Below are positions 1 through 64,000 of a stretch of DNA of 64,000 nt, piece by piece; within the stretch, counting starts at the first letter, position 1; each line of letters begins with the position of its first letter. Position numbers and translations under genes: made by a program. The DNA is taken from positions 2,240,001 through 2,304,000 of the forward strand of contig OZ241889.1 of NCBI GenBank assembly GCA_965203355.1, given 5' to 3'. The notes under the pieces are model-generated. The model was not told where the DNA came from. It saw only the letters and a program-made list of their open reading frames with translations, and searched no databases. Source of the stretch: Candidatus Latescibacterota bacterium. Its GTDB lineage: Bacteria; Latescibacterota; UBA2968; UBA8231.

Positions 1-75
1 GGTGTGGGAGGCGTCGTAGAAGAGGGGCCGGAGGAGGTCGGTGCCGAGAGCGGCGAGGAAAACGGCGTGGATTAA
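1..75 (+). CDS. 3' end of a gene entering from the left (acidic tail GVGGVVEEGPEEVGAESGEENGVD*)
   Basis: Open frame from base 1 to TAA at 73-75; product unknown. Confidence 0.45.
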   Translation, partial: GVGGVVEEGPEEVGAESGEENGVD

Positions 76-142
76 AAGGCCCGCTATAAGGTAGGGAACA
101 GGCCCGCTAAAGCGCTTCATGCCGCCGCCAAAATACAGGCTC

Positions 143-2017
143 CTACTGGAGATCGCCGCGGCCGTCTTCTTGGGCGATGGAATCCTCGGCGGGCGGGCCT
201 ATTTCCCCCTTGTCGAACCACATCTGGTACTCGCTCGGATCGGCGATAATGCGGCGCGCCTCCAACACTTGGGGATCCACGGTTACGTTGTACGCTTCGG
301 CCGCTGGCTCCCCGAATGCTTTTTCGAGGATGTCGAAGGTCAGCCGCCAAGCGATGAGCGCTGCGCTTTCCTGCCAGTGTTGTTCCTCGATTTTGTCGAT
401 TTCGTCGGTCAAGTGGCCAAGCGGCTTGGCGAGTTGGTTGTATTCTTCGCCTTCGGCGACCTCGTCCAATTCCTCGACTTGGGCTTCGAGTTCGCTGATG
501 TAGTTGAACCCGCGGTTTTCTGCAAAGGTACGGAAGGCCGCTAGATCCGCTGGGCCGACGACGAAGTCTGGCGTCAAGTCTGGGTACTTGAGCCGGTGCT
601 CGCGGGCGTAGTAGAAAAATTGGTTGTTGAGGCTGTAAAGGCCGATAAGTTGCCCGTAGAGGCGACTGCCACTGCGTCCAGATACTTCGATGTCGGGCGT
701 GATGCCGCCGCCGCCGCGGACGATGCGCTCGAGCCGGAGGGTCTTGAACTCCTTGTCGTACCCGCGGACGAGGGTGGAATCCTTGCGCATGCGCTTGTCG
801 ATGGAGCGACCCGAAGGCGTATGCCAGGCGGCCATGGTCAGCTTGAGCTCGGCGCGGTCGTCAATGTGGACGATCTGCTGAACCGAACCCTTGCCCACAG
901 TCGTAGTCCCCAGCACCAGCCCGCGGTCCCAATCTTGAATGGCACCGGCGACGATCTCGGACGCCGAAGCGGACAGGTGGTTGACCATGACGATGAGGGG
1001 GGTATCGCGGAGCAGGGCGTCCTCGCTGGTCTCGTAGCGGGCTGTGTCTTTGAAGGCGCGGCCCGCGGTAAAGACCACGAGGCGGTCGCGGGGCAGGAAG
1101 AGGTCGGCGATTTGCACCGCTTCTTCGAGGTACCCGCCGCCGTTGCCGCGCAGGTCGAAAATCAGCCGCTCCATGCCTTGTTCTTCTAACTCGATGATCG
1201 CGTTGAACACCTCCCGGCTCGATCCCTTTTGGAAGCTGTCGAGCTTGATATAGCCGGTGTAGCCGGGAAAAAGGGTGGCGAGGGAGACGCTGTGCATCTG
1301 CACTTCTCGGCGCTCAATCGTCAGCTCAAAGGGAGTGGGGCGGTCGGCGCGCTCCAAGGTCAACGTTACGGAGGTGCCCGGCGCGCCGCGCATGCTGTCG
1401 GCGGCCACGCCAGCCGACATGCCCTTGGTGGAAGTGTTGTTGATCGCGGTGATGAGGTCGCCCGACTGGACGCCGGCTAAGGCCGCTGGCGTCTGATCGT
1501 GTACGAGGCTCCACACGGCAATCGCGCTGTCGGGATAGACGACTTGGATGCGAAAGCCCAGCCCCCCGTATTTGCCTTGAGTTTGGATGTTGAAATTGTC
1601 GAGGTTGCGCTTTTCCAAAAACACCGAATAGGGGTCGAGAATTTCCATCATCCCGGCGATGCCAAAGCGGATTAGCGTATCCGCAGTAACCGGATAAAAG
1701 GCCTGCTCGTCGATGGCTTGAGCCATCTGCATGAGGGTGTAGAGGCGGTGGTTTAGCTGCTTTGTCGAGTCCTCGCTATCGAGCTGGGCGCGGGCGTTGA
1801 ACGTGTATTCCGAGGATGGATCCAAGGAGTTGAATAGCCCGCGTGCGGCCGCCTGCGCTAGGGAATCGGGATGAATTTCTTCAACGTAGTACTGGTGAAT
1901 GGCTTTGGCCGTTTTCCACAACAGGGCTTTGTATTCGTCTTCAACGGAGCGCTCAGCCCGCAAGTCAGAGGCGAATGCGACGAGGGCGAGCAGCAGCGAA
2001 ATGGGCAAAGTGGACAA
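143..2017 (-). CDS. ctpA: S41 family carboxyl-terminal processing protease with PDZ domain
   Basis: Signal peptide; LDPYS, GLGF PDZ loop, DLRGNGGG, SASASEIVAGAIQD (catalytic Ser), GKGSVQ motifs. Confidence 0.93.
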   Translation of the reverse strand: MSTLPISLLLALVAFASDLRAERSVEDEYKALLWKTAKAIHQYYVEEIHPDSLAQAAARGLFNSLDPSSEYTFNARAQLDSEDSTKQLNHRLYTLMQMAQAIDEQAFYPVTADTLIRFGIAGMMEILDPYSVFLEKRNLDNFNIQTQGKYGGLGFRIQVVYPDSAIAVWSLVHDQTPAALAGVQSGDLITAINNTSTKGMSAGVAADSMRGAPGTSVTLTLERADRPTPFELTIERREVQMHSVSLATLFPGYTGYIKLDSFQKGSSREVFNAIIELEEQGMERLIFDLRGNGGGYLEEAVQIADLFLPRDRLVVFTAGRAFKDTARYETSEDALLRDTPLIVMVNHLSASASEIVAGAIQDWDRGLVLGTTTVGKGSVQQIVHIDDRAELKLTMAAWHTPSGRSIDKRMRKDSTLVRGYDKEFKTLRLERIVRGGGGITPDIEVSGRSGSRLYGQLIGLYSLNNQFFYYAREHRLKYPDLTPDFVVGPADLAAFRTFAENRGFNYISELEAQVEELDEVAEGEEYNQLAKPLGHLTDEIDKIEEQHWQESAALIAWRLTFDILEKAFGEPAAEAYNVTVDPQVLEARRIIADPSEYQMWFDKGEIGPPAEDSIAQEDGRGDLQ

Positions 2018-2072
2018 GCGACACTCCTTGGTCAGTAGGGCGCGTTGAGATGTTATTTAGCAGAAACATAAC

Positions 2073-2101
2073 ACATTACCAACGCGCCTGTACCGCGTCA
2101 A
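2073..2101 (-). promoter_or_regulatory. Putative sigma70 promoter for the S41 protease
   Basis: Minus strand TTGACG-17 nt-TAATGT about 55 nt upstream of the start. Confidence 0.5.
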
Positions 2102-2104
2102 GCA

Positions 2105-2193
2105 GTGCGCCGCCTGTACGCGCGGGCTAAACGGACGTGAGCTGGGATTTCATCAAGCTGAGGACGTGCGCCGCCTGTACGCGCGGGCTAAAC
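2105..2193. repeat. 28-bp direct repeat (2105-2132 and 2166-2193) duplicating the coaX 3' end
   Basis: GTGCGCCGCCTGTACGCGCGGGCTAAAC twice, 33 bp apart; the second copy lies in the coaX CDS. Confidence 0.9.
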
Positions 2194-2908
2194 CGCGCAG
2201 TACGAGGGCTGGATCGCACGTGTGGACCGCGGCGATATGAGGGTGGAGCCGGGGGCCGTCGCCGCCGGTGAGGAAGACCGCGACGGCGCTGTCTAAGGCC
2301 GCGGCCATGCGCGTGCAAAGGCCCTCGACGAGCGCGGCCGATCCGTGCAGTGCCCCCGAGCGCAGGCCATCCGCGGTGTTTTTGCCCAGCAAGGGCGTTG
2401 TGGCCGCTAGCTCGACTTGGGGTAGGAAACTGGTGCCGGCACTGAGGGCATTTAATCCGAGGCGCAGGCCCGGTGCGATTACACCGCCGCGGAAGGTGCC
2501 CTCGGCGTCAATGGCATCGACCGTTAGCGCGGTGCCGGCATCGACGACCACGACGGCTTGGCCGGCCGGAGTGGCGCGATGGGCGGCTGAGGCCGCGGCC
2601 AGGCGGTCAACGCCAATCCGCGCGGGATCGTCGTAGTCGATTTGCAGGCCCCAATCCCACATGCTGTGCGCTTGGAGGACCGGGCCGGCGGAAAAGGCGC
2701 GACAGGCGGCTGCGTATGCCGTGCCCAATTCCGCGACGACCGACCCGACGACCGCGCCCGTCGGAGGGGTTGCAAACGCTGATAGCAGGCGTTGTAGGTC
2801 GGCCTCGGCCGGGGGGGCGGTGGGGAATTTGTGGTGACAAACGGTCTCATCGCCGGCCAAAAGACCGATGTCGATGCAGGTGTTGCCGATGTCGATGGCC
2901 AAGAGCAT
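2153..2908 (-). CDS. coaX: Type III pantothenate kinase
   Basis: LAIDIGNT, IGVDR, VVDAGTALTVD, GGVIAPG, LTGG motifs. Confidence 0.95.
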   Translation of the reverse strand: MLLAIDIGNTCIDIGLLAGDETVCHHKFPTAPPAEADLQRLLSAFATPPTGAVVGSVVAELGTAYAAACRAFSAGPVLQAHSMWDWGLQIDYDDPARIGVDRLAAASAAHRATPAGQAVVVVDAGTALTVDAIDAEGTFRGGVIAPGLRLGLNALSAGTSFLPQVELAATTPLLGKNTADGLRSGALHGSAALVEGLCTRMAAALDSAVAVFLTGGDGPRLHPHIAAVHTCDPALVLRGLARAYRRRTSSA

Positions 2909-3040
2909 GGGGGCATTTGACGATTGACTTTTCGTCGTGATAGCTATAATTTGGCTAGCTCAAGTCAAGCAATATCCAATACATACAATCTAACGAATAC
3001 CTCGAAATTTGCTATCAGCACCAGCAGACAGAGGAATTTT

Positions 3041-4054
3041 ATGAAAATACTAGGTAAGCGTAAAACTTTTATCGTCATTTCGCCGCGCGACGGTCAGATC
3101 CGCGAGTACGGTTTTTTGCCGCGCGCCTTGGGGCTGATTCTGCTGGGCGTGTTGGGTTTGGTCGGAGGGCTTGGTTATTATGCCTACACACAGGGGGTTC
3201 ATCAGCCGAGCGAGTACAAAGCACTGCTGGCCTTGGAACAAGAAAACAAAAGCCTCTTGCACAGCTTAGAGCAGACCCGAGCGGAAATACAGCAACTCGG
3301 GGAGGCCGTGGATCAGCTCAAGGCCACGGAAGATAGATTGCGCGCCCACCACGCGATGGAGCCACTCGCGGCCGATGGCGCGTTGGGCGGCGTCGGCGGC
3401 GTGGAAGATTTGTCCGAGGAGTTCGCGTCCTTGCCGCCGCAAAAGCACCTGATGATGCGCGAGATGGGCGTGCGCATCGACTACCTGAAGCGGATGGTCA
3501 ACCTACAGGCCGAGAGCTTTGAGGAAATCGAGCGCAAAGTCGAAGAAACAAACGTCCAATACTTGCCCACGATTTTACCGGTCCCCGAGCGGAAGACGTG
3601 GCTGTCGTCGTCCTTTGGCTGGCGCATCGATCCTTTTACCGGGCGCCGGGCCTTTCACCGGGGCGTTGATTTCGCTGGCCGCAAAGGAACGCCCATCTAC
3701 GCGACGGCGGATGGTTTTGTAAGCTATGCTGGGAAGGACAAATACCTCGGCAATACGATTATTGTGGCCCATCGAAAAAAGGAACGCGACGAACAGGGCC
3801 AGCCCTATGTGCGCGAGGGGGGCTACCAGACCGAATACGGCCACTTGGATAGAATTATGGTCAAGCAAGGGCAACAAATAAAGCGCGGGCAGCAGATCGG
3901 GACAATGGGTAGCACGGGCCGCTCGACCGGCCCGCACCTACATTACTCGGTGCGTTTGCGGGATCAAAAGTTGAGCAAACACCGAGGATACCAGAACCCA
4001 GAAAATTTTATCTTCGACAACAGTGGAGACTATATGTGGGCCGCAAGCGAATGA
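3041..4054 (+). CDS. M23 family metallopeptidase (TM + coiled coil + LytM domain)
   Basis: HRGVDF, YGHL, STGPHLHY motifs; ATG 3041 follows GAGG. Confidence 0.92.
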   Translation: MKILGKRKTFIVISPRDGQIREYGFLPRALGLILLGVLGLVGGLGYYAYTQGVHQPSEYKALLALEQENKSLLHSLEQTRAEIQQLGEAVDQLKATEDRLRAHHAMEPLAADGALGGVGGVEDLSEEFASLPPQKHLMMREMGVRIDYLKRMVNLQAESFEEIERKVEETNVQYLPTILPVPERKTWLSSSFGWRIDPFTGRRAFHRGVDFAGRKGTPIYATADGFVSYAGKDKYLGNTIIVAHRKKERDEQGQPYVREGGYQTEYGHLDRIMVKQGQQIKRGQQIGTMGSTGRSTGPHLHYSVRLRDQKLSKHRGYQNPENFIFDNSGDYMWAASE

Positions 4055-4078
4055 TTCAAACTTCTACCAAGCATCTAG

Positions 4079-4113
4079 AGACCGGTCCAGCAAACGCGGG
4101 CCGGTCTTTTTTT
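4079..4113 (+). terminator. Intrinsic terminator after the M23 gene
   Basis: AGACCGGTCC...GGGCCGGTCT stem followed by a T run. Confidence 0.65.
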
Positions 4114-4127
4114 GGGAGCACAACCGT

Positions 4128-4574
4128 ATGAGCACGTCTATTGAAGGCAAGGTAGCCGCCATTATCGACGACACCACGCTGGTACTCAGCGTCGGTAGCG
4201 AGCAAGGCGTTGAGGAGGGCATGGCCTTTGCCATTTTCGCCTTGCACGGGGAGATCGCAGACCCAGACAGTGGGCAGTTGCTGGGCCGCTGGGAAGCGGT
4301 CAAGGCGCGGGTGGTCGCCACCCACGTGCAACCTCGCATGTGTACGGTGCGCGCTCCGGTCATAGGTGAAACACCAGTGGTGGGCGATACCCGGCCTTTG
4401 AGCGCGATGATGGTCGAGCACTCGGTGGCGCGTGCCCACGGCCGCGATCAATGGCAGCGGCTAGAGGTGCGAGGAACGGATGTGCGGGGACGGCCCCAGA
4501 ACCAGCCCATTGCCGTGGGCGACGGAGCGCGGTCGCTGGCGGCGGCTGAGGATGCGAGCGAGTCAAGCGATTAG
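4128..4574 (+). CDS. Hypothetical protein (small beta-barrel, FlgT C-terminal-like: LVLSVGSEQGVEEGM)
   Basis: ATG 4128 after GGGAG; coding-like composition; overlaps the next gene. Confidence 0.7.
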   Translation: MSTSIEGKVAAIIDDTTLVLSVGSEQGVEEGMAFAIFALHGEIADPDSGQLLGRWEAVKARVVATHVQPRMCTVRAPVIGETPVVGDTRPLSAMMVEHSVARAHGRDQWQRLEVRGTDVRGRPQNQPIAVGDGARSLAAAEDASESSD

Positions 4575-5052
4575 AGCGGCGCTGGCCGCGCTCTGCATTG
4601 GCGGATGCGCTTATTACTCGACCTCCGGCGGCCTGTTAGGCGGCATCCGCAGCATTGGCATCCCCGTGGCCGACAACCAAACCTCGGAGTTTGCCGTGGC
4701 CGAGCGTCTGACTGAACGCGCCATTGATGCCTACGCCGAGGATGGTCAGTTGCGGGTCGTGGACGAAGAAAGTGCCGATGCCCTCTTGCAGCTCAACGTA
4801 ATTTCAATTGAAGACCGCCCCTTTACTTATACGACGGCCGAGCAGACCGAGCAGTACCGATTTGCGGTCTGGGTGACGGCCGAGTTAGTGCGGGTGGAAG
4901 ATGGGGAAGTGTTGCTGACCTTATCCGAGCTAGAGGGATGGGGAACCTACGACGCGGCGCGGGCCGAGGAAGAGGGGCGGGATCCAGCGGTGGAGCGGGC
5001 GCTGGACATGGTGCTAGAGGAACTGATCGATCGGACGACGGCGGGGTGGTAG
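4552..5052 (+). CDS. lptE: LptE-like lipoprotein (LPS assembly)
   Basis: Lipobox IGGC followed by YYSTSG, I.SI.IP..DN.T.EF, ADALL, C-terminal helix ending in W. Confidence 0.75.
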   Translation: MRASQAIRAALAALCIGGCAYYSTSGGLLGGIRSIGIPVADNQTSEFAVAERLTERAIDAYAEDGQLRVVDEESADALLQLNVISIEDRPFTYTTAEQTEQYRFAVWVTAELVRVEDGEVLLTLSELEGWGTYDAARAEEEGRDPAVERALDMVLEELIDRTTAGW

Positions 5053-5067
5053 CTAGTCCTTGGCAAG

Positions 5068-6762
5068 TCAATCGGCGTCCGTTTTCCTTCCCACTGTAAA
5101 GATCACTACGACAATCAGGCACAGCCCTATAGCTAGGCCCGTGGTCGGCGACCACAGCAGGGTACTGCCCAAGTAGCCGCACAGCCCAGCCACCGTCATC
5201 GTCGTCAGGGCGTAGGGTAGCTGGGTGCGCACGTGGGCTAAGTGGTCGCAGGCCGCGGCAATGCTGGAGAGGACCGTGGTATCGCTGATGGGGGAGCAAT
5301 GGTCGCCGAAGATCGCGCCGTCTAATACCGCGGCGGCCACGAGAACCGTCAGCGCCAGACCGCCCAAGTCGTAAGCTACCGGGATCAGGGTCGGCAGAAG
5401 GACGGCCATGGTCGTCCACGAGGTGCCGATGGAAAAGGCGACCACGGCGGCGAGCAGGAAGACGAGGAGGGGGAGGAAGCGCGGGTCTAGGAAGCCGGAG
5501 AGCGCCCCGACGATATAGGCCGAAGTCTCGACCGCCTCGCAGGTTTCCTTAATCGCCCAAGCCAAGATCAAGATCACCAGCGCATAGGAAAAGCCCGTAA
5601 TGCCGCGTGCATAGGTCTTGCAGACCGCCACGAGGCCGAGCGGGCGTATAGTGCTCGCCGCCTCGCGGCGGGTTAGGGCCAAGACAGCGGCCAGTACGGA
5701 GCCAGCTAAGGCGGCGAGGAACATCACTTTGGGGCCGTCGGCGTGGGAGAAAACTTGGATCCAGTAGAGCCGGGCGAAAAAACCGTGTTCGGCGCGGGTC
5801 GCCACCACGGCCGGTGCTTGGCTGGCGTCTAGGTGCATTCCGCCCAGTACGCCAGCGACGACGAGCAGGACGGGACCAGCGGCCACCCCCCAATGGGCGC
5901 GGAGGCCCGGGTGTTCGGGAAGTTGGGATGCGTCGCCGGTCATCGGGCGGTGTCCCGGCGCGAGGACTTGGCCCATTCGGCGCGCGCGTTGTTCGGCTTT
6001 GAGCATGGGGCCAAAATCGCGGCCAGCGACCGTGGAGCACAGCACAAAGGCGAGGGTCAGCAGGCAGTAGAAGCGGGCCGGTAGGGCGCGAAAGAACAGT
6101 TCGTAACCGGAAACCTCCGCGCCGACTTGCTCCATTGCGCTGTCGAATAGCCCTACCTCAAATCCGATCCAAGTGCTGACGACGGCTATGCCAGCCACCG
6201 GGGCCGCGGTGGAATCGACGAGAAAGGCCAACTTTTCGCGCGAGATGCGGAAGCGGTCGGCGATAGGGCGCATGGTGGTGCCGACGACGAGGGTGTTGGC
6301 GTAATCGTCGAAGAAGACCACCATCCCCAACAGCGCGGTGGCCAGCCGGGCCGAGCGCCCGCCAGCAGCCCGGGCGACTAACAAGTCGGCCAGGCCACGA
6401 GTGCCCCCGGCCAGCGAGATGACGCGCACCATGCCGATGAGCGAGGCGGTGAAGCCGAGAATGAAGAGTTGAAAGGAGTCGCGCAGTGGGGTCCAGACAA
6501 AGTCTAGGAGGGTGCGTTCTAAGCCGCGAAACGGGATGGCGTACAAAGGAACGTCGGCTGGCAGGGAAATGAGCGCACCGCCGACTATGGCCAACCCTAG
6601 TCCCAAGATCAGGCGGCCAGTAGCCACGGCCACGAGGATGGCCGCGGCGGGTGGAAAGAGACTTAGGCCACTCGTGGTGCCTTGATCGGGCAGGAGCAGT
6701 GCGCCAAGCAGGGCTGCGCCCAGCGCTAGCAGCAGGCGGAGAAAGGGAAAGGCCGAGCGCAC
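5068..6762 (-). CDS. Na+/H+ antiporter NhaC family transporter
   Basis: FFDDYAN, ISREKLAFLVDSTAAP, GTSW, GDHCSPISDTT motifs. Confidence 0.92.
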   Translation of the reverse strand: MRSAFPFLRLLLALGAALLGALLLPDQGTTSGLSLFPPAAAILVAVATGRLILGLGLAIVGGALISLPADVPLYAIPFRGLERTLLDFVWTPLRDSFQLFILGFTASLIGMVRVISLAGGTRGLADLLVARAAGGRSARLATALLGMVVFFDDYANTLVVGTTMRPIADRFRISREKLAFLVDSTAAPVAGIAVVSTWIGFEVGLFDSAMEQVGAEVSGYELFFRALPARFYCLLTLAFVLCSTVAGRDFGPMLKAEQRARRMGQVLAPGHRPMTGDASQLPEHPGLRAHWGVAAGPVLLVVAGVLGGMHLDASQAPAVVATRAEHGFFARLYWIQVFSHADGPKVMFLAALAGSVLAAVLALTRREAASTIRPLGLVAVCKTYARGITGFSYALVILILAWAIKETCEAVETSAYIVGALSGFLDPRFLPLLVFLLAAVVAFSIGTSWTTMAVLLPTLIPVAYDLGGLALTVLVAAAVLDGAIFGDHCSPISDTTVLSSIAAACDHLAHVRTQLPYALTTMTVAGLCGYLGSTLLWSPTTGLAIGLCLIVVVIFTVGRKTDAD

Positions 6763-6763
6763 C

Positions 6764-8635
6764 TCAGTCGTCTTGCGGCGATTCGACTTCGCTGGCGGGG
6801 ACGGTGGACATTTCGAGCTTAAAGGCCAACAAGTACATCATAAAACAGCCGATGATCCACCAGGCAATTTGCCAGACCCACAGCGTGGGGATCCCTAGGG
6901 GCCAATGGGTGGGATCGGTCTGATTGCCTAAGACGGCAAAGGGGCCGATGGCGCAGAGGAACCAAACTACCGTCAGAATCCAGATCGGCACTTTCCACTT
7001 CCTTTTGGCCTCGGGCAGGGCCGTGTGCTCTTTGAGGAAGTGGTGATAGCGATCGCGGTGGGCCAGATGGTTGGCTTCCTTGGGCTGGGTGAACAAACTG
7101 ACGACAACGACAAGGCCCATATTAAAGAGGATACCCCAACCGGCACTGTGCAGTGTGAGCGGATAGCGGCCAATGCCGATGAGGCCGCCTAGCTCGGTTA
7201 TATAGGTAAAGGTAACGGCGATGAGTCCGGCGATGAGTCCGGCGACAATGGCCTTGGGGGTGAAGAAGCGGATGTAGCAGATGCCTAAAAGCGCCGGCCA
7301 CATCTGGAATCCGTAGGAAACGGCCAAGCCCCCCAGCAAGACGAGCAGGTCGCCGGAAGCAAGCCCAACTAACAAGGCTAGGCTGACGACGACCGCCACC
7401 GTCAAACGACCGACAAAGACTTGGGCCGAATGCGATGCCTCTTTGTTGAAGAAATGGCGGTATAGATCGCGGGTGATAATGCCGCTGGCCGTGGACATGT
7501 AGGCGGCCCCGGTCGATTGCATGGCGGCCAGCGCACACACGGCCAAAAGCCCTAAGAGGAAGGGAGAGCGGGCGGTTAAGGTGTCGATCAGGTAGGGAAC
7601 CAAGTGGTCGGATGCGGGCGGGCCAAGCGGTTTAGTCCCCGGGATCAGTCCCATGTCGAGCAGCCGGCCGCCCAGCCCTTGAAAGGCCGTAAAAAAGAAC
7701 AAGATGCCGCCGATGATCAGCGAAGAGGCGAAAACCTGTTGATAGGGAAAAGGCCGAGGATCGCGGTTGGCAAAAGCCCACATTGAAAAGGCCGGAGCCG
7801 ACTGAATGCCCATCAAGGCAAACATATAGGTCAGGATCATCAGGCCGGTCCAAGGACCGCCTTGGGCGTCGAAAAACAGGGTGCCAACGCGCTCTAGCAA
7901 AGCGTCTGACTCCGGGCGGGTCGGAATGGCGACCATGTCGGGTTTTTGCTCGGCCAGACCGACCAGCCCCCCCTTGAAGGCCGCCCAGCCGCCGACCAAG
8001 TCGAGGGCAATAAAGCCGAGGATGACGATGCCGAGCGCCAAGAGGATGCACTGGACGCAGTCGACGTAGGCGACCGAACGCAAGCCGCCCGATGCTACGT
8101 AGATAAAGACGACGACCGAAAGCACAATGGCCCCCCCCTCGACCGAGCCGATGAAGCTGCCCGCTAGCGGCGTACCGGTCGTCAGGCGATTGAACAGTAA
8201 GCCCGATGCCTTGAGCTGGATGCCGAGATAGGGCACGCTGAAGACGAGCGCGACGATGACGGTGAGGAAGCGCATCGCATCCGTGCGGTAGTAGTCGCTG
8301 AACATCTCGCCCGGGGTGATATAGCCAAAGCGATGGCCCAAAAGCCACTGCCGCTTGAGGAACAACACCCCAGTGAAGGGGATCGTGATGGCGTAGAAGG
8401 AGGCAAAAGCATAGGGCAGGCCGACGTTGTAGATAGTGCCGGGATGCCCGACAAAGGTCCAGCCGCTAAAAGAGGTGGCGGTGGCGGCCAGCACGAAGAC
8501 CCACAGGCCGATGCCGCGGCCCGCGATGAAGTAATCCGAAGCCGTCTTGGCCCGGCGCGCCCCTTTGACGCCCCAGAAGATGCAGTACGACCAGTAGCCG
8601 ACGGTAAAGAGCAGGAGCCAGACCAGTTTTTCCAT
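6764..8635 (-). CDS. Sodium:solute symporter family protein
   Basis: DYFIAGR, ATSFSGWTF, GGLRSVAYVD, AAMQST motifs; many TM helices. Confidence 0.92.
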   Translation of the reverse strand: MEKLVWLLLFTVGYWSYCIFWGVKGARRAKTASDYFIAGRGIGLWVFVLAATATSFSGWTFVGHPGTIYNVGLPYAFASFYAITIPFTGVLFLKRQWLLGHRFGYITPGEMFSDYYRTDAMRFLTVIVALVFSVPYLGIQLKASGLLFNRLTTGTPLAGSFIGSVEGGAIVLSVVVFIYVASGGLRSVAYVDCVQCILLALGIVILGFIALDLVGGWAAFKGGLVGLAEQKPDMVAIPTRPESDALLERVGTLFFDAQGGPWTGLMILTYMFALMGIQSAPAFSMWAFANRDPRPFPYQQVFASSLIIGGILFFFTAFQGLGGRLLDMGLIPGTKPLGPPASDHLVPYLIDTLTARSPFLLGLLAVCALAAMQSTGAAYMSTASGIITRDLYRHFFNKEASHSAQVFVGRLTVAVVVSLALLVGLASGDLLVLLGGLAVSYGFQMWPALLGICYIRFFTPKAIVAGLIAGLIAVTFTYITELGGLIGIGRYPLTLHSAGWGILFNMGLVVVVSLFTQPKEANHLAHRDRYHHFLKEHTALPEAKRKWKVPIWILTVVWFLCAIGPFAVLGNQTDPTHWPLGIPTLWVWQIAWWIIGCFMMYLLAFKLEMSTVPASEVESPQDD

Positions 8636-8638
8636 GGG

Positions 8639-9553
8639 TTAGTCGGAAAGTGTCAGCCCCAAGTTGAAGACCATGTTGGTGATCTTCCACGAGCCGGAGC
8701 GGCGGCTCAACGTCCAGAACACGTAGCGCTCCTTGTGGTGTTTGGCCGTTCCTTTGACGTGCTCGACGGCCACTGTTTCGCGCGTGACGGCCAGGGCTTC
8801 GTCACCGCTGGGGCCCAGGGCCGTGTGGAGCACTTTGCGGTCGAGGTCGTACTGCACGTAGGGCAGCCGCTTGTCGAGCCATTTTTCCAGTTCCTCGCGG
8901 CCGCTGAAGGCGATTTTGTAGGAGGCTGGCTTGAAAGTGCCTAGGGCCTCGTAGCCCGTGAAGTCGTCGTCGAAGAAGCCGAGAATGCCGCTGCCGGCTT
9001 CCCAAGCTTGGCTTTCGCGCTGCAACAACTCGGCGATCTCGCCGTTGGCGGGTGTGCCCGCCGCGGGCAAGAGCGTGTCGCCCAAGCCCTCGACCATGCC
9101 GGTGGCCAGCCAGTCGTCTTCTTCCTTGCGGAAGGTCCAGAAGCGGTGGACGACAACCGACGTGCCCTCGCTGGTCTGGCGATCGACGACGCGCCCGGAA
9201 TCCACGCTGGTGGCAATGGCGTGGGTTGCGCGCACCGCGATAAAGGGAACCGTGCGCACAACCTCGTAGCGCTGATCGCGGAGATCCGCGGCTAGCTGGC
9301 TGGCGAACGCATCGCGGTTTTCGCGCAGGATCGTCCAGGCGCGTGGGTCGCCGTTGGCGTGGCCTGCATAGGCGACGAAGTGCGGGTGATACGCCTTGAG
9401 GACCAGCTCGGCATCGGCGCGGCGATACCCAGAGATGTCGTTGGCGAGGGCTTGACGGATGAGGAGGGTTTCGGGCGTTTCGCCGGCGCGGCTCGGCGCG
9501 GCAAATGGCGGCAGGGCCAAGAGAACGAACAACAAGCAGATTGCATTTTGCAT
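8639..9553 (-). CDS. Secreted protein with two NTF2/SnoaL-like domains
   Basis: Signal peptide; two repeats ending FRKEEDDWL / LSRRSGSWKI. Confidence 0.7.
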   Translation of the reverse strand: MQNAICLLFVLLALPPFAAPSRAGETPETLLIRQALANDISGYRRADAELVLKAYHPHFVAYAGHANGDPRAWTILRENRDAFASQLAADLRDQRYEVVRTVPFIAVRATHAIATSVDSGRVVDRQTSEGTSVVVHRFWTFRKEEDDWLATGMVEGLGDTLLPAAGTPANGEIAELLQRESQAWEAGSGILGFFDDDFTGYEALGTFKPASYKIAFSGREELEKWLDKRLPYVQYDLDRKVLHTALGPSGDEALAVTRETVAVEHVKGTAKHHKERYVFWTLSRRSGSWKITNMVFNLGLTLSD

Positions 9554-9557
9554 AGGG

Positions 9558-10772
9558 TCAACTCGATCCGAGCTGACCTAAGGCCCACTCGGCGTAGTAG
9601 GAAACGGTGGCGTTGCGGTCGTGGCGCAATTTTTCGAGTTGGGCGCGGCCTTGGTCGCCGCCGATCTGGCCGAGGGCAAGGGCGGCATTGGCGCGCACGT
9701 CGGCGACTTCGTCCGCGGTGGCCGCCAGCAGGGGGCTGAGGGCCGATTGTACACGTGCTTGACCGAGGACTTGCGCCGCGCCGGCGCGGGCGAGCGGGTC
9801 CGCGGCGCCGAGCGCGGCTATAAGCTGCGCTTCAACGGCCCCGGATTGTTGCTGGACGTTGGTGAGAAACTTGACGGCATTGGCGCGGAGGATGGAGTCG
9901 GTATTGCGCAGGGCCTCGAAGAGAAACTCAATGCCTTGGCTGCGCCCCATGGAGGCTAAGGCCGCGGCCGTGCTAAAGCGCACCTGATTGCTGGGGTCGT
10001 CGAGCAGGTCGGCTAGCGCGGCCGCGGCGCCTTCGTCGCCGATGTAGCCGAGGGCTTGCGCGGCGTACTGGCGGTGGGCTGGCTCCTCGGCCTCTAGCTG
10101 AATGACGAGCTGGTCCTTGACCTTGGCTATCACCGAGCGCAGCGCGTCTTGGTGCGGACCGGCGCGGCCGCTCAATTCCACGAGTAGCGGGACGCCAAAG
10201 TAGCCGGATTCTTCTAGCCCGTGCAGGGCGGCTTGGGCCAACGCTGGGTCGCTGCTGGCTAGGGCCGCTTTGATGTGACTGGTGCCGAGTTGGTCGTCCA
10301 TTTTGAGCAGGGCAATGGCCGCGTGGATGCGGATGATGGGGTCGTCGTCGTCGAGCTGGACTTTGGCTGCATCCACGCCCGCTTGGACGTAGCCCACTTC
10401 GCCTATGGCCCACAGACAGGCGATGCGCTCGCGGTCTGTGTACGCGGTGGTGATCCGGTCCTTGAGCGCGGCCGTGGCTCCGCGCGGCTTGATGTGGCCT
10501 AGCACTCGGGCACAGCCGATGCGGAGCTTTTCCTGTTCGTCGCGGAACTCGCGGTAGTTCTCGCCGAGGTACAAGTCGGGGTTGAGGCGGGCGATGAGCT
10601 GGCGGGTGGCCGGCCGGCCCATGGCGGCCAAGTCGTCGATGGCTTGCTGATAAGCCGGCGAGTCGACCGGATTGGCCGCAAGCTGTTCTAGGCGCTCGAC
10701 GACCTGCTCTTCAGTGGTGCTACAGGCGCTGAGGCTCAATAAAAGCAGATACGTTAGGCACTTGGCGATCAT
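9558..10772 (-). CDS. HEAT-repeat lipoprotein
   Basis: Lipobox LSAC; repeated L.D....VR..AA.ALG units. Confidence 0.85.
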   Translation of the reverse strand: MIAKCLTYLLLLSLSACSTTEEQVVERLEQLAANPVDSPAYQQAIDDLAAMGRPATRQLIARLNPDLYLGENYREFRDEQEKLRIGCARVLGHIKPRGATAALKDRITTAYTDRERIACLWAIGEVGYVQAGVDAAKVQLDDDDPIIRIHAAIALLKMDDQLGTSHIKAALASSDPALAQAALHGLEESGYFGVPLLVELSGRAGPHQDALRSVIAKVKDQLVIQLEAEEPAHRQYAAQALGYIGDEGAAAALADLLDDPSNQVRFSTAAALASMGRSQGIEFLFEALRNTDSILRANAVKFLTNVQQQSGAVEAQLIAALGAADPLARAGAAQVLGQARVQSALSPLLAATADEVADVRANAALALGQIGGDQGRAQLEKLRHDRNATVSYYAEWALGQLGSS

Positions 10773-10832
10773 GGTCTATGGCGGGTTAGAGGTGGCAGAA
10801 TGCGGATAAGGTAAGCCGCGAGACGCCATAAA

Positions 10833-13064
10833 TCAATTCTTGGCGGCAGGAGGCCCCTCGGCTGTGATAAACACTTGGGGCGTCGTCCAAGTCACCGCGT
10901 GATCGGCCAAACTCTGCTCGAAGAACTTGCGCACCTGACGCAATTCACCTTCGTCGAGATGTTGAGCCAGATGGTGGGCATACGTGTGCCGCTTCTCGCC
11001 GCCGGGATTGAACCAATGGGCGAGATGGCGCGGCTCAACGTGCCGCTGCGACTGGGCCGCTTCCACCCGCACCTGCACCGCGCTAAAGCCCGCGGCCGCG
11101 AACATTTGTTTGAGATCCGCGGCGTCCCAGTTGACGCGCGGGTTGTCGGGCGCCGCGTAAATGGCCTCTTCGGCCACGACGAGACGATCGCCGAGGGTGC
11201 CGAGTTGCTGTAAATCGAGCAACTGGTACAAGCGCTGCGACTGGCGCGAGAGGGTCTCGACCAAGCTGACGCGACCCTGCGGAGCGAGGTAGCGATGCAG
11301 CGCGGCGATGACTTCTGCCTTGTGTGCGAGCGCGCCGAGGGCATTGCGCCCGATGATGGCGTCAAAGAGGATGTCGGGATTGTGGCCGGCGAGCTGGTCG
11401 GCGAGGGTGGCAAGCGGACCTTGCAGCACTTGGGGACGCTCGACCTCGGCCAAGTGGGCCGCGATTTCGTGCAGTGCTACGGCCGCGATCTTGTCGCTGG
11501 TGTGCGCCCAGACGCCGCCTTCGGGTACGCGCCGCAGGGCTTCCCAAGTGAGTAATCCGGTGTCCGCTTCCAAGTCGAGGACGAGATGGTGGCGGGCGAG
11601 CGCAAGCGGCGCGAAAAGGCGTTGGCGCGTGCGCTCTAGCTGGGAGCCAATGTCGCCGCTGGCGCGCTTGAGCCACTGGTCGCGCACTGGGTCTGGTGGA
11701 GACAGAGACAGCACCTCGGCCGAAGCGGACTCGGCTTCGCGCATGGCGGCGAGCTGTAGTTCGCGGCGTTGGCGGACGCGGTCGCCGTGCTCTTTTTCGC
11801 GGCCTTGAGCCGAGGGCTGGTAGAAGACGCGGCCTTGCAGACCGGCGGGCAGGTACTGCTGGGCAACCCAGTGCTCGCGGTAGGCGTGGGGGTAGAGATA
11901 ACCGGCGCCGTGGCCAAAGCCCTCGCTGTCGCGGCTGGCGTCTTTGAGGTGATTGGGCACCTCGCCTTCGCGCTCTTTTTCGACAACCGCTAGCGCGTCG
12001 AAGAAGGCCATAGTCGAGTTGCTCTTGGGCGCGGTGGCCAAGTACAAAGCGGCATGGGCCAGCGGAAAACGCCCTTCGGGCAGGCCGATGCGGTCGAAGG
12101 ATTCAGCCGCGGCCATGACGACTTGTACGGCGTGCTCATCGGCGAGGCCGACGTCCTCGCTGGCGAAGATGAGCATGCGGCGGAAGAGAAAGCGCGGGTC
12201 TTCACCGGCGTACACCATCCGCGCCAGCCAGTAGAGCGTGGCGTCTGGGTCGGAGCCGCGCATGGATTTGATAAAGGCGCTGATGGCGTCGAAGTGGTAG
12301 TCGCCCTCCTTGTCGTAGAGCAGGGCGCGGCGCTGGATGGATTCCTCCGCTACCGCTAAGTCGATGGCGATTCGCCCTTGGGTATCTGGATCGGTGGTTT
12401 CGACCGCTAGCTCTAGGGCGTTGAGTAAGGCGCGGGCGTCGCCGTTGGCCACGTCGATGAGGTGGGCGAGGGCTTCGGGGTGCAGGGCGACGCGGAGATG
12501 GCCATAGCCGCGCGCGTCGGCGAGGGCCTGTTGGGCGATGTGGGCGAGGGCTTCGGGGCTGAGGCCCAGTAGTTGAAAAACCCGACTGCGCGAGAGCAGG
12601 GGGCGGTTGACCGAAAAGTAGGGATTCTCGGTGGTCGCGCCGATGAGGATGACGGTGCCGTTTTCAACCCAAGGCAGGAGCGCGTCTTGCTGGGCCTTGT
12701 TGAAGCGGTGGACTTCGTCGATGAAGAGGATGGTTTTGCGGTTGTGCAGCTTGCGCAACTGGCTGGCTTCATCGACCGCTTGGCGAATGTCGGCGACGCC
12801 GGCTAAGACCGCGTTGATGGAGATAAAATGGGCGCGGGTGGTTTGGGCGATGACGGCGGCGAGCGTGGTTTTGCCCGTGCCGGGCGGGCCGTAGAAAATC
12901 AGCGAGGAGAGTTGATCGGCCTCAATGGCGCGCCGCAGCAGGCGACCCGGCCCGAGAATGTGGTCTTGACCGACGTATTCGTCTAAATGGCGCGGCCGCA
13001 GGCGAGCGGCTAGGGGTTGGTCGGCTGCTTGGCGATCCCGCAGTCCAGCGTCGAAAAGATCCAT
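10833..13064 (-). CDS. rarA: Replication-associated recombination protein RarA/MgsA with C-terminal methyltransferase-like domain
   Basis: [51 protein letters not shown]; C-terminal [11 protein letters not shown]. Confidence 0.92.
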
Positions 13065-13202
13065 GCTTTACCTCCGGGAAAGGAAGGCGTGAACCAAGAA
13101 CATAACGACTTAGTTGAACCGCGTGAACCCTTCCGCGCATAGCGGCTAGGCCGTCTCTTCTTTATGTTTTCTGAGAAAGCAATTTTACGCTGGAGAGACT
13201 GG

Positions 13203-14324
13203 GTGAAAATTACTCATTTGGAACTACACTCGGTGGCGGCATCGCCCCGCGGCAACTGGCTCTTCGTCCAACTCCACACCGACGTCGGGCTGAGTGGGCT
13301 GGGCGAAGCGAGCCAGAGCGGCAACGACGGCTTGGTCGCGGCCGCGCTGGAGCAATTGGGGCCTCGGTTGGTGGGGGCGGACCCGACGCAAGTAGAAGTG
13401 TTGTGGGAGCGCTTGGCGCGGGGCTCGGCGATTTTTTCGGGTGACGCGGGGCGCGTTGGATCTACGGCGCACAGCGCGATTGACCAAGCCCTGTGGGATT
13501 TGGCTGGCAAAGCACTTGGAGTGCCGGCTTGGCGCTTGCTGGGCGGCAAGCGGCGCGATGCGGTGCGCTTGTACGCCAATCTCAATCGCGGCACCCGCGA
13601 CCGCCGTCCATCGGGATTTGCCGATGCGGCGCGCCGAGCGGTTGACGCTGGCTTTGGCGCGGTCAAGAGCACGCCTTTTGACGAGGTGCATTGGCAGCGG
13701 ATGGATCGCGGAGGGGTCGAGCGCGCCGCGGACCAAGGGATTGCGCGGCTTGTGGCGACGCGGGAGGCCATTGGCGACGAAATCGAACTGCTGGTGGATT
13801 GTCATCAGCGCTTTGACTTGGCCTTGGCTTTTAAGGTGGCCGAAAAGGTGCGGCCGCTCAATCTTTACTGGTTTGAGGAGCCCGTGCCGCGCGACCAAGT
13901 CGATGCGTTGCGCCAGTTGCGGCTGCACTCGGGCCAGACTATTGCCGGGGGCGAGGCCCTCGTCGGCCGCGCGGGTTTTTGGCCCTACATTGCCCAAGGA
14001 GCCGTGGATGTGCTAATGCCGGATGTCAAACACGCCGGTGGCATTACCGAATGTCGGCGCATTGCTGCGCTGGCCGAAATAGCGCAGATGCCGATTGCGC
14101 CCCACAGCCCGGCTGGTCCGGTATCGACGATGGCCGGGGTACACCTAGCGGCGACGGTTGCCAACTTCACGGTGCTCGAATACGCGTTTGGCGAGGTGGA
14201 TTGGCGCGGCGGGTTGGTGCGTCCGGCAGAAACCATAATCGACGGTCACATCGCGGTGCCGGACGCGCCCGGTTTGGGCATTGAACTCGACGAAGCGGTG
14301 CTTAGAGCGCACCAGGTGCCATAA
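13203..14324 (+). CDS. Mandelate racemase/muconate lactonizing enzyme family protein (galactonate dehydratase-like)
   Basis: SAIDQALWDL.GK, VDCH, WFEEP, GGE, PDVKHAGG, APH, PGLGIE; GTG 13203 after GGAG. Confidence 0.88.
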   Translation: MKITHLELHSVAASPRGNWLFVQLHTDVGLSGLGEASQSGNDGLVAAALEQLGPRLVGADPTQVEVLWERLARGSAIFSGDAGRVGSTAHSAIDQALWDLAGKALGVPAWRLLGGKRRDAVRLYANLNRGTRDRRPSGFADAARRAVDAGFGAVKSTPFDEVHWQRMDRGGVERAADQGIARLVATREAIGDEIELLVDCHQRFDLALAFKVAEKVRPLNLYWFEEPVPRDQVDALRQLRLHSGQTIAGGEALVGRAGFWPYIAQGAVDVLMPDVKHAGGITECRRIAALAEIAQMPIAPHSPAGPVSTMAGVHLAATVANFTVLEYAFGEVDWRGGLVRPAETIIDGHIAVPDAPGLGIELDEAVLRAHQVP

Positions 14325-14933
14325 ATGTTTTGTTCGCTAGCGGAAGCGATCGCGGATTTTCGCGCCGGGCAGTTTTTGGTCTTAGTCGATGCGCAAGAGC
14401 GCGAAGACGAAGGCGACCTGATCTTGGCCGCTGAGCGCGTTTCTGCGGCTAAGATCAATCGGATGCTGCAAGAAGCGCGCGGTCTGCTGCACTTGGCCAC
14501 GACCGAGGCGCATCTAGCGCGGCTCGGCGTGGGGTTGATCGAGCCGCACAACGCCGATTGGACGACGCCGCGCTTCGGCCTCCCCTTTGACGCGCGCGCT
14601 GGGATTGAAACCGGCGTCTCGGCGGCCGATCGCACCACGTCCATTCAGCGCGCCTTGGATCCGGCTACCGGCCCGGAGGACATCGTCATTCCCGGACATG
14701 TATTTCCCTTGGCCGCGCGCCCGGAGGGCTTGCTCAGCCGCCAAGGACACACCGAAGGCGCAGTGGAGTTAGCTCGTCAAGCCGGGCTTTTTCCAGCGGC
14801 TGTCATGTCCGAAGTGATGACCGCGGATGGCGCGATGGCCAAAGGCCAGCAACTCGTGGATTTTGCCGCGCGCTTGGGTTGCCGCTTAATCGCCGTGGAG
14901 CAACTCCACCAAGCCGTGCTGGGTGAAATATAG
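14325..14933 (+). CDS. ribB: 3,4-dihydroxy-2-butanone-4-phosphate synthase
   Basis: REDEGDL, TGVSAADR, PGHVFPL, RQGHTE motifs. Confidence 0.92.
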   Translation: MFCSLAEAIADFRAGQFLVLVDAQEREDEGDLILAAERVSAAKINRMLQEARGLLHLATTEAHLARLGVGLIEPHNADWTTPRFGLPFDARAGIETGVSAADRTTSIQRALDPATGPEDIVIPGHVFPLAARPEGLLSRQGHTEGAVELARQAGLFPAAVMSEVMTADGAMAKGQQLVDFAARLGCRLIAVEQLHQAVLGEI

Positions 14934-14991
14934 GAATTGAGCAAAAGTTGGGTCCCTTCGCCCTGCTCCTCATCGCTCCTTTGAGAATCCC

Positions 14992-17118
14992 ATGTACCAT
15001 CTCGTCCTGCTCCTCACTTTAGTTCTCTGGGGTCGGCTCAATGCCGCCGATCATCCGGTACAGGCCAGACTTTTGGCCGATGTAGATGCCGTGGTGCCCG
15101 GCCAGTCCTTTCGGCTGGGGGTCGAGCTGAGGATGGAGGAGCAATGGCACACCTACTGGATGTTTAGCGGCGACGCTGGCTTGCCCATCGAAGTCGAGTG
15201 GCAGGTACCGGCCGGGGTCGCGACCGGGCCGTTGCAATGGCCCTTGCCCAACAAATTCGTCGAACCGGGGGAGTTGGTGGTCTATGGGTACACCGACGAA
15301 GTGCTGCTCATGGCCGAGGCTAGCGCGCCAACGGCGCTATCAGCGGGGGATACACTGCACCTGGCAGCCGAGGTTTCTTGGCTGGTGTGCCGCGAGTTGT
15401 GCATCCCCGGGGAGGCGTCATTGGCGTTGGCATTGCCGGTCGGGGCTGTCGGCAAGCCGAATGCCCAGCAGGCGCGATTTGACCGCTATGCAGCGCGGGT
15501 CCCGGGCGCGTTGGACAAGCGCGTTGCGGTAGAACTGGCCGTGCGGGGCGAGCGGGCTGTGGAGGTCGACGTGCGCCTGGCCCACGAGGATAAGGTTTTC
15601 GAGCCGGGCGAACAGGTGCCCGACTTTTATCCGCTGGCCGCCGACGATTTTGCGCTTTCCACTCGGCGGCTAGCCGCCGATCACCTCGTGCTGTCTGTCA
15701 GTCCCGAAGGCGCCGCCGCCGTTGATACGTTGCACGGCGTGCTTGTCTATGGGCTAGATGGCGCAGTGCAAGCCGGGACGCTGGCCTTGGATTTGCGCGC
15801 TGCGCCGCGCCAAGAGGCGGGCATCTTGGCGCGGGATTATCGCGCGGCCAGCGGGAAGGTCGCCCGGTCGCTGTGGGTTTATATCGCCTTTGCGGCATTG
15901 GGTGGGTTAATCCTCAACTTGATGCCCTGCGTGTTGCCGGTCATCTCGCTCAAGGTGCTCGGCTTTGTCAAGCAAGCGGGCGAGGAGACCAAGCGGGTGC
16001 GGCAGCTTGGGTGGGCGTTTTGTGCCGGGATTGTGACTACTTTTTTGCTGCTGGCACTCGCGGTGCTTTTAGTCAAAAGCAGCGGTGAGCAGATCGGCTG
16101 GGGCTTTCAGTTTCAGTACCCGGGTTTTGTGGTGGCGATGAGTGCCTTGGTTTTTGCATTGGCCTTGAGTCTGTTCGGCATCTATGAAATCCTGCTGCCG
16201 GGCACCAGTGGCTTGGGGGGGCTAGCGGGACGCGAGGGGTTGACGGGGTCTTTTCTCAACGGCGTGCTGGCGACGATTTTGGCCACGCCCTGCACGGCGC
16301 CCTTTTTGGGGACCGCGCTGGGGTTTGCCTTTGCCCAGTCGGCTGGCGTTGTCATCGCGGTCTTTTTGGCGATTGGCGCGGGTATGGCGTGTCCCTATGT
16401 GGTGCTGGTGCTCAAACCGGCGTGGATCGGGGGCTTGCCCAAGCCCGGGCCTTGGATGGTGCGTTTCAAGCAGTTAATGGGCTTTTTGCTGATGGCCACG
16501 GTGCTGTGGTTACTCTGGGTCTTAGGCAAGCAGGTCGGAGTCGAAGGTGTGGTGTGGACCGGGGCCTTTTTGCTGGGGCTGGGGCTGGCCTGTTGGGTCT
16601 GGGGTCAATGGGGTAGTTTTCTGCATCCCAACCCCGCAAAACTACGGGCCCGAGCGGCGGCACTGGGGCTGGTTGCGGGCAGCTATGCGATCTTTGTCCA
16701 TCCGCTGCTGGCCGTCGAGCAGACTCTATCCGCGCAGGCCGATGCGTCAGCCTTGGACTGGCAGCCGTTTAGCGCCGAGCGCGTCGAGGCGTTGGTCGCT
16801 GGCGGGCAGATGGTCTTTATCGACTTTACGGCTGAATGGTGCTGGACGTGCAAGGTCAACGAGCGGGTAGTGCTGTCGCAGCAAGTGGTACGCGAGCGAT
16901 TCGCCGCGCACAATGTGGCGTTAGTCAAAGCCGATTGGACCAATCGCAATCCCGAGATCACGCAGCTCTTGCGCGCCTTTGGGCGCTCAGGCGTACCCCT
17001 GTACGCGATTTTTCCCGCCGGTCTCATCGACCAGCCGCTGGTGTTGCCCGAGGTTATTACGGCAGAAATGGTCGTTGAAAAACTAGACGCGGCCGCCGCC
17101 CTTGCCAGCGGCAACTGA
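14992..17118 (+). CDS. dsbD: Protein-disulfide reductase DsbD family
   Basis: WHTYW, VCRELCIP, LNLMPCVLPV, ATPCTAPF, thioredoxin WCWTC. Confidence 0.92.
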   Translation: MYHLVLLLTLVLWGRLNAADHPVQARLLADVDAVVPGQSFRLGVELRMEEQWHTYWMFSGDAGLPIEVEWQVPAGVATGPLQWPLPNKFVEPGELVVYGYTDEVLLMAEASAPTALSAGDTLHLAAEVSWLVCRELCIPGEASLALALPVGAVGKPNAQQARFDRYAARVPGALDKRVAVELAVRGERAVEVDVRLAHEDKVFEPGEQVPDFYPLAADDFALSTRRLAADHLVLSVSPEGAAAVDTLHGVLVYGLDGAVQAGTLALDLRAAPRQEAGILARDYRAASGKVARSLWVYIAFAALGGLILNLMPCVLPVISLKVLGFVKQAGEETKRVRQLGWAFCAGIVTTFLLLALAVLLVKSSGEQIGWGFQFQYPGFVVAMSALVFALALSLFGIYEILLPGTSGLGGLAGREGLTGSFLNGVLATILATPCTAPFLGTALGFAFAQSAGVVIAVFLAIGAGMACPYVVLVLKPAWIGGLPKPGPWMVRFKQLMGFLLMATVLWLLWVLGKQVGVEGVVWTGAFLLGLGLACWVWGQWGSFLHPNPAKLRARAAALGLVAGSYAIFVHPLLAVEQTLSAQADASALDWQPFSAERVEALVAGGQMVFIDFTAEWCWTCKVNERVVLSQQVVRERFAAHNVALVKADWTNRNPEITQLLRAFGRSGVPLYAIFPAGLIDQPLVLPEVITAEMVVEKLDAAAALASGN

Positions 17119-17124
17119 GGCGCG

Positions 17125-17946
17125 GTGTTCTCAGTCGTCATTCCCGTGTACAATCGCCGCGCGTTAGTCGGCCGGGCGATCCGTTCGGTACTGGCGCAGC
17201 GGGGAGCGAACTTCGAGGTGATCGTGGTGGACGACGCCTCCGACGACGGCACACCCGAGCAGGTGCGCGAGGAATTTGGCGACGCCGTCAAAATAGTGAG
17301 TATGGCAACAAACAGCGGGGTTTCCGCCGCGCGCAATCGCGGGATCGCGGTGGCCGCCGGTGAATGGATTGCCTTGCTCGACTCGGACGACGAGTGGTTG
17401 CCCAACAAACTCGCACGCCAAGCAGCGGCCCTGCGCGAAAGCGGATTGTCGATCTGCCACACCGACGAGATCTGGATCCGCCATGGCGTGCGAGTCAATC
17501 CCCACAAACACCACCAGAAATGCGGCGGCGACATTTTTTTTCGGGCGTTACCCTTGTGTGTTATGTCGCCTTCGTCGATTGCAATTCACCGCGAGGTCTT
17601 TGCGGACGTTGGTTTGTTTGACGAATGCCTGCCGGCCTGCGAAGACTACGAACTTTGGTTGCGGATTACTTGTCGCTATGAGGTAGTATATTTGGCGGAA
17701 AAACTCATCCGCAAATACGGTGGCCACGCCGATCAGCTATCGCAGGCGCACTACGCGATGGATCGCTTCCGCGTGTACGCGCTCGACAAGCTGCTGGGTG
17801 CGGAGCCGCAACTCGCCGCCGATCGCGCGGCCGCCGCCCGCGCCATGCTGTTGCGCAAGGCGCGGATTGTCGAGCGCGGAGCCGCGAAACGCGACAATGC
17901 GGAATTGCAGCAACAGATGGGCGACTACATAGCGCGTTGGCAGTGA
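17125..17946 (+). CDS. Glycosyltransferase family 2
   Basis: SVVIPVYNR, VVDDASDD, GVSAARN, LDSDD, EDYELWLR. Confidence 0.92.
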   Translation: MFSVVIPVYNRRALVGRAIRSVLAQRGANFEVIVVDDASDDGTPEQVREEFGDAVKIVSMATNSGVSAARNRGIAVAAGEWIALLDSDDEWLPNKLARQAAALRESGLSICHTDEIWIRHGVRVNPHKHHQKCGGDIFFRALPLCVMSPSSIAIHREVFADVGLFDECLPACEDYELWLRITCRYEVVYLAEKLIRKYGGHADQLSQAHYAMDRFRVYALDKLLGAEPQLAADRAAAARAMLLRKARIVERGAAKRDNAELQQQMGDYIARWQ

Positions 17947-17955
17947 TAGGTCGCA

Positions 17956-17998
17956 ACAAAAAGCCCCTAGTCCAAGTGGACGGACTAGGGGCTTTTGT
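17956..17998. terminator. Bidirectional intrinsic terminator between convergent genes
   Basis: AAAAGCCCCTAGTCC...GGACTAGGGGCTTTT. Confidence 0.85.
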
Positions 17999-18015
17999 AG
18001 ATCGTGTGAAGCCTG

Positions 18016-18501
18016 TTATTCGCCGAGTTGTTTCTTGAGTTCCTTTAGGCTTATGGAACGGAGTTGTGCAAGGCCCGGCAGGTGCTTGCCACGCGGTTTG
18101 GATTTGCCCGCTTCCCAGCGCAGGACGGTGTTGGTGCTAACATTGAGAAACTTGCCGAGATCGGCTTGGGAGAGCTTGAGGCGCTTGCGATGCTTCTTGA
18201 TAGTGGTCGGCGAGATGCGGCTCTGTTTTCTCTTGTCGACTGTGGATGCTTTGCTGGTTTTGGCGGCTGGTTTGGCGGCTGGTTTGGCAGCTAATTTCGC
18301 CGATTTAGCGGCTGGTTTGGCGGCTGGCTTAGCCGGTTTGGCCGCGGCGGTTGCCTTTGCTGAGCCGAGTTGCTTTTCTAAGCGGGCGAGTGCATTGCGC
18401 TGGGCGCGCACTGTTTTGTTGAGATCGCGCATTTGATCTTGCACTTCTTTGCGGACGATTTTGCCGATCTCTTCTTTCAAAAGGGCTGCGAGGGTAGGCA
18501 T
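18016..18501 (-). CDS. XRE-type HTH protein with N-terminal coiled coil and AAKP-repeat linker
   Basis: MPTLAALLKEEI...; AAKPAKPAAKP repeats; LSQADLGKFLNVSTNTVLRWEAG HTH. Confidence 0.85.
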   Translation of the reverse strand: MPTLAALLKEEIGKIVRKEVQDQMRDLNKTVRAQRNALARLEKQLGSAKATAAAKPAKPAAKPAAKSAKLAAKPAAKPAAKTSKASTVDKRKQSRISPTTIKKHRKRLKLSQADLGKFLNVSTNTVLRWEAGKSKPRGKHLPGLAQLRSISLKELKKQLGE

Positions 18502-18769
18502 GAAAAATCCTTTCATCTTTAAGTAAGTGTATGTATAACATTTCCAAATGTAAAACAATTATAGTATTTAGCAAGTGTGTTGCAAAACGCATGGTGCGGC
18601 TAGCAGACAGAAAGTTGAATGGACGATAGTATCGCCGCAAAAAAGTTTGTGAGACAACGCACAACACCGCGACGACATGGGTGCTGACGCGCTCAGAAAA
18701 ATCTTGCGAAATAGCACCTTGTGTAGCATGTCGTATAGCGCAAAACTCACCAAGGAAAAGGAGTGTAGT

Positions 18770-18806
18770 GCGGCGAGAATAGACCCTTTCTCGCCGCTGT
18801 TTTTTT
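18770..18806 (+). terminator. Plus-strand intrinsic terminator inside an intergenic region between two minus-strand genes
   Basis: GCGGCGAGAA-loop-TTCTCGCCGC then TGTTTTTTT. Confidence 0.6.
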
Positions 18807-18885
18807 GTGCGTCTGCGGGGCTGAGAAGAAAAAGACGCCTATTACATGCGACACATTGCGCGGGCACCCGATGGTTTTTTGCGGA

Positions 18886-20340
18886 CTAGACGTTGTAAGC
18901 CGTTGATGCTGTCGCGCCCCCGCGCCCGGTCCAGTTGGTGTGAAAGAACATGCCGCGCGGCTTGTCGGTGCGCTCATAGGTGTGGGCACCGAAGTAGTCG
19001 CGCTGGGCTTGGAGCAGGTTGGCGGGCAGGCAGGCCGAGCGGTAGCCGTCGTAGTACGCGAGGGCGCTGGCAAAGGTCGGAACCGGGATGCCGAGGATCG
19101 CCGCCGTGGCCACGACTCGGCGCCAAGACGCTTGGGTTTGCGCGAGTGCTGCGCTGAAGTACGGCGCGAGCAGCAGATTGGCCAGCGTTGGATCCGCGTC
19201 AAAGGCTTCCTTGATGCGGCCCAAAAACTGAGCGCGAATAATGCAGCCGCCGCGCCAGAGCAGGGCGATGCCACCGTAGTTGAGGTCCCAGCCATACTCG
19301 CGGGCGGCGAGGGCGAGCAACTGATAGCCTTGGGCGTAGGAACAAATTTTGGCCGCGTACAGGGCTTGGCGGATGTCGGCGACAAAAGCGTCTTTGTCGC
19401 CATTAAACGAAGCGTCTGGGCCTTGGAGAATGCTGGCGGCCGCGACGCGCTCGTCTTTGAGGAAAGAGAGGGCGCGGCTGAAAACAGCCTCGGTAATGGC
19501 GGTTACTGGAGCGCCGAGCTGCAAGGCGTCAATGCCGGTCCATTTGCCGGTGCCCTTTTGGCCCGCTGCGTCGAGGATGACATCGACCATCGGCTGGCCA
19601 GTTTCGTCGTCGATCTTGGCGAGAATATCGCCGGTGATTTCGATGAGATAGCTGTCGAGTTCGCCCGCATTCCACTGCTTGAAAATTTCGCTCTGTGCCT
19701 GCGGCTCAATGCCGAGCCCCTCGCGCATCAGGGCGTAGGCCTCGGCAATCATCTGCATGTCGCCGTACTCAATGCCGTTGTGGACCATTTTGACGTAATG
19801 GCCTGCGCCGTCGCGTCCCACCCAATCGCAGCACGGGCTGCCGTCGGCGACTTTGGCGGCAATGGCTTGGAAGAGGTCCTTGATGTGGGGCCAAGCGGCT
19901 GGGTTGCCCCCGGGCATGATGCTCGGGCCTTTGAGCGCGCCCTCCTCGCCACCGGAGACGCCCGTGCCCACGTAGAGTAAGCCTTTGGCCGCTAACGCTT
20001 GGGTGCGGCGAGTCGTGTCTTGGTAGTTGGAGTTGCCGCCGTCAATGAGGATGTCGCCGCGGTCTAGCAAGGGCACGAGTTCGGCTATGACGCGGTCCAC
20101 AGCTTGGCCGGCTTGCACCATTAGCATCACGCGGCGCGGCTTTTTAAGCTGGGCGAGCAGTTCGGCTGGCGAGTGCGTACCGATGATGGCTTGGCCGCGG
20201 GCGCGACCGGCCATAAAGGCCTTGACTTTGGTGGTTGTGCGGTTGTAAACGGCCACGGTAAAACCGCGGCTAGCCATGTTGAGGACGAGGTTTTCGCCCA
20301 TTACGGCTAGGCCGATTAGGCCGATGTCTGCTCGGCTCAT
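18886..20340 (-). CDS. gnd: NADP-dependent 6-phosphogluconate dehydrogenase
   Basis: GLAVMG, VSGGEEGA, KMVHNGIEYGDMQ, QAQRDYFGAHTY. Confidence 0.97.
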   Translation of the reverse strand: MSRADIGLIGLAVMGENLVLNMASRGFTVAVYNRTTTKVKAFMAGRARGQAIIGTHSPAELLAQLKKPRRVMLMVQAGQAVDRVIAELVPLLDRGDILIDGGNSNYQDTTRRTQALAAKGLLYVGTGVSGGEEGALKGPSIMPGGNPAAWPHIKDLFQAIAAKVADGSPCCDWVGRDGAGHYVKMVHNGIEYGDMQMIAEAYALMREGLGIEPQAQSEIFKQWNAGELDSYLIEITGDILAKIDDETGQPMVDVILDAAGQKGTGKWTGIDALQLGAPVTAITEAVFSRALSFLKDERVAAASILQGPDASFNGDKDAFVADIRQALYAAKICSYAQGYQLLALAAREYGWDLNYGGIALLWRGGCIIRAQFLGRIKEAFDADPTLANLLLAPYFSAALAQTQASWRRVVATAAILGIPVPTFASALAYYDGYRSACLPANLLQAQRDYFGAHTYERTDKPRGMFFHTNWTGRGGATASTAYNV

Positions 20341-22031
20341 TGGACTCCTCCTGTGGGGTTGTTGTTCGGGTCTAGCGCGCGGCGCAACAGGGCAAGGCCC
20401 GCGGCGATGTCCGCGCCTAAATGGATGCGGAGCACGGCCCGCCCTCGATCGATGAGAGCTTGGCGGTCGCCGAGGGCTTGGGCCTGGGCGAGGACGCCGA
20501 AGGTGATGCTAGAATCCGCCGCCCCAGCTTGGTCGGGGATCGGCGCGTCTGCGGCTGGATCGGCTGTTAGCTGAATGAAAAGTCCGCGTCCGGCGTCGCC
20601 CTTGTGGAGTTGGCCGGTCGAGTGCAGGAAGCGCGGGCCAAAGCCAAGAGTCGTGGCTAAGCCGGTGTGCGCTAGTAGCTGGCCGCGCAGGTCTTGCAGG
20701 GCTGCACAGGTCGCCGGGGTGGGTGGGAGGTGCGCTTGCAAGGCCAGGTACGCGCGGCCCGGCGTGCCGCTTGCTAGAAAGTACGCTAGGGCTTGTGGCA
20801 GGGTGTTGCCTTGCACGGGGCCGTATAGCGCGAGGCCATCGACGAGGTCCGGGGCCGGGGCGGGCAGGGCGCCGCGTTGCCGATAGGTTACCACCATCTG
20901 GCGGGCCAGTTCCTTGGCCGCCTCGACATCGGGCTGGTCGAAGGGATGGATGCCGAGGAAGAATCCGGCGATGGCTGTGGCCATTTCCCAGTGGAAGAAG
21001 GCCGCGCCGAGATCATAGGCGTCCGCTAGCTGAAGGCACAAGACCGGATGCCCGGCCGCCGCAAGAGCTTGGACGCGGGCATCGGCGGCATCGTCCAAAC
21101 GAAGATGGACGAAGATCCGGTCGGGTCCGTACGCGTGGGCGGCGCATTCAGGCTCTAAATCAACCGGCAACAGCCCCTTGCCGTCTTTGCCGGTGCTCTC
21201 GGCGATGAGTTGTTCGACCCAAGCCCCCATTGCGCGGATAGCTGGCCCAGCGATGAGGGTCATTTTGTCGCGGCCAGCGCGGGCACCTGCGCCGAGAAAG
21301 GCCCCGAGTTGGATGCCCGGTTGCGGGTCGGCGAGGGCTTGCTCGGCCCGGTTGAGGAGGTGGCCCAGATCCACGCCGATGGCACCGGCCGCAACCAAGC
21401 CATAGTACGACAGGGCCGAGTAGCGCCCGCCGATGTTGGGGTCGTTGCGGAAGATGTGGCGAAAGCCGAGGCGTTGCCCCAGGGCTTCGAGGCCGCTGCC
21501 CGGATCGGTGATGGCGGCAAAATGCCGTCCGGCTTCGGCTGGCCCGAGCGCGTCTGCGGTGCGGTTGTAGAAATACTTGAGCAAGGACAGCGTCTCTACG
21601 GTGCCGCCGGACTTGGTGGCCGGGAGCAATAGGGTGCGGGCTGGGTCGAGGGTGCGCGCCTTGGCCAAAACCGCGTCGGGCTGGGTGCTGTCGAGCACCG
21701 AGAGGTCGAGAAACCCAGCGGCCACGCCAAAAACCGCGCGAAATACTTCGGGCGCGAGGCTAGATCCGCCCATGCCCAGCAGCAGGGCGTGCGTGTAGCC
21801 ATCGGCGCGGACCGCGTCGATACATTGGCGGATGGGGCCGATGGCGTCCCGCATGACGTGCGGGCTGTCGAGCCAGCCGAGCCGATTGGCAATTTCGGTT
21901 GGGGCGGGTCGCCAGACCGTGTGATCGCGCGCGAGAATGCGGGCATAGACGCGCTCGGCCGCTAGGTGGTCGGCGGCCTGTTGCACTTGGGCGCCGAAAT
22001 CGGCCGAGGCTCGAAGGGCGGAAATCTGCAT
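20337..22031 (-). CDS. pgi: Glucose-6-phosphate isomerase (PGI domain of the Tal-Pgi type, stand-alone)
   Basis: RLGWL, LLGMGGSSL, TKSGGTVET, IGGRYSALS, QLIAESTGK, PFDQPDVE, GPRFLHSTGQLHKG. Confidence 0.88.
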   Translation of the reverse strand: MQISALRASADFGAQVQQAADHLAAERVYARILARDHTVWRPAPTEIANRLGWLDSPHVMRDAIGPIRQCIDAVRADGYTHALLLGMGGSSLAPEVFRAVFGVAAGFLDLSVLDSTQPDAVLAKARTLDPARTLLLPATKSGGTVETLSLLKYFYNRTADALGPAEAGRHFAAITDPGSGLEALGQRLGFRHIFRNDPNIGGRYSALSYYGLVAAGAIGVDLGHLLNRAEQALADPQPGIQLGAFLGAGARAGRDKMTLIAGPAIRAMGAWVEQLIAESTGKDGKGLLPVDLEPECAAHAYGPDRIFVHLRLDDAADARVQALAAAGHPVLCLQLADAYDLGAAFFHWEMATAIAGFFLGIHPFDQPDVEAAKELARQMVVTYRQRGALPAPAPDLVDGLALYGPVQGNTLPQALAYFLASGTPGRAYLALQAHLPPTPATCAALQDLRGQLLAHTGLATTLGFGPRFLHSTGQLHKGDAGRGLFIQLTADPAADAPIPDQAGAADSSITFGVLAQAQALGDRQALIDRGRAVLRIHLGADIAAGLALLRRALDPNNNPTGGVQ

Positions 22032-22394
22032 TACATGTCCTAGTGATTTGTCGGCTGCGTTGGGAGTGATTGTGCTAGTAAATCGACCGTGGTCTGGGTA
22101 GTTGTACCACTCTTTGCGGCGCAGAATCGCCTCGACTCACGTGCGAATTTACAATAGCCCTGTTCTATCGAATCGACAATCCTACCAGATTATTTCGACA
22201 TAATCCACGAAATTAAGGTTGACCTTCAGCTATACCTATACTATATGCTATACTAAAATATAGTCCTACTTTACCAACACTGAAAACCTCGTAGAATCAT
22301 CTAATTTTCCCGATTGTTCGCGTGCGTTTAACCCGGCAGCTTTTAGTCAGCAATGTGGACTAAAAAGTATTCTTAAACTCGCGTTGGGTGTTAG

Positions 22395-22454
22395 ATAGCG
22401 GTGGTCAGTGGTCAGTGGTTAGTGTCTACGGGCCACAGGCCACAGGCCACTATC
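22395..22454. repeat. Heptamer inverted-repeat hairpin with no cargo
   Basis: GATAG CGGTGGT CAGTGGT CAGTGGT TAGTGT ... GGCCACA GGCCACA GGCCACT ATC. Confidence 0.75.
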
Positions 22455-22552
22455 AGGGCCGGGGGATGTATCGCGAACCACGAAGCTAGCACCGGAACTT
22501 TGAGAATGCTGCTAAGGCTGCCCCACGCACCCAAGAATGGAAAGAATTAACC

Positions 22553-23433
22553 ATGCGCTCCCTGTGTTTCGCTTTGAGCGTCGCTTGCTTCGCCATCTCC
22601 AGCGTAGCCGCGGCCCAGTACGGCGATTTTTCGCCCGATGCGGCCGGCCGGCAAGCCTATCGCGACTATCTCCACGGTTTGGCGATGATCAAGGTTGAGG
22701 CGGGTCCGAGTTGCAGCAAGCCGTTGAGGCCATCCCCGTCGAGTCAAGTGTGCCCATCCCGGTCGAACAAGAAGCCGATTTGCGCGACTGGCTATACGAC
22801 TTCTTAGTCGCTTTTTCCGTCTCTGGCAGCGATAGCCTCGCCGCTGAATTTTATCTACGCGAAGGCGTCAGTTCGCCTGAAGCGATACAGCGAATGAAAA
22901 AGGATTTGGAAAAGGGGCCTAGCTTCAAAGATAAAGTCATGCTAAAAGCACTAAAGGCGACAGGGGTAAGTATCCCCTCCATCCCTAAGCCGGTCCCGGA
23001 CGCGGGTGATACGCCCTTGGCGATCTTACAAACCCAGCACCGGCAAAACCTCGATATAAAAGGGTGCGATTATTTTTTTAGCAACCTCTCCTTTTTCGAC
23101 AGTTCGTTTAGTGTGTTCCAACTACAAGATGAGTATGAGAGCTATGCGGCCTATGTCGAAACCCGCGGTTTGCTTCCCACAGGCTTTGTGGATTGGTCTC
23201 CTAAGTTAAAAAAAGAGATAAAGCAAAAACTAAAGGCGGGCGGGCAGGGTGTTTTCGCCCAGTTCCTATTCATCGTCGCAGAGCCTGAAGAGTCCGCCGA
23301 CTTTGAAAAAGGGGCGATACGCTACCCATTTTTCGTGCGACTCGCGTGGAGCTCCGAGCAGAATATGTGGCGGCTCGTAGAAATTTTTTCAGCTAATGAC
23401 GCGCCAGTTATATTTGTGTTCGCGGGCTTGTAA
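22553..23433 (+). pseudogene. Secreted hypothetical protein split by a frameshift near 22710
   Basis: Signal-peptide ORF from 22553 switches to the frame of 22711..23433 at CCGAGTTGCAG (one base apparently missing). Confidence 0.6.
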
Positions 23434-23582
23434 TCCAGCCTCATAGCCAATGTGCGTTCTCTTGGCGATCTTCCGAAGAGAATGTAACTTACCTAAAAAG
23501 ACGTACCCTCAAAATGAAGAAATCGCCTCGTCAATATTCATGCCGCAAAGCCGTTAGGTAACGTAAGATCGGGAGTCTGGCG

Positions 23583-25154
23583 ATGCTAGGCATTGTGTTC
23601 AAAAAAGAAATGCTCAGCCACCTGATGAGTCAGCGCTTCGCCGCTTGCACCGTGCTCGCTGTCGTGCTGATCATCGCCAACGGCGTACTCGCGATCCAGA
23701 CCTATGTCCACAAAAAGGCCAGCTATCTCACTCAGCGGACCATGGAGGAGACCAAACTACGCGAAATCCCCTATTACTCCGCTCTCGGGTGGGACACGTT
23801 GGTGTCGCCTAGCGGTTCCAAGCCCAAGGCGGCTCCTCGCGCATTGCGCGCGCCGCGTCCTTTAGCGGTGTTCGCCCAAGGCTCCGAACGCCAGTTGGGA
23901 CAGGCCGTCAAAGTCCTGCTCTTTGAAGTGCCCTACCAAGCCGAGGAAGTCTCCCCGTTCCAAGCCAGCAATCCCTATCTGGCTATCTTTGCCTTCTTCG
24001 ACATAGTGTACATCTTCCAACTCGTACTCGGCCTGCTGGCCATCCTCATCGCTAGTGAAACCATTTCCGGCGAGAAAGAAGCGGGGACGCTGCGGCTGAT
24101 GCTGACGACCCATGTCAGCCGTGCCCAAGTCTTGGTTGGCAAAGTGCTCGCGGGCCTGACCACGCTGGCCATTCCAACGGCTTTGGGCTTTATCTTGCTG
24201 CTGATCTTACTGTTGGGCACCGAGCACATTGAAGTTGGAGTCGGTGAGTGGGTGCGCGTGGGGCTGCTTTGCGCGTTGTCGCTGCTGTATTTGCTCGTGT
24301 TCTACCTGCTTGGGTTGGCGATATCGTGCGCGACTCATCGCTCGGCGACCAGCTTGATCTACGCGCTGTTTACGTGGGCGTTGCTGGCGATTATGCTGCC
24401 CAACGGCATCGCAGCCTTGCTCAACGAACAGGCCAACATGGGCGCAAAGCACAACCAAGCCCATCATCGGGCGGTACAAGTGTGGCAGGAGTTCGATCGC
24501 GAGGTCTCCGATCTTGCGCGGGCGTCCGGCCAGACCATGTACTTTCCCGCAGATATGCTCGAGCGGCTCCCGCCGACAGGGGAACGCGGGACTGTAACCT
24601 ACAATAGTGGAACTGGATCCTATTCTCTAAGAGACGGACAGACGCCCAAACTCTATCTATCTAATGTCGCCGCTTCACCGCCGCTTGCGAAATTCCAAGA
24701 CATTGTCCGCACCGGCGAGCGGCTGCGGCTGAAATACGCCCAGCGCGCCTAGAACGAAAAGGCACCTCTACTCGAAGACTTCCCCCGCCGCATCCGACGA
24801 ATCAACGACCAACTCCAACGCCTCCTGCCCGCCGGCGCATACACCCAAGCCGCCAGTATGCTCGCTGGCACCAGCCGCCGCGAATACTACGATTTTATCG
24901 GCCAAGTGCGGGCCTATCGCGGGCAGATCGTCGCCTTCCTTGAAGAGCGCGATGCGTTTGGCGCCCGCGAGTGGTTCAACGACGACGAGGGCTGGCGTGC
25001 CGACCTGCGCGACCTGCCGCGTTTTCACGAGCGCGGCTGGACCGTCGCGGAAAGCTTGCGCCACGCTTTGCCGGCTCTAACGGCCCTGTTGGTCTATGCG
25101 GCTGTGCTCTTTGGCCTCGCCAACCGGCTCTTCGCCCGCTACGATGTTGTCTGA
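23583..25154 (+). pseudogene. ABC-2 type permease interrupted by an in-frame TAG (24750-24752)
   Basis: ISGEKEAGTLRLML, GK motif; same frame continues past TAG to the permease C-terminus (DLRDLPRF...FARYDVV*). Confidence 0.8.
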
Positions 25155-25175
25155 GCTAAAAAAGGAGCTTTTCTC

Positions 25176-26627
25176 CTGTTATTTGCCATCGTAAAACGCG
25201 AACTGATCGACCACCTCCTCAGCCTGCGCTTTGGCTTAGCTCTCGTGCTAACAGTGGGATTCATGGTGCTCAACGCGCTCAGCTTTGTCGGCGGCTCCTA
25301 CGAGTTTCGCCGCGACCACTATCTCCAGCAGGTCCAAGCCCAGCGAGAAGTGGGGCGCAGCCATGCCCAACGGGGCCTGTGGAAGTTGATTCTTCACGGG
25401 AGGCAGGACTATATCTACAAAAAACCCAGCCCCCTCATGTTCTGCGCCACCGGAGCCAACGACGTCCTGCCCGAACGGCTGTGGACCCAAGGCGAAGAAA
25501 ATACCTACAATAACACCGCATTCTACGATCCCTTTGTCCTGATCTATTGGGACATCATCGACATCTGGGCCCCCAAGGCGAGCCAACTGCTGGAGACCCA
25601 AGCCATGGACTGGGTCTTTATCGTCGGCGGTCTCTTGAGCCTCATGGCCTTGTTGTTCACCTTTGACGCCTTCATCGGCGAAAAGGAGCGCGGCACCCTC
25701 AAATTGGTCATGGCCCAGAGCCTGCCGCGTCACACCTTGCTGTTGGGCAAGTTCCTCGGCGCGATGCTGGTGCTTGCCCTCGTGCTGAGTCTCGCCGTTG
25801 TGGTCAACCTGCTTCTCATCCTCGCCCTGTCGCAGGTGAACTTGGGCCTGGTCGAGGCCGGGCGCATCGTCGGCATGGTCGGCTTAGGGCTTTTATATTT
25901 GGCTTGCTTCGTCGGGTTGGGGCTGTGGGTGTCGATACGCAGCAGCACGACCAGTTCCAGTCTAGTGGGTGTGCTGTTGCTGTGGACTTGTGGGGTGTTG
26001 CTCTGGCCGGCGACCGGCGGCGCGTTAGCGGCCCGCGTGTTCGTCCGCGAATTTGAGGAGGAATTGGTGCTAGGGTTGGGCTTTGCAAACCATAACGCGC
26101 CAGTTCAGCAAAAACTCTTTGACCTTAAGAACCGTTTGCGGAACCGCGATTTGCGCAATCCCGACCAGGTGCGCCAGTTGGCCGACGCCCAGCGCGCCGT
26201 GCGCCAATTTCACCAAGATCGCGAAGATCGCTTTTTAGCCTACAGCCTCGGCGAGGTCGAAAACGCCCGCCACATCGTGCGCCTGTCGCCGACCGGCTGC
26301 TTCCAATACGGCATGGAGGCCCTCGCCGGCACTGGCCTAGCGCGCCACAAAAGTTTTGTCGAGCAGGTGCGTACTTACGTCCAGCAGTTTGAGCAGACCA
26401 TGCTAAACCGCGACCGCGACGATCCTAAAAGCATGCACATCCCCCTCGTTGCTCAAGGGCTGTCGCGGCAAAAAATGGACTCGGACACCTTGCCCGTTTT
26501 CACCGAAGACCTGTCGGCGACGACCTTGCTGCGCCACGCGGTCGTGGATGTAGTCGGGCTAGGCTTCTTCGCCATGTTCACCTATATGCTGGCCTATCGG
26601 GCGTGGCTGCGGGCCAGTATCGTCTAG
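25176..26627 (+). CDS. ABC-2 type permease (paralog) with probable CTG start
   Basis: GEKERGTLKLVMAQSLPR, LLGKFLG; AAGGAG 8 nt before CTG-TTA-TTT-GCC-ATC-GTA-AAA-CGC-GAA matches the paralog N-terminus. Confidence 0.82.
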   Translation: MLFAIVKRELIDHLLSLRFGLALVLTVGFMVLNALSFVGGSYEFRRDHYLQQVQAQREVGRSHAQRGLWKLILHGRQDYIYKKPSPLMFCATGANDVLPERLWTQGEENTYNNTAFYDPFVLIYWDIIDIWAPKASQLLETQAMDWVFIVGGLLSLMALLFTFDAFIGEKERGTLKLVMAQSLPRHTLLLGKFLGAMLVLALVLSLAVVVNLLLILALSQVNLGLVEAGRIVGMVGLGLLYLACFVGLGLWVSIRSSTTSSSLVGVLLLWTCGVLLWPATGGALAARVFVREFEEELVLGLGFANHNAPVQQKLFDLKNRLRNRDLRNPDQVRQLADAQRAVRQFHQDREDRFLAYSLGEVENARHIVRLSPTGCFQYGMEALAGTGLARHKSFVEQVRTYVQQFEQTMLNRDRDDPKSMHIPLVAQGLSRQKMDSDTLPVFTEDLSATTLLRHAVVDVVGLGFFAMFTYMLAYRAWLRASIV

Positions 26628-26629
26628 CT

Positions 26630-26664
26630 TGGTGGCTGGTGGCCGGTGGTCCGTAGCCAATCGC
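26630..26664 (+). repeat. Heptamer tandem array (left-arm type)
   Basis: TGGTGGC TGGTGGC CGGTGGT CCGTAGC directly after the permease stop. Confidence 0.6.
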
Positions 26665-26679
26665 AGCGAGAGAAACGCT

Positions 26680-26913
26680 ATGCAAGCGACACTTTACACA
26701 GACGACAGCGCGTATTTCATCCGCTTGGGCAATGGCTTGGTACTCGGCTGGTGGTGTGCGGAGGAGGGATGGAACAAGTGCCGGACCGAATTGCCGAGCG
26801 GGGCTACACAGATCGACTTCACGGCCCTGCCGAAGGCCCTGCGCGAAGAAGTGCTGGCGGTTTTGGCGCGTGCCGCCGCGCTGCCGGGGGGTATGGGCGG
26901 GGTGAACAACTGA
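26680..26913 (+). CDS. Small hypothetical protein (77 aa)
   Basis: ATG after GAGAG; protein-like sequence MQATLYTDDSAYFIRLGNG... Confidence 0.6.
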   Translation: MQATLYTDDSAYFIRLGNGLVLGWWCAEEGWNKCRTELPSGATQIDFTALPKALREEVLAVLARAAALPGGMGGVNN

Positions 26914-27144
26914 ATTGCGCGTCACTTGCGAGAGACCCGGACCGCCGCTAGCCGCTTCGCCTTGCCGCACCCGATAAGCTTGGTCCAGACCGATTTCCTG
27001 TTGCAGGATCGCGGCCGGATTTTGGTTGTGGGCGATTTGTCGCAGACGTGCGGCCATGCGCTGGGTATCGGCCGCGGACGGCCGCGCTTGTTCGGGAGCA
27101 CAGGCGGCTAGGGACACGACGAAGGCGAGAGTCGAGTAAAACAT
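26914..27144 (-). pseudogene. Possible collapsed remnant of a CRTAC1/ASPIC-UnbV-type lipoprotein
   Basis: Lipobox LAAC and DTQRMAARLRQIA N-terminus joined directly to LDQAYRVRQGEA, which resembles an ASPIC/UnbV C-terminus. Confidence 0.35.
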
Positions 27145-27151
27145 TATAGCA

Positions 27152-30100
27152 TTATAGCGTTCCTGTGATCGTCGAGCCGCTCGCGGCGGCTTTGGCCGCC
27201 ATGAGTTGGGCGACGAGATCGTCGAGGCGGGTGCGCGCTGTCGTTAGATCGGCTGGTGTGAAACGCACGAGACGCGCTTCGTCTAAGTCGGCGAAGTACA
27301 GCATGGCGCGGTATTCGCCTTGGCTTGGGTGGAGGGCCTGCAAGCAGAGCGCGTACATTTCCAACTGGAGGCGGTAGTGCTGTACAGCCGCTGCTAAATT
27401 TGCGCGGTGGCCGGTCTTGTAATCGACCAATTCCCACAGTCCGTCCGGCCCGCGCCCCATGTAATCAACCACGCCATGGACTAACCCGCGCTCCAGCGAG
27501 AGCGCAAAGCGCACTTCGGTGCGGGCCTCTGTATGGGTGCGCCAGTGCGCTGCTAAGGGCGATTGGCGACAGCGGCGCAACAGAGCGGCCAACTCGCGCT
27601 CAAACGAGGCGCGATAGGATGCGATGGGCCGCGTGGTGGCGGCGACGAGATCGGCGACCAGGGCCGCGAGGTCGGCGTCTGGGTCGTTGCTTAGGGCTTC
27701 TATACCGGCGTGTGCTAACTGGCCAAAGAGCATGGCGCGGCGGCGTGGGGCGTCTGGTTGGCCGAGCGGCCACGGCGGCAGGCCCAGCCCGTACTGGCGA
27801 TGGTGCGCGGCCGGATCGGCGGCAAATAGGACCAACTCGCTGGCGGCAAATTCGGGCCGGTCTTGGGGATCGTCGAGCGGCGACAACCGATCCAACGTTG
27901 GTTCGGCTGCTGGGGGTGCGGTGTCGAGGGCGCGAAAGGCAGGCTCGGCCCGGTGATCTGGGGTCGCGGGACTTGGGAAGGCACCGGGGTCGGTGTAGAT
28001 GGGCAAGGGGGATGGCACATCGGCGACTACCTTGGTGCCGCGTGCTAGGTCGGCTTCTGTCAATGCTAAGCTGCCGCAAATCCAACCGAGACAGTCCGCG
28101 GCCGCGTCGAGGTCGGCGTCGAGGTGCTTGTCGGTCAGTGCGCCGCCGAGCAGCAAGTGATCGCGGGCGCGCGTACAAGCCACGTACAACAGGCGCTTCT
28201 CTTCGGCGCGCTGGCGGCGGCTGGCGTTGCGATTGATGAGGGTGCGGATAAAAGAAGCGGTCCTTTTGTAATCCTGTTCGGGGTCGAGGACGCGCAAGCC
28301 GAGGCCCTTTTCCGCGTCGATGAGCGCCGGGGCGCTGTTTTGCACGTTAAATCGCGCGGCCAAGTCGGGCACGACGACGATGGGAAACTCCAAGCCCTTG
28401 GCGGCATGGACGGTCAGGATGTGCAAGGCGTCTGCATCGAGGATGGCTTCGCCTTCTTGCTGTTCTTCATCGGTCAGCAAGCCGAGGCGGGCGACGAAAT
28501 CGGCGAGTGGGCCGCGGAATTGACGGGCGAGGTCGAGGAGCTTACTCACGTTGGCCACCGTCTGATCGCCGCGCTCGCCATAGCAGAGAAAGCCCCAAGC
28601 CCCGGTGTCTTCGAGGATGGCGTGCAGCAGCTCGACGAGGGGTACGCGGTCGCGCAACGCGCCCCAGCGCTGGAGTCGGGCGACCGCGTCTGTGGCGGCC
28701 TCTTGGTCCGCTGGAGCGAGGCGGGGGTGCTGCCCGGCGTCCGCGAGATTTTTGGCGAGCCGACTGCCGTCGGGCGCGGTCAGCGCGTACAGGGCGTTAT
28801 CCGAGAGACCAAAATACGGCGAACGCAACGCGCCCATCAGGGCGATGTCATCGCCGGGATTGCACAGGACGCGGAGGATATTGGCTAGGTCGTAGATTTC
28901 TTGGCGCTGGTAGAAGCCTTGTCCGCCGGCCACTTGGAACGGGATGCCGCAGGATCGCAGCGCGTCTTCGTACGCGAAGAGATAGCGGCGGCGGCGCAGG
29001 AGCAGGGCGATGTCCCCGGGGACGGGTGGGCGCAAGCCATCTTGGTCGGCAACTTGCAGGTCGTTGCCCGCTAGCAGGTGGCTCAGACGGCGGGCGACCA
29101 ATTCGGCTTCGCGCAGCGCGGTCGCCGTGGCGTCGCGGCTGTCATCCGGCGGCAAGAGCAAAAGCTCGACCGAACCTGCACTGGCGCTCGTGGGGCGGCA
29201 CCCGATGAGCGGGTCATAGCCGACTTGAAAAGGCTCGTCTGGGACCGCTTGCATAAACTGGGGAAAGAGTGCGTTGACAAAGGCAACGGGCTGGGCGAGG
29301 GTGCGGAAGTTTTCGCCCATGACGAGCGCACCGAGCCGCTCGGTGGCGGAAGCGTTGAGGAGCTCGCCGTTGTCGCAAAAGGGCCGGGCCGCACGCTCGT
29401 GCGCGGCGTTGGCCGCGGCCATGGCGTCGCGGACGCGGGCAAATACGGTGACGTCCGCCGCGCGGAACGAGTAAATCGACTGCTTGGGATCGCCGACGAT
29501 GAAGAGTTTGTCGCCGGCCATGCGCCCGCCCGGCGACGCCAGTGCGCGGATGATTTCCCACTGCAAGGGGTCGGTGTCTTGGAATTCGTCGATCAGCGCG
29601 AAGCGATAGTGTTGGGCCAAGCGGTGGCCAATGTCTGCGTTAGTGGCGATGAGTTGGTGGCTTTTTTCTAAGAGGTCGTCCATGTCCAGCATGCGGCCGT
29701 TGCCTTTGCTGCTTTCACAGCGTGCATCGGCGCGGAGGAAAACACGCGACAGGGCGGGCAGGACGGCGGCGGCGCGCTCGTCGGCCGCGCTGAGTTCGAG
29801 GCTGAGGAGGTCGGTGTGCGGGGCTAAGCAGCGTCCCAAGGCGGGCACGAGCTGGCGGACGCGGGCGAGGGTGGCTTCCTCCCAGTTGGCCTGCTTGCCG
29901 AGGCGGCTGCCGCTCAGGGGTTTGCCATTAGTCAAAAGCCCCTCGGCTAGGCCGGGGAGGATGGCTAAAGCCTCGTCGGGCGGGGGCGTTTGGCTCAGCC
30001 GGCGCATGGCGTCGCGCAGCGGATTTAGTCGCTCAGCAGCCGAATCGCGCGCAGCGGTTAGGGGCGAGAGCGCGGCAAGTTCTGCGAGCATCGCGGTGAA

Positions 30101-30778
30101 GTGGGGGTCGTCGAGCAGGGCGCGGCACGCTGGAGCGCAGGCTGCTTGCTGCATCCTGCGCCAGTCGCTGAGGATTTGGTCGGGCGCTTGATCGGCATAG
30201 CGGCGACACCACGCGCGGGCGTGGTGCTTTTGGGCCAGCAGGTGTTCCAAAACCTGTTCGAGATAGCGGCGCGGCCATTCGGCCAAGGTGCGGCGCAGGG
30301 CCTCTTGGTCCGGGTCGGAGTCGCGGGCTAGGGCTTCGAGGGTTTGGCGCACGGCTTGGTAGCGGAGTTGCGCCGCATCGACTCCCTCTAAGACCGCGAA
30401 GGCCGGATCCACGTCTGCTTCAATGGGATACTCGCGCAGCAGGGCGGCACAAAAGGCGTGGATGGTGGAAATGCGCGCGGCGGGCAGATCTTGGCGGATC
30501 TGTCGCAGGCGCTGTCGCTCGGGCTCGGGCAGCTCTTGGTCGAGGGCGTCGGCCAACCGCCGGGCAATGCGCTCGCGCATTTCGGCCGCGGCCTTTTGGG
30601 TGAACGTGATGGCCAGCACTTGGCGCACGCTGATTGCGGGATGTTGGCGCAACAGTTCGATGTAGCGCTCGACTAGCGTTGCGGTCTTGCCGGCCCCGGC
30701 ACTGGCGGTGACCGCGATGTTGCGCTGGCTGTCGAGGGCCATGCGCTGGACTGGCGTCAGGGGGACGGCGCGTTTCAC
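27152..30778 (-). CDS. addA: AddA-type UvrD helicase/PD-(D/E)XK nuclease
   Basis: ASAGAGKT, ITFTQKAAAEM, TIHAFC, IDEFQDT, VGDPKQSIY.FR, TVHAAKGLEF, LYVACTRA, GVVD...LVDYKT. Confidence 0.93.
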   Translation of the reverse strand: MKRAVPLTPVQRMALDSQRNIAVTASAGAGKTATLVERYIELLRQHPAISVRQVLAITFTQKAAAEMRERIARRLADALDQELPEPERQRLRQIRQDLPAARISTIHAFCAALLREYPIEADVDPAFAVLEGVDAAQLRYQAVRQTLEALARDSDPDQEALRRTLAEWPRRYLEQVLEHLLAQKHHARAWCRRYADQAPDQILSDWRRMQQAACAPACRALLDDPHFTAMLAELAALSPLTAARDSAAERLNPLRDAMRRLSQTPPPDEALAILPGLAEGLLTNGKPLSGSRLGKQANWEEATLARVRQLVPALGRCLAPHTDLLSLELSAADERAAAVLPALSRVFLRADARCESSKGNGRMLDMDDLLEKSHQLIATNADIGHRLAQHYRFALIDEFQDTDPLQWEIIRALASPGGRMAGDKLFIVGDPKQSIYSFRAADVTVFARVRDAMAAANAAHERAARPFCDNGELLNASATERLGALVMGENFRTLAQPVAFVNALFPQFMQAVPDEPFQVGYDPLIGCRPTSASAGSVELLLLPPDDSRDATATALREAELVARRLSHLLAGNDLQVADQDGLRPPVPGDIALLLRRRRYLFAYEDALRSCGIPFQVAGGQGFYQRQEIYDLANILRVLCNPGDDIALMGALRSPYFGLSDNALYALTAPDGSRLAKNLADAGQHPRLAPADQEAATDAVARLQRWGALRDRVPLVELLHAILEDTGAWGFLCYGERGDQTVANVSKLLDLARQFRGPLADFVARLGLLTDEEQQEGEAILDADALHILTVHAAKGLEFPIVVVPDLAARFNVQNSAPALIDAEKGLGLRVLDPEQDYKRTASFIRTLINRNASRRQRAEEKRLLYVACTRARDHLLLGGALTDKHLDADLDAAADCLGWICGSLALTEADLARGTKVVADVPSPLPIYTDPGAFPSPATPDHRAEPAFRALDTAPPAAEPTLDRLSPLDDPQDRPEFAASELVLFAADPAAHHRQYGLGLPPWPLGQPDAPRRRAMLFGQLAHAGIEALSNDPDADLAALVADLVAATTRPIASYRASFERELAALLRRCRQSPLAAHWRTHTEARTEVRFALSLERGLVHGVVDYMGRGPDGLWELVDYKTGHRANLAAAVQHYRLQLEMYALCLQALHPSQGEYRAMLYFADLDEARLVRFTPADLTTARTRLDDLVAQLMAAKAAASGSTITGTL

Positions 30779-33700
30779 GACAAGGTCCTCATGCGCTGGG
30801 GATCGAGGCGACAGCTTTGTCGATACGGGCAGTGCGGGCAGATTTTGGCTGGGTCGTGGGTCGTAACGCGGAAGACCCCGCGGCGCATGGCGCGCACGTA
30901 CGATAGGACGAAGCCGCGCACGGCGTCGAGGCGCTGCCGATAGGCCTCGGGGTCGTAGATGCCAGCGCGACCGCTGGCGACATAGGCTGTATTGCGATGG
31001 GTGGCATCGGCGAACAGCCCGCTGCGGCCGCAGTCCTCTAAGTCGCGGAGCATCAGGTACGCGGCTCCAGCCCCGTGGCGCAGCTCAAGTTCCTCGAACA
31101 GGGATTCAGCCGCTAGCAAGTAGAGCGGAAGCTGGAGGTTAAGGCCGATGTCAATATCGGCTACCGCGGGCGCGCGGCCGGTCTTGTAGTCGAAGACGAC
31201 GAAGCGGCCATCGGCCGTGCGGTCGATGCGGTCGATCTTGCCGGAGAGCCGCACCTCGTCTCCGCTTTCTGAATCGCTGATGGCATAGGGCGTGGTGGTC
31301 GATTGCGGGTCGCCTTCTCCCATGCCAGGGTAGCTGCCAAAGCTCAGCTCGAAATGGGTTGGCATGGCCGGATTCGCCGCGGCCGCTTGCTGGCCGAGGA
31401 AGCGGGGCAAAACGCCCTCGCGCCCCCCGTGGTCGTCGCCGAGCAGACGCTCTAACTCCCGCTCCCAGAAAAAGCCCGTAAGCCGCATTTCATCGGCGAC
31501 TTGGCGGCCTTGGCGGCGCAGTTCCGCGATGTTTTCAGCTAAGTTTTCCGCGCGCTCGGCTGCTTGGCCGTGCGCCGCATAGAAACGATAGAGGATGCGG
31601 TGGACGAGGTTGCCGCGCTTGCGTGCTGAGCCGTCGTCGTCCGGGTCGCGGAGGGGCTGGAGGTTGAGCAGTTCTTGGGCAAAAAACCGGAAGGGACAGC
31701 GGCCGTACAACTCCAATTGGGTCGCGGAAAAAGAATGGCCCGCGCCGAGACGGGTGCGCAGCATGTCGATTAGCTGGGGATCGTCGAGTACGCCTTCGTG
31801 GCGGCCTAAACGCTCGGGCGTTGTGCGCCATGCAGCGAGGTGCAAGCCGCGCACGAGGTGCCGCAGCGCGGTGGCGCGCTCGTCGAGTTGGGCGGCTTGG
31901 CGGTAGCGTCCGAGGGCATCGCGCGCTGCGTTGGAGCCTTGCTCGGCGCACAGGCCGCGCCCCAAGGCGAGGTGCCACTCGGCCAGGGTCTCGGTAGCCG
32001 CTTGGCCCGGCGCAGGCGAGGGGGCGAGCAGATCGTCTAACTCAGCGACAAAAGGCGAAGGCGCGAGCAGCTCGCTGCCCGATTGCTTGGGGTAGAAAAC
32101 GCCGAGACCGCGCCGCGCCGCGCACACTGCGCGATAGAACAGCAAGTGCTCGGACGCGGTGGTGGAATCCTCGTCCAAGTTCAAGGCGCGGCGCTGGGTT
32201 TCTTCGAGGAAAATGTCGGCTGGCGGCAAGCGGGGGAATTCGCCTTGCACCAACCCGCCGAGGAAGAGGTAATCGCAGGGTGCGCTGCCCGCGGCCGCGA
32301 GGTCGGTCACTTGAATGCCTGCGTGCGTTGCCGCGGGAACGTGCGCTTGGGCGATGGCGTCGCGCAGCAGGTCGGCGAATTGGTTCAGGGAGCGGGGCTG
32401 GAGGGCGGCGGCTGGGGCGCACAATTCGTCGAGCAGGTCCAAAAAGCGCGCCAAGGCCCGGCCGTCCTCTACCGTCCCATGCTCTACGCCCAAGGTGCCG
32501 AGGGCGTGGAGGACCTGTTGGCGGAAGGAGGGCAGGTCCTGTCGGCGTTCCAAAGGCTGGAGTAGGTCAAAGAGCGCGGCTAGGCCCGTGCGTAAGGGCT
32601 GGAGGGCGGCTAACTCGGCGATGAGGTCGGCGCGCCGCGTGGGGAACTCGTCGATTTCTTCAGCGGCTGGCGCGCCTTTTCGGCTTAGTTCGCCCGCTAA
32701 GTAAGCGGAGTTTTCGTCGATGGCGGTGAGCCAGCTTTGGCGCCCGGTCAATGGTGGCACGTTGCGGGTCCACGCCGCAAAATCTGCGGCGCAAAGCTCG
32801 TTGGTTTGGCCTTCAAATGGGTAGCGCAGCCGCACGAAGGGCAAACTGAGTAAGCGGAAGAGCGCGGCGCGGCTGTAGCGCTCTAACACCGCGTTGATGA
32901 GCGCGAAAACGGCGTTCATCGCGGGTGCTGTGGCCAGCGGCCGTCCGCGGGCGAGGTAAAAAGGCAGGCCGTGGCGCGGCAGTACTTCGGCCACGAGTTC
33001 GGCATAGAGGTCGAGGTTGCGGAAGCCAATGCGGACCTGCCCTAGCTCGATTCCTTGCTCTTGCTGCAACTGGCAGATGCGGCGGGCCATGGCCGTTACT
33101 TCGCCGACTCGGTCCGGGCAGGCGACCCGTTCTACGGGCGCGTCCAGACTCGCGCGACTGTGGGTGAAGAGGCGACCGGCAAACGCGGCGGCTGGATGGG
33201 CGGCGGCGGTGCTGCGCTCGGCGCGGATGGCGCGGGTGCGGAGGAAGGCGTACAGCGGACGAGTGCGGGCAAAGAAACCGGGCCCCTCGGGGTCGTAATC
33301 GAGCAGCGCGATGGATTCTGGCACGAGGGCTAGCAGCTTTGCTAGCACGGGCCAAAAAGGCGCGGGCATTTCCACAAAGCCGCAGAGCACGAGCAGGCCG
33401 AGGTCCGGGAAGCGCTGGGCGAGCGTCGCGCGATCGAGATGGGCTTCTACAGCGGCAAAACGCGCGCGGCTCCCGCTCCAGCCAGCCGCGAGCCGATCCA
33501 AGTAGGCCGCATACAGGACTTGCAACTCGGCGCTGCGCTGAGTGGCCCCGCCCAGATCGCTCGGCTGGGTGCCGGTTTCCTCCAATCGGCGGAACAACTG
33601 AGTTAGCCCCCGGCTCAGCCGCTCGGGTCGCTGGCTGTAATAGGGTGCGCTGGCCGCGCAGGCGGCCAGGGCGTCTTCGACTAACAGCCGCTGTGCGCTC

Positions 33701-33966
33701 AGGGGCAGGGCCGGTCGCCGCTCGGGACAGCGGCTGTAGAGAATGTCGGTGAAACCGTTTAGGTCGAGGGCCAAATGCCCGGTGAACAGGCCGGCCCTAC
33801 TGGCGCGGATGAGTTGCCGCCGCATGAGCTGGGCTTGGAAGTGCGTGGGAAAGAGCCAGAGGAAGGACTCGCCCTCGCCCGCGTTGAGGTGCGTCAAGCA
33901 GCGCTCGTACGCGGGCGATATCTTGGCGGGATGGGCCGGGCCGTAGATGAGGGTTAGTTCGCCCAT
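30775..33966 (-). CDS. addB: AddB-type PD-(D/E)XK nuclease with Fe-S cluster cysteines
   Basis: FSATQLE...CPFRFF, GKIDRID, FDYKTG, LQLPLY, C..CPY...C; coupled to addA. Confidence 0.88.
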   Translation of the reverse strand: MGELTLIYGPAHPAKISPAYERCLTHLNAGEGESFLWLFPTHFQAQLMRRQLIRASRAGLFTGHLALDLNGFTDILYSRCPERRPALPLSAQRLLVEDALAACAASAPYYSQRPERLSRGLTQLFRRLEETGTQPSDLGGATQRSAELQVLYAAYLDRLAAGWSGSRARFAAVEAHLDRATLAQRFPDLGLLVLCGFVEMPAPFWPVLAKLLALVPESIALLDYDPEGPGFFARTRPLYAFLRTRAIRAERSTAAAHPAAAFAGRLFTHSRASLDAPVERVACPDRVGEVTAMARRICQLQQEQGIELGQVRIGFRNLDLYAELVAEVLPRHGLPFYLARGRPLATAPAMNAVFALINAVLERYSRAALFRLLSLPFVRLRYPFEGQTNELCAADFAAWTRNVPPLTGRQSWLTAIDENSAYLAGELSRKGAPAAEEIDEFPTRRADLIAELAALQPLRTGLAALFDLLQPLERRQDLPSFRQQVLHALGTLGVEHGTVEDGRALARFLDLLDELCAPAAALQPRSLNQFADLLRDAIAQAHVPAATHAGIQVTDLAAAGSAPCDYLFLGGLVQGEFPRLPPADIFLEETQRRALNLDEDSTTASEHLLFYRAVCAARRGLGVFYPKQSGSELLAPSPFVAELDDLLAPSPAPGQAATETLAEWHLALGRGLCAEQGSNAARDALGRYRQAAQLDERATALRHLVRGLHLAAWRTTPERLGRHEGVLDDPQLIDMLRTRLGAGHSFSATQLELYGRCPFRFFAQELLNLQPLRDPDDDGSARKRGNLVHRILYRFYAAHGQAAERAENLAENIAELRRQGRQVADEMRLTGFFWERELERLLGDDHGGREGVLPRFLGQQAAAANPAMPTHFELSFGSYPGMGEGDPQSTTTPYAISDSESGDEVRLSGKIDRIDRTADGRFVVFDYKTGRAPAVADIDIGLNLQLPLYLLAAESLFEELELRHGAGAAYLMLRDLEDCGRSGLFADATHRNTAYVASGRAGIYDPEAYRQRLDAVRGFVLSYVRAMRRGVFRVTTHDPAKICPHCPYRQSCRLDPQRMRTLS

Positions 33967-34101
33967 GATCAGTGTGTGGGCAACGTATCGCCGCAGAAAA
34001 ACACTGTCAAGGTGCGCTGCGGCCGTGCGTTGACATGGCACTGGGCCGGCCGCTTTTTATGCCGCGTGGTAAGCCCGCGCTTTTGCTGAGTGGAATTCGC
34101 G

Positions 34102-35109
34102 ATGAAAAAATGGATTGTTGCATTCTTTTTGTGGTGTAGTTGCGCCCCGCTGACCTCCCCAGCCGGAGGCCCAGATGAATGGCAGAACCCCGAGCCGCCG
34201 CCACCGCCAAGTGCGTTAGAACAATACTTAGAGATGCGCCAGCACTACGGCTCTGGTCCGCGGCCCGACTTTGTGGCCGTGGTGCCGTTTGTCGATGAGT
34301 CCGGGTTTCGCGAGGGCGTGTGGAACATCGAATACGAGCTGGCCAACCTGCTCAGCGCCGAGCTGGTGGCCGTGCGGAATTGGCAGATCGTCCCTTTTGA
34401 CGCCGTGGCCGAGTTGGCGCTGGAGTGGGGGTTTGCCAGCCACGAGCAAGCCCTGGCGATCGGCCGCAAGCTGGGGGCGGATTTTGTAATCGCGGGCCGG
34501 TTGGAAGACTACGACATGCGCCGCCTGTCGGTGGGGGATCCTTTGTTGGGAGGCTACAAATCCTATTCGGCGGTGGCGCAGATGCGTGTCGAGATCGCGC
34601 GCGTTGACGACGGCCGGGCGATCGGTCAGGCCGAGGCCCAGCGCGATCTCACCGACCGCGACGTAGGGCTCGACCTGCTGGGCAAGCCGCGCGAGCAGGA
34701 TTTGCAATTTGCCAACTTGAAAGAGTTAGAGTTCGGCTCGGAGGCGTTTGGTCAAACTTTGTTGGGGCAAGCGACGGTCGAGGCCGTAGGCGAGCTGGTC
34801 CACGAGGTGGCCGCTGCCTTTGAGCCGGAGGGCTTGGTGTTTGAAGGCGACGCGCCCGAGGTCATCGCCGTGTACAGCGAGGACATTTACGCCAATATCG
34901 GCAGCACCCACGGCGTGCGGCCGCGCTTGCGCTTTTTCGTCTATCCCGGCAACGAGCGGATTCAGGCCGAGGGGCTGGCTCCCGAAGAGTCGGTTGCCCT
35001 CGTCGAAGTCGCCGAAATCATCAGCACCCGGCTCGCCAGTTTGCGCGTGATCCGCACAACCGGGGTGATCAAGGCGGGCGACCGGCTCGAATTAGCCGAA
35101 GGAGAATAG
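34102..35109 (+). CDS. Secreted CsgG/FlgT-like domain protein
   Basis: Signal peptide; VAVVPF, A.AIGRKLGADFVIAG; C-terminal YANIGS.HGV beta-barrel. Confidence 0.6.
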   Translation: MKKWIVAFFLWCSCAPLTSPAGGPDEWQNPEPPPPPSALEQYLEMRQHYGSGPRPDFVAVVPFVDESGFREGVWNIEYELANLLSAELVAVRNWQIVPFDAVAELALEWGFASHEQALAIGRKLGADFVIAGRLEDYDMRRLSVGDPLLGGYKSYSAVAQMRVEIARVDDGRAIGQAEAQRDLTDRDVGLDLLGKPREQDLQFANLKELEFGSEAFGQTLLGQATVEAVGELVHEVAAAFEPEGLVFEGDAPEVIAVYSEDIYANIGSTHGVRPRLRFFVYPGNERIQAEGLAPEESVALVEVAEIISTRLASLRVIRTTGVIKAGDRLELAEGE

Positions 35110-35111
35110 CG

Positions 35112-36149
35112 ATGCAGGGAGTGGTCAAATACCAGCGCGGCGACGGATTTGTCGAGTTGCGCGACCTAGCGGACGCGCCGCCCGGCCCCAAGCAGGTGAA
35201 GGTCGAGGTGCAGGCTGCCGGGATTTGCGGATCGGACCTACACGTGTACCGCGATACCATCAACTACGCCATCCAGACGCCGGTCGTCATGGGGCACGAG
35301 TTTAGCGGCGTGGTGGTGGAAAAGGGCGCGGAGGTCGGCGACCACGTCGAGGTGGGCGACCGCGTGACCGGCGAGCCGAGTATATACATCTGCGGCGACT
35401 GCGACTACTGCTTGAGAGAGCACTACAACCTCTGCCCCGAGCGAAAGGTCATGGGCTATTGGCACCACGGCTGCTTTGCGCCCTACTGCAATGCGACCTT
35501 CGTCCACAAGCTGCCCAAAGGCGTGGGGTTTGAAGCCGGTGCGCTGACTGAATTGTTGGCCTGCTGCGTACATTCGGTCATTGAGCAGGCCGGCGTGACG
35601 GCCGGCGATTTTGTCGCCATCACTGGGCCGGGGCCGGTGGGTTTGTTCTCGGCGCTGGTGGCGCTGGCCGCAGGGGGGACGGTGATCCTCTGCGGCACGG
35701 AGCGAGACGCCAAGCGGCTGCAACGGGCCGAGGAACTGGGCGTGCAACACACGGTCGATATTGCGGCCGGCGACCCGGTGGCGCGGGTGCGCGAGTTGAC
35801 CGGCGGCTATGGGGCCGATGTGGTGGTCGAGTGCGCGGGGGTGGCACCGGCCATGCGGTTGGCCTTGGAACTGGTGCGCAAGCGGGGCCGCTTTTCCCAA
35901 ATGGGGCTGCCGGGTGCGCCAGTGGAGATTGACTTTGAGAAGATCGCCTACAACGAGCTACAAGTCTCCGGCGGCATTGGTCAGCGGCGACCGGCTTGGC
36001 AGCGTGCGCTGCGGCTGATGGAGCAGGGCTTTATTCCCAGCGAAAAGCTGATCACCCACCACTTTGCCTTGAGCGAATGGCAGCGGGCCTTTGACCTGGC
36101 CGAAGAGCAGGCCGGGATCAAGCTGATGTTTATGCCGCAGGGGGGATGA
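35112..36149 (+). CDS. Zinc-binding (MDR) alcohol/sugar dehydrogenase
   Basis: GICGSD, GHEFSG, CGDCDYC...C, GPGPVG. Confidence 0.92.
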   Translation: MQGVVKYQRGDGFVELRDLADAPPGPKQVKVEVQAAGICGSDLHVYRDTINYAIQTPVVMGHEFSGVVVEKGAEVGDHVEVGDRVTGEPSIYICGDCDYCLREHYNLCPERKVMGYWHHGCFAPYCNATFVHKLPKGVGFEAGALTELLACCVHSVIEQAGVTAGDFVAITGPGPVGLFSALVALAAGGTVILCGTERDAKRLQRAEELGVQHTVDIAAGDPVARVRELTGGYGADVVVECAGVAPAMRLALELVRKRGRFSQMGLPGAPVEIDFEKIAYNELQVSGGIGQRRPAWQRALRLMEQGFIPSEKLITHHFALSEWQRAFDLAEEQAGIKLMFMPQGG

Positions 36150-36475
36150 GGCCGGCGATTGCGCTGTGGACGTTGAATGCGCGACCGTGGATTGGCTGAG
36201 GTTTGGAACAAGCGTTAGAACCGATTGACAGCCCCACCGGGGCTTTGTACCTTGCAAAATCCGTTCCCCTAACGAAAGAAGGCCATCCCATGAAAAGCCA
36301 ACCAAGCCAACCGTAAGAGTATCCAGCTAGACGTACATCGCCGGGCTTCCGTTGTGGCCCGCACCCTGATGAAGATGCAGCCTAAGCCGGTCAAATGATT
36401 CGGAAGGTTTTGACGCTACTTGACACCATGTCAAGTGTCTTTAAGTCGCCCTAAATTCATGGAGATAACCCCGAA

Positions 36476-36754
36476 ATGTCTATCTTCGTTGTCGTTCTAA
36501 ACCAGGCTCCCTCCGAGCTCTTTACGAAGAGAATAAAGGAATTATATCCGCCTCCGCTTAGTTACAAATACGCAGACAATGTCTTTTTTCTTGAGGATAA
36601 TAATATACCTGAGACTATAGCCAATCGTCTTGGTATAAAAGTAGAAGACGAAAGTCAGAGGACAGCTACTGGGGCCGTATTTGGTCTCGATGGTTCGTAT
36701 TCGGGATATACTGCAAAGGCCCTTTGGGACTGGTTGCGGAGGGTAGAAAAATGA
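36476..36754 (+). CDS. Low-GC hypothetical protein (92 aa, ends ...LWDWLRR)
   Basis: GGAG RBS, ATG; AT-rich; ATGA overlap with the next gene. Confidence 0.75.
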   Translation: MSIFVVVLNQAPSELFTKRIKELYPPPLSYKYADNVFFLEDNNIPETIANRLGIKVEDESQRTATGAVFGLDGSYSGYTAKALWDWLRRVEK

Positions 36755-37029
36755 GTGGCCATCCACAGGAAGATCTTAGTAGTGATCCTCCTGAATCAGG
36801 ATCAGGAGGGAACGGAGGTCGTAGAGGTGGATTAAACCCTGAGCTTATTGATCATAGATTAGATCAGTTGGAACAAACAGCTAAGGAAAATAGGAAAGAT
36901 ATTACTGATATTAAAACTACCGTCACCAGAATAGAATCTGGAATGATAACCAAAAGCCAACTCATTCTCGTGCTTATATCAGCACTAGTTATTACGGCTA
37001 TAAATCTAATTGTCTGGATGGCGAAATAA
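36751..37029 (+). CDS. Low-GC coiled-coil + C-terminal TM protein (XhlA-like architecture)
   Basis: Gly-rich N-terminus, RLDQLE...DITDIK...RIE coiled coil, single C-terminal hydrophobic helix. Confidence 0.7.
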   Translation: MSGHPQEDLSSDPPESGSGGNGGRRGGLNPELIDHRLDQLEQTAKENRKDITDIKTTVTRIESGMITKSQLILVLISALVITAINLIVWMAK

Positions 37030-37072
37030 ACAGCCCCTAATAGCCCCAGCTACTCCTTCACCTATCAGAGAT

Positions 37073-37290
37073 CTATTTCGCTAGATCGGCGTACATCAGC
37101 CGCTTCCCAACCATCCCGGCGACCAGATTCTACATTTGGTTGATGGTGTCTTTGTCGTGCGAACGTTATGCCGTCGTGCGAACTCGCTCACATAGCGATG
37201 TAGGTGCTTCACAGAGAAGTGATGGAAGGTTCCGTAGTATCTCCGCTTCAGCCTTGACCAAAAGCTCTCTATGCCGTTTGTGTGGGCTTG
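37073..37290 (-). mobile_element. IS1595-family transposase C-terminal remnant (pseudogene)
   Basis: Manual minus-strand translation: QAHTNGIESFWSRLKRRYYGTFHHFSVKHLHRYVSEFARRHNVR / frameshift / DKDTINQM*NLVAGMVGKRLMYADLAK*. Confidence 0.88.
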
Positions 37291-37427
37291 GTCAAGGCAT
37301 CGGTTTACGGTTGGTTACAGCGTTGACCTTATCGCAGCCGCCACAGCGCGGGCAAGACAAACCCGATTCATCCCAACGCTGTTGAGCAAACCAACCCTCA
37401 GCCGTTTTTTTATCAGGGAAGATTGTT

Positions 37428-40400
37428 TTGACGGATCTATTCTTTGAACAGCCGGTCTTAAACTCGCCTTACGAGCGTCCGAGCCGTCATTGGGAACTGG
37501 ACGAGACCGGGCAGCCGACCCAGCAGATCGTTGAACACCGCCGACCCGCCGAGTTCATCACGCCGATTCCGCAGCCGAAGAAGCGCCAAGGAGAAAAGCA
37601 GCAAGGGGCGCTAGTCTTTGACGAGGCCGCGCAAAAGCTCGAAACGGCCGATCAGCAATACGACCTGACGGCGGTCATCAACGGGGTTCGCGCGCAGGTT
37701 GACCGCTGGCGGGCGCTGCCAAACCCGCGCCAGTGGCAGGTGACCCCGGAGACCGCTCGCTTGCTCCAGCACTGGCGGCACCACCGCTTTAGTGGCATTC
37801 GGCCCTTCTTCTGCCAAGTCGAAGCGGCGGAGACCGCTATTTGGCTCACCGAGGTTGCGCCCAACACGCGATCGGGCCGGGCCTTTCTCGAGCATCTAAA
37901 GGACGCCAACCACAACGCCAACCCGGAACGGCCGCTGCCGCGGTTGGCCCTCAAGCTGGCGACCGGCACGGGCAAGACCACGGTCATGGCGATGTTGATT
38001 GCTTGGCAGACCGTCAATGCGGTGCGTCGGCCGCAAAGCCGCCGCTTCACGCGCGGTTTTTTGGTGGTCACGCCCGGCATCACCATCAAGGACCGCCTGC
38101 GCGTACTGCAGCCGAATGACCCGGATAGCTACTACCAGAGCCGCGAGTTGGTGCCCAGCGGCATGCTCCCGGAGCTGCAAAAGGCCAAGATCGTCATCGT
38201 CAACTATCACGCCTTCAAGCGGCGCGACCGCCTGGCGCTTTCCAAAGGCGGCCGTTTGTTGCTCGCGGGACGGGGCCAGACGCTGGCAACCTTGGAGACC
38301 GAGGGGCAAATGCTGCAACGGGTCATGCCCGAACTCATGGGCGCGAAGAACGTCTTGATCCTCAACGACGAGGCGCACCACTGCTACCGCGAAAAGCCGG
38401 GCGAGCCGGAAGAAGGGGCGCTCAAGGGCGATGACCGCAAGGAAGCCGAAAGGAATACGGCGGCGGCGCGGCTGTGGATGTCGGGGCTGGAAACCGTTGG
38501 CCGCAAGCTCGGCATCAACCGGGTGCTGGATCTTTCAGCGACGCCCTTTTTTTTGCGCGGGTCCGGGTATGCCGAAGGCGCGTTGTTCCCTTGGACGATG
38601 TGCGATTTCTCGCTCATGGACGCGATTGAATGCGGCATCGTCAAATTGCCCCGCGTGCCGGTGGCCGACAACATTCCCGGCGGCGACATGCCCAAGTTTC
38701 GCCGGCTCTGGGACCACATCCGCCCGGCCATGCCCAAGAAGGGGCGGGGCCAAGGCCAAGACCTCGATCCGCTCAGCCTGCCGGTGGAGTTGCAGACGGC
38801 GCTGGAAGCACTGTACGGACATTATCAGCAAACGTTTGAGTTGATGGAGCAGGCGGGCATGGACGTCCCGCCGTGTTTCATCGTGGTCTGCAATAACACC
38901 TCGACTTCCAAGCTGGTGTACGACTACATCGCTGGTTTCTGGCGCGAGAACGAGGATGGCTCGAAGAAGCTCGAGAACGGTCGCTTGGAACTGTTTCGCA
39001 ACTTTGACGAACAGGGCAACCAATACCCGCGCCCCCGCACACTGTTGATCGACAGCGAGCAATTAGAGTCCGGCGACGCGCTCGACAGCAATTTCCGCAA
39101 GATGGCCGCCGACGAGATCGATCGCTTTCGGCGCGAGATCATCGAGCGCACTGGGGACCGTCGTCAGGCCGACCACATCAGCGAGCAAGCGTTGCTCCGC
39201 GAGGTGATGAACACGGTGGGCAAACCGGGGCGGCTGGGGGATTCGATTCGCTGCGTGGTGTCGGTGTCGATGCTTACGGAAGGCTGGGATGCCAATACCG
39301 TTAGCCACGTGCTGGGCGTGCGCGCCTTTGGGACGCAACTGCTGTGCGAGCAGGTCGTTGGCCGCGCCCTGCGCCGTCAGTCCTACGATCTCAACGAAAA
39401 GGGCTTGTTTGACGTGGAATACGCGGATGTCTTGGGCATCCCGTTCGATTTTACGGCCAAGCCCGTTGTCGCTCCAGTCAAGCCACCGCGCAAGACCGTT
39501 CAGGTGCGGGCCGTGCAGCCTGAACGCGATGCGCTGGAGATATGTTTCCCCCGCGTGGCCGGGTATCGAGTGGAATTGCCGTCCGAGCGGCTCAGTGCCG
39601 AGTTCAACGAGGACTCGGTGCTGGAGCTGACGCCGCATCTGGTTGGCCCGTCCAGTACGAGGAATCAGGGGATTATCGGCGAGAGCGTGGACCTCAACTT
39701 GGTTCACACCAACAATCTGCGGCGCTCGACCGTACTCTTTCACCTGACCTCGCGGTTGCTCTATACTAAGTACCGCGATCCGGGCGACGCCCCCCAGCTC
39801 TATCTCTTCGGCCAGCTCAAGCGCATCGCCAAGCAGTGGCTCGATGGCTACCTCATCTGCAAGGGCGGCACCTATCCTGCCCAGCTTATGTATCAGGCGC
39901 TGGCGGATAGGGCCTGCGAGCGCATCTCGGCGGCCATCACGCGAAAGGGAATCGGCCAGCGCCCGGTCAAAGCCGTACTCGATCCGTACAATCCCGTTGG
40001 TTCGACAGCCGAGGTGAATTTCAACACGACCCAGACCAGCCTGTGGCAGACCGATGCCCGGCGTTGTCATCTCAACCACATCGTCCTCGACAGCGACTGG
40101 GAAGCCGAATTTTGCCGTGTCGCCGAATCCCATCCGCACGTCCAAGCCTACGTCAAGAACCACAACCTCGGTTTGGAGGTGCCCTACCGTTGCGGGTCGG
40201 AAACGCGGATGTACCGGCCGGATTTTATCGCAGCTATTGACGATGGTTGTGGCCGCGACGATTGGCTGCATCTGATCGTCGAGATCAAGGGCTATCGGGG
40301 GGAAGACGCCAAGGACAAGAAAACGACCATGGACACGTATTGGGTGCCTGGGGTGAATAATTACCGGGCCTACGGGCGCTGGGCTTTTGCCGAGTTGATT

Positions 40401-40499
40401 GACGTGTTTGAGATGGAAGCTGCGTTCAATCGGTTGGTTGAGCAGTTTAGGGCCGCGGCGATAGCTCGACAAAAGGGGCGCGCTAATGCTTTGGGATAG
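37428..40499 (+). CDS. res: Type III-like restriction endonuclease subunit (SF2 helicase + PD-(D/E)XK nuclease)
   Basis: LATGTGKT, DEAHH, LSATPF, MLTEGWD, EQVVGRALRR, YRPDFI...IVEIKG. Confidence 0.93.
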   Translation: MTDLFFEQPVLNSPYERPSRHWELDETGQPTQQIVEHRRPAEFITPIPQPKKRQGEKQQGALVFDEAAQKLETADQQYDLTAVINGVRAQVDRWRALPNPRQWQVTPETARLLQHWRHHRFSGIRPFFCQVEAAETAIWLTEVAPNTRSGRAFLEHLKDANHNANPERPLPRLALKLATGTGKTTVMAMLIAWQTVNAVRRPQSRRFTRGFLVVTPGITIKDRLRVLQPNDPDSYYQSRELVPSGMLPELQKAKIVIVNYHAFKRRDRLALSKGGRLLLAGRGQTLATLETEGQMLQRVMPELMGAKNVLILNDEAHHCYREKPGEPEEGALKGDDRKEAERNTAAARLWMSGLETVGRKLGINRVLDLSATPFFLRGSGYAEGALFPWTMCDFSLMDAIECGIVKLPRVPVADNIPGGDMPKFRRLWDHIRPAMPKKGRGQGQDLDPLSLPVELQTALEALYGHYQQTFELMEQAGMDVPPCFIVVCNNTSTSKLVYDYIAGFWRENEDGSKKLENGRLELFRNFDEQGNQYPRPRTLLIDSEQLESGDALDSNFRKMAADEIDRFRREIIERTGDRRQADHISEQALLREVMNTVGKPGRLGDSIRCVVSVSMLTEGWDANTVSHVLGVRAFGTQLLCEQVVGRALRRQSYDLNEKGLFDVEYADVLGIPFDFTAKPVVAPVKPPRKTVQVRAVQPERDALEICFPRVAGYRVELPSERLSAEFNEDSVLELTPHLVGPSSTRNQGIIGESVDLNLVHTNNLRRSTVLFHLTSRLLYTKYRDPGDAPQLYLFGQLKRIAKQWLDGYLICKGGTYPAQLMYQALADRACERISAAITRKGIGQRPVKAVLDPYNPVGSTAEVNFNTTQTSLWQTDARRCHLNHIVLDSDWEAEFCRVAESHPHVQAYVKNHNLGLEVPYRCGSETRMYRPDFIAAIDDGCGRDDWLHLIVEIKGYRGEDAKDKKTTMDTYWVPGVNNYRAYGRWAFAELIDVFEMEAAFNRLVEQFRAAAIARQKGRANALG

Positions 40500-42263
40500 C
40501 GCGCACTTGTTGCAGCGACTTGAACTCGGCGAAGATAGCCGCTTTGAGTTTAAGGAAGCGGTGTTCGTTGACAATCGGGTTCGCGCTCCGCGTCGGGACG
40601 CTCTCGCCGACGAGTTGGCCGCTTTGGGCAACACCGTCGGCGGCACCTTGATCTTCAGCGTGTCCGACGCGGGCGCGGTGCGGCCGATGAGCCGCGCTCA
40701 GATGGATGCGTTGGAAATGTTCGTCAGCGAGATTTGTGCGGACAGCATCCATCCCCGGTTGGCCTACGTCACGCAGCGACTGGTGTTGGACGGTTCGTTT
40801 GTGTTGATCGTCGAGGTCGAACAGAGTGCGCTGGTCCACAAGAGTCCCGGGGGGTACTTTTCCCGCCAGGGTAGCACCAAGCGCGTGCTGTCGTCGGAGG
40901 CCTTAAAGCGTCTGTTTCAGCAGCGGGGGCGTTCTGGCCTGCTCGGCCCGGATGAAGCGATTGTTGCCCGTACCGGACTCAAGACGCTCGACGCGACCTT
41001 AGTGGATCGCTTCCTGAGTTCGCGTGCCACCGAGCCGTTGAGGATTCAGCTCGAGAAGCTGGGGTTGGTGCGAGAGGATGACCGGGGCGTACTGGGTGCA
41101 ACAGTCGCCGGGGTGCTGCTTTGCACTGAACACCCGGAGGCGTACCTAAGCGGCGCGATGATCGAAGCGGTTTGCTATCGCGGCACGGTGCGCGGCCGGG
41201 CGAGTCAGCACGACGCTGCCTCTATTACCGGCCCGCTGGATCAGCAGATCCGCGCTGCGGTCAACTTCGTCAGACGCAATACGTGGGTAGCGGCGCGCAA
41301 GGATCCCGGGCGAGTAGAGATTCCGCAATTTAGTCCGCGCGCCCTGTTTGAGGCCATCGTCAACGCGGTGGTACACCGCGACTACTCAATGGAGAACGCC
41401 AAGATCCGGCTCTTTGTTTTTGATGATCGCCTTGAGTTGTACTCACCGGGGGCCTTGCCTAACACGCTGACCATTGAGGCCATGCGGAATCGACAAGCCA
41501 CCCGCAACGAAACGCTCGTGTCGGTCCTCCGTCGGCTCGCGGTAGGGGATATGGCCGGTACTGGCGACCGGCAGTACTTCTTGGAAGAACGCGGCGAAGG
41601 GGTTTCGATTATCTACGAGCAGACCCAAGGGCTGACCGGACGCGACCCAGCATACGAACTGTTCGACGGTGCGGAACTGCGGCTGACCATTCCTGCTGCC
41701 CCCCCGCCGGTTCATGGCATTGAGGGGGAGGTGTTGGTGTCGGCCGCTGGTCGGCCGCTCGCCGGGGCAAAGGTCGTTGCGCTGTACCCCAACAAGACTT
41801 GGATGGAGGAGGAAACCGATGCGTTTGGGCGGGTCCATTTCGGGTTTCACTCGGAACTCCCCATCACCGTTTTCTGCGCGGCACCGGGCCATGCCGCCCA
41901 CGTGGAGCGGGATTGGCTCCCGCCGAAACCCCTTGACGTGCCGCTCGCACGGTTGCCGCTGGGCGGCTCAACGGTATTCACGGACGGGAGCGGACACTTG
42001 CCCGATTTGACCGGGCGGCTGAATCCGATCCTCGACGATCGCGATCGCATGTACCTGTACGCGACAAATGTCGCCATTGATGAAGGCAAGCAGCAGCCGG
42101 TTCACTTCAAATTGAACCAGCCCTTGCGGCTTACGGATGTCAACGGGTTTGAGTGGATCGTGCGGTTCGTTGAGATGATCGGAACGTCGGTGCTGTTGGA
42201 ATACGAAGCCGCGTCCGACAAAGCTCCGCGATGAGGATGCGAATGCGTTCAATCGGTTGGTTG
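40421..42263 (+). repeat. 20-bp direct repeat (40421-40440 and 42244-42263) flanking the AlbA_2 gene
   Basis: TGCGTTCAATCGGTTGGTTG twice; the second copy continues as a Res-like tail (NAFNRLVGGFRAME*). Confidence 0.88.
40486..42234 (+). CDS. AlbA_2/Schlafen domain + HATPase_c_4 protein with C-terminal beta-rich domain
   Basis: GEDSRFEFKE, ALGNTVGGTLIF, EAIVNAVVHRDYS, FDDRLELYSPG, EERGEG. Confidence 0.85.
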   Translation: MLWDSAHLLQRLELGEDSRFEFKEAVFVDNRVRAPRRDALADELAALGNTVGGTLIFSVSDAGAVRPMSRAQMDALEMFVSEICADSIHPRLAYVTQRLVLDGSFVLIVEVEQSALVHKSPGGYFSRQGSTKRVLSSEALKRLFQQRGRSGLLGPDEAIVARTGLKTLDATLVDRFLSSRATEPLRIQLEKLGLVREDDRGVLGATVAGVLLCTEHPEAYLSGAMIEAVCYRGTVRGRASQHDAASITGPLDQQIRAAVNFVRRNTWVAARKDPGRVEIPQFSPRALFEAIVNAVVHRDYSMENAKIRLFVFDDRLELYSPGALPNTLTIEAMRNRQATRNETLVSVLRRLAVGDMAGTGDRQYFLEERGEGVSIIYEQTQGLTGRDPAYELFDGAELRLTIPAAPPPVHGIEGEVLVSAAGRPLAGAKVVALYPNKTWMEEETDAFGRVHFGFHSELPITVFCAAPGHAAHVERDWLPPKPLDVPLARLPLGGSTVFTDGSGHLPDLTGRLNPILDDRDRMYLYATNVAIDEGKQQPVHFKLNQPLRLTDVNGFEWIVRFVEMIGTSVLLEYEAASDKAPR

Positions 42264-42332
42264 GGGGATTTCGGGCAATGGAGTAGGGGAGTTGGAAAGC
42301 TATAATTGATTTAACTGACGAGGGAGGAAGCC

Positions 42333-42536
42333 ATGAAACTGAAAGTTGTGATTCACAAAGCGGAAGAAGGTGGATATTGGGCAGAAGTACCCGCTATCCC
42401 CGGCTGCGCCACACAAGGGGAATCCTTCGAAGATCTGCTGACCAACCTCTACGAGGCTGTCGAAGGTTGTCTGTCCGTCGAGGTGCGCGACATTCCTATA
42501 TCGGAGCAGGACAAGGTGATCGAAATCGCCGTATGA
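42333..42536 (+). CDS. hicB: HicB-family antitoxin (short, no DNA-binding domain)
   Basis: [27 protein letters not shown]. Confidence 0.92.
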
Positions 42537-42688
42537 AGGTCGTTAGCGGCAAGCAGTTTTGTAAGCTGATCGAGTCGCGGGGGTGGCAGTTGAAGCGCAT
42601 CAACGGAAGCCACTATTGCCGTGAAGGGCGGGTGTTGAGCATTGATCGGGTTCGTGCCGAAGTGCTGATTAACCAAGAGCAACTTTAG
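42533..42688 (+). pseudogene. hicA: HicA toxin, truncated after the GSH motif
   Basis: ATGA overlap with hicB; [27 protein letters not shown] followed by unrelated sequence, no VPxH motif. Confidence 0.75.
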
Positions 42689-42730
42689 CGAAAAGCCCTG
42701 TTGAACAGGACCAACGAGGACTCCGTATAA

Positions 42731-45697
42731 ATGGCGAAACGAAAATCGACTAAAACCGTTGAAACGTTGCGGCATCAAGACGCATCGCGGAAGAACATTC
42801 CCACGGCTGAGTATCAGGCGGTGATGGCCGACGACGACCGGAATCCGATTCAGGTTGCGTATGAGCGGCGCAATCGGGATCTCGATCCGCAGCTTGTTTG
42901 GCGCGGCAAGGACGAGCAGGACGGGTCGGATTTGGTGGTGCAAGCGCCGCCGCTGTTCATTCAGGAGAAGGTGCATCCGAAAGTGTTGATCGATGATTTG
43001 CGGCAGCGGAGCGGCGCGTCGAGCGCACAGACGGATTTGTTCGCGGATTTTAATGGGCTGCCGAGCGCGGACGCTCAGACCGAGTTTTACCAGCACGACG
43101 CGAACTGGTCGAATCGGATGATTCTCGGCGACAGCTTGCAGGTGATGGCGTCACTGGCCGAGCGCGAGGGTCTGCGCGGTAAGGTGCAGTGCATCTACAT
43201 TGACCCGCCGTATGGGATCAAGTTCAACTCGAACTTTCAGTGGTCCACCACCAGCCGCGACGTGCGCGATGGCAAGGCCGAGCACATTACCCGCGAGCCA
43301 GAGCAGGTGAAGGCGTTTCGGGATACGTGGCGCGATGGGATTCATTCGTATTTGACGTATTTGCGGGATCGGCTGACGGTGGCGCGGGATTTGTTGGCGG
43401 AGAGTGGGTCGGTTTTTGTGCAAATTGGCGACGAGAATGTGCATCGGGTGCGGGCGGTGATGGATGAGGTTTTTGGGGAGGAGAATTTTGTCTCGATGAT
43501 TTACTTCGCCACGACTAGTGGATTTTCTACATCGGAAATCAGCCGCGTTGGTGATTACTTGATTTGGTACGCAAAAAGCAAAAGTGAAACCAAATACCGA
43601 GAATTGTATGTTCCAAAAGGTAGTATCGGGAGCGGTGTTGAATCTTACAGGTTTTTGGCACTCTCTGACGGAACTCAGCGATCTATGACAAGAGAAGAGC
43701 GTGAAGGCCATACTGCTTTGCCTGAAGGCAGCAAGATTTTTCGACGCAGCGACTTACAGAGTAAAGGGACTGCATCTCAGGATACTCCTGTTCAGTATGA
43801 AGGTCGCATTTTCCGTCCTTTATCAAATAGTCACTGGAAAGCAAACTGGCCAGACGGAATGGAAAAACTCAAACTTTCTGGTCGCGTTACTATTGTCGGA
43901 AATCGACTTTGCTACATTCGTTACTCCAACGATTATCCAGTGCAGCAGCTTACCAACTCTTGGATGGATACAGGATTTGGTTATGCTGCAACGGATAAAC
44001 AATATGTTGTCCAAACGCACGAGAAAGTCATCCAACGCTGCATCCTAATGACCACCGACCCCGGCGACCTCGTCCTCGACCCCACCTGCGGCTCCGGCAC
44101 GACAGCCTATGTCGCCGAGCAGTGGGGCCGCCGCTGGATCACCATTGACACTTCCCGCGTGGCCCTCGCGCTGGCCCGCGCCCGCATCATGGGCGCCCGC
44201 TACCCTTGGTACATCCTCGCCGACAGCCGCGAAGGGCAGCGCAAAGAAGCCGCACTCGCCCGCCAAGTCCCCTCGGAAGCACCCACATACCACGACATTC
44301 GCCAAGGCTTCGTGTACGAGCGCGTCCCCCACATCACGCTCAAATCCATCGCCAACAACGCCGAAATCGACGTAATCTATGAAAAATTCCAAGCAACGCT
44401 GGAGCCGCTGCGGACGGAATTGAACGCCGCGCTCGGCACGTCCTACGAAGAATGGGAAATCCCCCGCGAGGCCAGCGACGCTTGGCCCGCAGCGGTCGGC
44501 AAAATGCACGCGGACTGGTGGGAACAGCGCATCGCCCGGCAAAAGGAAATCGACGCCTCCATCGCCGCCCAAGCCGACTGCGAATACCTCTACGACAAAC
44601 CCTACGAAGACAACAAAAAAGTCCGCGTGGCCGGCCCGTTTACGGTGGAAAGCCTGTCGCCGCACCGCTTCTTGGGCGTTGATGAAAACGACGAACTCAT
44701 CGACCATGTCGCCGAAAGCAAGTTGGGGTACGACGAAAAGCAGGACTTCGCTGCCATGATCCTCGACCACCTCAAAACCGCCGGCGTCCAACAGGCGCAC
44801 AAAGAAGACCGCATCGCCTTCGCCGGGATCAGACCTTGGCCCGGAGCGCGCGTCTGCGCCGAGGGAACCTACGTTGAAGGCAACGCCGACTCGGGTGCTG
44901 AAAAACGCGCTGGCATCTTCATCGGCCCGGAGTTCGGCACGGTCTCGCGCCCAGACCTCGTAGAAGCGGTGCGCGAGGCTGCCGACGCCGACTTTGATGT
45001 GCTGGTCGCCTGCGCCTTCAACTTTGACGCCCACGCCTCGGAGTTCAATCGGCTGGGCCGCGTTCCAGTTCTCAAGGCCCGCATGAACGCGGATCTCCAC
45101 ATGGCCGACGACCTCAAAAACACCGGCCAAGGCAACCTTTTTGTCATCTTCGGCGAACCGGATATTACAGTGGTCAGTGGTCCGTGGCTAGTGACCAGTG
45201 GGGGAGAAAAATGGGCAAACTATGAACAGGTTAAAGAGCTATCAGGACTTGGAAGTTTGGCAGAAATCAATCGAGCGGGCAAAGATGGTCTATCCACTCT
45301 CGCGCCGAAACTCGCTGCGATCCAGAAGCTGACGCCCGCGGATTTCCCCCTAACACTGACCACGGACGACTGGTCACAGGTCACTGTCCACGGCGTAGAC
45401 GTGTTCCATCCCAACACCGGTGAAATCCGCAGCAGCAGCACCGATGGCATTGCCTGCTGGTTTGTCGATACCGACTACAACGAAGAAAGTTTCTTCGTCC
45501 GCCACGCATACTTTCTCGGAGCCAGCGATCCGTACAAAGCACTGCGGACGACGCTCAAAGCCGAGATCAATCAAGGCGCTTGGGAAACCCTCCACAGCGA
45601 CACCTCCCGTCCTTTTGCCCCGCCCACGTCCGGCCGCATCGCCGTGAAGGTGATCAATCACTTGGGGGACGAGGTGATGAAGGTGTTTCGGGTGTGA
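42731..45697 (+). CDS. mod: Type III-like adenine DNA methyltransferase (Mod, beta class)
   Basis: YIDPPYG (motif IV), low-GC TRD region ~43490-44040, VLDPTCGSGTT (motif I), IAVKVIN..GDE C-terminus. Confidence 0.94.
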   Translation: MAKRKSTKTVETLRHQDASRKNIPTAEYQAVMADDDRNPIQVAYERRNRDLDPQLVWRGKDEQDGSDLVVQAPPLFIQEKVHPKVLIDDLRQRSGASSAQTDLFADFNGLPSADAQTEFYQHDANWSNRMILGDSLQVMASLAEREGLRGKVQCIYIDPPYGIKFNSNFQWSTTSRDVRDGKAEHITREPEQVKAFRDTWRDGIHSYLTYLRDRLTVARDLLAESGSVFVQIGDENVHRVRAVMDEVFGEENFVSMIYFATTSGFSTSEISRVGDYLIWYAKSKSETKYRELYVPKGSIGSGVESYRFLALSDGTQRSMTREEREGHTALPEGSKIFRRSDLQSKGTASQDTPVQYEGRIFRPLSNSHWKANWPDGMEKLKLSGRVTIVGNRLCYIRYSNDYPVQQLTNSWMDTGFGYAATDKQYVVQTHEKVIQRCILMTTDPGDLVLDPTCGSGTTAYVAEQWGRRWITIDTSRVALALARARIMGARYPWYILADSREGQRKEAALARQVPSEAPTYHDIRQGFVYERVPHITLKSIANNAEIDVIYEKFQATLEPLRTELNAALGTSYEEWEIPREASDAWPAAVGKMHADWWEQRIARQKEIDASIAAQADCEYLYDKPYEDNKKVRVAGPFTVESLSPHRFLGVDENDELIDHVAESKLGYDEKQDFAAMILDHLKTAGVQQAHKEDRIAFAGIRPWPGARVCAEGTYVEGNADSGAEKRAGIFIGPEFGTVSRPDLVEAVREAADADFDVLVACAFNFDAHASEFNRLGRVPVLKARMNADLHMADDLKNTGQGNLFVIFGEPDITVVSGPWLVTSGGEKWANYEQVKELSGLGSLAEINRAGKDGLSTLAPKLAAIQKLTPADFPLTLTTDDWSQVTVHGVDVFHPNTGEIRSSSTDGIACWFVDTDYNEESFFVRHAYFLGASDPYKALRTTLKAEINQGAWETLHSDTSRPFAPPTSGRIAVKVINHLGDEVMKVFRV
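45167..45387 (+). mobile_element. Heptamer-IR-flanked cassette read in frame within mod
   Basis: Left arm CAGTGGT CAGTGGT CCGTGGC TAGTGAC CAGTGGG (45168-45202); right arm AACACTG ACCACGG ACGACTG GTCACAG GTCACTG (45352-45386), the reverse-complement type. Confidence 0.75.
45222..45332 (+). pseudogene. Internally deleted four-helix-bundle (23S rRNA IVS/Avd-like) gene in the +1 frame of mod
   Basis: Translates MNRLKSYQDLEVWQKSIERAKMVYPLSRRNSLRSRS*; SYxDLxVWQKS is the hallmark N-terminus of this family; GGGGAG upstream. Confidence 0.8.
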
Positions 45698-45733
45698 GGG
45701 CCTTATCACTCACTGATTACCGGGAATTCGAGC

Positions 45734-47446
45734 GTGAGTTTCAACACGGCTAATAGCACATTTCGCCAGTTGATGGCCAATGGGACGAGCTATCGCGTAC
45801 CATTGTTCCAACGCGACTACTCTTGGGGGGCTGACGAGTGGGATGACCTGTGGCAGGATCTTGTTGCGCTGTTCGGCGAGGATCCGGAACCGGCTCACTA
45901 CATGGGCTATCTCGTGCTGCAATCAGACGATAACAGATCGTTCGACATCATCGATGGACAGCAGCGCATGACCACGCTGAGTTTGTTGATGCTGGCGGCG
46001 GTGGCGCATCTGATGGACTTGGCCGTGCCGAATGATCCGAATGACCCGCAACATCGGCGCGCTGAGCAGTTGCGGAGCAATTACATCGGCTATTTGGATC
46101 CAGTCAGCCTAGTGCCGCGCTCCAAGCTGACGCTCAATCGGCACAATGATCGATTGTACCAGCATTACTTGGTTCCCTTGGAGCATTTGCCGCAAAAAGG
46201 ATTGAACGCATCGGAACGTCTTTTGGGCCGGGCGTTTGTTTGGTTTAAGGAGTGCATTGAGCAACGCTGCGGTGATGATGGGGAGTCGGTGGCGCGCTTT
46301 GTCGATGGCGTGGTGGATAAGCTCTTTTTCACCATCATTACCGTGACCGACGAATTGAATGCGTTCAAGGTGTTTGAGACGCTCAATGCGCGCGGTGTGC
46401 GTTTGTCTGCTACTGATTTGCTGAAAAATTACTTGTTCTCGGTTGTCTCGCGTGGTAATGCGCACGAATCCGAGATCAACGCCTTGGAAGAGCGTTGGGA
46501 AAATATCGTCGGGCTGTTGGGCAGCGAGAGCTTCCCCGAGTTTTTGCGCGTCTTCTGGAACAGCCGCAACAAACTGGTGCGCAAGGCGGATTTGTTCAAA
46601 ACCATGCGCAGTGCCATCAGCGATAGAGCGGGTGTGTTTCGGTTGGTCCGCCATATGGACCGACACGCACGGATATATGTGGCCCTGCGCGACCCGGAAG
46701 ACGATTCTTGGACCGCAGCCGAGCGCGAAAGCCTGGCCCAGTTGCGGATTTTCAACGTGCGTCAGCCATTGGCGTTATTGCTGGCGGCATTTGAACAATT
46801 TGCGGAACGCGACCGCGCTGACTTTGAACGTTTTTTGCAGGCTATCGCGGTAGTATCGTTTCGCTACAACGTGATTTGTGGTCGCCAAAGCAACGAGCTG
46901 GAAGTCGTGTATAACCAGATCGCCCGCGCGTTATCGGCCGGTGAAATTGACAGCGCACAAGAAGCCGTTGCAAGGCTGCGGCCGGTCTATCCCGGAGACG
47001 CGGAATTTAGGGCGGCGTTTGCAGATAAGGCACTGCAAACAACGAGTGCCCGCAACAAGAAAGTCGTGTGCTTTATACTATTCCGGCTCGAAGCAAAGCT
47101 ATCGGGACAGCGCTTTGAAGAAGCGAGCGCGAAATACAACATTGAGCACGTGTTGCCGGAGAATCCGCACGATGCTTGGCACGAGTTTGACGACCAGCAG
47201 CGCGAGGCATCTACCTACCTGCTAGGTAACATGACCCTTTTGACGACTGCGGACAATCGCGCGTTGGGCAATGCGAGATACGACGAAAAGCAATCGGTTT
47301 ATCAGCAGAGCGACTTTGCTATCACCCGTGCGCTGGCAGAACATTACGACACTTGGACTATGGAGAAGATTCGCAGCCGTCAAGCTTGGATGGCAAGACA
47401 GGCTACCGACATTTGGCGGATTGGTTTCCACTCGCCAACGCTTTGA
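45734..47446 (+). CDS. GmrSD-type (DUF262 + DUF1524/HNH) modification-dependent restriction protein
   Basis: VPLFQRDYSW, IIDGQQRMTT, FETLNARG, IEHVLPE, LGNMTLL...N. Confidence 0.93.
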   Translation: MSFNTANSTFRQLMANGTSYRVPLFQRDYSWGADEWDDLWQDLVALFGEDPEPAHYMGYLVLQSDDNRSFDIIDGQQRMTTLSLLMLAAVAHLMDLAVPNDPNDPQHRRAEQLRSNYIGYLDPVSLVPRSKLTLNRHNDRLYQHYLVPLEHLPQKGLNASERLLGRAFVWFKECIEQRCGDDGESVARFVDGVVDKLFFTIITVTDELNAFKVFETLNARGVRLSATDLLKNYLFSVVSRGNAHESEINALEERWENIVGLLGSESFPEFLRVFWNSRNKLVRKADLFKTMRSAISDRAGVFRLVRHMDRHARIYVALRDPEDDSWTAAERESLAQLRIFNVRQPLALLLAAFEQFAERDRADFERFLQAIAVVSFRYNVICGRQSNELEVVYNQIARALSAGEIDSAQEAVARLRPVYPGDAEFRAAFADKALQTTSARNKKVVCFILFRLEAKLSGQRFEEASAKYNIEHVLPENPHDAWHEFDDQQREASTYLLGNMTLLTTADNRALGNARYDEKQSVYQQSDFAITRALAEHYDTWTMEKIRSRQAWMARQATDIWRIGFHSPTL

Positions 47447-47509
47447 CGCGACCGCGGCAGTCGCATTTAACCGCCGACGTACGAGCTCCCAACGCAGACA
47501 GAAATACAA

Positions 47510-47537
47510 TAGGGGCACCCACAAGGGGTGCCCCTAC
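47510..47537 (-). repeat. REP-like palindrome with GTAG foot
   Basis: Minus strand GTAGGGGCACCCCTTGTGGGTGCCCCTA between convergent genes. Confidence 0.7.
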
Positions 47538-47562
47538 GCTAGCGTCGCGTGTTTAACGCGCC

Positions 47563-49482
47563 CTACTTCTTGTCGTCGTCCACGACCTTGAAGTCCGCAT
47601 CTACTGCGCCCGCATCCCCGCCCCCTGGCGGCTGATCGGCGGCCCCTTCTGGTGCTGGCTCGCCTTGGGCCTGTTGGGCTTGGGCGTCCTTGTACATTTG
47701 CTCGGCCAGCTTGTGCGACGCCTGTTGCAGCGCGGTCGTGGCCTGCGCGATGGCCGCGTCGTCCGTGCCTTCGAGTGCTTCCTTGAGCGCGGCGATGGCG
47801 TCCTCAACGCCTTTCTTGTCGGCGTCGGTCAGCTTATCGCCGTGTTCGGCGAGCGATTTTTCCGTCGAGTAGATTAGCTGGTCGGCCTCGTTGCGGCGAT
47901 CGATGACCTCGCGTCGCTTTTTGTCTTCGTCGGCGTGGGTCTCGGCGTCCTTCTGCATGGAGTCGATTTCCTCTTGGCTCAAGCCCGAAGACGACTCAAT
48001 GCGGATGGATTGCTCCTTGTTGGTGCCCTTGTCCTTGGCCGCGACATTGAGGATGCCGTTGGCGTCGATGTCGAAAGTGACCTCGATCTGGGGCATGCCG
48101 CGCGGGGCCGAGGGGATGTCGTTGAGGTGGAAGCGGCCGAGCGTGCGGTTGTCGTTGGCAAACTCGCGCTCGCCTTGCAGCACGTGGACTTCCACCGAGG
48201 GCTGGTTGTCCGCGGCCGTGGAAAAGATCTGGCTCTTTTTGGTGGGGATGGTGGTGTTGCGGTCGATGAGCCGGGTCATCACCCCGCCCATAGTTTCGAT
48301 CCCCAGCGAGAGCGGCGTGACGTCGAGCAGCAAGATATCGTCGACGTCGCCAGCGAGCACGCCGGCTTGGATGGCCGCGCCCAAGGCTACCACCTCGTCC
48401 GGGTTGACGCCGCGATGCGGCTCCCGGCCGAAAAGCGCTTGGACCACGGCTTGGATTTTTGGGATGCGCGTCGAGCCACCGACCAGAATCACTTGGTCGA
48501 TTTCGCTGGGCTGTAGATCGGCATCGGCGAGGGCCTGCTGACACGGAGTCTTGGTGCGCTCTATCAGGTCGTCTACCAAGCGCTCGAACTGAGAGCGGGA
48601 CAGCGTGGCTTGCAAATGCTTAGGCCCGGTCTGATCGGCGGTGATAAACGGCAGGTTAATATCGGTCGAAGTGGAGGACGACAGCTCAATTTTGGCCTTT
48701 TCGGCGGCTTCCTTGAGCCGTTGCAAGGCCATTGGGTCTTGGCGCAGGTCAATGCCCTCTTGCTGTTTGAAATCCTCGGCGAGCCAGTCGATAATCTTCT
48801 GGTCAAAGTCGTCGCCGCCAAGGTGGGTGTCGCCGTTGGTGGATTTGACCTCGAAGACGCCTTCGCCCAGTTCGAGGATGGAAATGTCGAAGGTGCCGCC
48901 GCCGAGGTCGTACACGGCGATCTGCTCGTGGGTGCCGCCCTTGTCCAGGCCGTAGGCCAGCGCGGCCGCGGTCGGCTCGTTGACGATGCGCAAAACCTCC
49001 AAGCCGGCGATGGTGCCCGCGTCCTTGGTGGCTTGGCGCTGGGAGTCGTTGAAATAGGCCGGCACGGTGACGACCGCTTGTTTTACTTCTTCGCCCAGAT
49101 AGTCTTCGGCTGTCTGCTTCATCTTTTGCAAGATCATGGCCGAGATTTCCGGCGGCGTGTATTCCTTGCCGTCGATTTTGGCCACAGCCATGTCGCGGCT
49201 ACCGGCGGCCACTTCGTAGGGGACTTCGCTTATTTCGGTGGCGACCTCGTCGTAGCGGCGGCCCATGAAGCGCTTGATCGAATAGACTGTGTTTTGCGGG
49301 TTGGTGACGGCTTGGCGTTTGGCGGTCTGGCCGACAAGGCGCTCGCTGTCTTTGGTGAAGGCGACCATTGAGGGCGTGGTGCGGCCTCCTTCGGAATTGG
49401 CGATGACCTCTGCGTCTTGACCTTCGATGACGGCCACGCACGAGTTGGTGGTACCTAAGTCGATACCGATGACTTTAGCCAT
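47563..49482 (-). CDS. dnaK: Chaperone DnaK (Hsp70)
   Basis: [40 protein letters not shown]. Confidence 0.98.
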
Positions 49483-49656
49483 GTTTTTTCCTTTCGAGAA
49501 TTGAGAGGTTGGTTGGTGAAGTTGCTAGGGACCTTCAGGCGAGAATCACTACGCAATCGCGCTTGCTTTGGCGGTGATCATGCACTTTCATGGTGAGTCC
49601 CGTTTATCTATTCCCTTCATAATGAGCAAAGGAGTGTGTTCCAACAAAGCCTCGTC

Positions 49657-49690
49657 AAACTAAAGGAGACCGGAAACTAAAGGAGACCGG
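49657..49690. repeat. Perfect 17-bp tandem duplication
   Basis: AAACTAAAGGAGACCGG x2. Confidence 0.9.
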
Positions 49691-49849
49691 CCTTTCCGCA
49701 ACTCGTTCTGAACAAAATCGACATCGGAATCTATGCGAAAGACAAAGCAGCGTTGCTCCGGCATTAATGACTCTCCTTCTTATGATCGTTTGCTGGACGC
49801 CGTTGTTTGGTATCTCCAGCCTGTAGCGTCCAAGAGACCATTTTAGAGA

Positions 49850-49865
49850 AGCAAGTCTCGTGCCA
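49850..49865 (-). promoter_or_regulatory. Sigma54 (-24/-12) promoter oriented toward dnaK
   Basis: TGGCAC-GAGAC-TTGCT matches the consensus; AT-rich tract and candidate activator sites upstream. Confidence 0.75.
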
Positions 49866-50005
49866 CACGTCGCTTTATTGTGTAAAAATATATAACTTCT
49901 TGTTTATAAAAGAATAAGCGAATCAGCAGAAAATCTTATAACACAACACCAAGCGACAGGATGGCAGTAATTCGTGCTATCGTGTCATTAAATGAACGCG
50001 GCACA

Positions 50006-50034
50006 TTGACAGGGTGCTGCCATCCGGCTAGATT
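50006..50034 (+). promoter_or_regulatory. Sigma70 promoter for uvrB
   Basis: TTGACA-17 nt-TAGATT, then AAGGAG RBS. Confidence 0.65.
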
Positions 50035-50055
50035 GGCCGCTAGCAAGGAGAAAGC

Positions 50056-52053
<1,998 letters not shown>

Positions 52054-52119
52054 CCTGCGGCGAGGTCCATTTTAGATTGATCCGGTCTTGCAGCAACATC
52101 AATATAGTAGGAGCCCATT

Positions 52120-52869
52120 ATGTCAAATGGCCGTGATGTGATCGTCGACGTCCGGGACGTCAAGATGGTTTACAATGCCAAAAACCGCGATGAATCGACC
52201 CATGTCCACGCGCTACGCGGTTTGACCGTACAAGTGTACGAAAATGAGTTTTTTGCCATTATGGGGCCTTCTGGATCGGGGAAAAGCACGCTTTTCAACA
52301 TGATCGGTGCCCTACAGACGCCCACCGGCGGCGAGGTGCTCATTGAGGGCGTCAATCTGGCTGCGCTCAACGTGCAACAGCTAGCGGCGGTGCGCTGCTT
52401 TGAGCTGGGGTACATTTTCCAGACCTACAATCTCTTGCCGGTGATGAGCGCGCTGATGAACGTGTCGCTGCCCACCGTGTTTGCCGGTATGACCACGGCT
52501 GAAGGCGAGAGGCGGGCCATGGAGTGTTTGAAGATCGTCGGCCTAGGCGATAGGGCGCATCACATCCCCGCCGAGCTGTCGGGTGGTCAACAGCAGCGCG
52601 TTGCCATTGCCCGCGCCTTTGTCAACAAGCCGCGCATCATCCTCGCCGACGAGCCGACCGGCAACCTCGACAGCAATACCGGTCAGGAGATCATCGACTA
52701 CATGAAAAGCCTACAACAGGAGATGGGGACGACGATCATTACCGTGACCCACGACGACAAAATGCTCGCTGCCGCGGATCGCATGGCTTGGATCCGCGAT
52801 GGGCGGCTAGAGCGGGTGGCCAACCGCGAAGACATCGACATCCACATGGGCAGTATCCGAGAGCATTAA
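52120..52869 (+). CDS. ABC transporter ATP-binding protein (LolD/MacB type)
   Basis: [30 protein letters not shown]. Confidence 0.93.
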
Positions 52870-52894
52870 GCGGCCCCCGTCCAAGACGGAATCG

Positions 52895-52935
52895 AAAAAG
52901 CGCCCGATGCTTCTGTCAGCATCGGGCGCTTTTTT
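52895..52935. terminator. Bidirectional intrinsic terminator
   Basis: AAAAAGCGCCCGATGCT...AGCATCGGGCGCTTTTT. Confidence 0.85.
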
Positions 52936-52981
52936 GCGTTTACTTAGCGCAGACGAGGCCCATGCCGAGGGCGGGAAAGAG

Positions 52982-53890
52982 CTACTCGCTAGATTGCCGC
53001 TTCCGCAAGCCCTCTTGGAGAAAGACCTCGCGGTTGGGAAAGGTGCCGGGCAGGGTAAAGCCGCCGTCAACGGCGATGAGTTGGCCGGTCATATAGGGGA
53101 TCTGGGTGAAGGCGTAGGCGGCGCAGGCGATGTCCTCGGGGCGTCCGATGCGGCGAATGGGTTGGGAACCCCCTGCGGCCATCAAACCATAGATCTCGGC
53201 TACGGTAAATTCGCGGCCCGATTGCGGATCTTCCACGCCCGAGGGGCGGCTCGTCAGCGGTGTATCGACGACGCCAGGACGCAAGGCGTTGACCGTGATA
53301 TTGTGCGGCCCGCCGTCGAAGGCGGCACCCGCGACCACGTGATTGAGGCCCGCTTTGCTGACGCCGTAGGGAATGCGGGTGCTCTCGGGGGCCATGTCCG
53401 AGATGGAGGTAATCAAGAGGATGCTGCGGTGGAGGGGATTGGCTTCTTGCGCGGCTTGTTCCACCATGTGCTTGAGGGCGCGTTGGGCCAGCCGGTAGGC
53501 CCCCATGAGATTGAGGCTGAGGACGCGGTCCATCTCCTTATTAAGGTGTTCAACCGGGGTGTCGCTGAAGCGATAGCGGATGAGTTGGCCTTGTTCGTCG
53601 GCGACGTAGTTGGCCACGCCGCTGTTGCTGATCGCCACGTCGAGGCGACCAAAGTGCGCGAAGGTGCGATCCACTAGGTCGAAAGGAGCTTCTGGCTGTG
53701 CGAGATCGGCACCGAGGACTATGACTTCGGCACCGTGCTCGGTGCGAATGGCCTCGGCGATCTGGGCGGCGCGTTCCTCGCCGGCGTTGTAATGGACCAC
53801 CACGTCGTAGCCGTGGGCGGCGAATTGGCGGACGATGGCCGCGCCAATCCCACTCGACGAGCCTGTGACGACGCAAACCGGGCGCGACAA
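52982..53890 (-). CDS. SDR family oxidoreductase
   Basis: TGSSSGIG, YGVSK, VNALRPG, TGQ.I.VDGG. Confidence 0.9.
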   Translation of the reverse strand: MSRPVCVVTGSSSGIGAAIVRQFAAHGYDVVVHYNAGEERAAQIAEAIRTEHGAEVIVLGADLAQPEAPFDLVDRTFAHFGRLDVAISNSGVANYVADEQGQLIRYRFSDTPVEHLNKEMDRVLSLNLMGAYRLAQRALKHMVEQAAQEANPLHRSILLITSISDMAPESTRIPYGVSKAGLNHVVAGAAFDGGPHNITVNALRPGVVDTPLTSRPSGVEDPQSGREFTVAEIYGLMAAGGSQPIRRIGRPEDIACAAYAFTQIPYMTGQLIAVDGGFTLPGTFPNREVFLQEGLRKRQSSE

Positions 53891-53894
53891 AAGC

Positions 53895-54878
53895 CTAACC
53901 TCGCTGGGAGAGGACGGTCTCGACGATGCGCTCTTGGCTGGGGATGGTCGGCAGCTCGAGGGTGGGGCTGAAGGGAATGGGCACGTCGGCCGCGCCGATG
54001 CGCAAGACCGGTGCGTCGAGCCAATCGAATGCCTCGGCGTTGAGGATGGAAGCGAGCTCGGCCGTGGCTCCGTAGCGCTCGACGCCTTCGTCGATCACGA
54101 CCGCGTAACCGGTTTTGCGCACCGAGGCAAGCAGGGTCTCTTTGTCTAGCGGCACGAGGGTCCGCGGATCCACGACCTCGGCTTCCAGACCTTGGGCGGC
54201 AAGCTCTGCGGCGGCCGCTAGGGCGACGCCGACCATGCTGGAGGTGGCGACGAGGGTCAGGTCGGTGCCGGCGCGCTTGATCTCGGCTTCGCCAAAGGGA
54301 ATGAGGAAGTCGTCTTCTTCGGGCACGGAGCCGGAGTCGTTGTACATCATTTTGTCTTCGAAGAACAGCACGGGATTGTCGTCGCGGATCGCGGTCTTGA
54401 GCAGGCCCTTGGCGTCGCGCGGCGTCGCCGGGATGGCGACTTTGAGCCCGGGAATGTGAGCGAAAAGCGCGTGCAAGCTCTGCGAGTGCTGCGCAGCCGA
54501 AGACCGCCCGGCTCCCATCGACAGCCGGATCGTCAGCGGAACCTTGCACTGGCCGCCCGACATGTAGCGGATTTTAGCGGCCTGATTGACGATTTGGTCC
54601 ATGGTCAACAGCGAAAAGTCGCCGAACATCAGCTCGCACAGCGGGCGCATGCCGGTCATGGCGGCCCCGACGCCCAGCCCGATGTAGCCCGCCTCGGCAA
54701 TGGGGGTGTCGATGACGCGCTCCGCGCCGAATTCTTCGAAGAGGCCCTCGCAGCATTTGAAGATGCCGCCGGAGGATCCCACGTCCTCGCCCATGACAAA
54801 AACGGTCTCATCGCGGCGCATCTCCTCGGCCGTGGCTAGGCCGATTGCCTCTCTAAACAACATGTCCCGATCAGGCAT
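53895..54878 (-). CDS. Pyruvate/acetoin dehydrogenase-type E1 beta subunit
   Basis: GEDVG..GG.F, DTPIAE, AAQHSQ, DAKGLLK, DPRTLVPLD. Confidence 0.92.
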   Translation of the reverse strand: MPDRDMLFREAIGLATAEEMRRDETVFVMGEDVGSSGGIFKCCEGLFEEFGAERVIDTPIAEAGYIGLGVGAAMTGMRPLCELMFGDFSLLTMDQIVNQAAKIRYMSGGQCKVPLTIRLSMGAGRSSAAQHSQSLHALFAHIPGLKVAIPATPRDAKGLLKTAIRDDNPVLFFEDKMMYNDSGSVPEEDDFLIPFGEAEIKRAGTDLTLVATSSMVGVALAAAAELAAQGLEAEVVDPRTLVPLDKETLLASVRKTGYAVVIDEGVERYGATAELASILNAEAFDWLDAPVLRIGAADVPIPFSPTLELPTIPSQERIVETVLSQRG

Positions 54879-55881
54879 ATATATCCTCAAAAGCTTGTTC
54901 TGGCGGCGGAAAGTCGGTGTTTTTGCCGAATTCTATGGCGTCTAGGACCTCGCGCTCTACTTGCTCGTACAGCGCGTCGAGTTCGGCCTGTTTGGCGACC
55001 CGGTTGGCGACCATGTACTGGCCCAATAGGCGAATGGGGTCCTTGTTCTCAGACCACCAGCCGACTTCGTCGCGGGTGCGATAGGTCTGGGCATCGCCGA
55101 CGTGGTGTCCGTGGTAGCGGTAGGTTTTGGCTTCGATTAGGCTCGGGCCGCCGCCTTGGCGTGCCTTGTTCACCGCTGTGGTCACCGTTTCGTACATCTC
55201 CAGCACATCGGCTCCATCGGCGATGATGCCTTCGAGGCCAAGGCCCTTGGCGCGGTCGGCGATGTCGGTGACGCCGGTGACGCTCTGGTAAGGGGTGTGC
55301 TCGCCGTACTGGTTGTTCTCGCAGATGTAGATGACCGGCAAGTCCCAGACCACGGCCATGTTGATGGTTTCGAGCATGATGCCTTGGTTGGCCGCGCCAT
55401 CGCCGAAGAAGCAGACGCCTACTTGATCGGAGCCGCGCAGCTTGGCCGAGAGGCCAGCCCCAGTGCAGATGCCGAAGCCGCCGCCGACAATGCCGTTGGC
55501 CCCGAGGATGCCCAAGGACATATCGGCGATGTGCATAGACCCGCCCTTGCCGCGGCAGTAGCCGGCTTCCTTGCCCATGATCTCGGCCATCATGCGGTCG
55601 AGTTGGCCCCCTTTGGCCAGACAGTGCCCGTGGCCGCGGTGCGTGCTGGTGATGTAGTCGTCGTCGCGCAGGGCCGCGCAAGCACCGACGGCCACGCCTT
55701 CCTCGCCGATGTAGAGGTGCGCCAAGCCGGGCATTAGGCCGCGGGTATAGACGTCCCAGACGTGTTCTTCAAAGAGGCGTATCTCCGACATCTTGCGGTA
55801 CATAAACCATAGTTTGTCGGGCGTGGCCCGGAGCTTGGTTCTCTTTGCTTTAGGTTTTTTGCGGGTAATTTTCTTTGCCAT
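54871..55881 (-). CDS. Pyruvate/acetoin dehydrogenase-type E1 alpha subunit (TPP-binding)
   Basis: HLYIGEE, THRGHGH, GKGGSMH, GDGA...ENN, TYRYHGH. Confidence 0.93.
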   Translation of the reverse strand: MAKKITRKKPKAKRTKLRATPDKLWFMYRKMSEIRLFEEHVWDVYTRGLMPGLAHLYIGEEGVAVGACAALRDDDYITSTHRGHGHCLAKGGQLDRMMAEIMGKEAGYCRGKGGSMHIADMSLGILGANGIVGGGFGICTGAGLSAKLRGSDQVGVCFFGDGAANQGIMLETINMAVVWDLPVIYICENNQYGEHTPYQSVTGVTDIADRAKGLGLEGIIADGADVLEMYETVTTAVNKARQGGGPSLIEAKTYRYHGHHVGDAQTYRTRDEVGWWSENKDPIRLLGQYMVANRVAKQAELDALYEQVEREVLDAIEFGKNTDFPPPEQAFEDIYA

Positions 55882-55945
55882 GTACTCGATCTCCGGCCGT
55901 GTTTCGTCGGGCAAAAAATAAGTGAGGTGGATCCGCCATCGTCAA

Positions 55946-55994
55946 GCGCGAAAAAGCCGGGAAACCCGTGTGGGGCGCCCCGGCTTTTTCGCGC
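55946..55994 (-). terminator. Stem-loop terminator after the ferredoxin
   Basis: GCGCGAAAAAGCCGGG...CCCGGCTTTTTCGCGC. Confidence 0.65.
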
Positions 55995-56008
55995 AAAGGA
56001 CCGGCGTC

Positions 56009-56323
56009 CTAGCTGGTTTTTTCGAATTCGGCTGCGTGTTCCTGCTTCCACTGTGCCCATTCTGCGGGGTCGTTGTGCAGTTCAAAGTACTTGGTGTTGA
56101 TCTCGACAAAGCGGTCTTGATCATCGGGCATGTCCTCTTCGGCGAAGATTGCCTCAACCGGGCACTCCGGCTCGCAGGCGCCGCAATCAATGCACTCGTC
56201 CGGGTCGATGTAGAGCATGGGTTCGCCTTCGCCATCGATTGGATGAATGCAGTCCACAGGGCAGACCTCGACGCAGGCCTTGTCTTTGACGTCAATGCAG
56301 GTTTCGGTGATGTAGTAAGCCAT
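56009..56323 (-). CDS. Dicluster (7Fe-type) ferredoxin
   Basis: C.......C...CPVDCI and CIDCGACEPECP motifs. Confidence 0.93.
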   Translation of the reverse strand: MAYYITETCIDVKDKACVEVCPVDCIHPIDGEGEPMLYIDPDECIDCGACEPECPVEAIFAEEDMPDDQDRFVEINTKYFELHNDPAEWAQWKQEHAAEFEKTS

Positions 56324-56379
56324 GGGCTCCTCCCAATAAGGTGCTATTTATCGCAAAAATACGGGCCTGTTTGCCTCTG

Positions 56380-56958
56380 TCAAGCGGCGAGATTGCCCAA
56401 TAGAGTTGCTGCGTCAGCGTCGGTTTGGCAGCGTATTCTCAGATTGAGGCGGGACCCGGGGGCGGGGTCGCGCTCGGCCGTGTACTCGGCACCGGCGAAA
56501 AGCTGGGTGAGCACCGGATCAAGAGCGGCCCGCAGGGCGTTTTCGCCGGCTCGGTCGTTGGTGGCGTTGAGGCGGTCGTTGGCCACTATGAGCATGTCGC
56601 CACTGCGAAACTTGACTTTGCCTGCTAGGCTGGGCTCTTCTTCAAGGCGTTGGCAGGCGGTCAGCGCCGCTTTGAAGATGCTGGCGAGCCGCTTAGTCAG
56701 GTCGCCAGCGGCGGGTTGTTTGCGCGAGTAGAGCAAGCCCATCTCGGCGCTGTGGTTGTCGAGGCTGTAGTTGGCTTCGTGGCCGACAAGTAGGGTCAGC
56801 GGTCCTTCGTCTAGATGGCTGTAGTCGGCCACGTCGATGAGGACTTCGTCTGGGGTTGTCGGAATCCAAGTGTTGAAAATGCGAAAAGCCTCTTGGGCCG
56901 AGAGGGACGCGGGATCTTCGAGGTAGAATTTGACGTTGACGCGCTGTAGGGCTTCCAT
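56380..56958 (-). CDS. Conserved hypothetical protein co-transcribed with the sulfite/nitrite reductase
   Basis: Tightly spaced; LIDVADYSH...GP and NDRL motifs. Confidence 0.75.
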   Translation of the reverse strand: MEALQRVNVKFYLEDPASLSAQEAFRIFNTWIPTTPDEVLIDVADYSHLDEGPLTLLVGHEANYSLDNHSAEMGLLYSRKQPAAGDLTKRLASIFKAALTACQRLEEEPSLAGKVKFRSGDMLIVANDRLNATNDRAGENALRAALDPVLTQLFAGAEYTAERDPAPGSRLNLRIRCQTDADAATLLGNLAA

Positions 56959-56964
56959 AAAAAC

Positions 56965-59211
<2,247 letters not shown>

Positions 59212-59443
59212 GCCTAAAACCGCCTCTTAGGTGACTGTCCTATCCAAGTGAACCTTATAACATTAGGGATTTGCAAAAGACTGTCAAGATGAGTCGTCCG
59301 CTAGTTTTGCTACCGGTACAATGGCTTTGGCGATGTTCATTGGGACGGATCGCGCAAGAAATGTGGTTGTGCTCGGGGTGTTTGACAAGCCGTGGAGGTC
59401 GCGATATTATGGGCGATTCACCGGCAAAAGAGGAGATGGTTCC

Positions 59444-59770
59444 ATGCGTGAAGAACGGCGTTATCCCGCGCTCAGCAAGGCCATGCAGGCGCGGTTGCTG
59501 TGGTGCTTTATCGGCGGCGGCTTGATGAAGTTCGTCCAAGTCTATACGGCGGCGCGCTACATGACCTTGACGGGGGAACATCCGCTCGAACGCTGGAAGT
59601 TTTTGCCCGGGGGTATGGCCGTGCTGACCGCGCTTTGCTTCCCGCTGTGGCTGTCGAGTTTGCCCAAGATGCTCGGCGGGTTAGTGCCCGCGTGCGAACT
59701 CTATACGCGCACCACCGTTTTCCTCACGGGCTGGGGCCTTCGCAGTGCCTTTGACTTCCTCGCGGGCTGA
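59444..59770 (+). pseudogene. Collapsed remnant of an Nramp-like membrane transporter
   Basis: AGGAG RBS; LLW...KFVQVYTAARYMTLTGEHPLERW segment, but only 108 aa in total. Confidence 0.5.
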
Positions 59771-59776
59771 AGCGAT

Positions 59777-60913
59777 TTGCGCGTCTCCGACGACATCTGG
59801 ACGCAGGTCGAAGCCGTATTGCACAGCGGCTTCCGGCTGGCCTTGGCGACCACGGGCGGCGGCAGCCAACTCATTAGCTGGCTCTTGAATCACCCTGGGG
59901 CCTCGCGGGCGATCGTCGAAGCCCAAGTGCCCTATAGCGAGCCAGCGCTAGCGGCGTATTTGGCCGCGGCCGGGCCGCATCCGGCAGACGAGCAAACGGC
60001 GCGGGATATGGCCGGGCGAGCCTTTGTGCGGGCTACTTCCTTTGCTGAGCCGGGGCCGGGTTGCCTTGGCGTGGGCTGTAGTGCGGCTTTAGCGACGGAT
60101 AGGCCGCGGCGTGGCGAGGACCGGGGTTGTATCGCGCTGCGTTTGCAGTGCGCCTATCGCTTTTACACGCTGCATTTTGAGAAGGGCGCCGCCGACCGCT
60201 TGGAGCAAGAGGCGGTCTTGAGCCGCTTGGCTTTGGAGGCCATAGTGGAGGCCTGCGGCGGCCCGGTCGCCGGTGTGTCGCTGCCCGACTACGCGCATCT
60301 CGTGCGGCGCGTGCTGTCGTTGGACGATCCGCTGGGCTTGCTGTTTGCGGGCGAGTTGGACGTCGTTGAAATGCGTTCGGATGGGGTGATTGTGCCCGAG
60401 GTCGAGCGCGGGCAGCGCCTGCTTTTGTCCGGGGCCTTCAATCCGCTGCACGAGGGACACGAGCGGCTTGCGGCGGCGGCCGGACAGCTCAGTGGCCGTC
60501 ATCCGATCTTGGAATTATCGGTCGAAAATGTCGATAAACCGCCTCTGCAAAGGAGCGAGCTCGAGCGGCGTTTGGCGCAAATGCGCGGTCGCTACCCGGT
60601 GGTGGTAACGCGAGCACCCACTTTTTTGCAGAAGGCTCGGCTCTTTGGCGGTTGTCATTTCGCGCTGGGGTACGATACGGCCGTACGGCTTTTGCAGGGC
60701 CAATATTATGATGAAGGGGAGCGGGGCGTGGCCGCGGCCTTGGCGGAATTCGCCGCTGGGGACTGTCGCTTTTGGGTCGCTGGCCGGGTGGATGGCGATG
60801 CGTATCGCACCTTAGCGGCGATAGAGGTGCCCGCCGAGTACGCCGATCTTTTTGCGACGGTGCCCTTTAGAATGGATATCAGCTCTACGGAACTCCGCGC
60901 TCGGAAGGCCTAG
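59777..60913 (+). CDS. CinA-like domain + nucleotidyltransferase (NMNAT-like) fusion
   Basis: TGGGS..ISWL...PGASR, GAFNPLHEGH (HxGH), F.QKARLF, DISSTELR. Confidence 0.82.
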   Translation: MRVSDDIWTQVEAVLHSGFRLALATTGGGSQLISWLLNHPGASRAIVEAQVPYSEPALAAYLAAAGPHPADEQTARDMAGRAFVRATSFAEPGPGCLGVGCSAALATDRPRRGEDRGCIALRLQCAYRFYTLHFEKGAADRLEQEAVLSRLALEAIVEACGGPVAGVSLPDYAHLVRRVLSLDDPLGLLFAGELDVVEMRSDGVIVPEVERGQRLLLSGAFNPLHEGHERLAAAAGQLSGRHPILELSVENVDKPPLQRSELERRLAQMRGRYPVVVTRAPTFLQKARLFGGCHFALGYDTAVRLLQGQYYDEGERGVAAALAEFAAGDCRFWVAGRVDGDAYRTLAAIEVPAEYADLFATVPFRMDISSTELRARKA

Positions 60914-60917
60914 GACG

Positions 60918-61217
60918 ATGCCCGAAGAAGAATGGGAAGAGCCTGATGCAGTGGAAGTGCCCATCGACGGTACGCTGGACTTGCACACCTTCCAGCCGCG
61001 CGATCTCAAAGCACTATTGCCCGACTATTTGGCTGCCTGTCGCCAAGCGGGCATTTTGCAGGTGCGCGTCATTCACGGCAAGGGCACGGGCCAGTTGCGG
61101 CGCTCGGTCCACGCTATTTTGGCCCGCTTACCCGAAGTGGAGACATTTCGCTTGGCTGGAGAAGGGGGCGGCGGTTGGGGAGCCACCTTGGTCTGGTTGG
61201 CGCCGCTCGACGTTTGA
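60918..61217 (+). CDS. Smr domain protein
   Basis: LDLH, VIHGKGTG.LR, GGWGAT.V.L. Confidence 0.92.
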   Translation: MPEEEWEEPDAVEVPIDGTLDLHTFQPRDLKALLPDYLAACRQAGILQVRVIHGKGTGQLRRSVHAILARLPEVETFRLAGEGGGGWGATLVWLAPLDV

Positions 61218-61298
61218 CTATTAAGAGTGTTTCCAGCCGATCTTGCCTTGGCGGATGAAGGCTACGTCTCGCAGCGTTTCGTCCAGGTGGTAGTGGTC

Positions 61299-61327
61299 TT
61301 GACTATCCAATACGCTATATTCATAAT
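61299..61327 (+). promoter_or_regulatory. Putative sigma70 promoter
   Basis: TTGACT-17 nt-CATAAT in an AT-rich intergenic region. Confidence 0.5.
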
Positions 61328-61410
61328 ATGTAACAACCTGTAGTAAATGTTATAGTTTCAAAGCGATTACAGCCTCCAGTATACCATTCAGAATCTCGGC
61401 CGCTATCAAG

Positions 61411-63444
61411 GTGTCGGTCCTCCCCATGGCATATCGTCCTACCAGCCTCCTTTTTAACCTGCTACAGTCGTTGCAGATAGTCCCTTCTTTGCCAATCCTC
61501 CTCTTGCTGCTGTCCGTGTGCTCAACTAGCGCACAGGATGTTTTTACAGTCGGTGGCGACGAACGTCCTTGGCCCAATTCTGGCACAACACCTGGAGGTG
61601 TGATCGATTTTGTAGAGCAACTGGGAACTATCGAGGAAACCAACGGCGAAAAAGTGTTCGCTGATGACCTAGATTCCCGGCAAAATTGGATCATGCCGCT
61701 GCGCTTGCGCTCGGATTTCAACATTTCGCTCGGCGTTCTCGAGCGGGGAGGTACTATAGATATCCCGGGGCTGGATGCCAGCCAGAAAAATCCAGAACAA
61801 TTGGCGGGCATGCTCAATGGCGACCACCGAGTGGCTTTTGACCGCAAGTTCGTGGCCGGCCGCATCGTGCGCAACAACGGCGTCACCATTCGCATTGACC
61901 TTGGGGCGCGCTTCGGAGTGGACCGAATCGCGTTCTATCCGAGAATGACGGCGTCGTTTCCCTTTGAGAACGAATTCATGCGCGGATATGAGTTGTTCCT
62001 CAACGATGGCTTGCCGCAAAATCTCTTTGCCAGTGGTCAGCCCATTTTCACCTCGCCAGTGCGGCGCGACCCAGACAACCGCGAGGCCAGAGTGGACGCA
62101 CAGATCAATCCCCAGTTTGTCCGCTTTTTGCAACTCAAGTCGATTTCCACCCTCGGATTTGAAATTGACGAGATAGAGGTGTACGGCCGGGGGTTCGTCC
62201 CGGTGGCCAGCTATGTGTCCAATGTGCTAGATATGGGCGGGGAGGTGGTCTGGGGTCGAATTGCTTGGAGCGAAGTAGCCGCAGGCAATAGCGCGGATTC
62301 CAATATAGAAGTCCGCGTCCGCAGCGGGCAGGATACGACGCCCGATGTCTTTTTTCGCAATGCCAATGTAGGAGGCCGGCAACCCGAATATGTGCCGACC
62401 GACAGCGAGGGTAAGGAGCTGACGGAGGAGACCTTTGAAGAACTGGCGAAAAACCAGCGAGGGCCGATCAAATCCGACACTGACAACGGCTGGGTCCAGT
62501 GGCAAGTGGTAGATAATGGCACCCCGCTGACTGTGCCGGCACCCCGGCGCTACTTCCAGTTCCGCATTGATTTCACCAATCTGAGCTTGGATGCCAGCCG
62601 TGCTGTCGCCGACTTGGGTTTCCAGTTCGCACAGCCCCCGGTTGACCGCATCGTCGCCGAAGTGGGGCCACCGCTAGCCGAGGTCGGTAAACAGACGACT
62701 TTTACGTACTTTGCCCGCATCGCCAATACTACGGGTCGGCCGGGATTTACGCGCTTTGAAATTGAAACTCCGGCCCGCATCGCGGCTATCCATTCGATAG
62801 AAATCCAAGATAGAGCGGGCAATCGCCTAGATGGAGCCGAGTTCAGCGGCGATCTGGCCGGGGTGTCTTTACCCTTGCGCGTCGGGTCGTTCTCCATAGA
62901 GGCGGTGGAGAACGACCATTTTGCCCTGAATGTACCCCGGATCAACGCCGATGGCACCCTGTTGAAAATTGTCTTTGATGCGGCCGTGTTTCGCTATGGT
63001 ACGCGTTTTCAGGGACGGGCCTTTGCCGATGCCAGCGTACAAGTGCCGTTACAGACCGAGGGCGGAGATGCTTCAGCCAAACAGGATACTGACGGGTTGC
63101 TGGTGCGGATTTCCGTGGGCTCGCAGGTGGCTGGTCCGCTGGCAATCCAGCCGCGGATTTTCACCCCCAACGGAGATGGGGCTAATGACCTGGCAGAAAT
63201 AAGCTATGCGGTTCTGCACCTGCTCGAACCATCGCCGAGCGAAGTAAATGTCTATGACTTGGCTGGTGGCCGGGTGCGACAGCTCAACTCTGCCGAGGTA
63301 CAAAACGGCCGCATTCAGCTACAGTGGGACGGTCGTGGCGATGACCATCGCCTAGTGCCGCCGGGTATCTACTTAGCGGTGGTGGAAATCCGCTCCGATC
63401 TAGAGACCGAGCGGCGTACAAACAGTGTGGCCGTGGTGTATTAA
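61411..63444 (+). CDS. Secreted protein with discoidin-like and C-terminal FlgD Ig-like domain (start uncertain)
   Basis: IDLGARFGVDRI.FYP, EIEVYG.GF, FTPNGDG.ND, VYDLAG..VR, WDGR...VPPGIY. Confidence 0.82.
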   Translation: MSVLPMAYRPTSLLFNLLQSLQIVPSLPILLLLLSVCSTSAQDVFTVGGDERPWPNSGTTPGGVIDFVEQLGTIEETNGEKVFADDLDSRQNWIMPLRLRSDFNISLGVLERGGTIDIPGLDASQKNPEQLAGMLNGDHRVAFDRKFVAGRIVRNNGVTIRIDLGARFGVDRIAFYPRMTASFPFENEFMRGYELFLNDGLPQNLFASGQPIFTSPVRRDPDNREARVDAQINPQFVRFLQLKSISTLGFEIDEIEVYGRGFVPVASYVSNVLDMGGEVVWGRIAWSEVAAGNSADSNIEVRVRSGQDTTPDVFFRNANVGGRQPEYVPTDSEGKELTEETFEELAKNQRGPIKSDTDNGWVQWQVVDNGTPLTVPAPRRYFQFRIDFTNLSLDASRAVADLGFQFAQPPVDRIVAEVGPPLAEVGKQTTFTYFARIANTTGRPGFTRFEIETPARIAAIHSIEIQDRAGNRLDGAEFSGDLAGVSLPLRVGSFSIEAVENDHFALNVPRINADGTLLKIVFDAAVFRYGTRFQGRAFADASVQVPLQTEGGDASAKQDTDGLLVRISVGSQVAGPLAIQPRIFTPNGDGANDLAEISYAVLHLLEPSPSEVNVYDLAGGRVRQLNSAEVQNGRIQLQWDGRGDDHRLVPPGIYLAVVEIRSDLETERRTNSVAVVY

Positions 63445-63462
63445 ATTGCTAGCCAAGCAAGG

Positions 63463-64000
63463 ATGGAGATTTTGAGCAAGTGCTATCTGCTTGCCGTCGG
63501 TGCTGTTGTGTACTCGCTAGGCTGGAGTGCGCCCGCGCCGGTTGGGGCCCAAGCGTACGGCTCGCGCATGGGTAGAGTGAAGCAGGGCGGAGAGGTGAAT
63601 TTTTCTCCGCAGGGACCGGGGGTATTATTCGATGCACTGGACCCGGCGGTACGCAAATGGTACGTCCCCCAAGAACTGTATGAGGAATACCAGTGGAGAC
63701 AGTGGGAGTACTCTAACTACGCCCGCGATTTCTATCAGCGCTATGTGGACACCGCGTTGGAGGGCGATTACTTCTACGATTTCTTCGGAAACCTAGTCAC
63801 CCGGGGCTGGTTGATCTACGATTGGCAGCAAGATCGCCCCCAGCAATTCGGTAGCAGTATCCTCAAGACCAACAGGTTCAACCAATGGTTCAACCGAGTA
63901 GCCGTTTCTGCGGACCACAAGGGACAATACTATTATAGTATCACGATTGGCGATGAGATTCGCACTACCTTGACACCGATGACTTTTTCTAAACCCACAT
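63463..64000 (+). CDS. 5' part of a large secreted protein running off the window (start 63463 or TTG 63472)
   Basis: Signal peptide, then FDALDPAVRKWYVPQELY..Y.W.QWEYSNY; frame open to the end. Confidence 0.8.
   Translation, partial: MEILSKCYLLAVGAVVYSLGWSAPAPVGAQAYGSRMGRVKQGGEVNFSPQGPGVLFDALDPAVRKWYVPQELYEEYQWRQWEYSNYARDFYQRYVDTALEGDYFYDFFGNLVTRGWLIYDWQQDRPQQFGSSILKTNRFNQWFNRVAVSADHKGQYYYSITIGDEIRTTLTPMTFSKPT

Follow-up and report, generated by a model that had tools for sequence, protein, structure and literature searches.

A probable decayed copy of an intervening-sequence-like cassette, with the remnant of a four-helix-bundle gene, inside a bacterial type III-like DNA methyltransferase gene

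Introduction

Intervening sequences (IVSs) that contain an open reading frame for the S23p protein occur in the 23S rRNA genes of Coxiella burnetii, Leptospira and Xanthomonas (PMC4990558). The Coxiella IVS, as described in that account, has a terminal stem of 28 bp, tandem heptamers in variable number and an ORF for S23p; the origin and mobility of rRNA IVSs and the function of the S23p proteins, a very common family, are treated there as a question open since the 1990s (PMC4990558). The element analysed here lies within the gene of a type III-like DNA methyltransferase (Mod), and its likeness to the published IVSs extends to size (428 nt in Coxiella, as compared to a net gain of ~440 nt for full-length copies in Mod), to terminal inverted repeats with a stem of ~30 bp around an ORF that encodes a member of that protein family, to variable-number tandem heptamers upstream of the S23p ORF, to replacement – rather than simple interruption – of a hairpin tip, and to a tendency of the ORF to decay (PMC4990558). 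The Mod cassette sits in a protein ORF, not in a 23S rRNA gene at helix 25 or 45; the host frame is open through the whole cassette, making the cargo a nested overlapping gene; and the heptamers make up both arms.

Repeats in mod genes are known from phasevarions, where the classical repeats are perfect tracts of tetra- or pentanucleotides close to the 5′ end of the gene. The Mod insert likewise places within a type III mod a simple repeat with a unit length not divisible by three, but its repeats are imperfect heptamers and make up the arms of an element inserted towards the 3′ end. Closer in form are the Rickettsia palindromic elements (RPEs) and other intragenic MITEs, small palindromic repeats located in frame in protein genes, apparently translated and tolerated at permissive sites (PMC10969869, summarising Ogata et al. 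2000). RPEs, however, measure ~150 bp and, as summarised there, come without an independent gene in another frame (PMC10969869), whereas the full form of the Mod cassette holds an intact, selected gene of ~120 codons between heptamer-array ends that vary in sequence between copies.

Two further systems share parts of this architecture. Eighteen 'S23 ribosomal protein' genes have been noted in cas loci (PMC3936711). Such free-standing genes of defence and plasmid loci belong to the same protein family but lie between genes and not inside one, and flanking arrays go without mention in the passage devoted to the cas-locus genes (PMC3936711). Tandem heptanucleotide elements of Geobacter metallireducens, described as putative regulatory sites, form families of four or five heptamers within and between genes, with some paired sites drawn as loops; the description states no link to four-helix-bundle proteins or to in-frame translation (PMC2700814). 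We found no description in the literature of a cassette of the present kind inside a protein gene.

Results

The window – the whole stretch of 64,000 nt analysed, from a Candidatus Latescibacterota bacterium – encodes Mod on its forward strand as an ORF of 988 aa (42731..45697) that stays open through the insert. Its identity is given by Pfam profile PF01555 (E 8e-32), by PADLOC model MTase_III PDLC03632 (1384 bits, with the best stretch ending at residue 815) and by its relatives in the PDB, which are themselves Mod subunits (6k0w, E 8e-19; EcoP15I, 4zcf, E 1e-15). The cognate Res, a BPTD_3080 family restriction endonuclease of 1023 aa (37428..40499, forward strand), has an intact ORF with a ResIII domain and matches NF046055 at 1334.8 bits against a cut-off of 800; plasmids of cultured relatives have the same Res and Mod pairing in their annotation. 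The genes between 37.4 and 52 kb encode Res, an AlbA_2 protein, HicB, Mod, GmrSD, DnaK and UvrB. The window as a whole contains no rRNA gene and nothing that reaches an Rfam gathering score, and Rfam searches at E values up to 1 gave matches at chance level only for positions 45000–45600 and for L063, a related locus. A PDB search with the model of the Mod C-terminal part from the window (Foldseek, E of at most 0.001) returned no match; a reading of that model as a PD-(D/E)xK nuclease, based on weak local likeness only (for example BamHI, E 0.067), was dropped because empty alleles do not conserve the candidate lysine.

The first-pass annotation of this DNA had pointed to ~74 aa between the motifs GEPDI and HGVDVF of Mod, in a place where homologs were said to have about 15. 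The segment does measure 74 aa (residues 813–886), and the figure for homologs is right as well: relatives most often have 14. Among 80 loci with Mod relatives, taken from genome contigs and with the site located by tblastn of its flanks, the site was readable in 75: 69 are empty (mostly 14 aa) and six are filled. Both flanks were found in 73 loci (67 empty, six filled; the two further loci are of the empty type), where empty sites are 42 nt (14 aa) in 52 cases, 57 nt in nine, 54 nt in four, and 48 and 39 nt in one each, while filled sites span 219–487 nt. Delimited by this comparison and by alignment with full-length copies, the insert of the window (45167..45388, forward strand, 222 nt) takes the place of the 42-nt hairpin-tip segment found in empty alleles. 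Across filled and empty loci the element replaces ~30–42 nt with no target-site duplication evident, the right boundary being blurred because the host codons for QVKV resemble the last heptamers. Inserts of other kinds are found at the same hairpin tip, with 73 aa in Gemmobacter fulvus and 33 aa in Pseudomonas amygdali; that copies have a site in common is thus no proof of targeting.

The insert is bounded by two arms. The left arm (45167..45206, forward strand) is a run of five imperfect CAGTGGT-type heptamers, the last part of which is GGGGGAG, and is read in the Mod frame as TVVSGPWLVTSGG; the right arm (45342..45388, forward strand), with which it pairs, consists of CCCCC and reverse-complement heptamers, read in the Mod frame as FPLTLTTDDWSQVTV. 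The inverted arrays first proposed for this site emerge from simple counts: CAGTGGTCAGTGGT, allowing at most three mismatches, has 11 matches in the window where 3.24 are expected (none of 100 shuffles reaches 11), and GTG at a period of seven over four units is confined within the window to the Mod insert (two overlapping matches, 0.00 expected). When positions 45155–45400 are folded as RNA, a long imperfect stem closes the insert (dG -88, z -3.09, none of 200 shuffles as stable); the duplex of one arm with the other has a dG of -50.1 (z -4.6, none of 500 shuffles), and the MFE structure has 31 terminal-stem base pairs, near the ~35 bp anticipated. Six of the seven copies – the six filled loci and the window – have an arm duplex z of -3.1 to -6.6. 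The stability of the arm duplex shows no consistent difference between the sense and antisense strands, so a hairpin of RNA and one of DNA are indistinguishable here. The arms are terminal inverted repeats of a small element without a transposase of its own, as is the case for MITEs and RPEs.

Heptamer hairpins also occur without cargo. A second one in the window, intergenic and built from 3+3 heptamers (22399..22450, forward strand), has an exact 14-mer in common with the Mod left arm; it folds with a dG of -36.2 (z -3.6, none of 200 shuffles), and no ORF of at least 80 aa runs across it. The 64-kb window contains these two heptamer hairpins, one of them with a cargo remnant. In-frame hairpins without cargo lie at three other Mod sites, and within 860 kb such arrays were encountered only in the filled loci, in locus L031 and in the window.

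Between the arms of the window insert, and 4 nt past GGGGGAG, direct reading reveals a five-codon mini-ORF (ATG..TGA; 45211..45225, forward strand), whose TGA overlaps the ATG of the cargo. The cargo (45222..45332, forward strand) comprises 36 codons plus a stop in the +1 frame; the ORF is listed as 45198..45332, and the ATG at 45222 yields the peptide of 36 aa already given in the first-pass annotation. Matched to the family profiles, this peptide aligns to the profile starts (positions 1–25 of NF008911, 1–21 of PF05635), but it scores below the cut-offs (NF008911, E 0.0078, 16.7 versus 137 bits; PF05635, E 0.056, 14.1 versus 33.8 bits). Its identity rests on homology to full-length copies because the peptide alone is below every family threshold: the cargo of L063 matches the window by tblastn at 69% over 26 aa (E 5e-6; 45216–45293). 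With 36 aa against a full length of ~105–125 aa and four helices, the +1 ORF is a remnant and not a member of PF05635/TIGR02436.

Mod alleles with a full-length four-helix ORF at this site, a search for which had been proposed, were found in four loci, and it is these that identify the +1 frame as that of a four-helix-bundle (S23p) cargo. In L063, L052, L008 and L049 the +1 frame matches PF05635 with E values of 2.1e-38, 1.5e-37, 4.3e-39 and 7.2e-41, respectively, covering profile positions 1–103 to 1–106 of 106 at 128–139 bits (cut-off 33.8); TIGR02436 gives E 1e-36 to 1e-41 and 122–138 bits (cut-off 24), NF008911 agrees, and full-length cargo matches PDB entry 2gsc (XCC0516) with an E of 5.5e-25. 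A search with the four cargo proteins against the 80 loci and the window (tblastn) returned copies at the Mod site only and none elsewhere. DNA alignment with L063, L052 and L003 demonstrates that the window retains ~27 N-terminal codons and ~7 C-terminal codons (RSLRSRS) of the cargo, with the middle deleted – just the collapse to the two termini, with Mod left open, that had been read from the window itself. The filled locus L004 has also lost most of its cargo; the junctions differ (222 nt in the window, 219 nt in L004) and both deletions are in frame.

Could the four-helix-bundle gene encode Avd, as part of a diversity-generating retroelement with Mod as its target? The cargo weakly resembles both bAvd (PF22296, with E values from 4e-5 to 1.4e-3) and NF033474 (E from 6.5e-6 to 2.4e-4), but at 19–26 bits the similarity falls far under the cut-offs of 40 and 80, respectively (21–26 bits for NF033474); the genes between 37.4 and 52 kb include no reverse transcriptase, and no pair of template and variable repeats was seen. 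Membership in such a retroelement was rejected on the NF033474 score and the lack of a reverse transcriptase among these genes, and we regard this reading as extremely improbable.

Comparison of the copies bears on how the two overlapping frames have evolved. Among the five full-length copies the pairwise difference is 0.546 at third positions of the +1 frame versus 0.318 and 0.239 at the other two, and amino-acid identity is 52–83% in the +1 frame versus 21–54% in the Mod frame. This pattern shows cargo substitutions to follow the codons of the +1 frame, marking it as the frame apparently under selection. Gene callers report one of the two nested genes only. The Mod frame is free of stops in six of the seven copies, while the third frame has 2–14. 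Synonymous shuffling of the cargo left Mod open in 782, 955, 353 and 326 of 5000 trials for four copies, a single-copy chance of 7–19% under this null, and the product of 1.4e-4 overstates independence because the four copies are related.

Were the segment instead a native, lineage-specific domain of Mod, the +1 ORF and the pairing of the flanks would be matters of chance. All 120 of the best protein homologs do carry a segment here with conserved ends, although these were picked by an insert-containing query and by length, with DNA seen for few. The first-pass annotation had stated that its cassette would fall if close homologs all contained the segment, if the +1 frame gave no family match and if the flanks did not pair; the segment is absent from 69 of the 75 readable loci and its presence is scattered over the Mod tree, the +1 frame matches a known family at E ~1e-40 and carries a codon-position signal, and the flanks pair. 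We consider the native-domain reading refuted by the family matches, the codon-position signal and the empty loci, and its remaining probability as negligible.

Another alternative has the element act as it does in rRNA: RNase III would cut the stem in the Mod transcript, splitting or destabilising the mRNA and perhaps releasing a cargo mRNA, with read-through marginal. A stem of ~31 bp is predicted; the 28-bp stem of the Coxiella IVS is reported to be cut by RNase III in vitro (PMC4990558), and in our reading of the duplex outputs for the window, L004, L052 and L063 a GGGAG-type stretch 5′ of the cargo is paired to CCC-rich sequence that follows the stop. Yet a Mod frame of no importance should gather stops, and six copies have none while the seventh differs by a single heptamer; two independent deletions kept the frame, and translating ribosomes would be expected to unwind the stem. 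The open host frame, as judged from these copies, favours translation of the insert over its removal at the level of RNA, and we think cleavage of this kind unlikely.

The seventh copy, L003, has exactly one extra CAGTGGC heptamer, by which the Mod frame is shifted; no stop follows that heptamer. Seven is not divisible by three, and the arrays might be kept as a phase-variation switch in which 7-nt slippage turns Mod off or fuses residues 1–812 to the four-helix-bundle protein. Database proteins in which Mod runs into the cargo frame (P0121, P0129, P0130), others in which the cargo runs into the Mod C-terminus (P0122, P0124), and the different heptamer numbers reported between strains for the Coxiella IVS (PMC4990558) are all in keeping with such a switch. 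Against it, the imperfection of the arrays would lower slippage, the variants all come from different organisms or assemblies and none from within one population (some may be sequencing or assembly errors), and the nonsense codon in the L003 cargo fits plain decay. Maintenance of the arrays as a switch is a possibility to be taken seriously, albeit one with the odds clearly against it.

Structure prediction adds a further perspective on the translated insert. In the model of a full insert the arms form strands (pLDDT ~80–88), while residues 183–247 fall below 50. AlphaFold2 predicts the 74-aa insert of the window with a pLDDT of 75–91 as two strands and three helices, values equally compatible with a passive loop and with a module that folds. 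Mod may, on this basis, have co-opted the short form as a small folded module that is no longer a passenger: shortened alleles of 73–128 aa among the protein homologs keep the same N-terminal stretch, and the window deletion took out roughly the part predicted to be disordered in the long form. However, the Mod-frame translation of the insert matches no Pfam family (window, 74 aa; L063 and L052, 160 aa), full-length copies follow the +1 frame even in the N-terminal part that the window retains (0.456 versus 0.319 and 0.252), seven sequences make up the alignment in the columns of the insert, and most relatives are without the segment. We judge such a takeover distinctly unlikely.

On a Mod tree of 93 rows the filled state requires 14 changes, at least eight of which are forced by well-supported branches; as reconstructed on this tree, filled and empty states are shown to be scattered. 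The element is also present in P0167, an MmeI-like methyltransferase unrelated to Mod, where the 19 relatives compared with it have a short linker; together with the in-frame, cargo-less hairpins at other Mod sites, this second host gene supports the early suggestion that the cassette inserts into protein genes without breaking their frame. The host families with the element are two only: Mod (six loci and the window) and the MmeI-like P0167. P0139 was rejected as a further host, being the N-terminus of Res joined to the C-terminus of Mod, as was P0174, whose repetitive sequence is unrelated; a type IIG fragment, P0172, matches only at E 3.6e-4 and would be a candidate at most. A search for co-transfer of the flanks gave no signal, either in trees (14 changes for the near flank, 18 for the far part) or in 30-aa windows (filled–filled identity about equal to filled–empty identity). 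The description of a repeat-flanked mobile cassette stands as regards the repeats, the arms of which pair; mobility is something we infer from the distribution, because neither a target-site duplication nor a transposase was seen.

Free-standing genes of the same family have comparable surroundings. At 16 loci on cyanobacterial plasmids most of the four-helix-bundle genes lie between short tandem arrays that are inverted relative to each other, and the flank duplex has a z of -3 or lower in 11 of the 16. Copies are found wedged between cas6 and cas4, between cas10 and cmr3, and between two ribonucleotide reductase subunits.

Discussion

Taken as a whole, the data are best explained by the insert in the window being a decayed copy of a cassette of IVS architecture in a protein gene, a reading to which we assign a probability of roughly 0.8. 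The cassette would consist of inverted arrays of imperfect heptamers around a four-helix-bundle (S23p, PF05635/TIGR02436) gene, and would sit in the C-terminal domain of Mod, in place of the tip of a hairpin of 14 residues. Ribosomes would read Mod straight through the insert: the translated arms probably become paired strands by which the host hairpin is lengthened, and the cargo, out of frame, would be carried as a largely disordered loop.

Such an arrangement could account for both the persistence and the decay of the element. Since Mod works for a restriction partner that is intact, a copy would persist only if it left the Mod frame open. One heptamer more or less puts Mod out of frame, so the arrays could also switch Mod off. 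The cargo, in turn, would be dispensable to the host, hence the in-frame deletion of most of it in the window and, independently, in L004, where the arms and the Mod frame appear to have outlasted the deletion. Spread may have occurred by insertion at hairpin-forming or otherwise permissive sites, by allele exchange through the highly conserved flanks, or by both; near-flank trees and identity profiles carry no co-transfer signal, so the data single out neither route.

A wider proposal, which we offer tentatively and hold to be somewhat less probable than its negation, is that S23p genes with inverted heptamer arrays at hairpin tips constitute one widespread class of mobile cassette. Taken jointly, the parts of this proposal would be that the IVSs of 23S rRNA, the stray 'S23 ribosomal protein' genes between defence and plasmid genes, and the translated nested genes in protein genes are all members; that the cassette's own factor for mobility or maintenance is the four-helix-bundle protein, which is related to Avd, the protein of retroelements that binds nucleic acid; and that the cargo-less heptamer hairpins are non-autonomous derivatives or landing pads. 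The flanking arrays common to the plasmid copies make the idea of a single class testable.

If the probable reading holds, the Mod locus extends the hosts of the rRNA IVS cassette to a second kind, the protein gene, where presence and absence, preservation of the frame, a decay series and repeated acquisition can be read from the DNA. In its full-length form it would also be a clean example from bacteria of one gene, complete and selected, that lies out of frame within another that is still open. For restriction-modification systems the finding suggests that insertions of this kind in the methyltransferases may alter, or switch, those enzymes.

An insertion that replaces a hairpin tip in Mod

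The Mod gene of the window encodes a type III-like DNA methyltransferase of 988 aa (42731-45697, + strand; PF01555, E 8e-32). It is matched in three stretches by the PADLOC type III methyltransferase profile PDLC03632 (1384 bits; the best ends at residue 815), and its solved relatives by sequence are themselves Mod subunits (6k0w, E 8e-19; EcoP15I Mod 4zcf, E 1e-15). Between GEPDI and HGVDVF lies an extra segment, residues 813-886 (nt 45167-45388), positioned at a hairpin following the invariant EPD. The DNA of this insert starts with ACAGTGG TCAGTGG TCCGTGG CTAGTGA CCAGTGG GGGAG, and its 3′ part runs from CCCCC through reverse-complement heptamers as far as CACTGTC. The heptamer motif is enriched in the window (11 matches against 3.24 expected; 0 of 100 shuffles reach 11), and GTG at period 7 over four units is unique to the insert there (2 overlapping matches, 0.00 expected). 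The first-pass annotation had described the 74-aa segment, its heptamers, stem and +1 peptide accurately in every detail; the long imperfect stem that it proposed closes the insert in the predicted RNA fold of 45155-45400 (dG -88, z -3.09), and the duplex between the two arms, at -50.1 kcal/mol (z -4.6), is equalled by none of 500 shuffles. A second heptamer hairpin, intergenic and without cargo (22399-22450; 3+3 heptamers; dG -36.2, z -3.6), has the exact 14-mer CAGTGGTCAGTGGT in common with the left arm.

All 120 best protein hits to Mod are filled at this site, by 73-187 aa (160 aa in 84 of them), a list biased by a query, residues 680-988, that included the insert. We therefore fetched DNA of relatives, one genome per species, from an alignment of 30 Mod proteins, giving 80 loci. 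Both flanks were found in 73, of which 67 have 39-57 nt at the site and six have 219-487 nt; exactly 42 nt (14 aa, typically DILDAEDGQIQVKV) are present in 52 of the 73, which agrees with the "about 15" residues given earlier for homologs. Empty-type sites are also present in L073 and the broken L075, and the C-terminal part is missing in five of the 80. Empty sites thus make up 69 of the 75 that can be read, which marks the segment as an insertion in place of the hairpin tip.

The tip is a generally permissive site. Unrelated inserts occupy it in two cultured relatives – 73 aa, helical, in Gemmobacter fulvus p6 (L097) and 33 aa in a Pseudomonas amygdali plasmid (L098) – and both lack heptamers and a +1 ORF. 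Elsewhere, L075, a broken gene, has another Mod insertion of about 1.2 kb (6310-7540) with a frame change, and L064 (5782-6116) and L041 (5803-5927) have in-frame GC-rich low-complexity segments at another position, close to residue 590 of L036, the reference for empty alleles.

A nested four-helix-bundle gene

The cargo is identified by related loci. In L063, L052, L008 and L049 (inserts of 438-480 nt) the +1 frame is an uninterrupted ORF of 119-132 codons, matching the full PF05635 profile (E 2.1e-38 to 7.2e-41) and TIGR02436 (E 1e-36 to 1e-41); for L063 cargo there is also a match to a solved structure, that of Xanthomonas XCC0516 (2gsc, E 5.5e-25). The Mod-frame translation of full-length inserts matched no Pfam family. 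Among five full-length copies, pairwise differences are highest at +1-frame third positions (0.546 vs 0.318 and 0.239 for the other two codon positions), which shows +1 to be the selected frame; protein identity is 52-83% in that frame and 21-54% in the Mod frame.

In the window the cargo remnant, MNRLKSYQDLEVWQKSIERAKMVYPLSRRNSLRSRS-stop (ATG at 45222), matches L063 cargo at E 5e-6 and by itself scores under the family thresholds, so that the assignment to the four-helix-bundle family made in the first-pass annotation holds through full-length copies at other loci and not through the window peptide. Alignment with those copies retains both ends and lacks the middle: the window copy is a dead, shortened cassette, collapsed to its ends with the Mod frame free of stops, as anticipated. 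In its closest relative, L004 (82% identity over the tree alignment), the deletion has another junction (219 nt, SARFPAEE retained); therefore at least two independent in-frame deletions have destroyed the cargo while Mod was kept open. A five-codon mini-ORF (45211-45225) begins 4 nt past GGGGGAG, and its TGA overlaps the remnant ATG in an ATGA arrangement, a possible vestige of termination-reinitiation coupling.

The host frame

Six of seven copies have no stop in the Mod frame across the insert, against 2-14 stops in the third frame and 1-10 in the reverse frames. The exception, L003, has exactly one extra CAGTGGC unit, past which the Mod frame is open, and a cargo with a TAG codon. When cargo codons were synonymously re-dealt, the Mod frame was open in 782, 955, 353 and 326 of 5000 trials for four copies, which are related to one another and hence not independent trials. 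None of the 24-31 risky positions per copy is preceded by a codon ending in T, though each copy has 13-18 such codons. These sequence counts are moderate evidence that the open host frame would be kept by selection, or by survivorship. The presence of an intact Res partner gene (37428-40499; BPTD_3080 family restriction endonuclease, 1334.8 bits against a cut-off of 800) offers a reason for keeping Mod whole. Whereas a single small gene separates Res from Mod in cultured relatives, in the window (region 37428-42688) they are set apart by a Schlafen/AlbA_2 + HATPase_c_4 gene at 40486-42234 and by another, HicB-like, at 42333-42536. Immediately 3′ of Mod is a GmrSD-type (DUF262/DUF1524) nuclease (45734-47446; PADLOC HEC-06, E 6e-225).

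For the L063 protein, an AlphaFold2 model of its C-terminal part (72 sequences, mean pLDDT 69) renders the arms as strands (123-134 and 276-292, pLDDT about 80-88), with residues 183-247 under 50; in the short form of the window (mean 79) the insert, at 75-91, is modelled as two strands and three helices. Because the insert columns of the alignment rest on 7 sequences, we take these predictions as support for a tolerated hairpin extension and not as proof of fold. For the AlphaFold2 model of the Mod-family C-terminal domain (44792-45694) no solved relative was found; its best Foldseek matches are weak local likenesses to the PD-(D/E)xK restriction nucleases BamHI, MspJI and AspBHI (E 0.07-0.13). 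Five database proteins (P0121, P0122, P0124, P0129, P0130) change between Mod and cargo frames inside the element, being either frameshifted alleles or sequencing errors.

Gain, loss and a second host

On a tree computed without the insert for 93 Mod proteins (63 empty, 30 filled; every fourth of 97 database proteins of at least 940 aa retained), it takes 14 changes to account for the filled state, and well-supported branches force at least 8 of these. A search with the L063 Mod-frame peptide against 1.84 billion representatives returned 46 proteins with E no higher than 0.001; 43 of 44 new proteins match the reference Mod P0009, and most matches reach into the Mod flanks. In P0167 the match to Mod is confined to the insert region. 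This protein is an MmeI-like enzyme (PADLOC DrmMI and type IIG matches; relatives with PF07669, PF20466 and PF20473), and its element is bounded by HYTPEELVKPLIKHSLDYII and LLSITVCD; at this place the linker is about 25-60 aa long in the 19 relatives inspected. Three other Mod sites (L008, L031, L063) hold in-frame heptamer hairpins without cargo, and the protein-level signature of these hairpins is present also in P0121 and P0147. Insertion into protein genes with preservation of the host frame, as first proposed, is thus supported by a second host and by further sites.

Across 860 kb, such arrays are confined to the six filled loci, L031 and the window. Against targeting, the same tip has unrelated inserts, neither a target duplication nor a recombinase was found for the cassette, and flank trees and identity profiles of Mod loci gave no co-transfer tract. 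Of the earlier proposal of a mobile cassette, what the sequence comparisons show is limited to repeated gain and loss.

Perfect long heptamer tracts lie outside Mod in L003 (9795-9854) and L008 (218-284), as (CACTAAC)x8 and alternating GTGGAGA/GTGATGA; both genomes also have a filled Mod. The MmeI-like proteins P0175-P0294 vary in length between about 1000 and 1600 aa; in some, DUF433 (PF04255) or GreA/GreB C-terminal (PF01272) domains lie within the enzyme, and the linker after HYTP has odd short segments, e.g. FSPSQGEMSRSDRGV. These domains and segments may be further in-frame insertions.

Free-standing genes and rRNA intervening sequences

A tblastn search of 72,556 plasmids with L063 cargo gave 22 records, mostly cyanobacterial. 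In the 16 examined (L081-L096) the gene is annotated as "four helix bundle protein" or "S23 ribosomal protein", and is placed between cas6 and cas4 (two records), between cas10 and cmr3 or between the two subunits of ribonucleotide reductase; in other records it follows integrases or belongs to conjugation clusters. The 90 nt upstream pair with the 90 nt downstream at z <= -3 in 11 of 16 (40 shuffles each), one of these, L085, having direct rather than inverted arrays. By eye, tandem arrays of ~7 nt flank at least one side in 14 of 16, a count that overstates independence, several loci being homologous plasmids. Examples are (GTAGGGA)8 with (TCCCTAC)4 and (AACAGGG)4 with (CTGTTCC)7; usually it is the upstream array that is rich in purines, and the unit varies from locus to locus. 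Elhai is said to have described small dispersed repeats within cyanobacterial heptamer arrays.

The architecture of the Mod cassette is that of the Coxiella 23S rRNA IVS, as the consulted portion of PMC4990558 presents it: 428 nt in helix 45 with a 28-bp terminal stem, a decaying S23p ORF and, upstream, tandem GACAGAT heptamers in variable number. Excision by RNase III, in vitro, is a feature of the Coxiella IVS. In the consulted portions of PMC4990558, PMC3936711, PMC10969869, PMC8700078 and PMC2700814 we found no description of an S23p/four-helix-bundle cassette inside a protein gene or of the arrays flanking free-standing genes; an earlier description may exist in subscription papers or supplements. 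Apart from the fate of RNA and peptide and the mode of movement, the earlier reading of the cassette is supported. The finding is real, and we class the Mod insert as a cassette of the IVS type that has a protein gene as its host and carries a nested overlapping gene.
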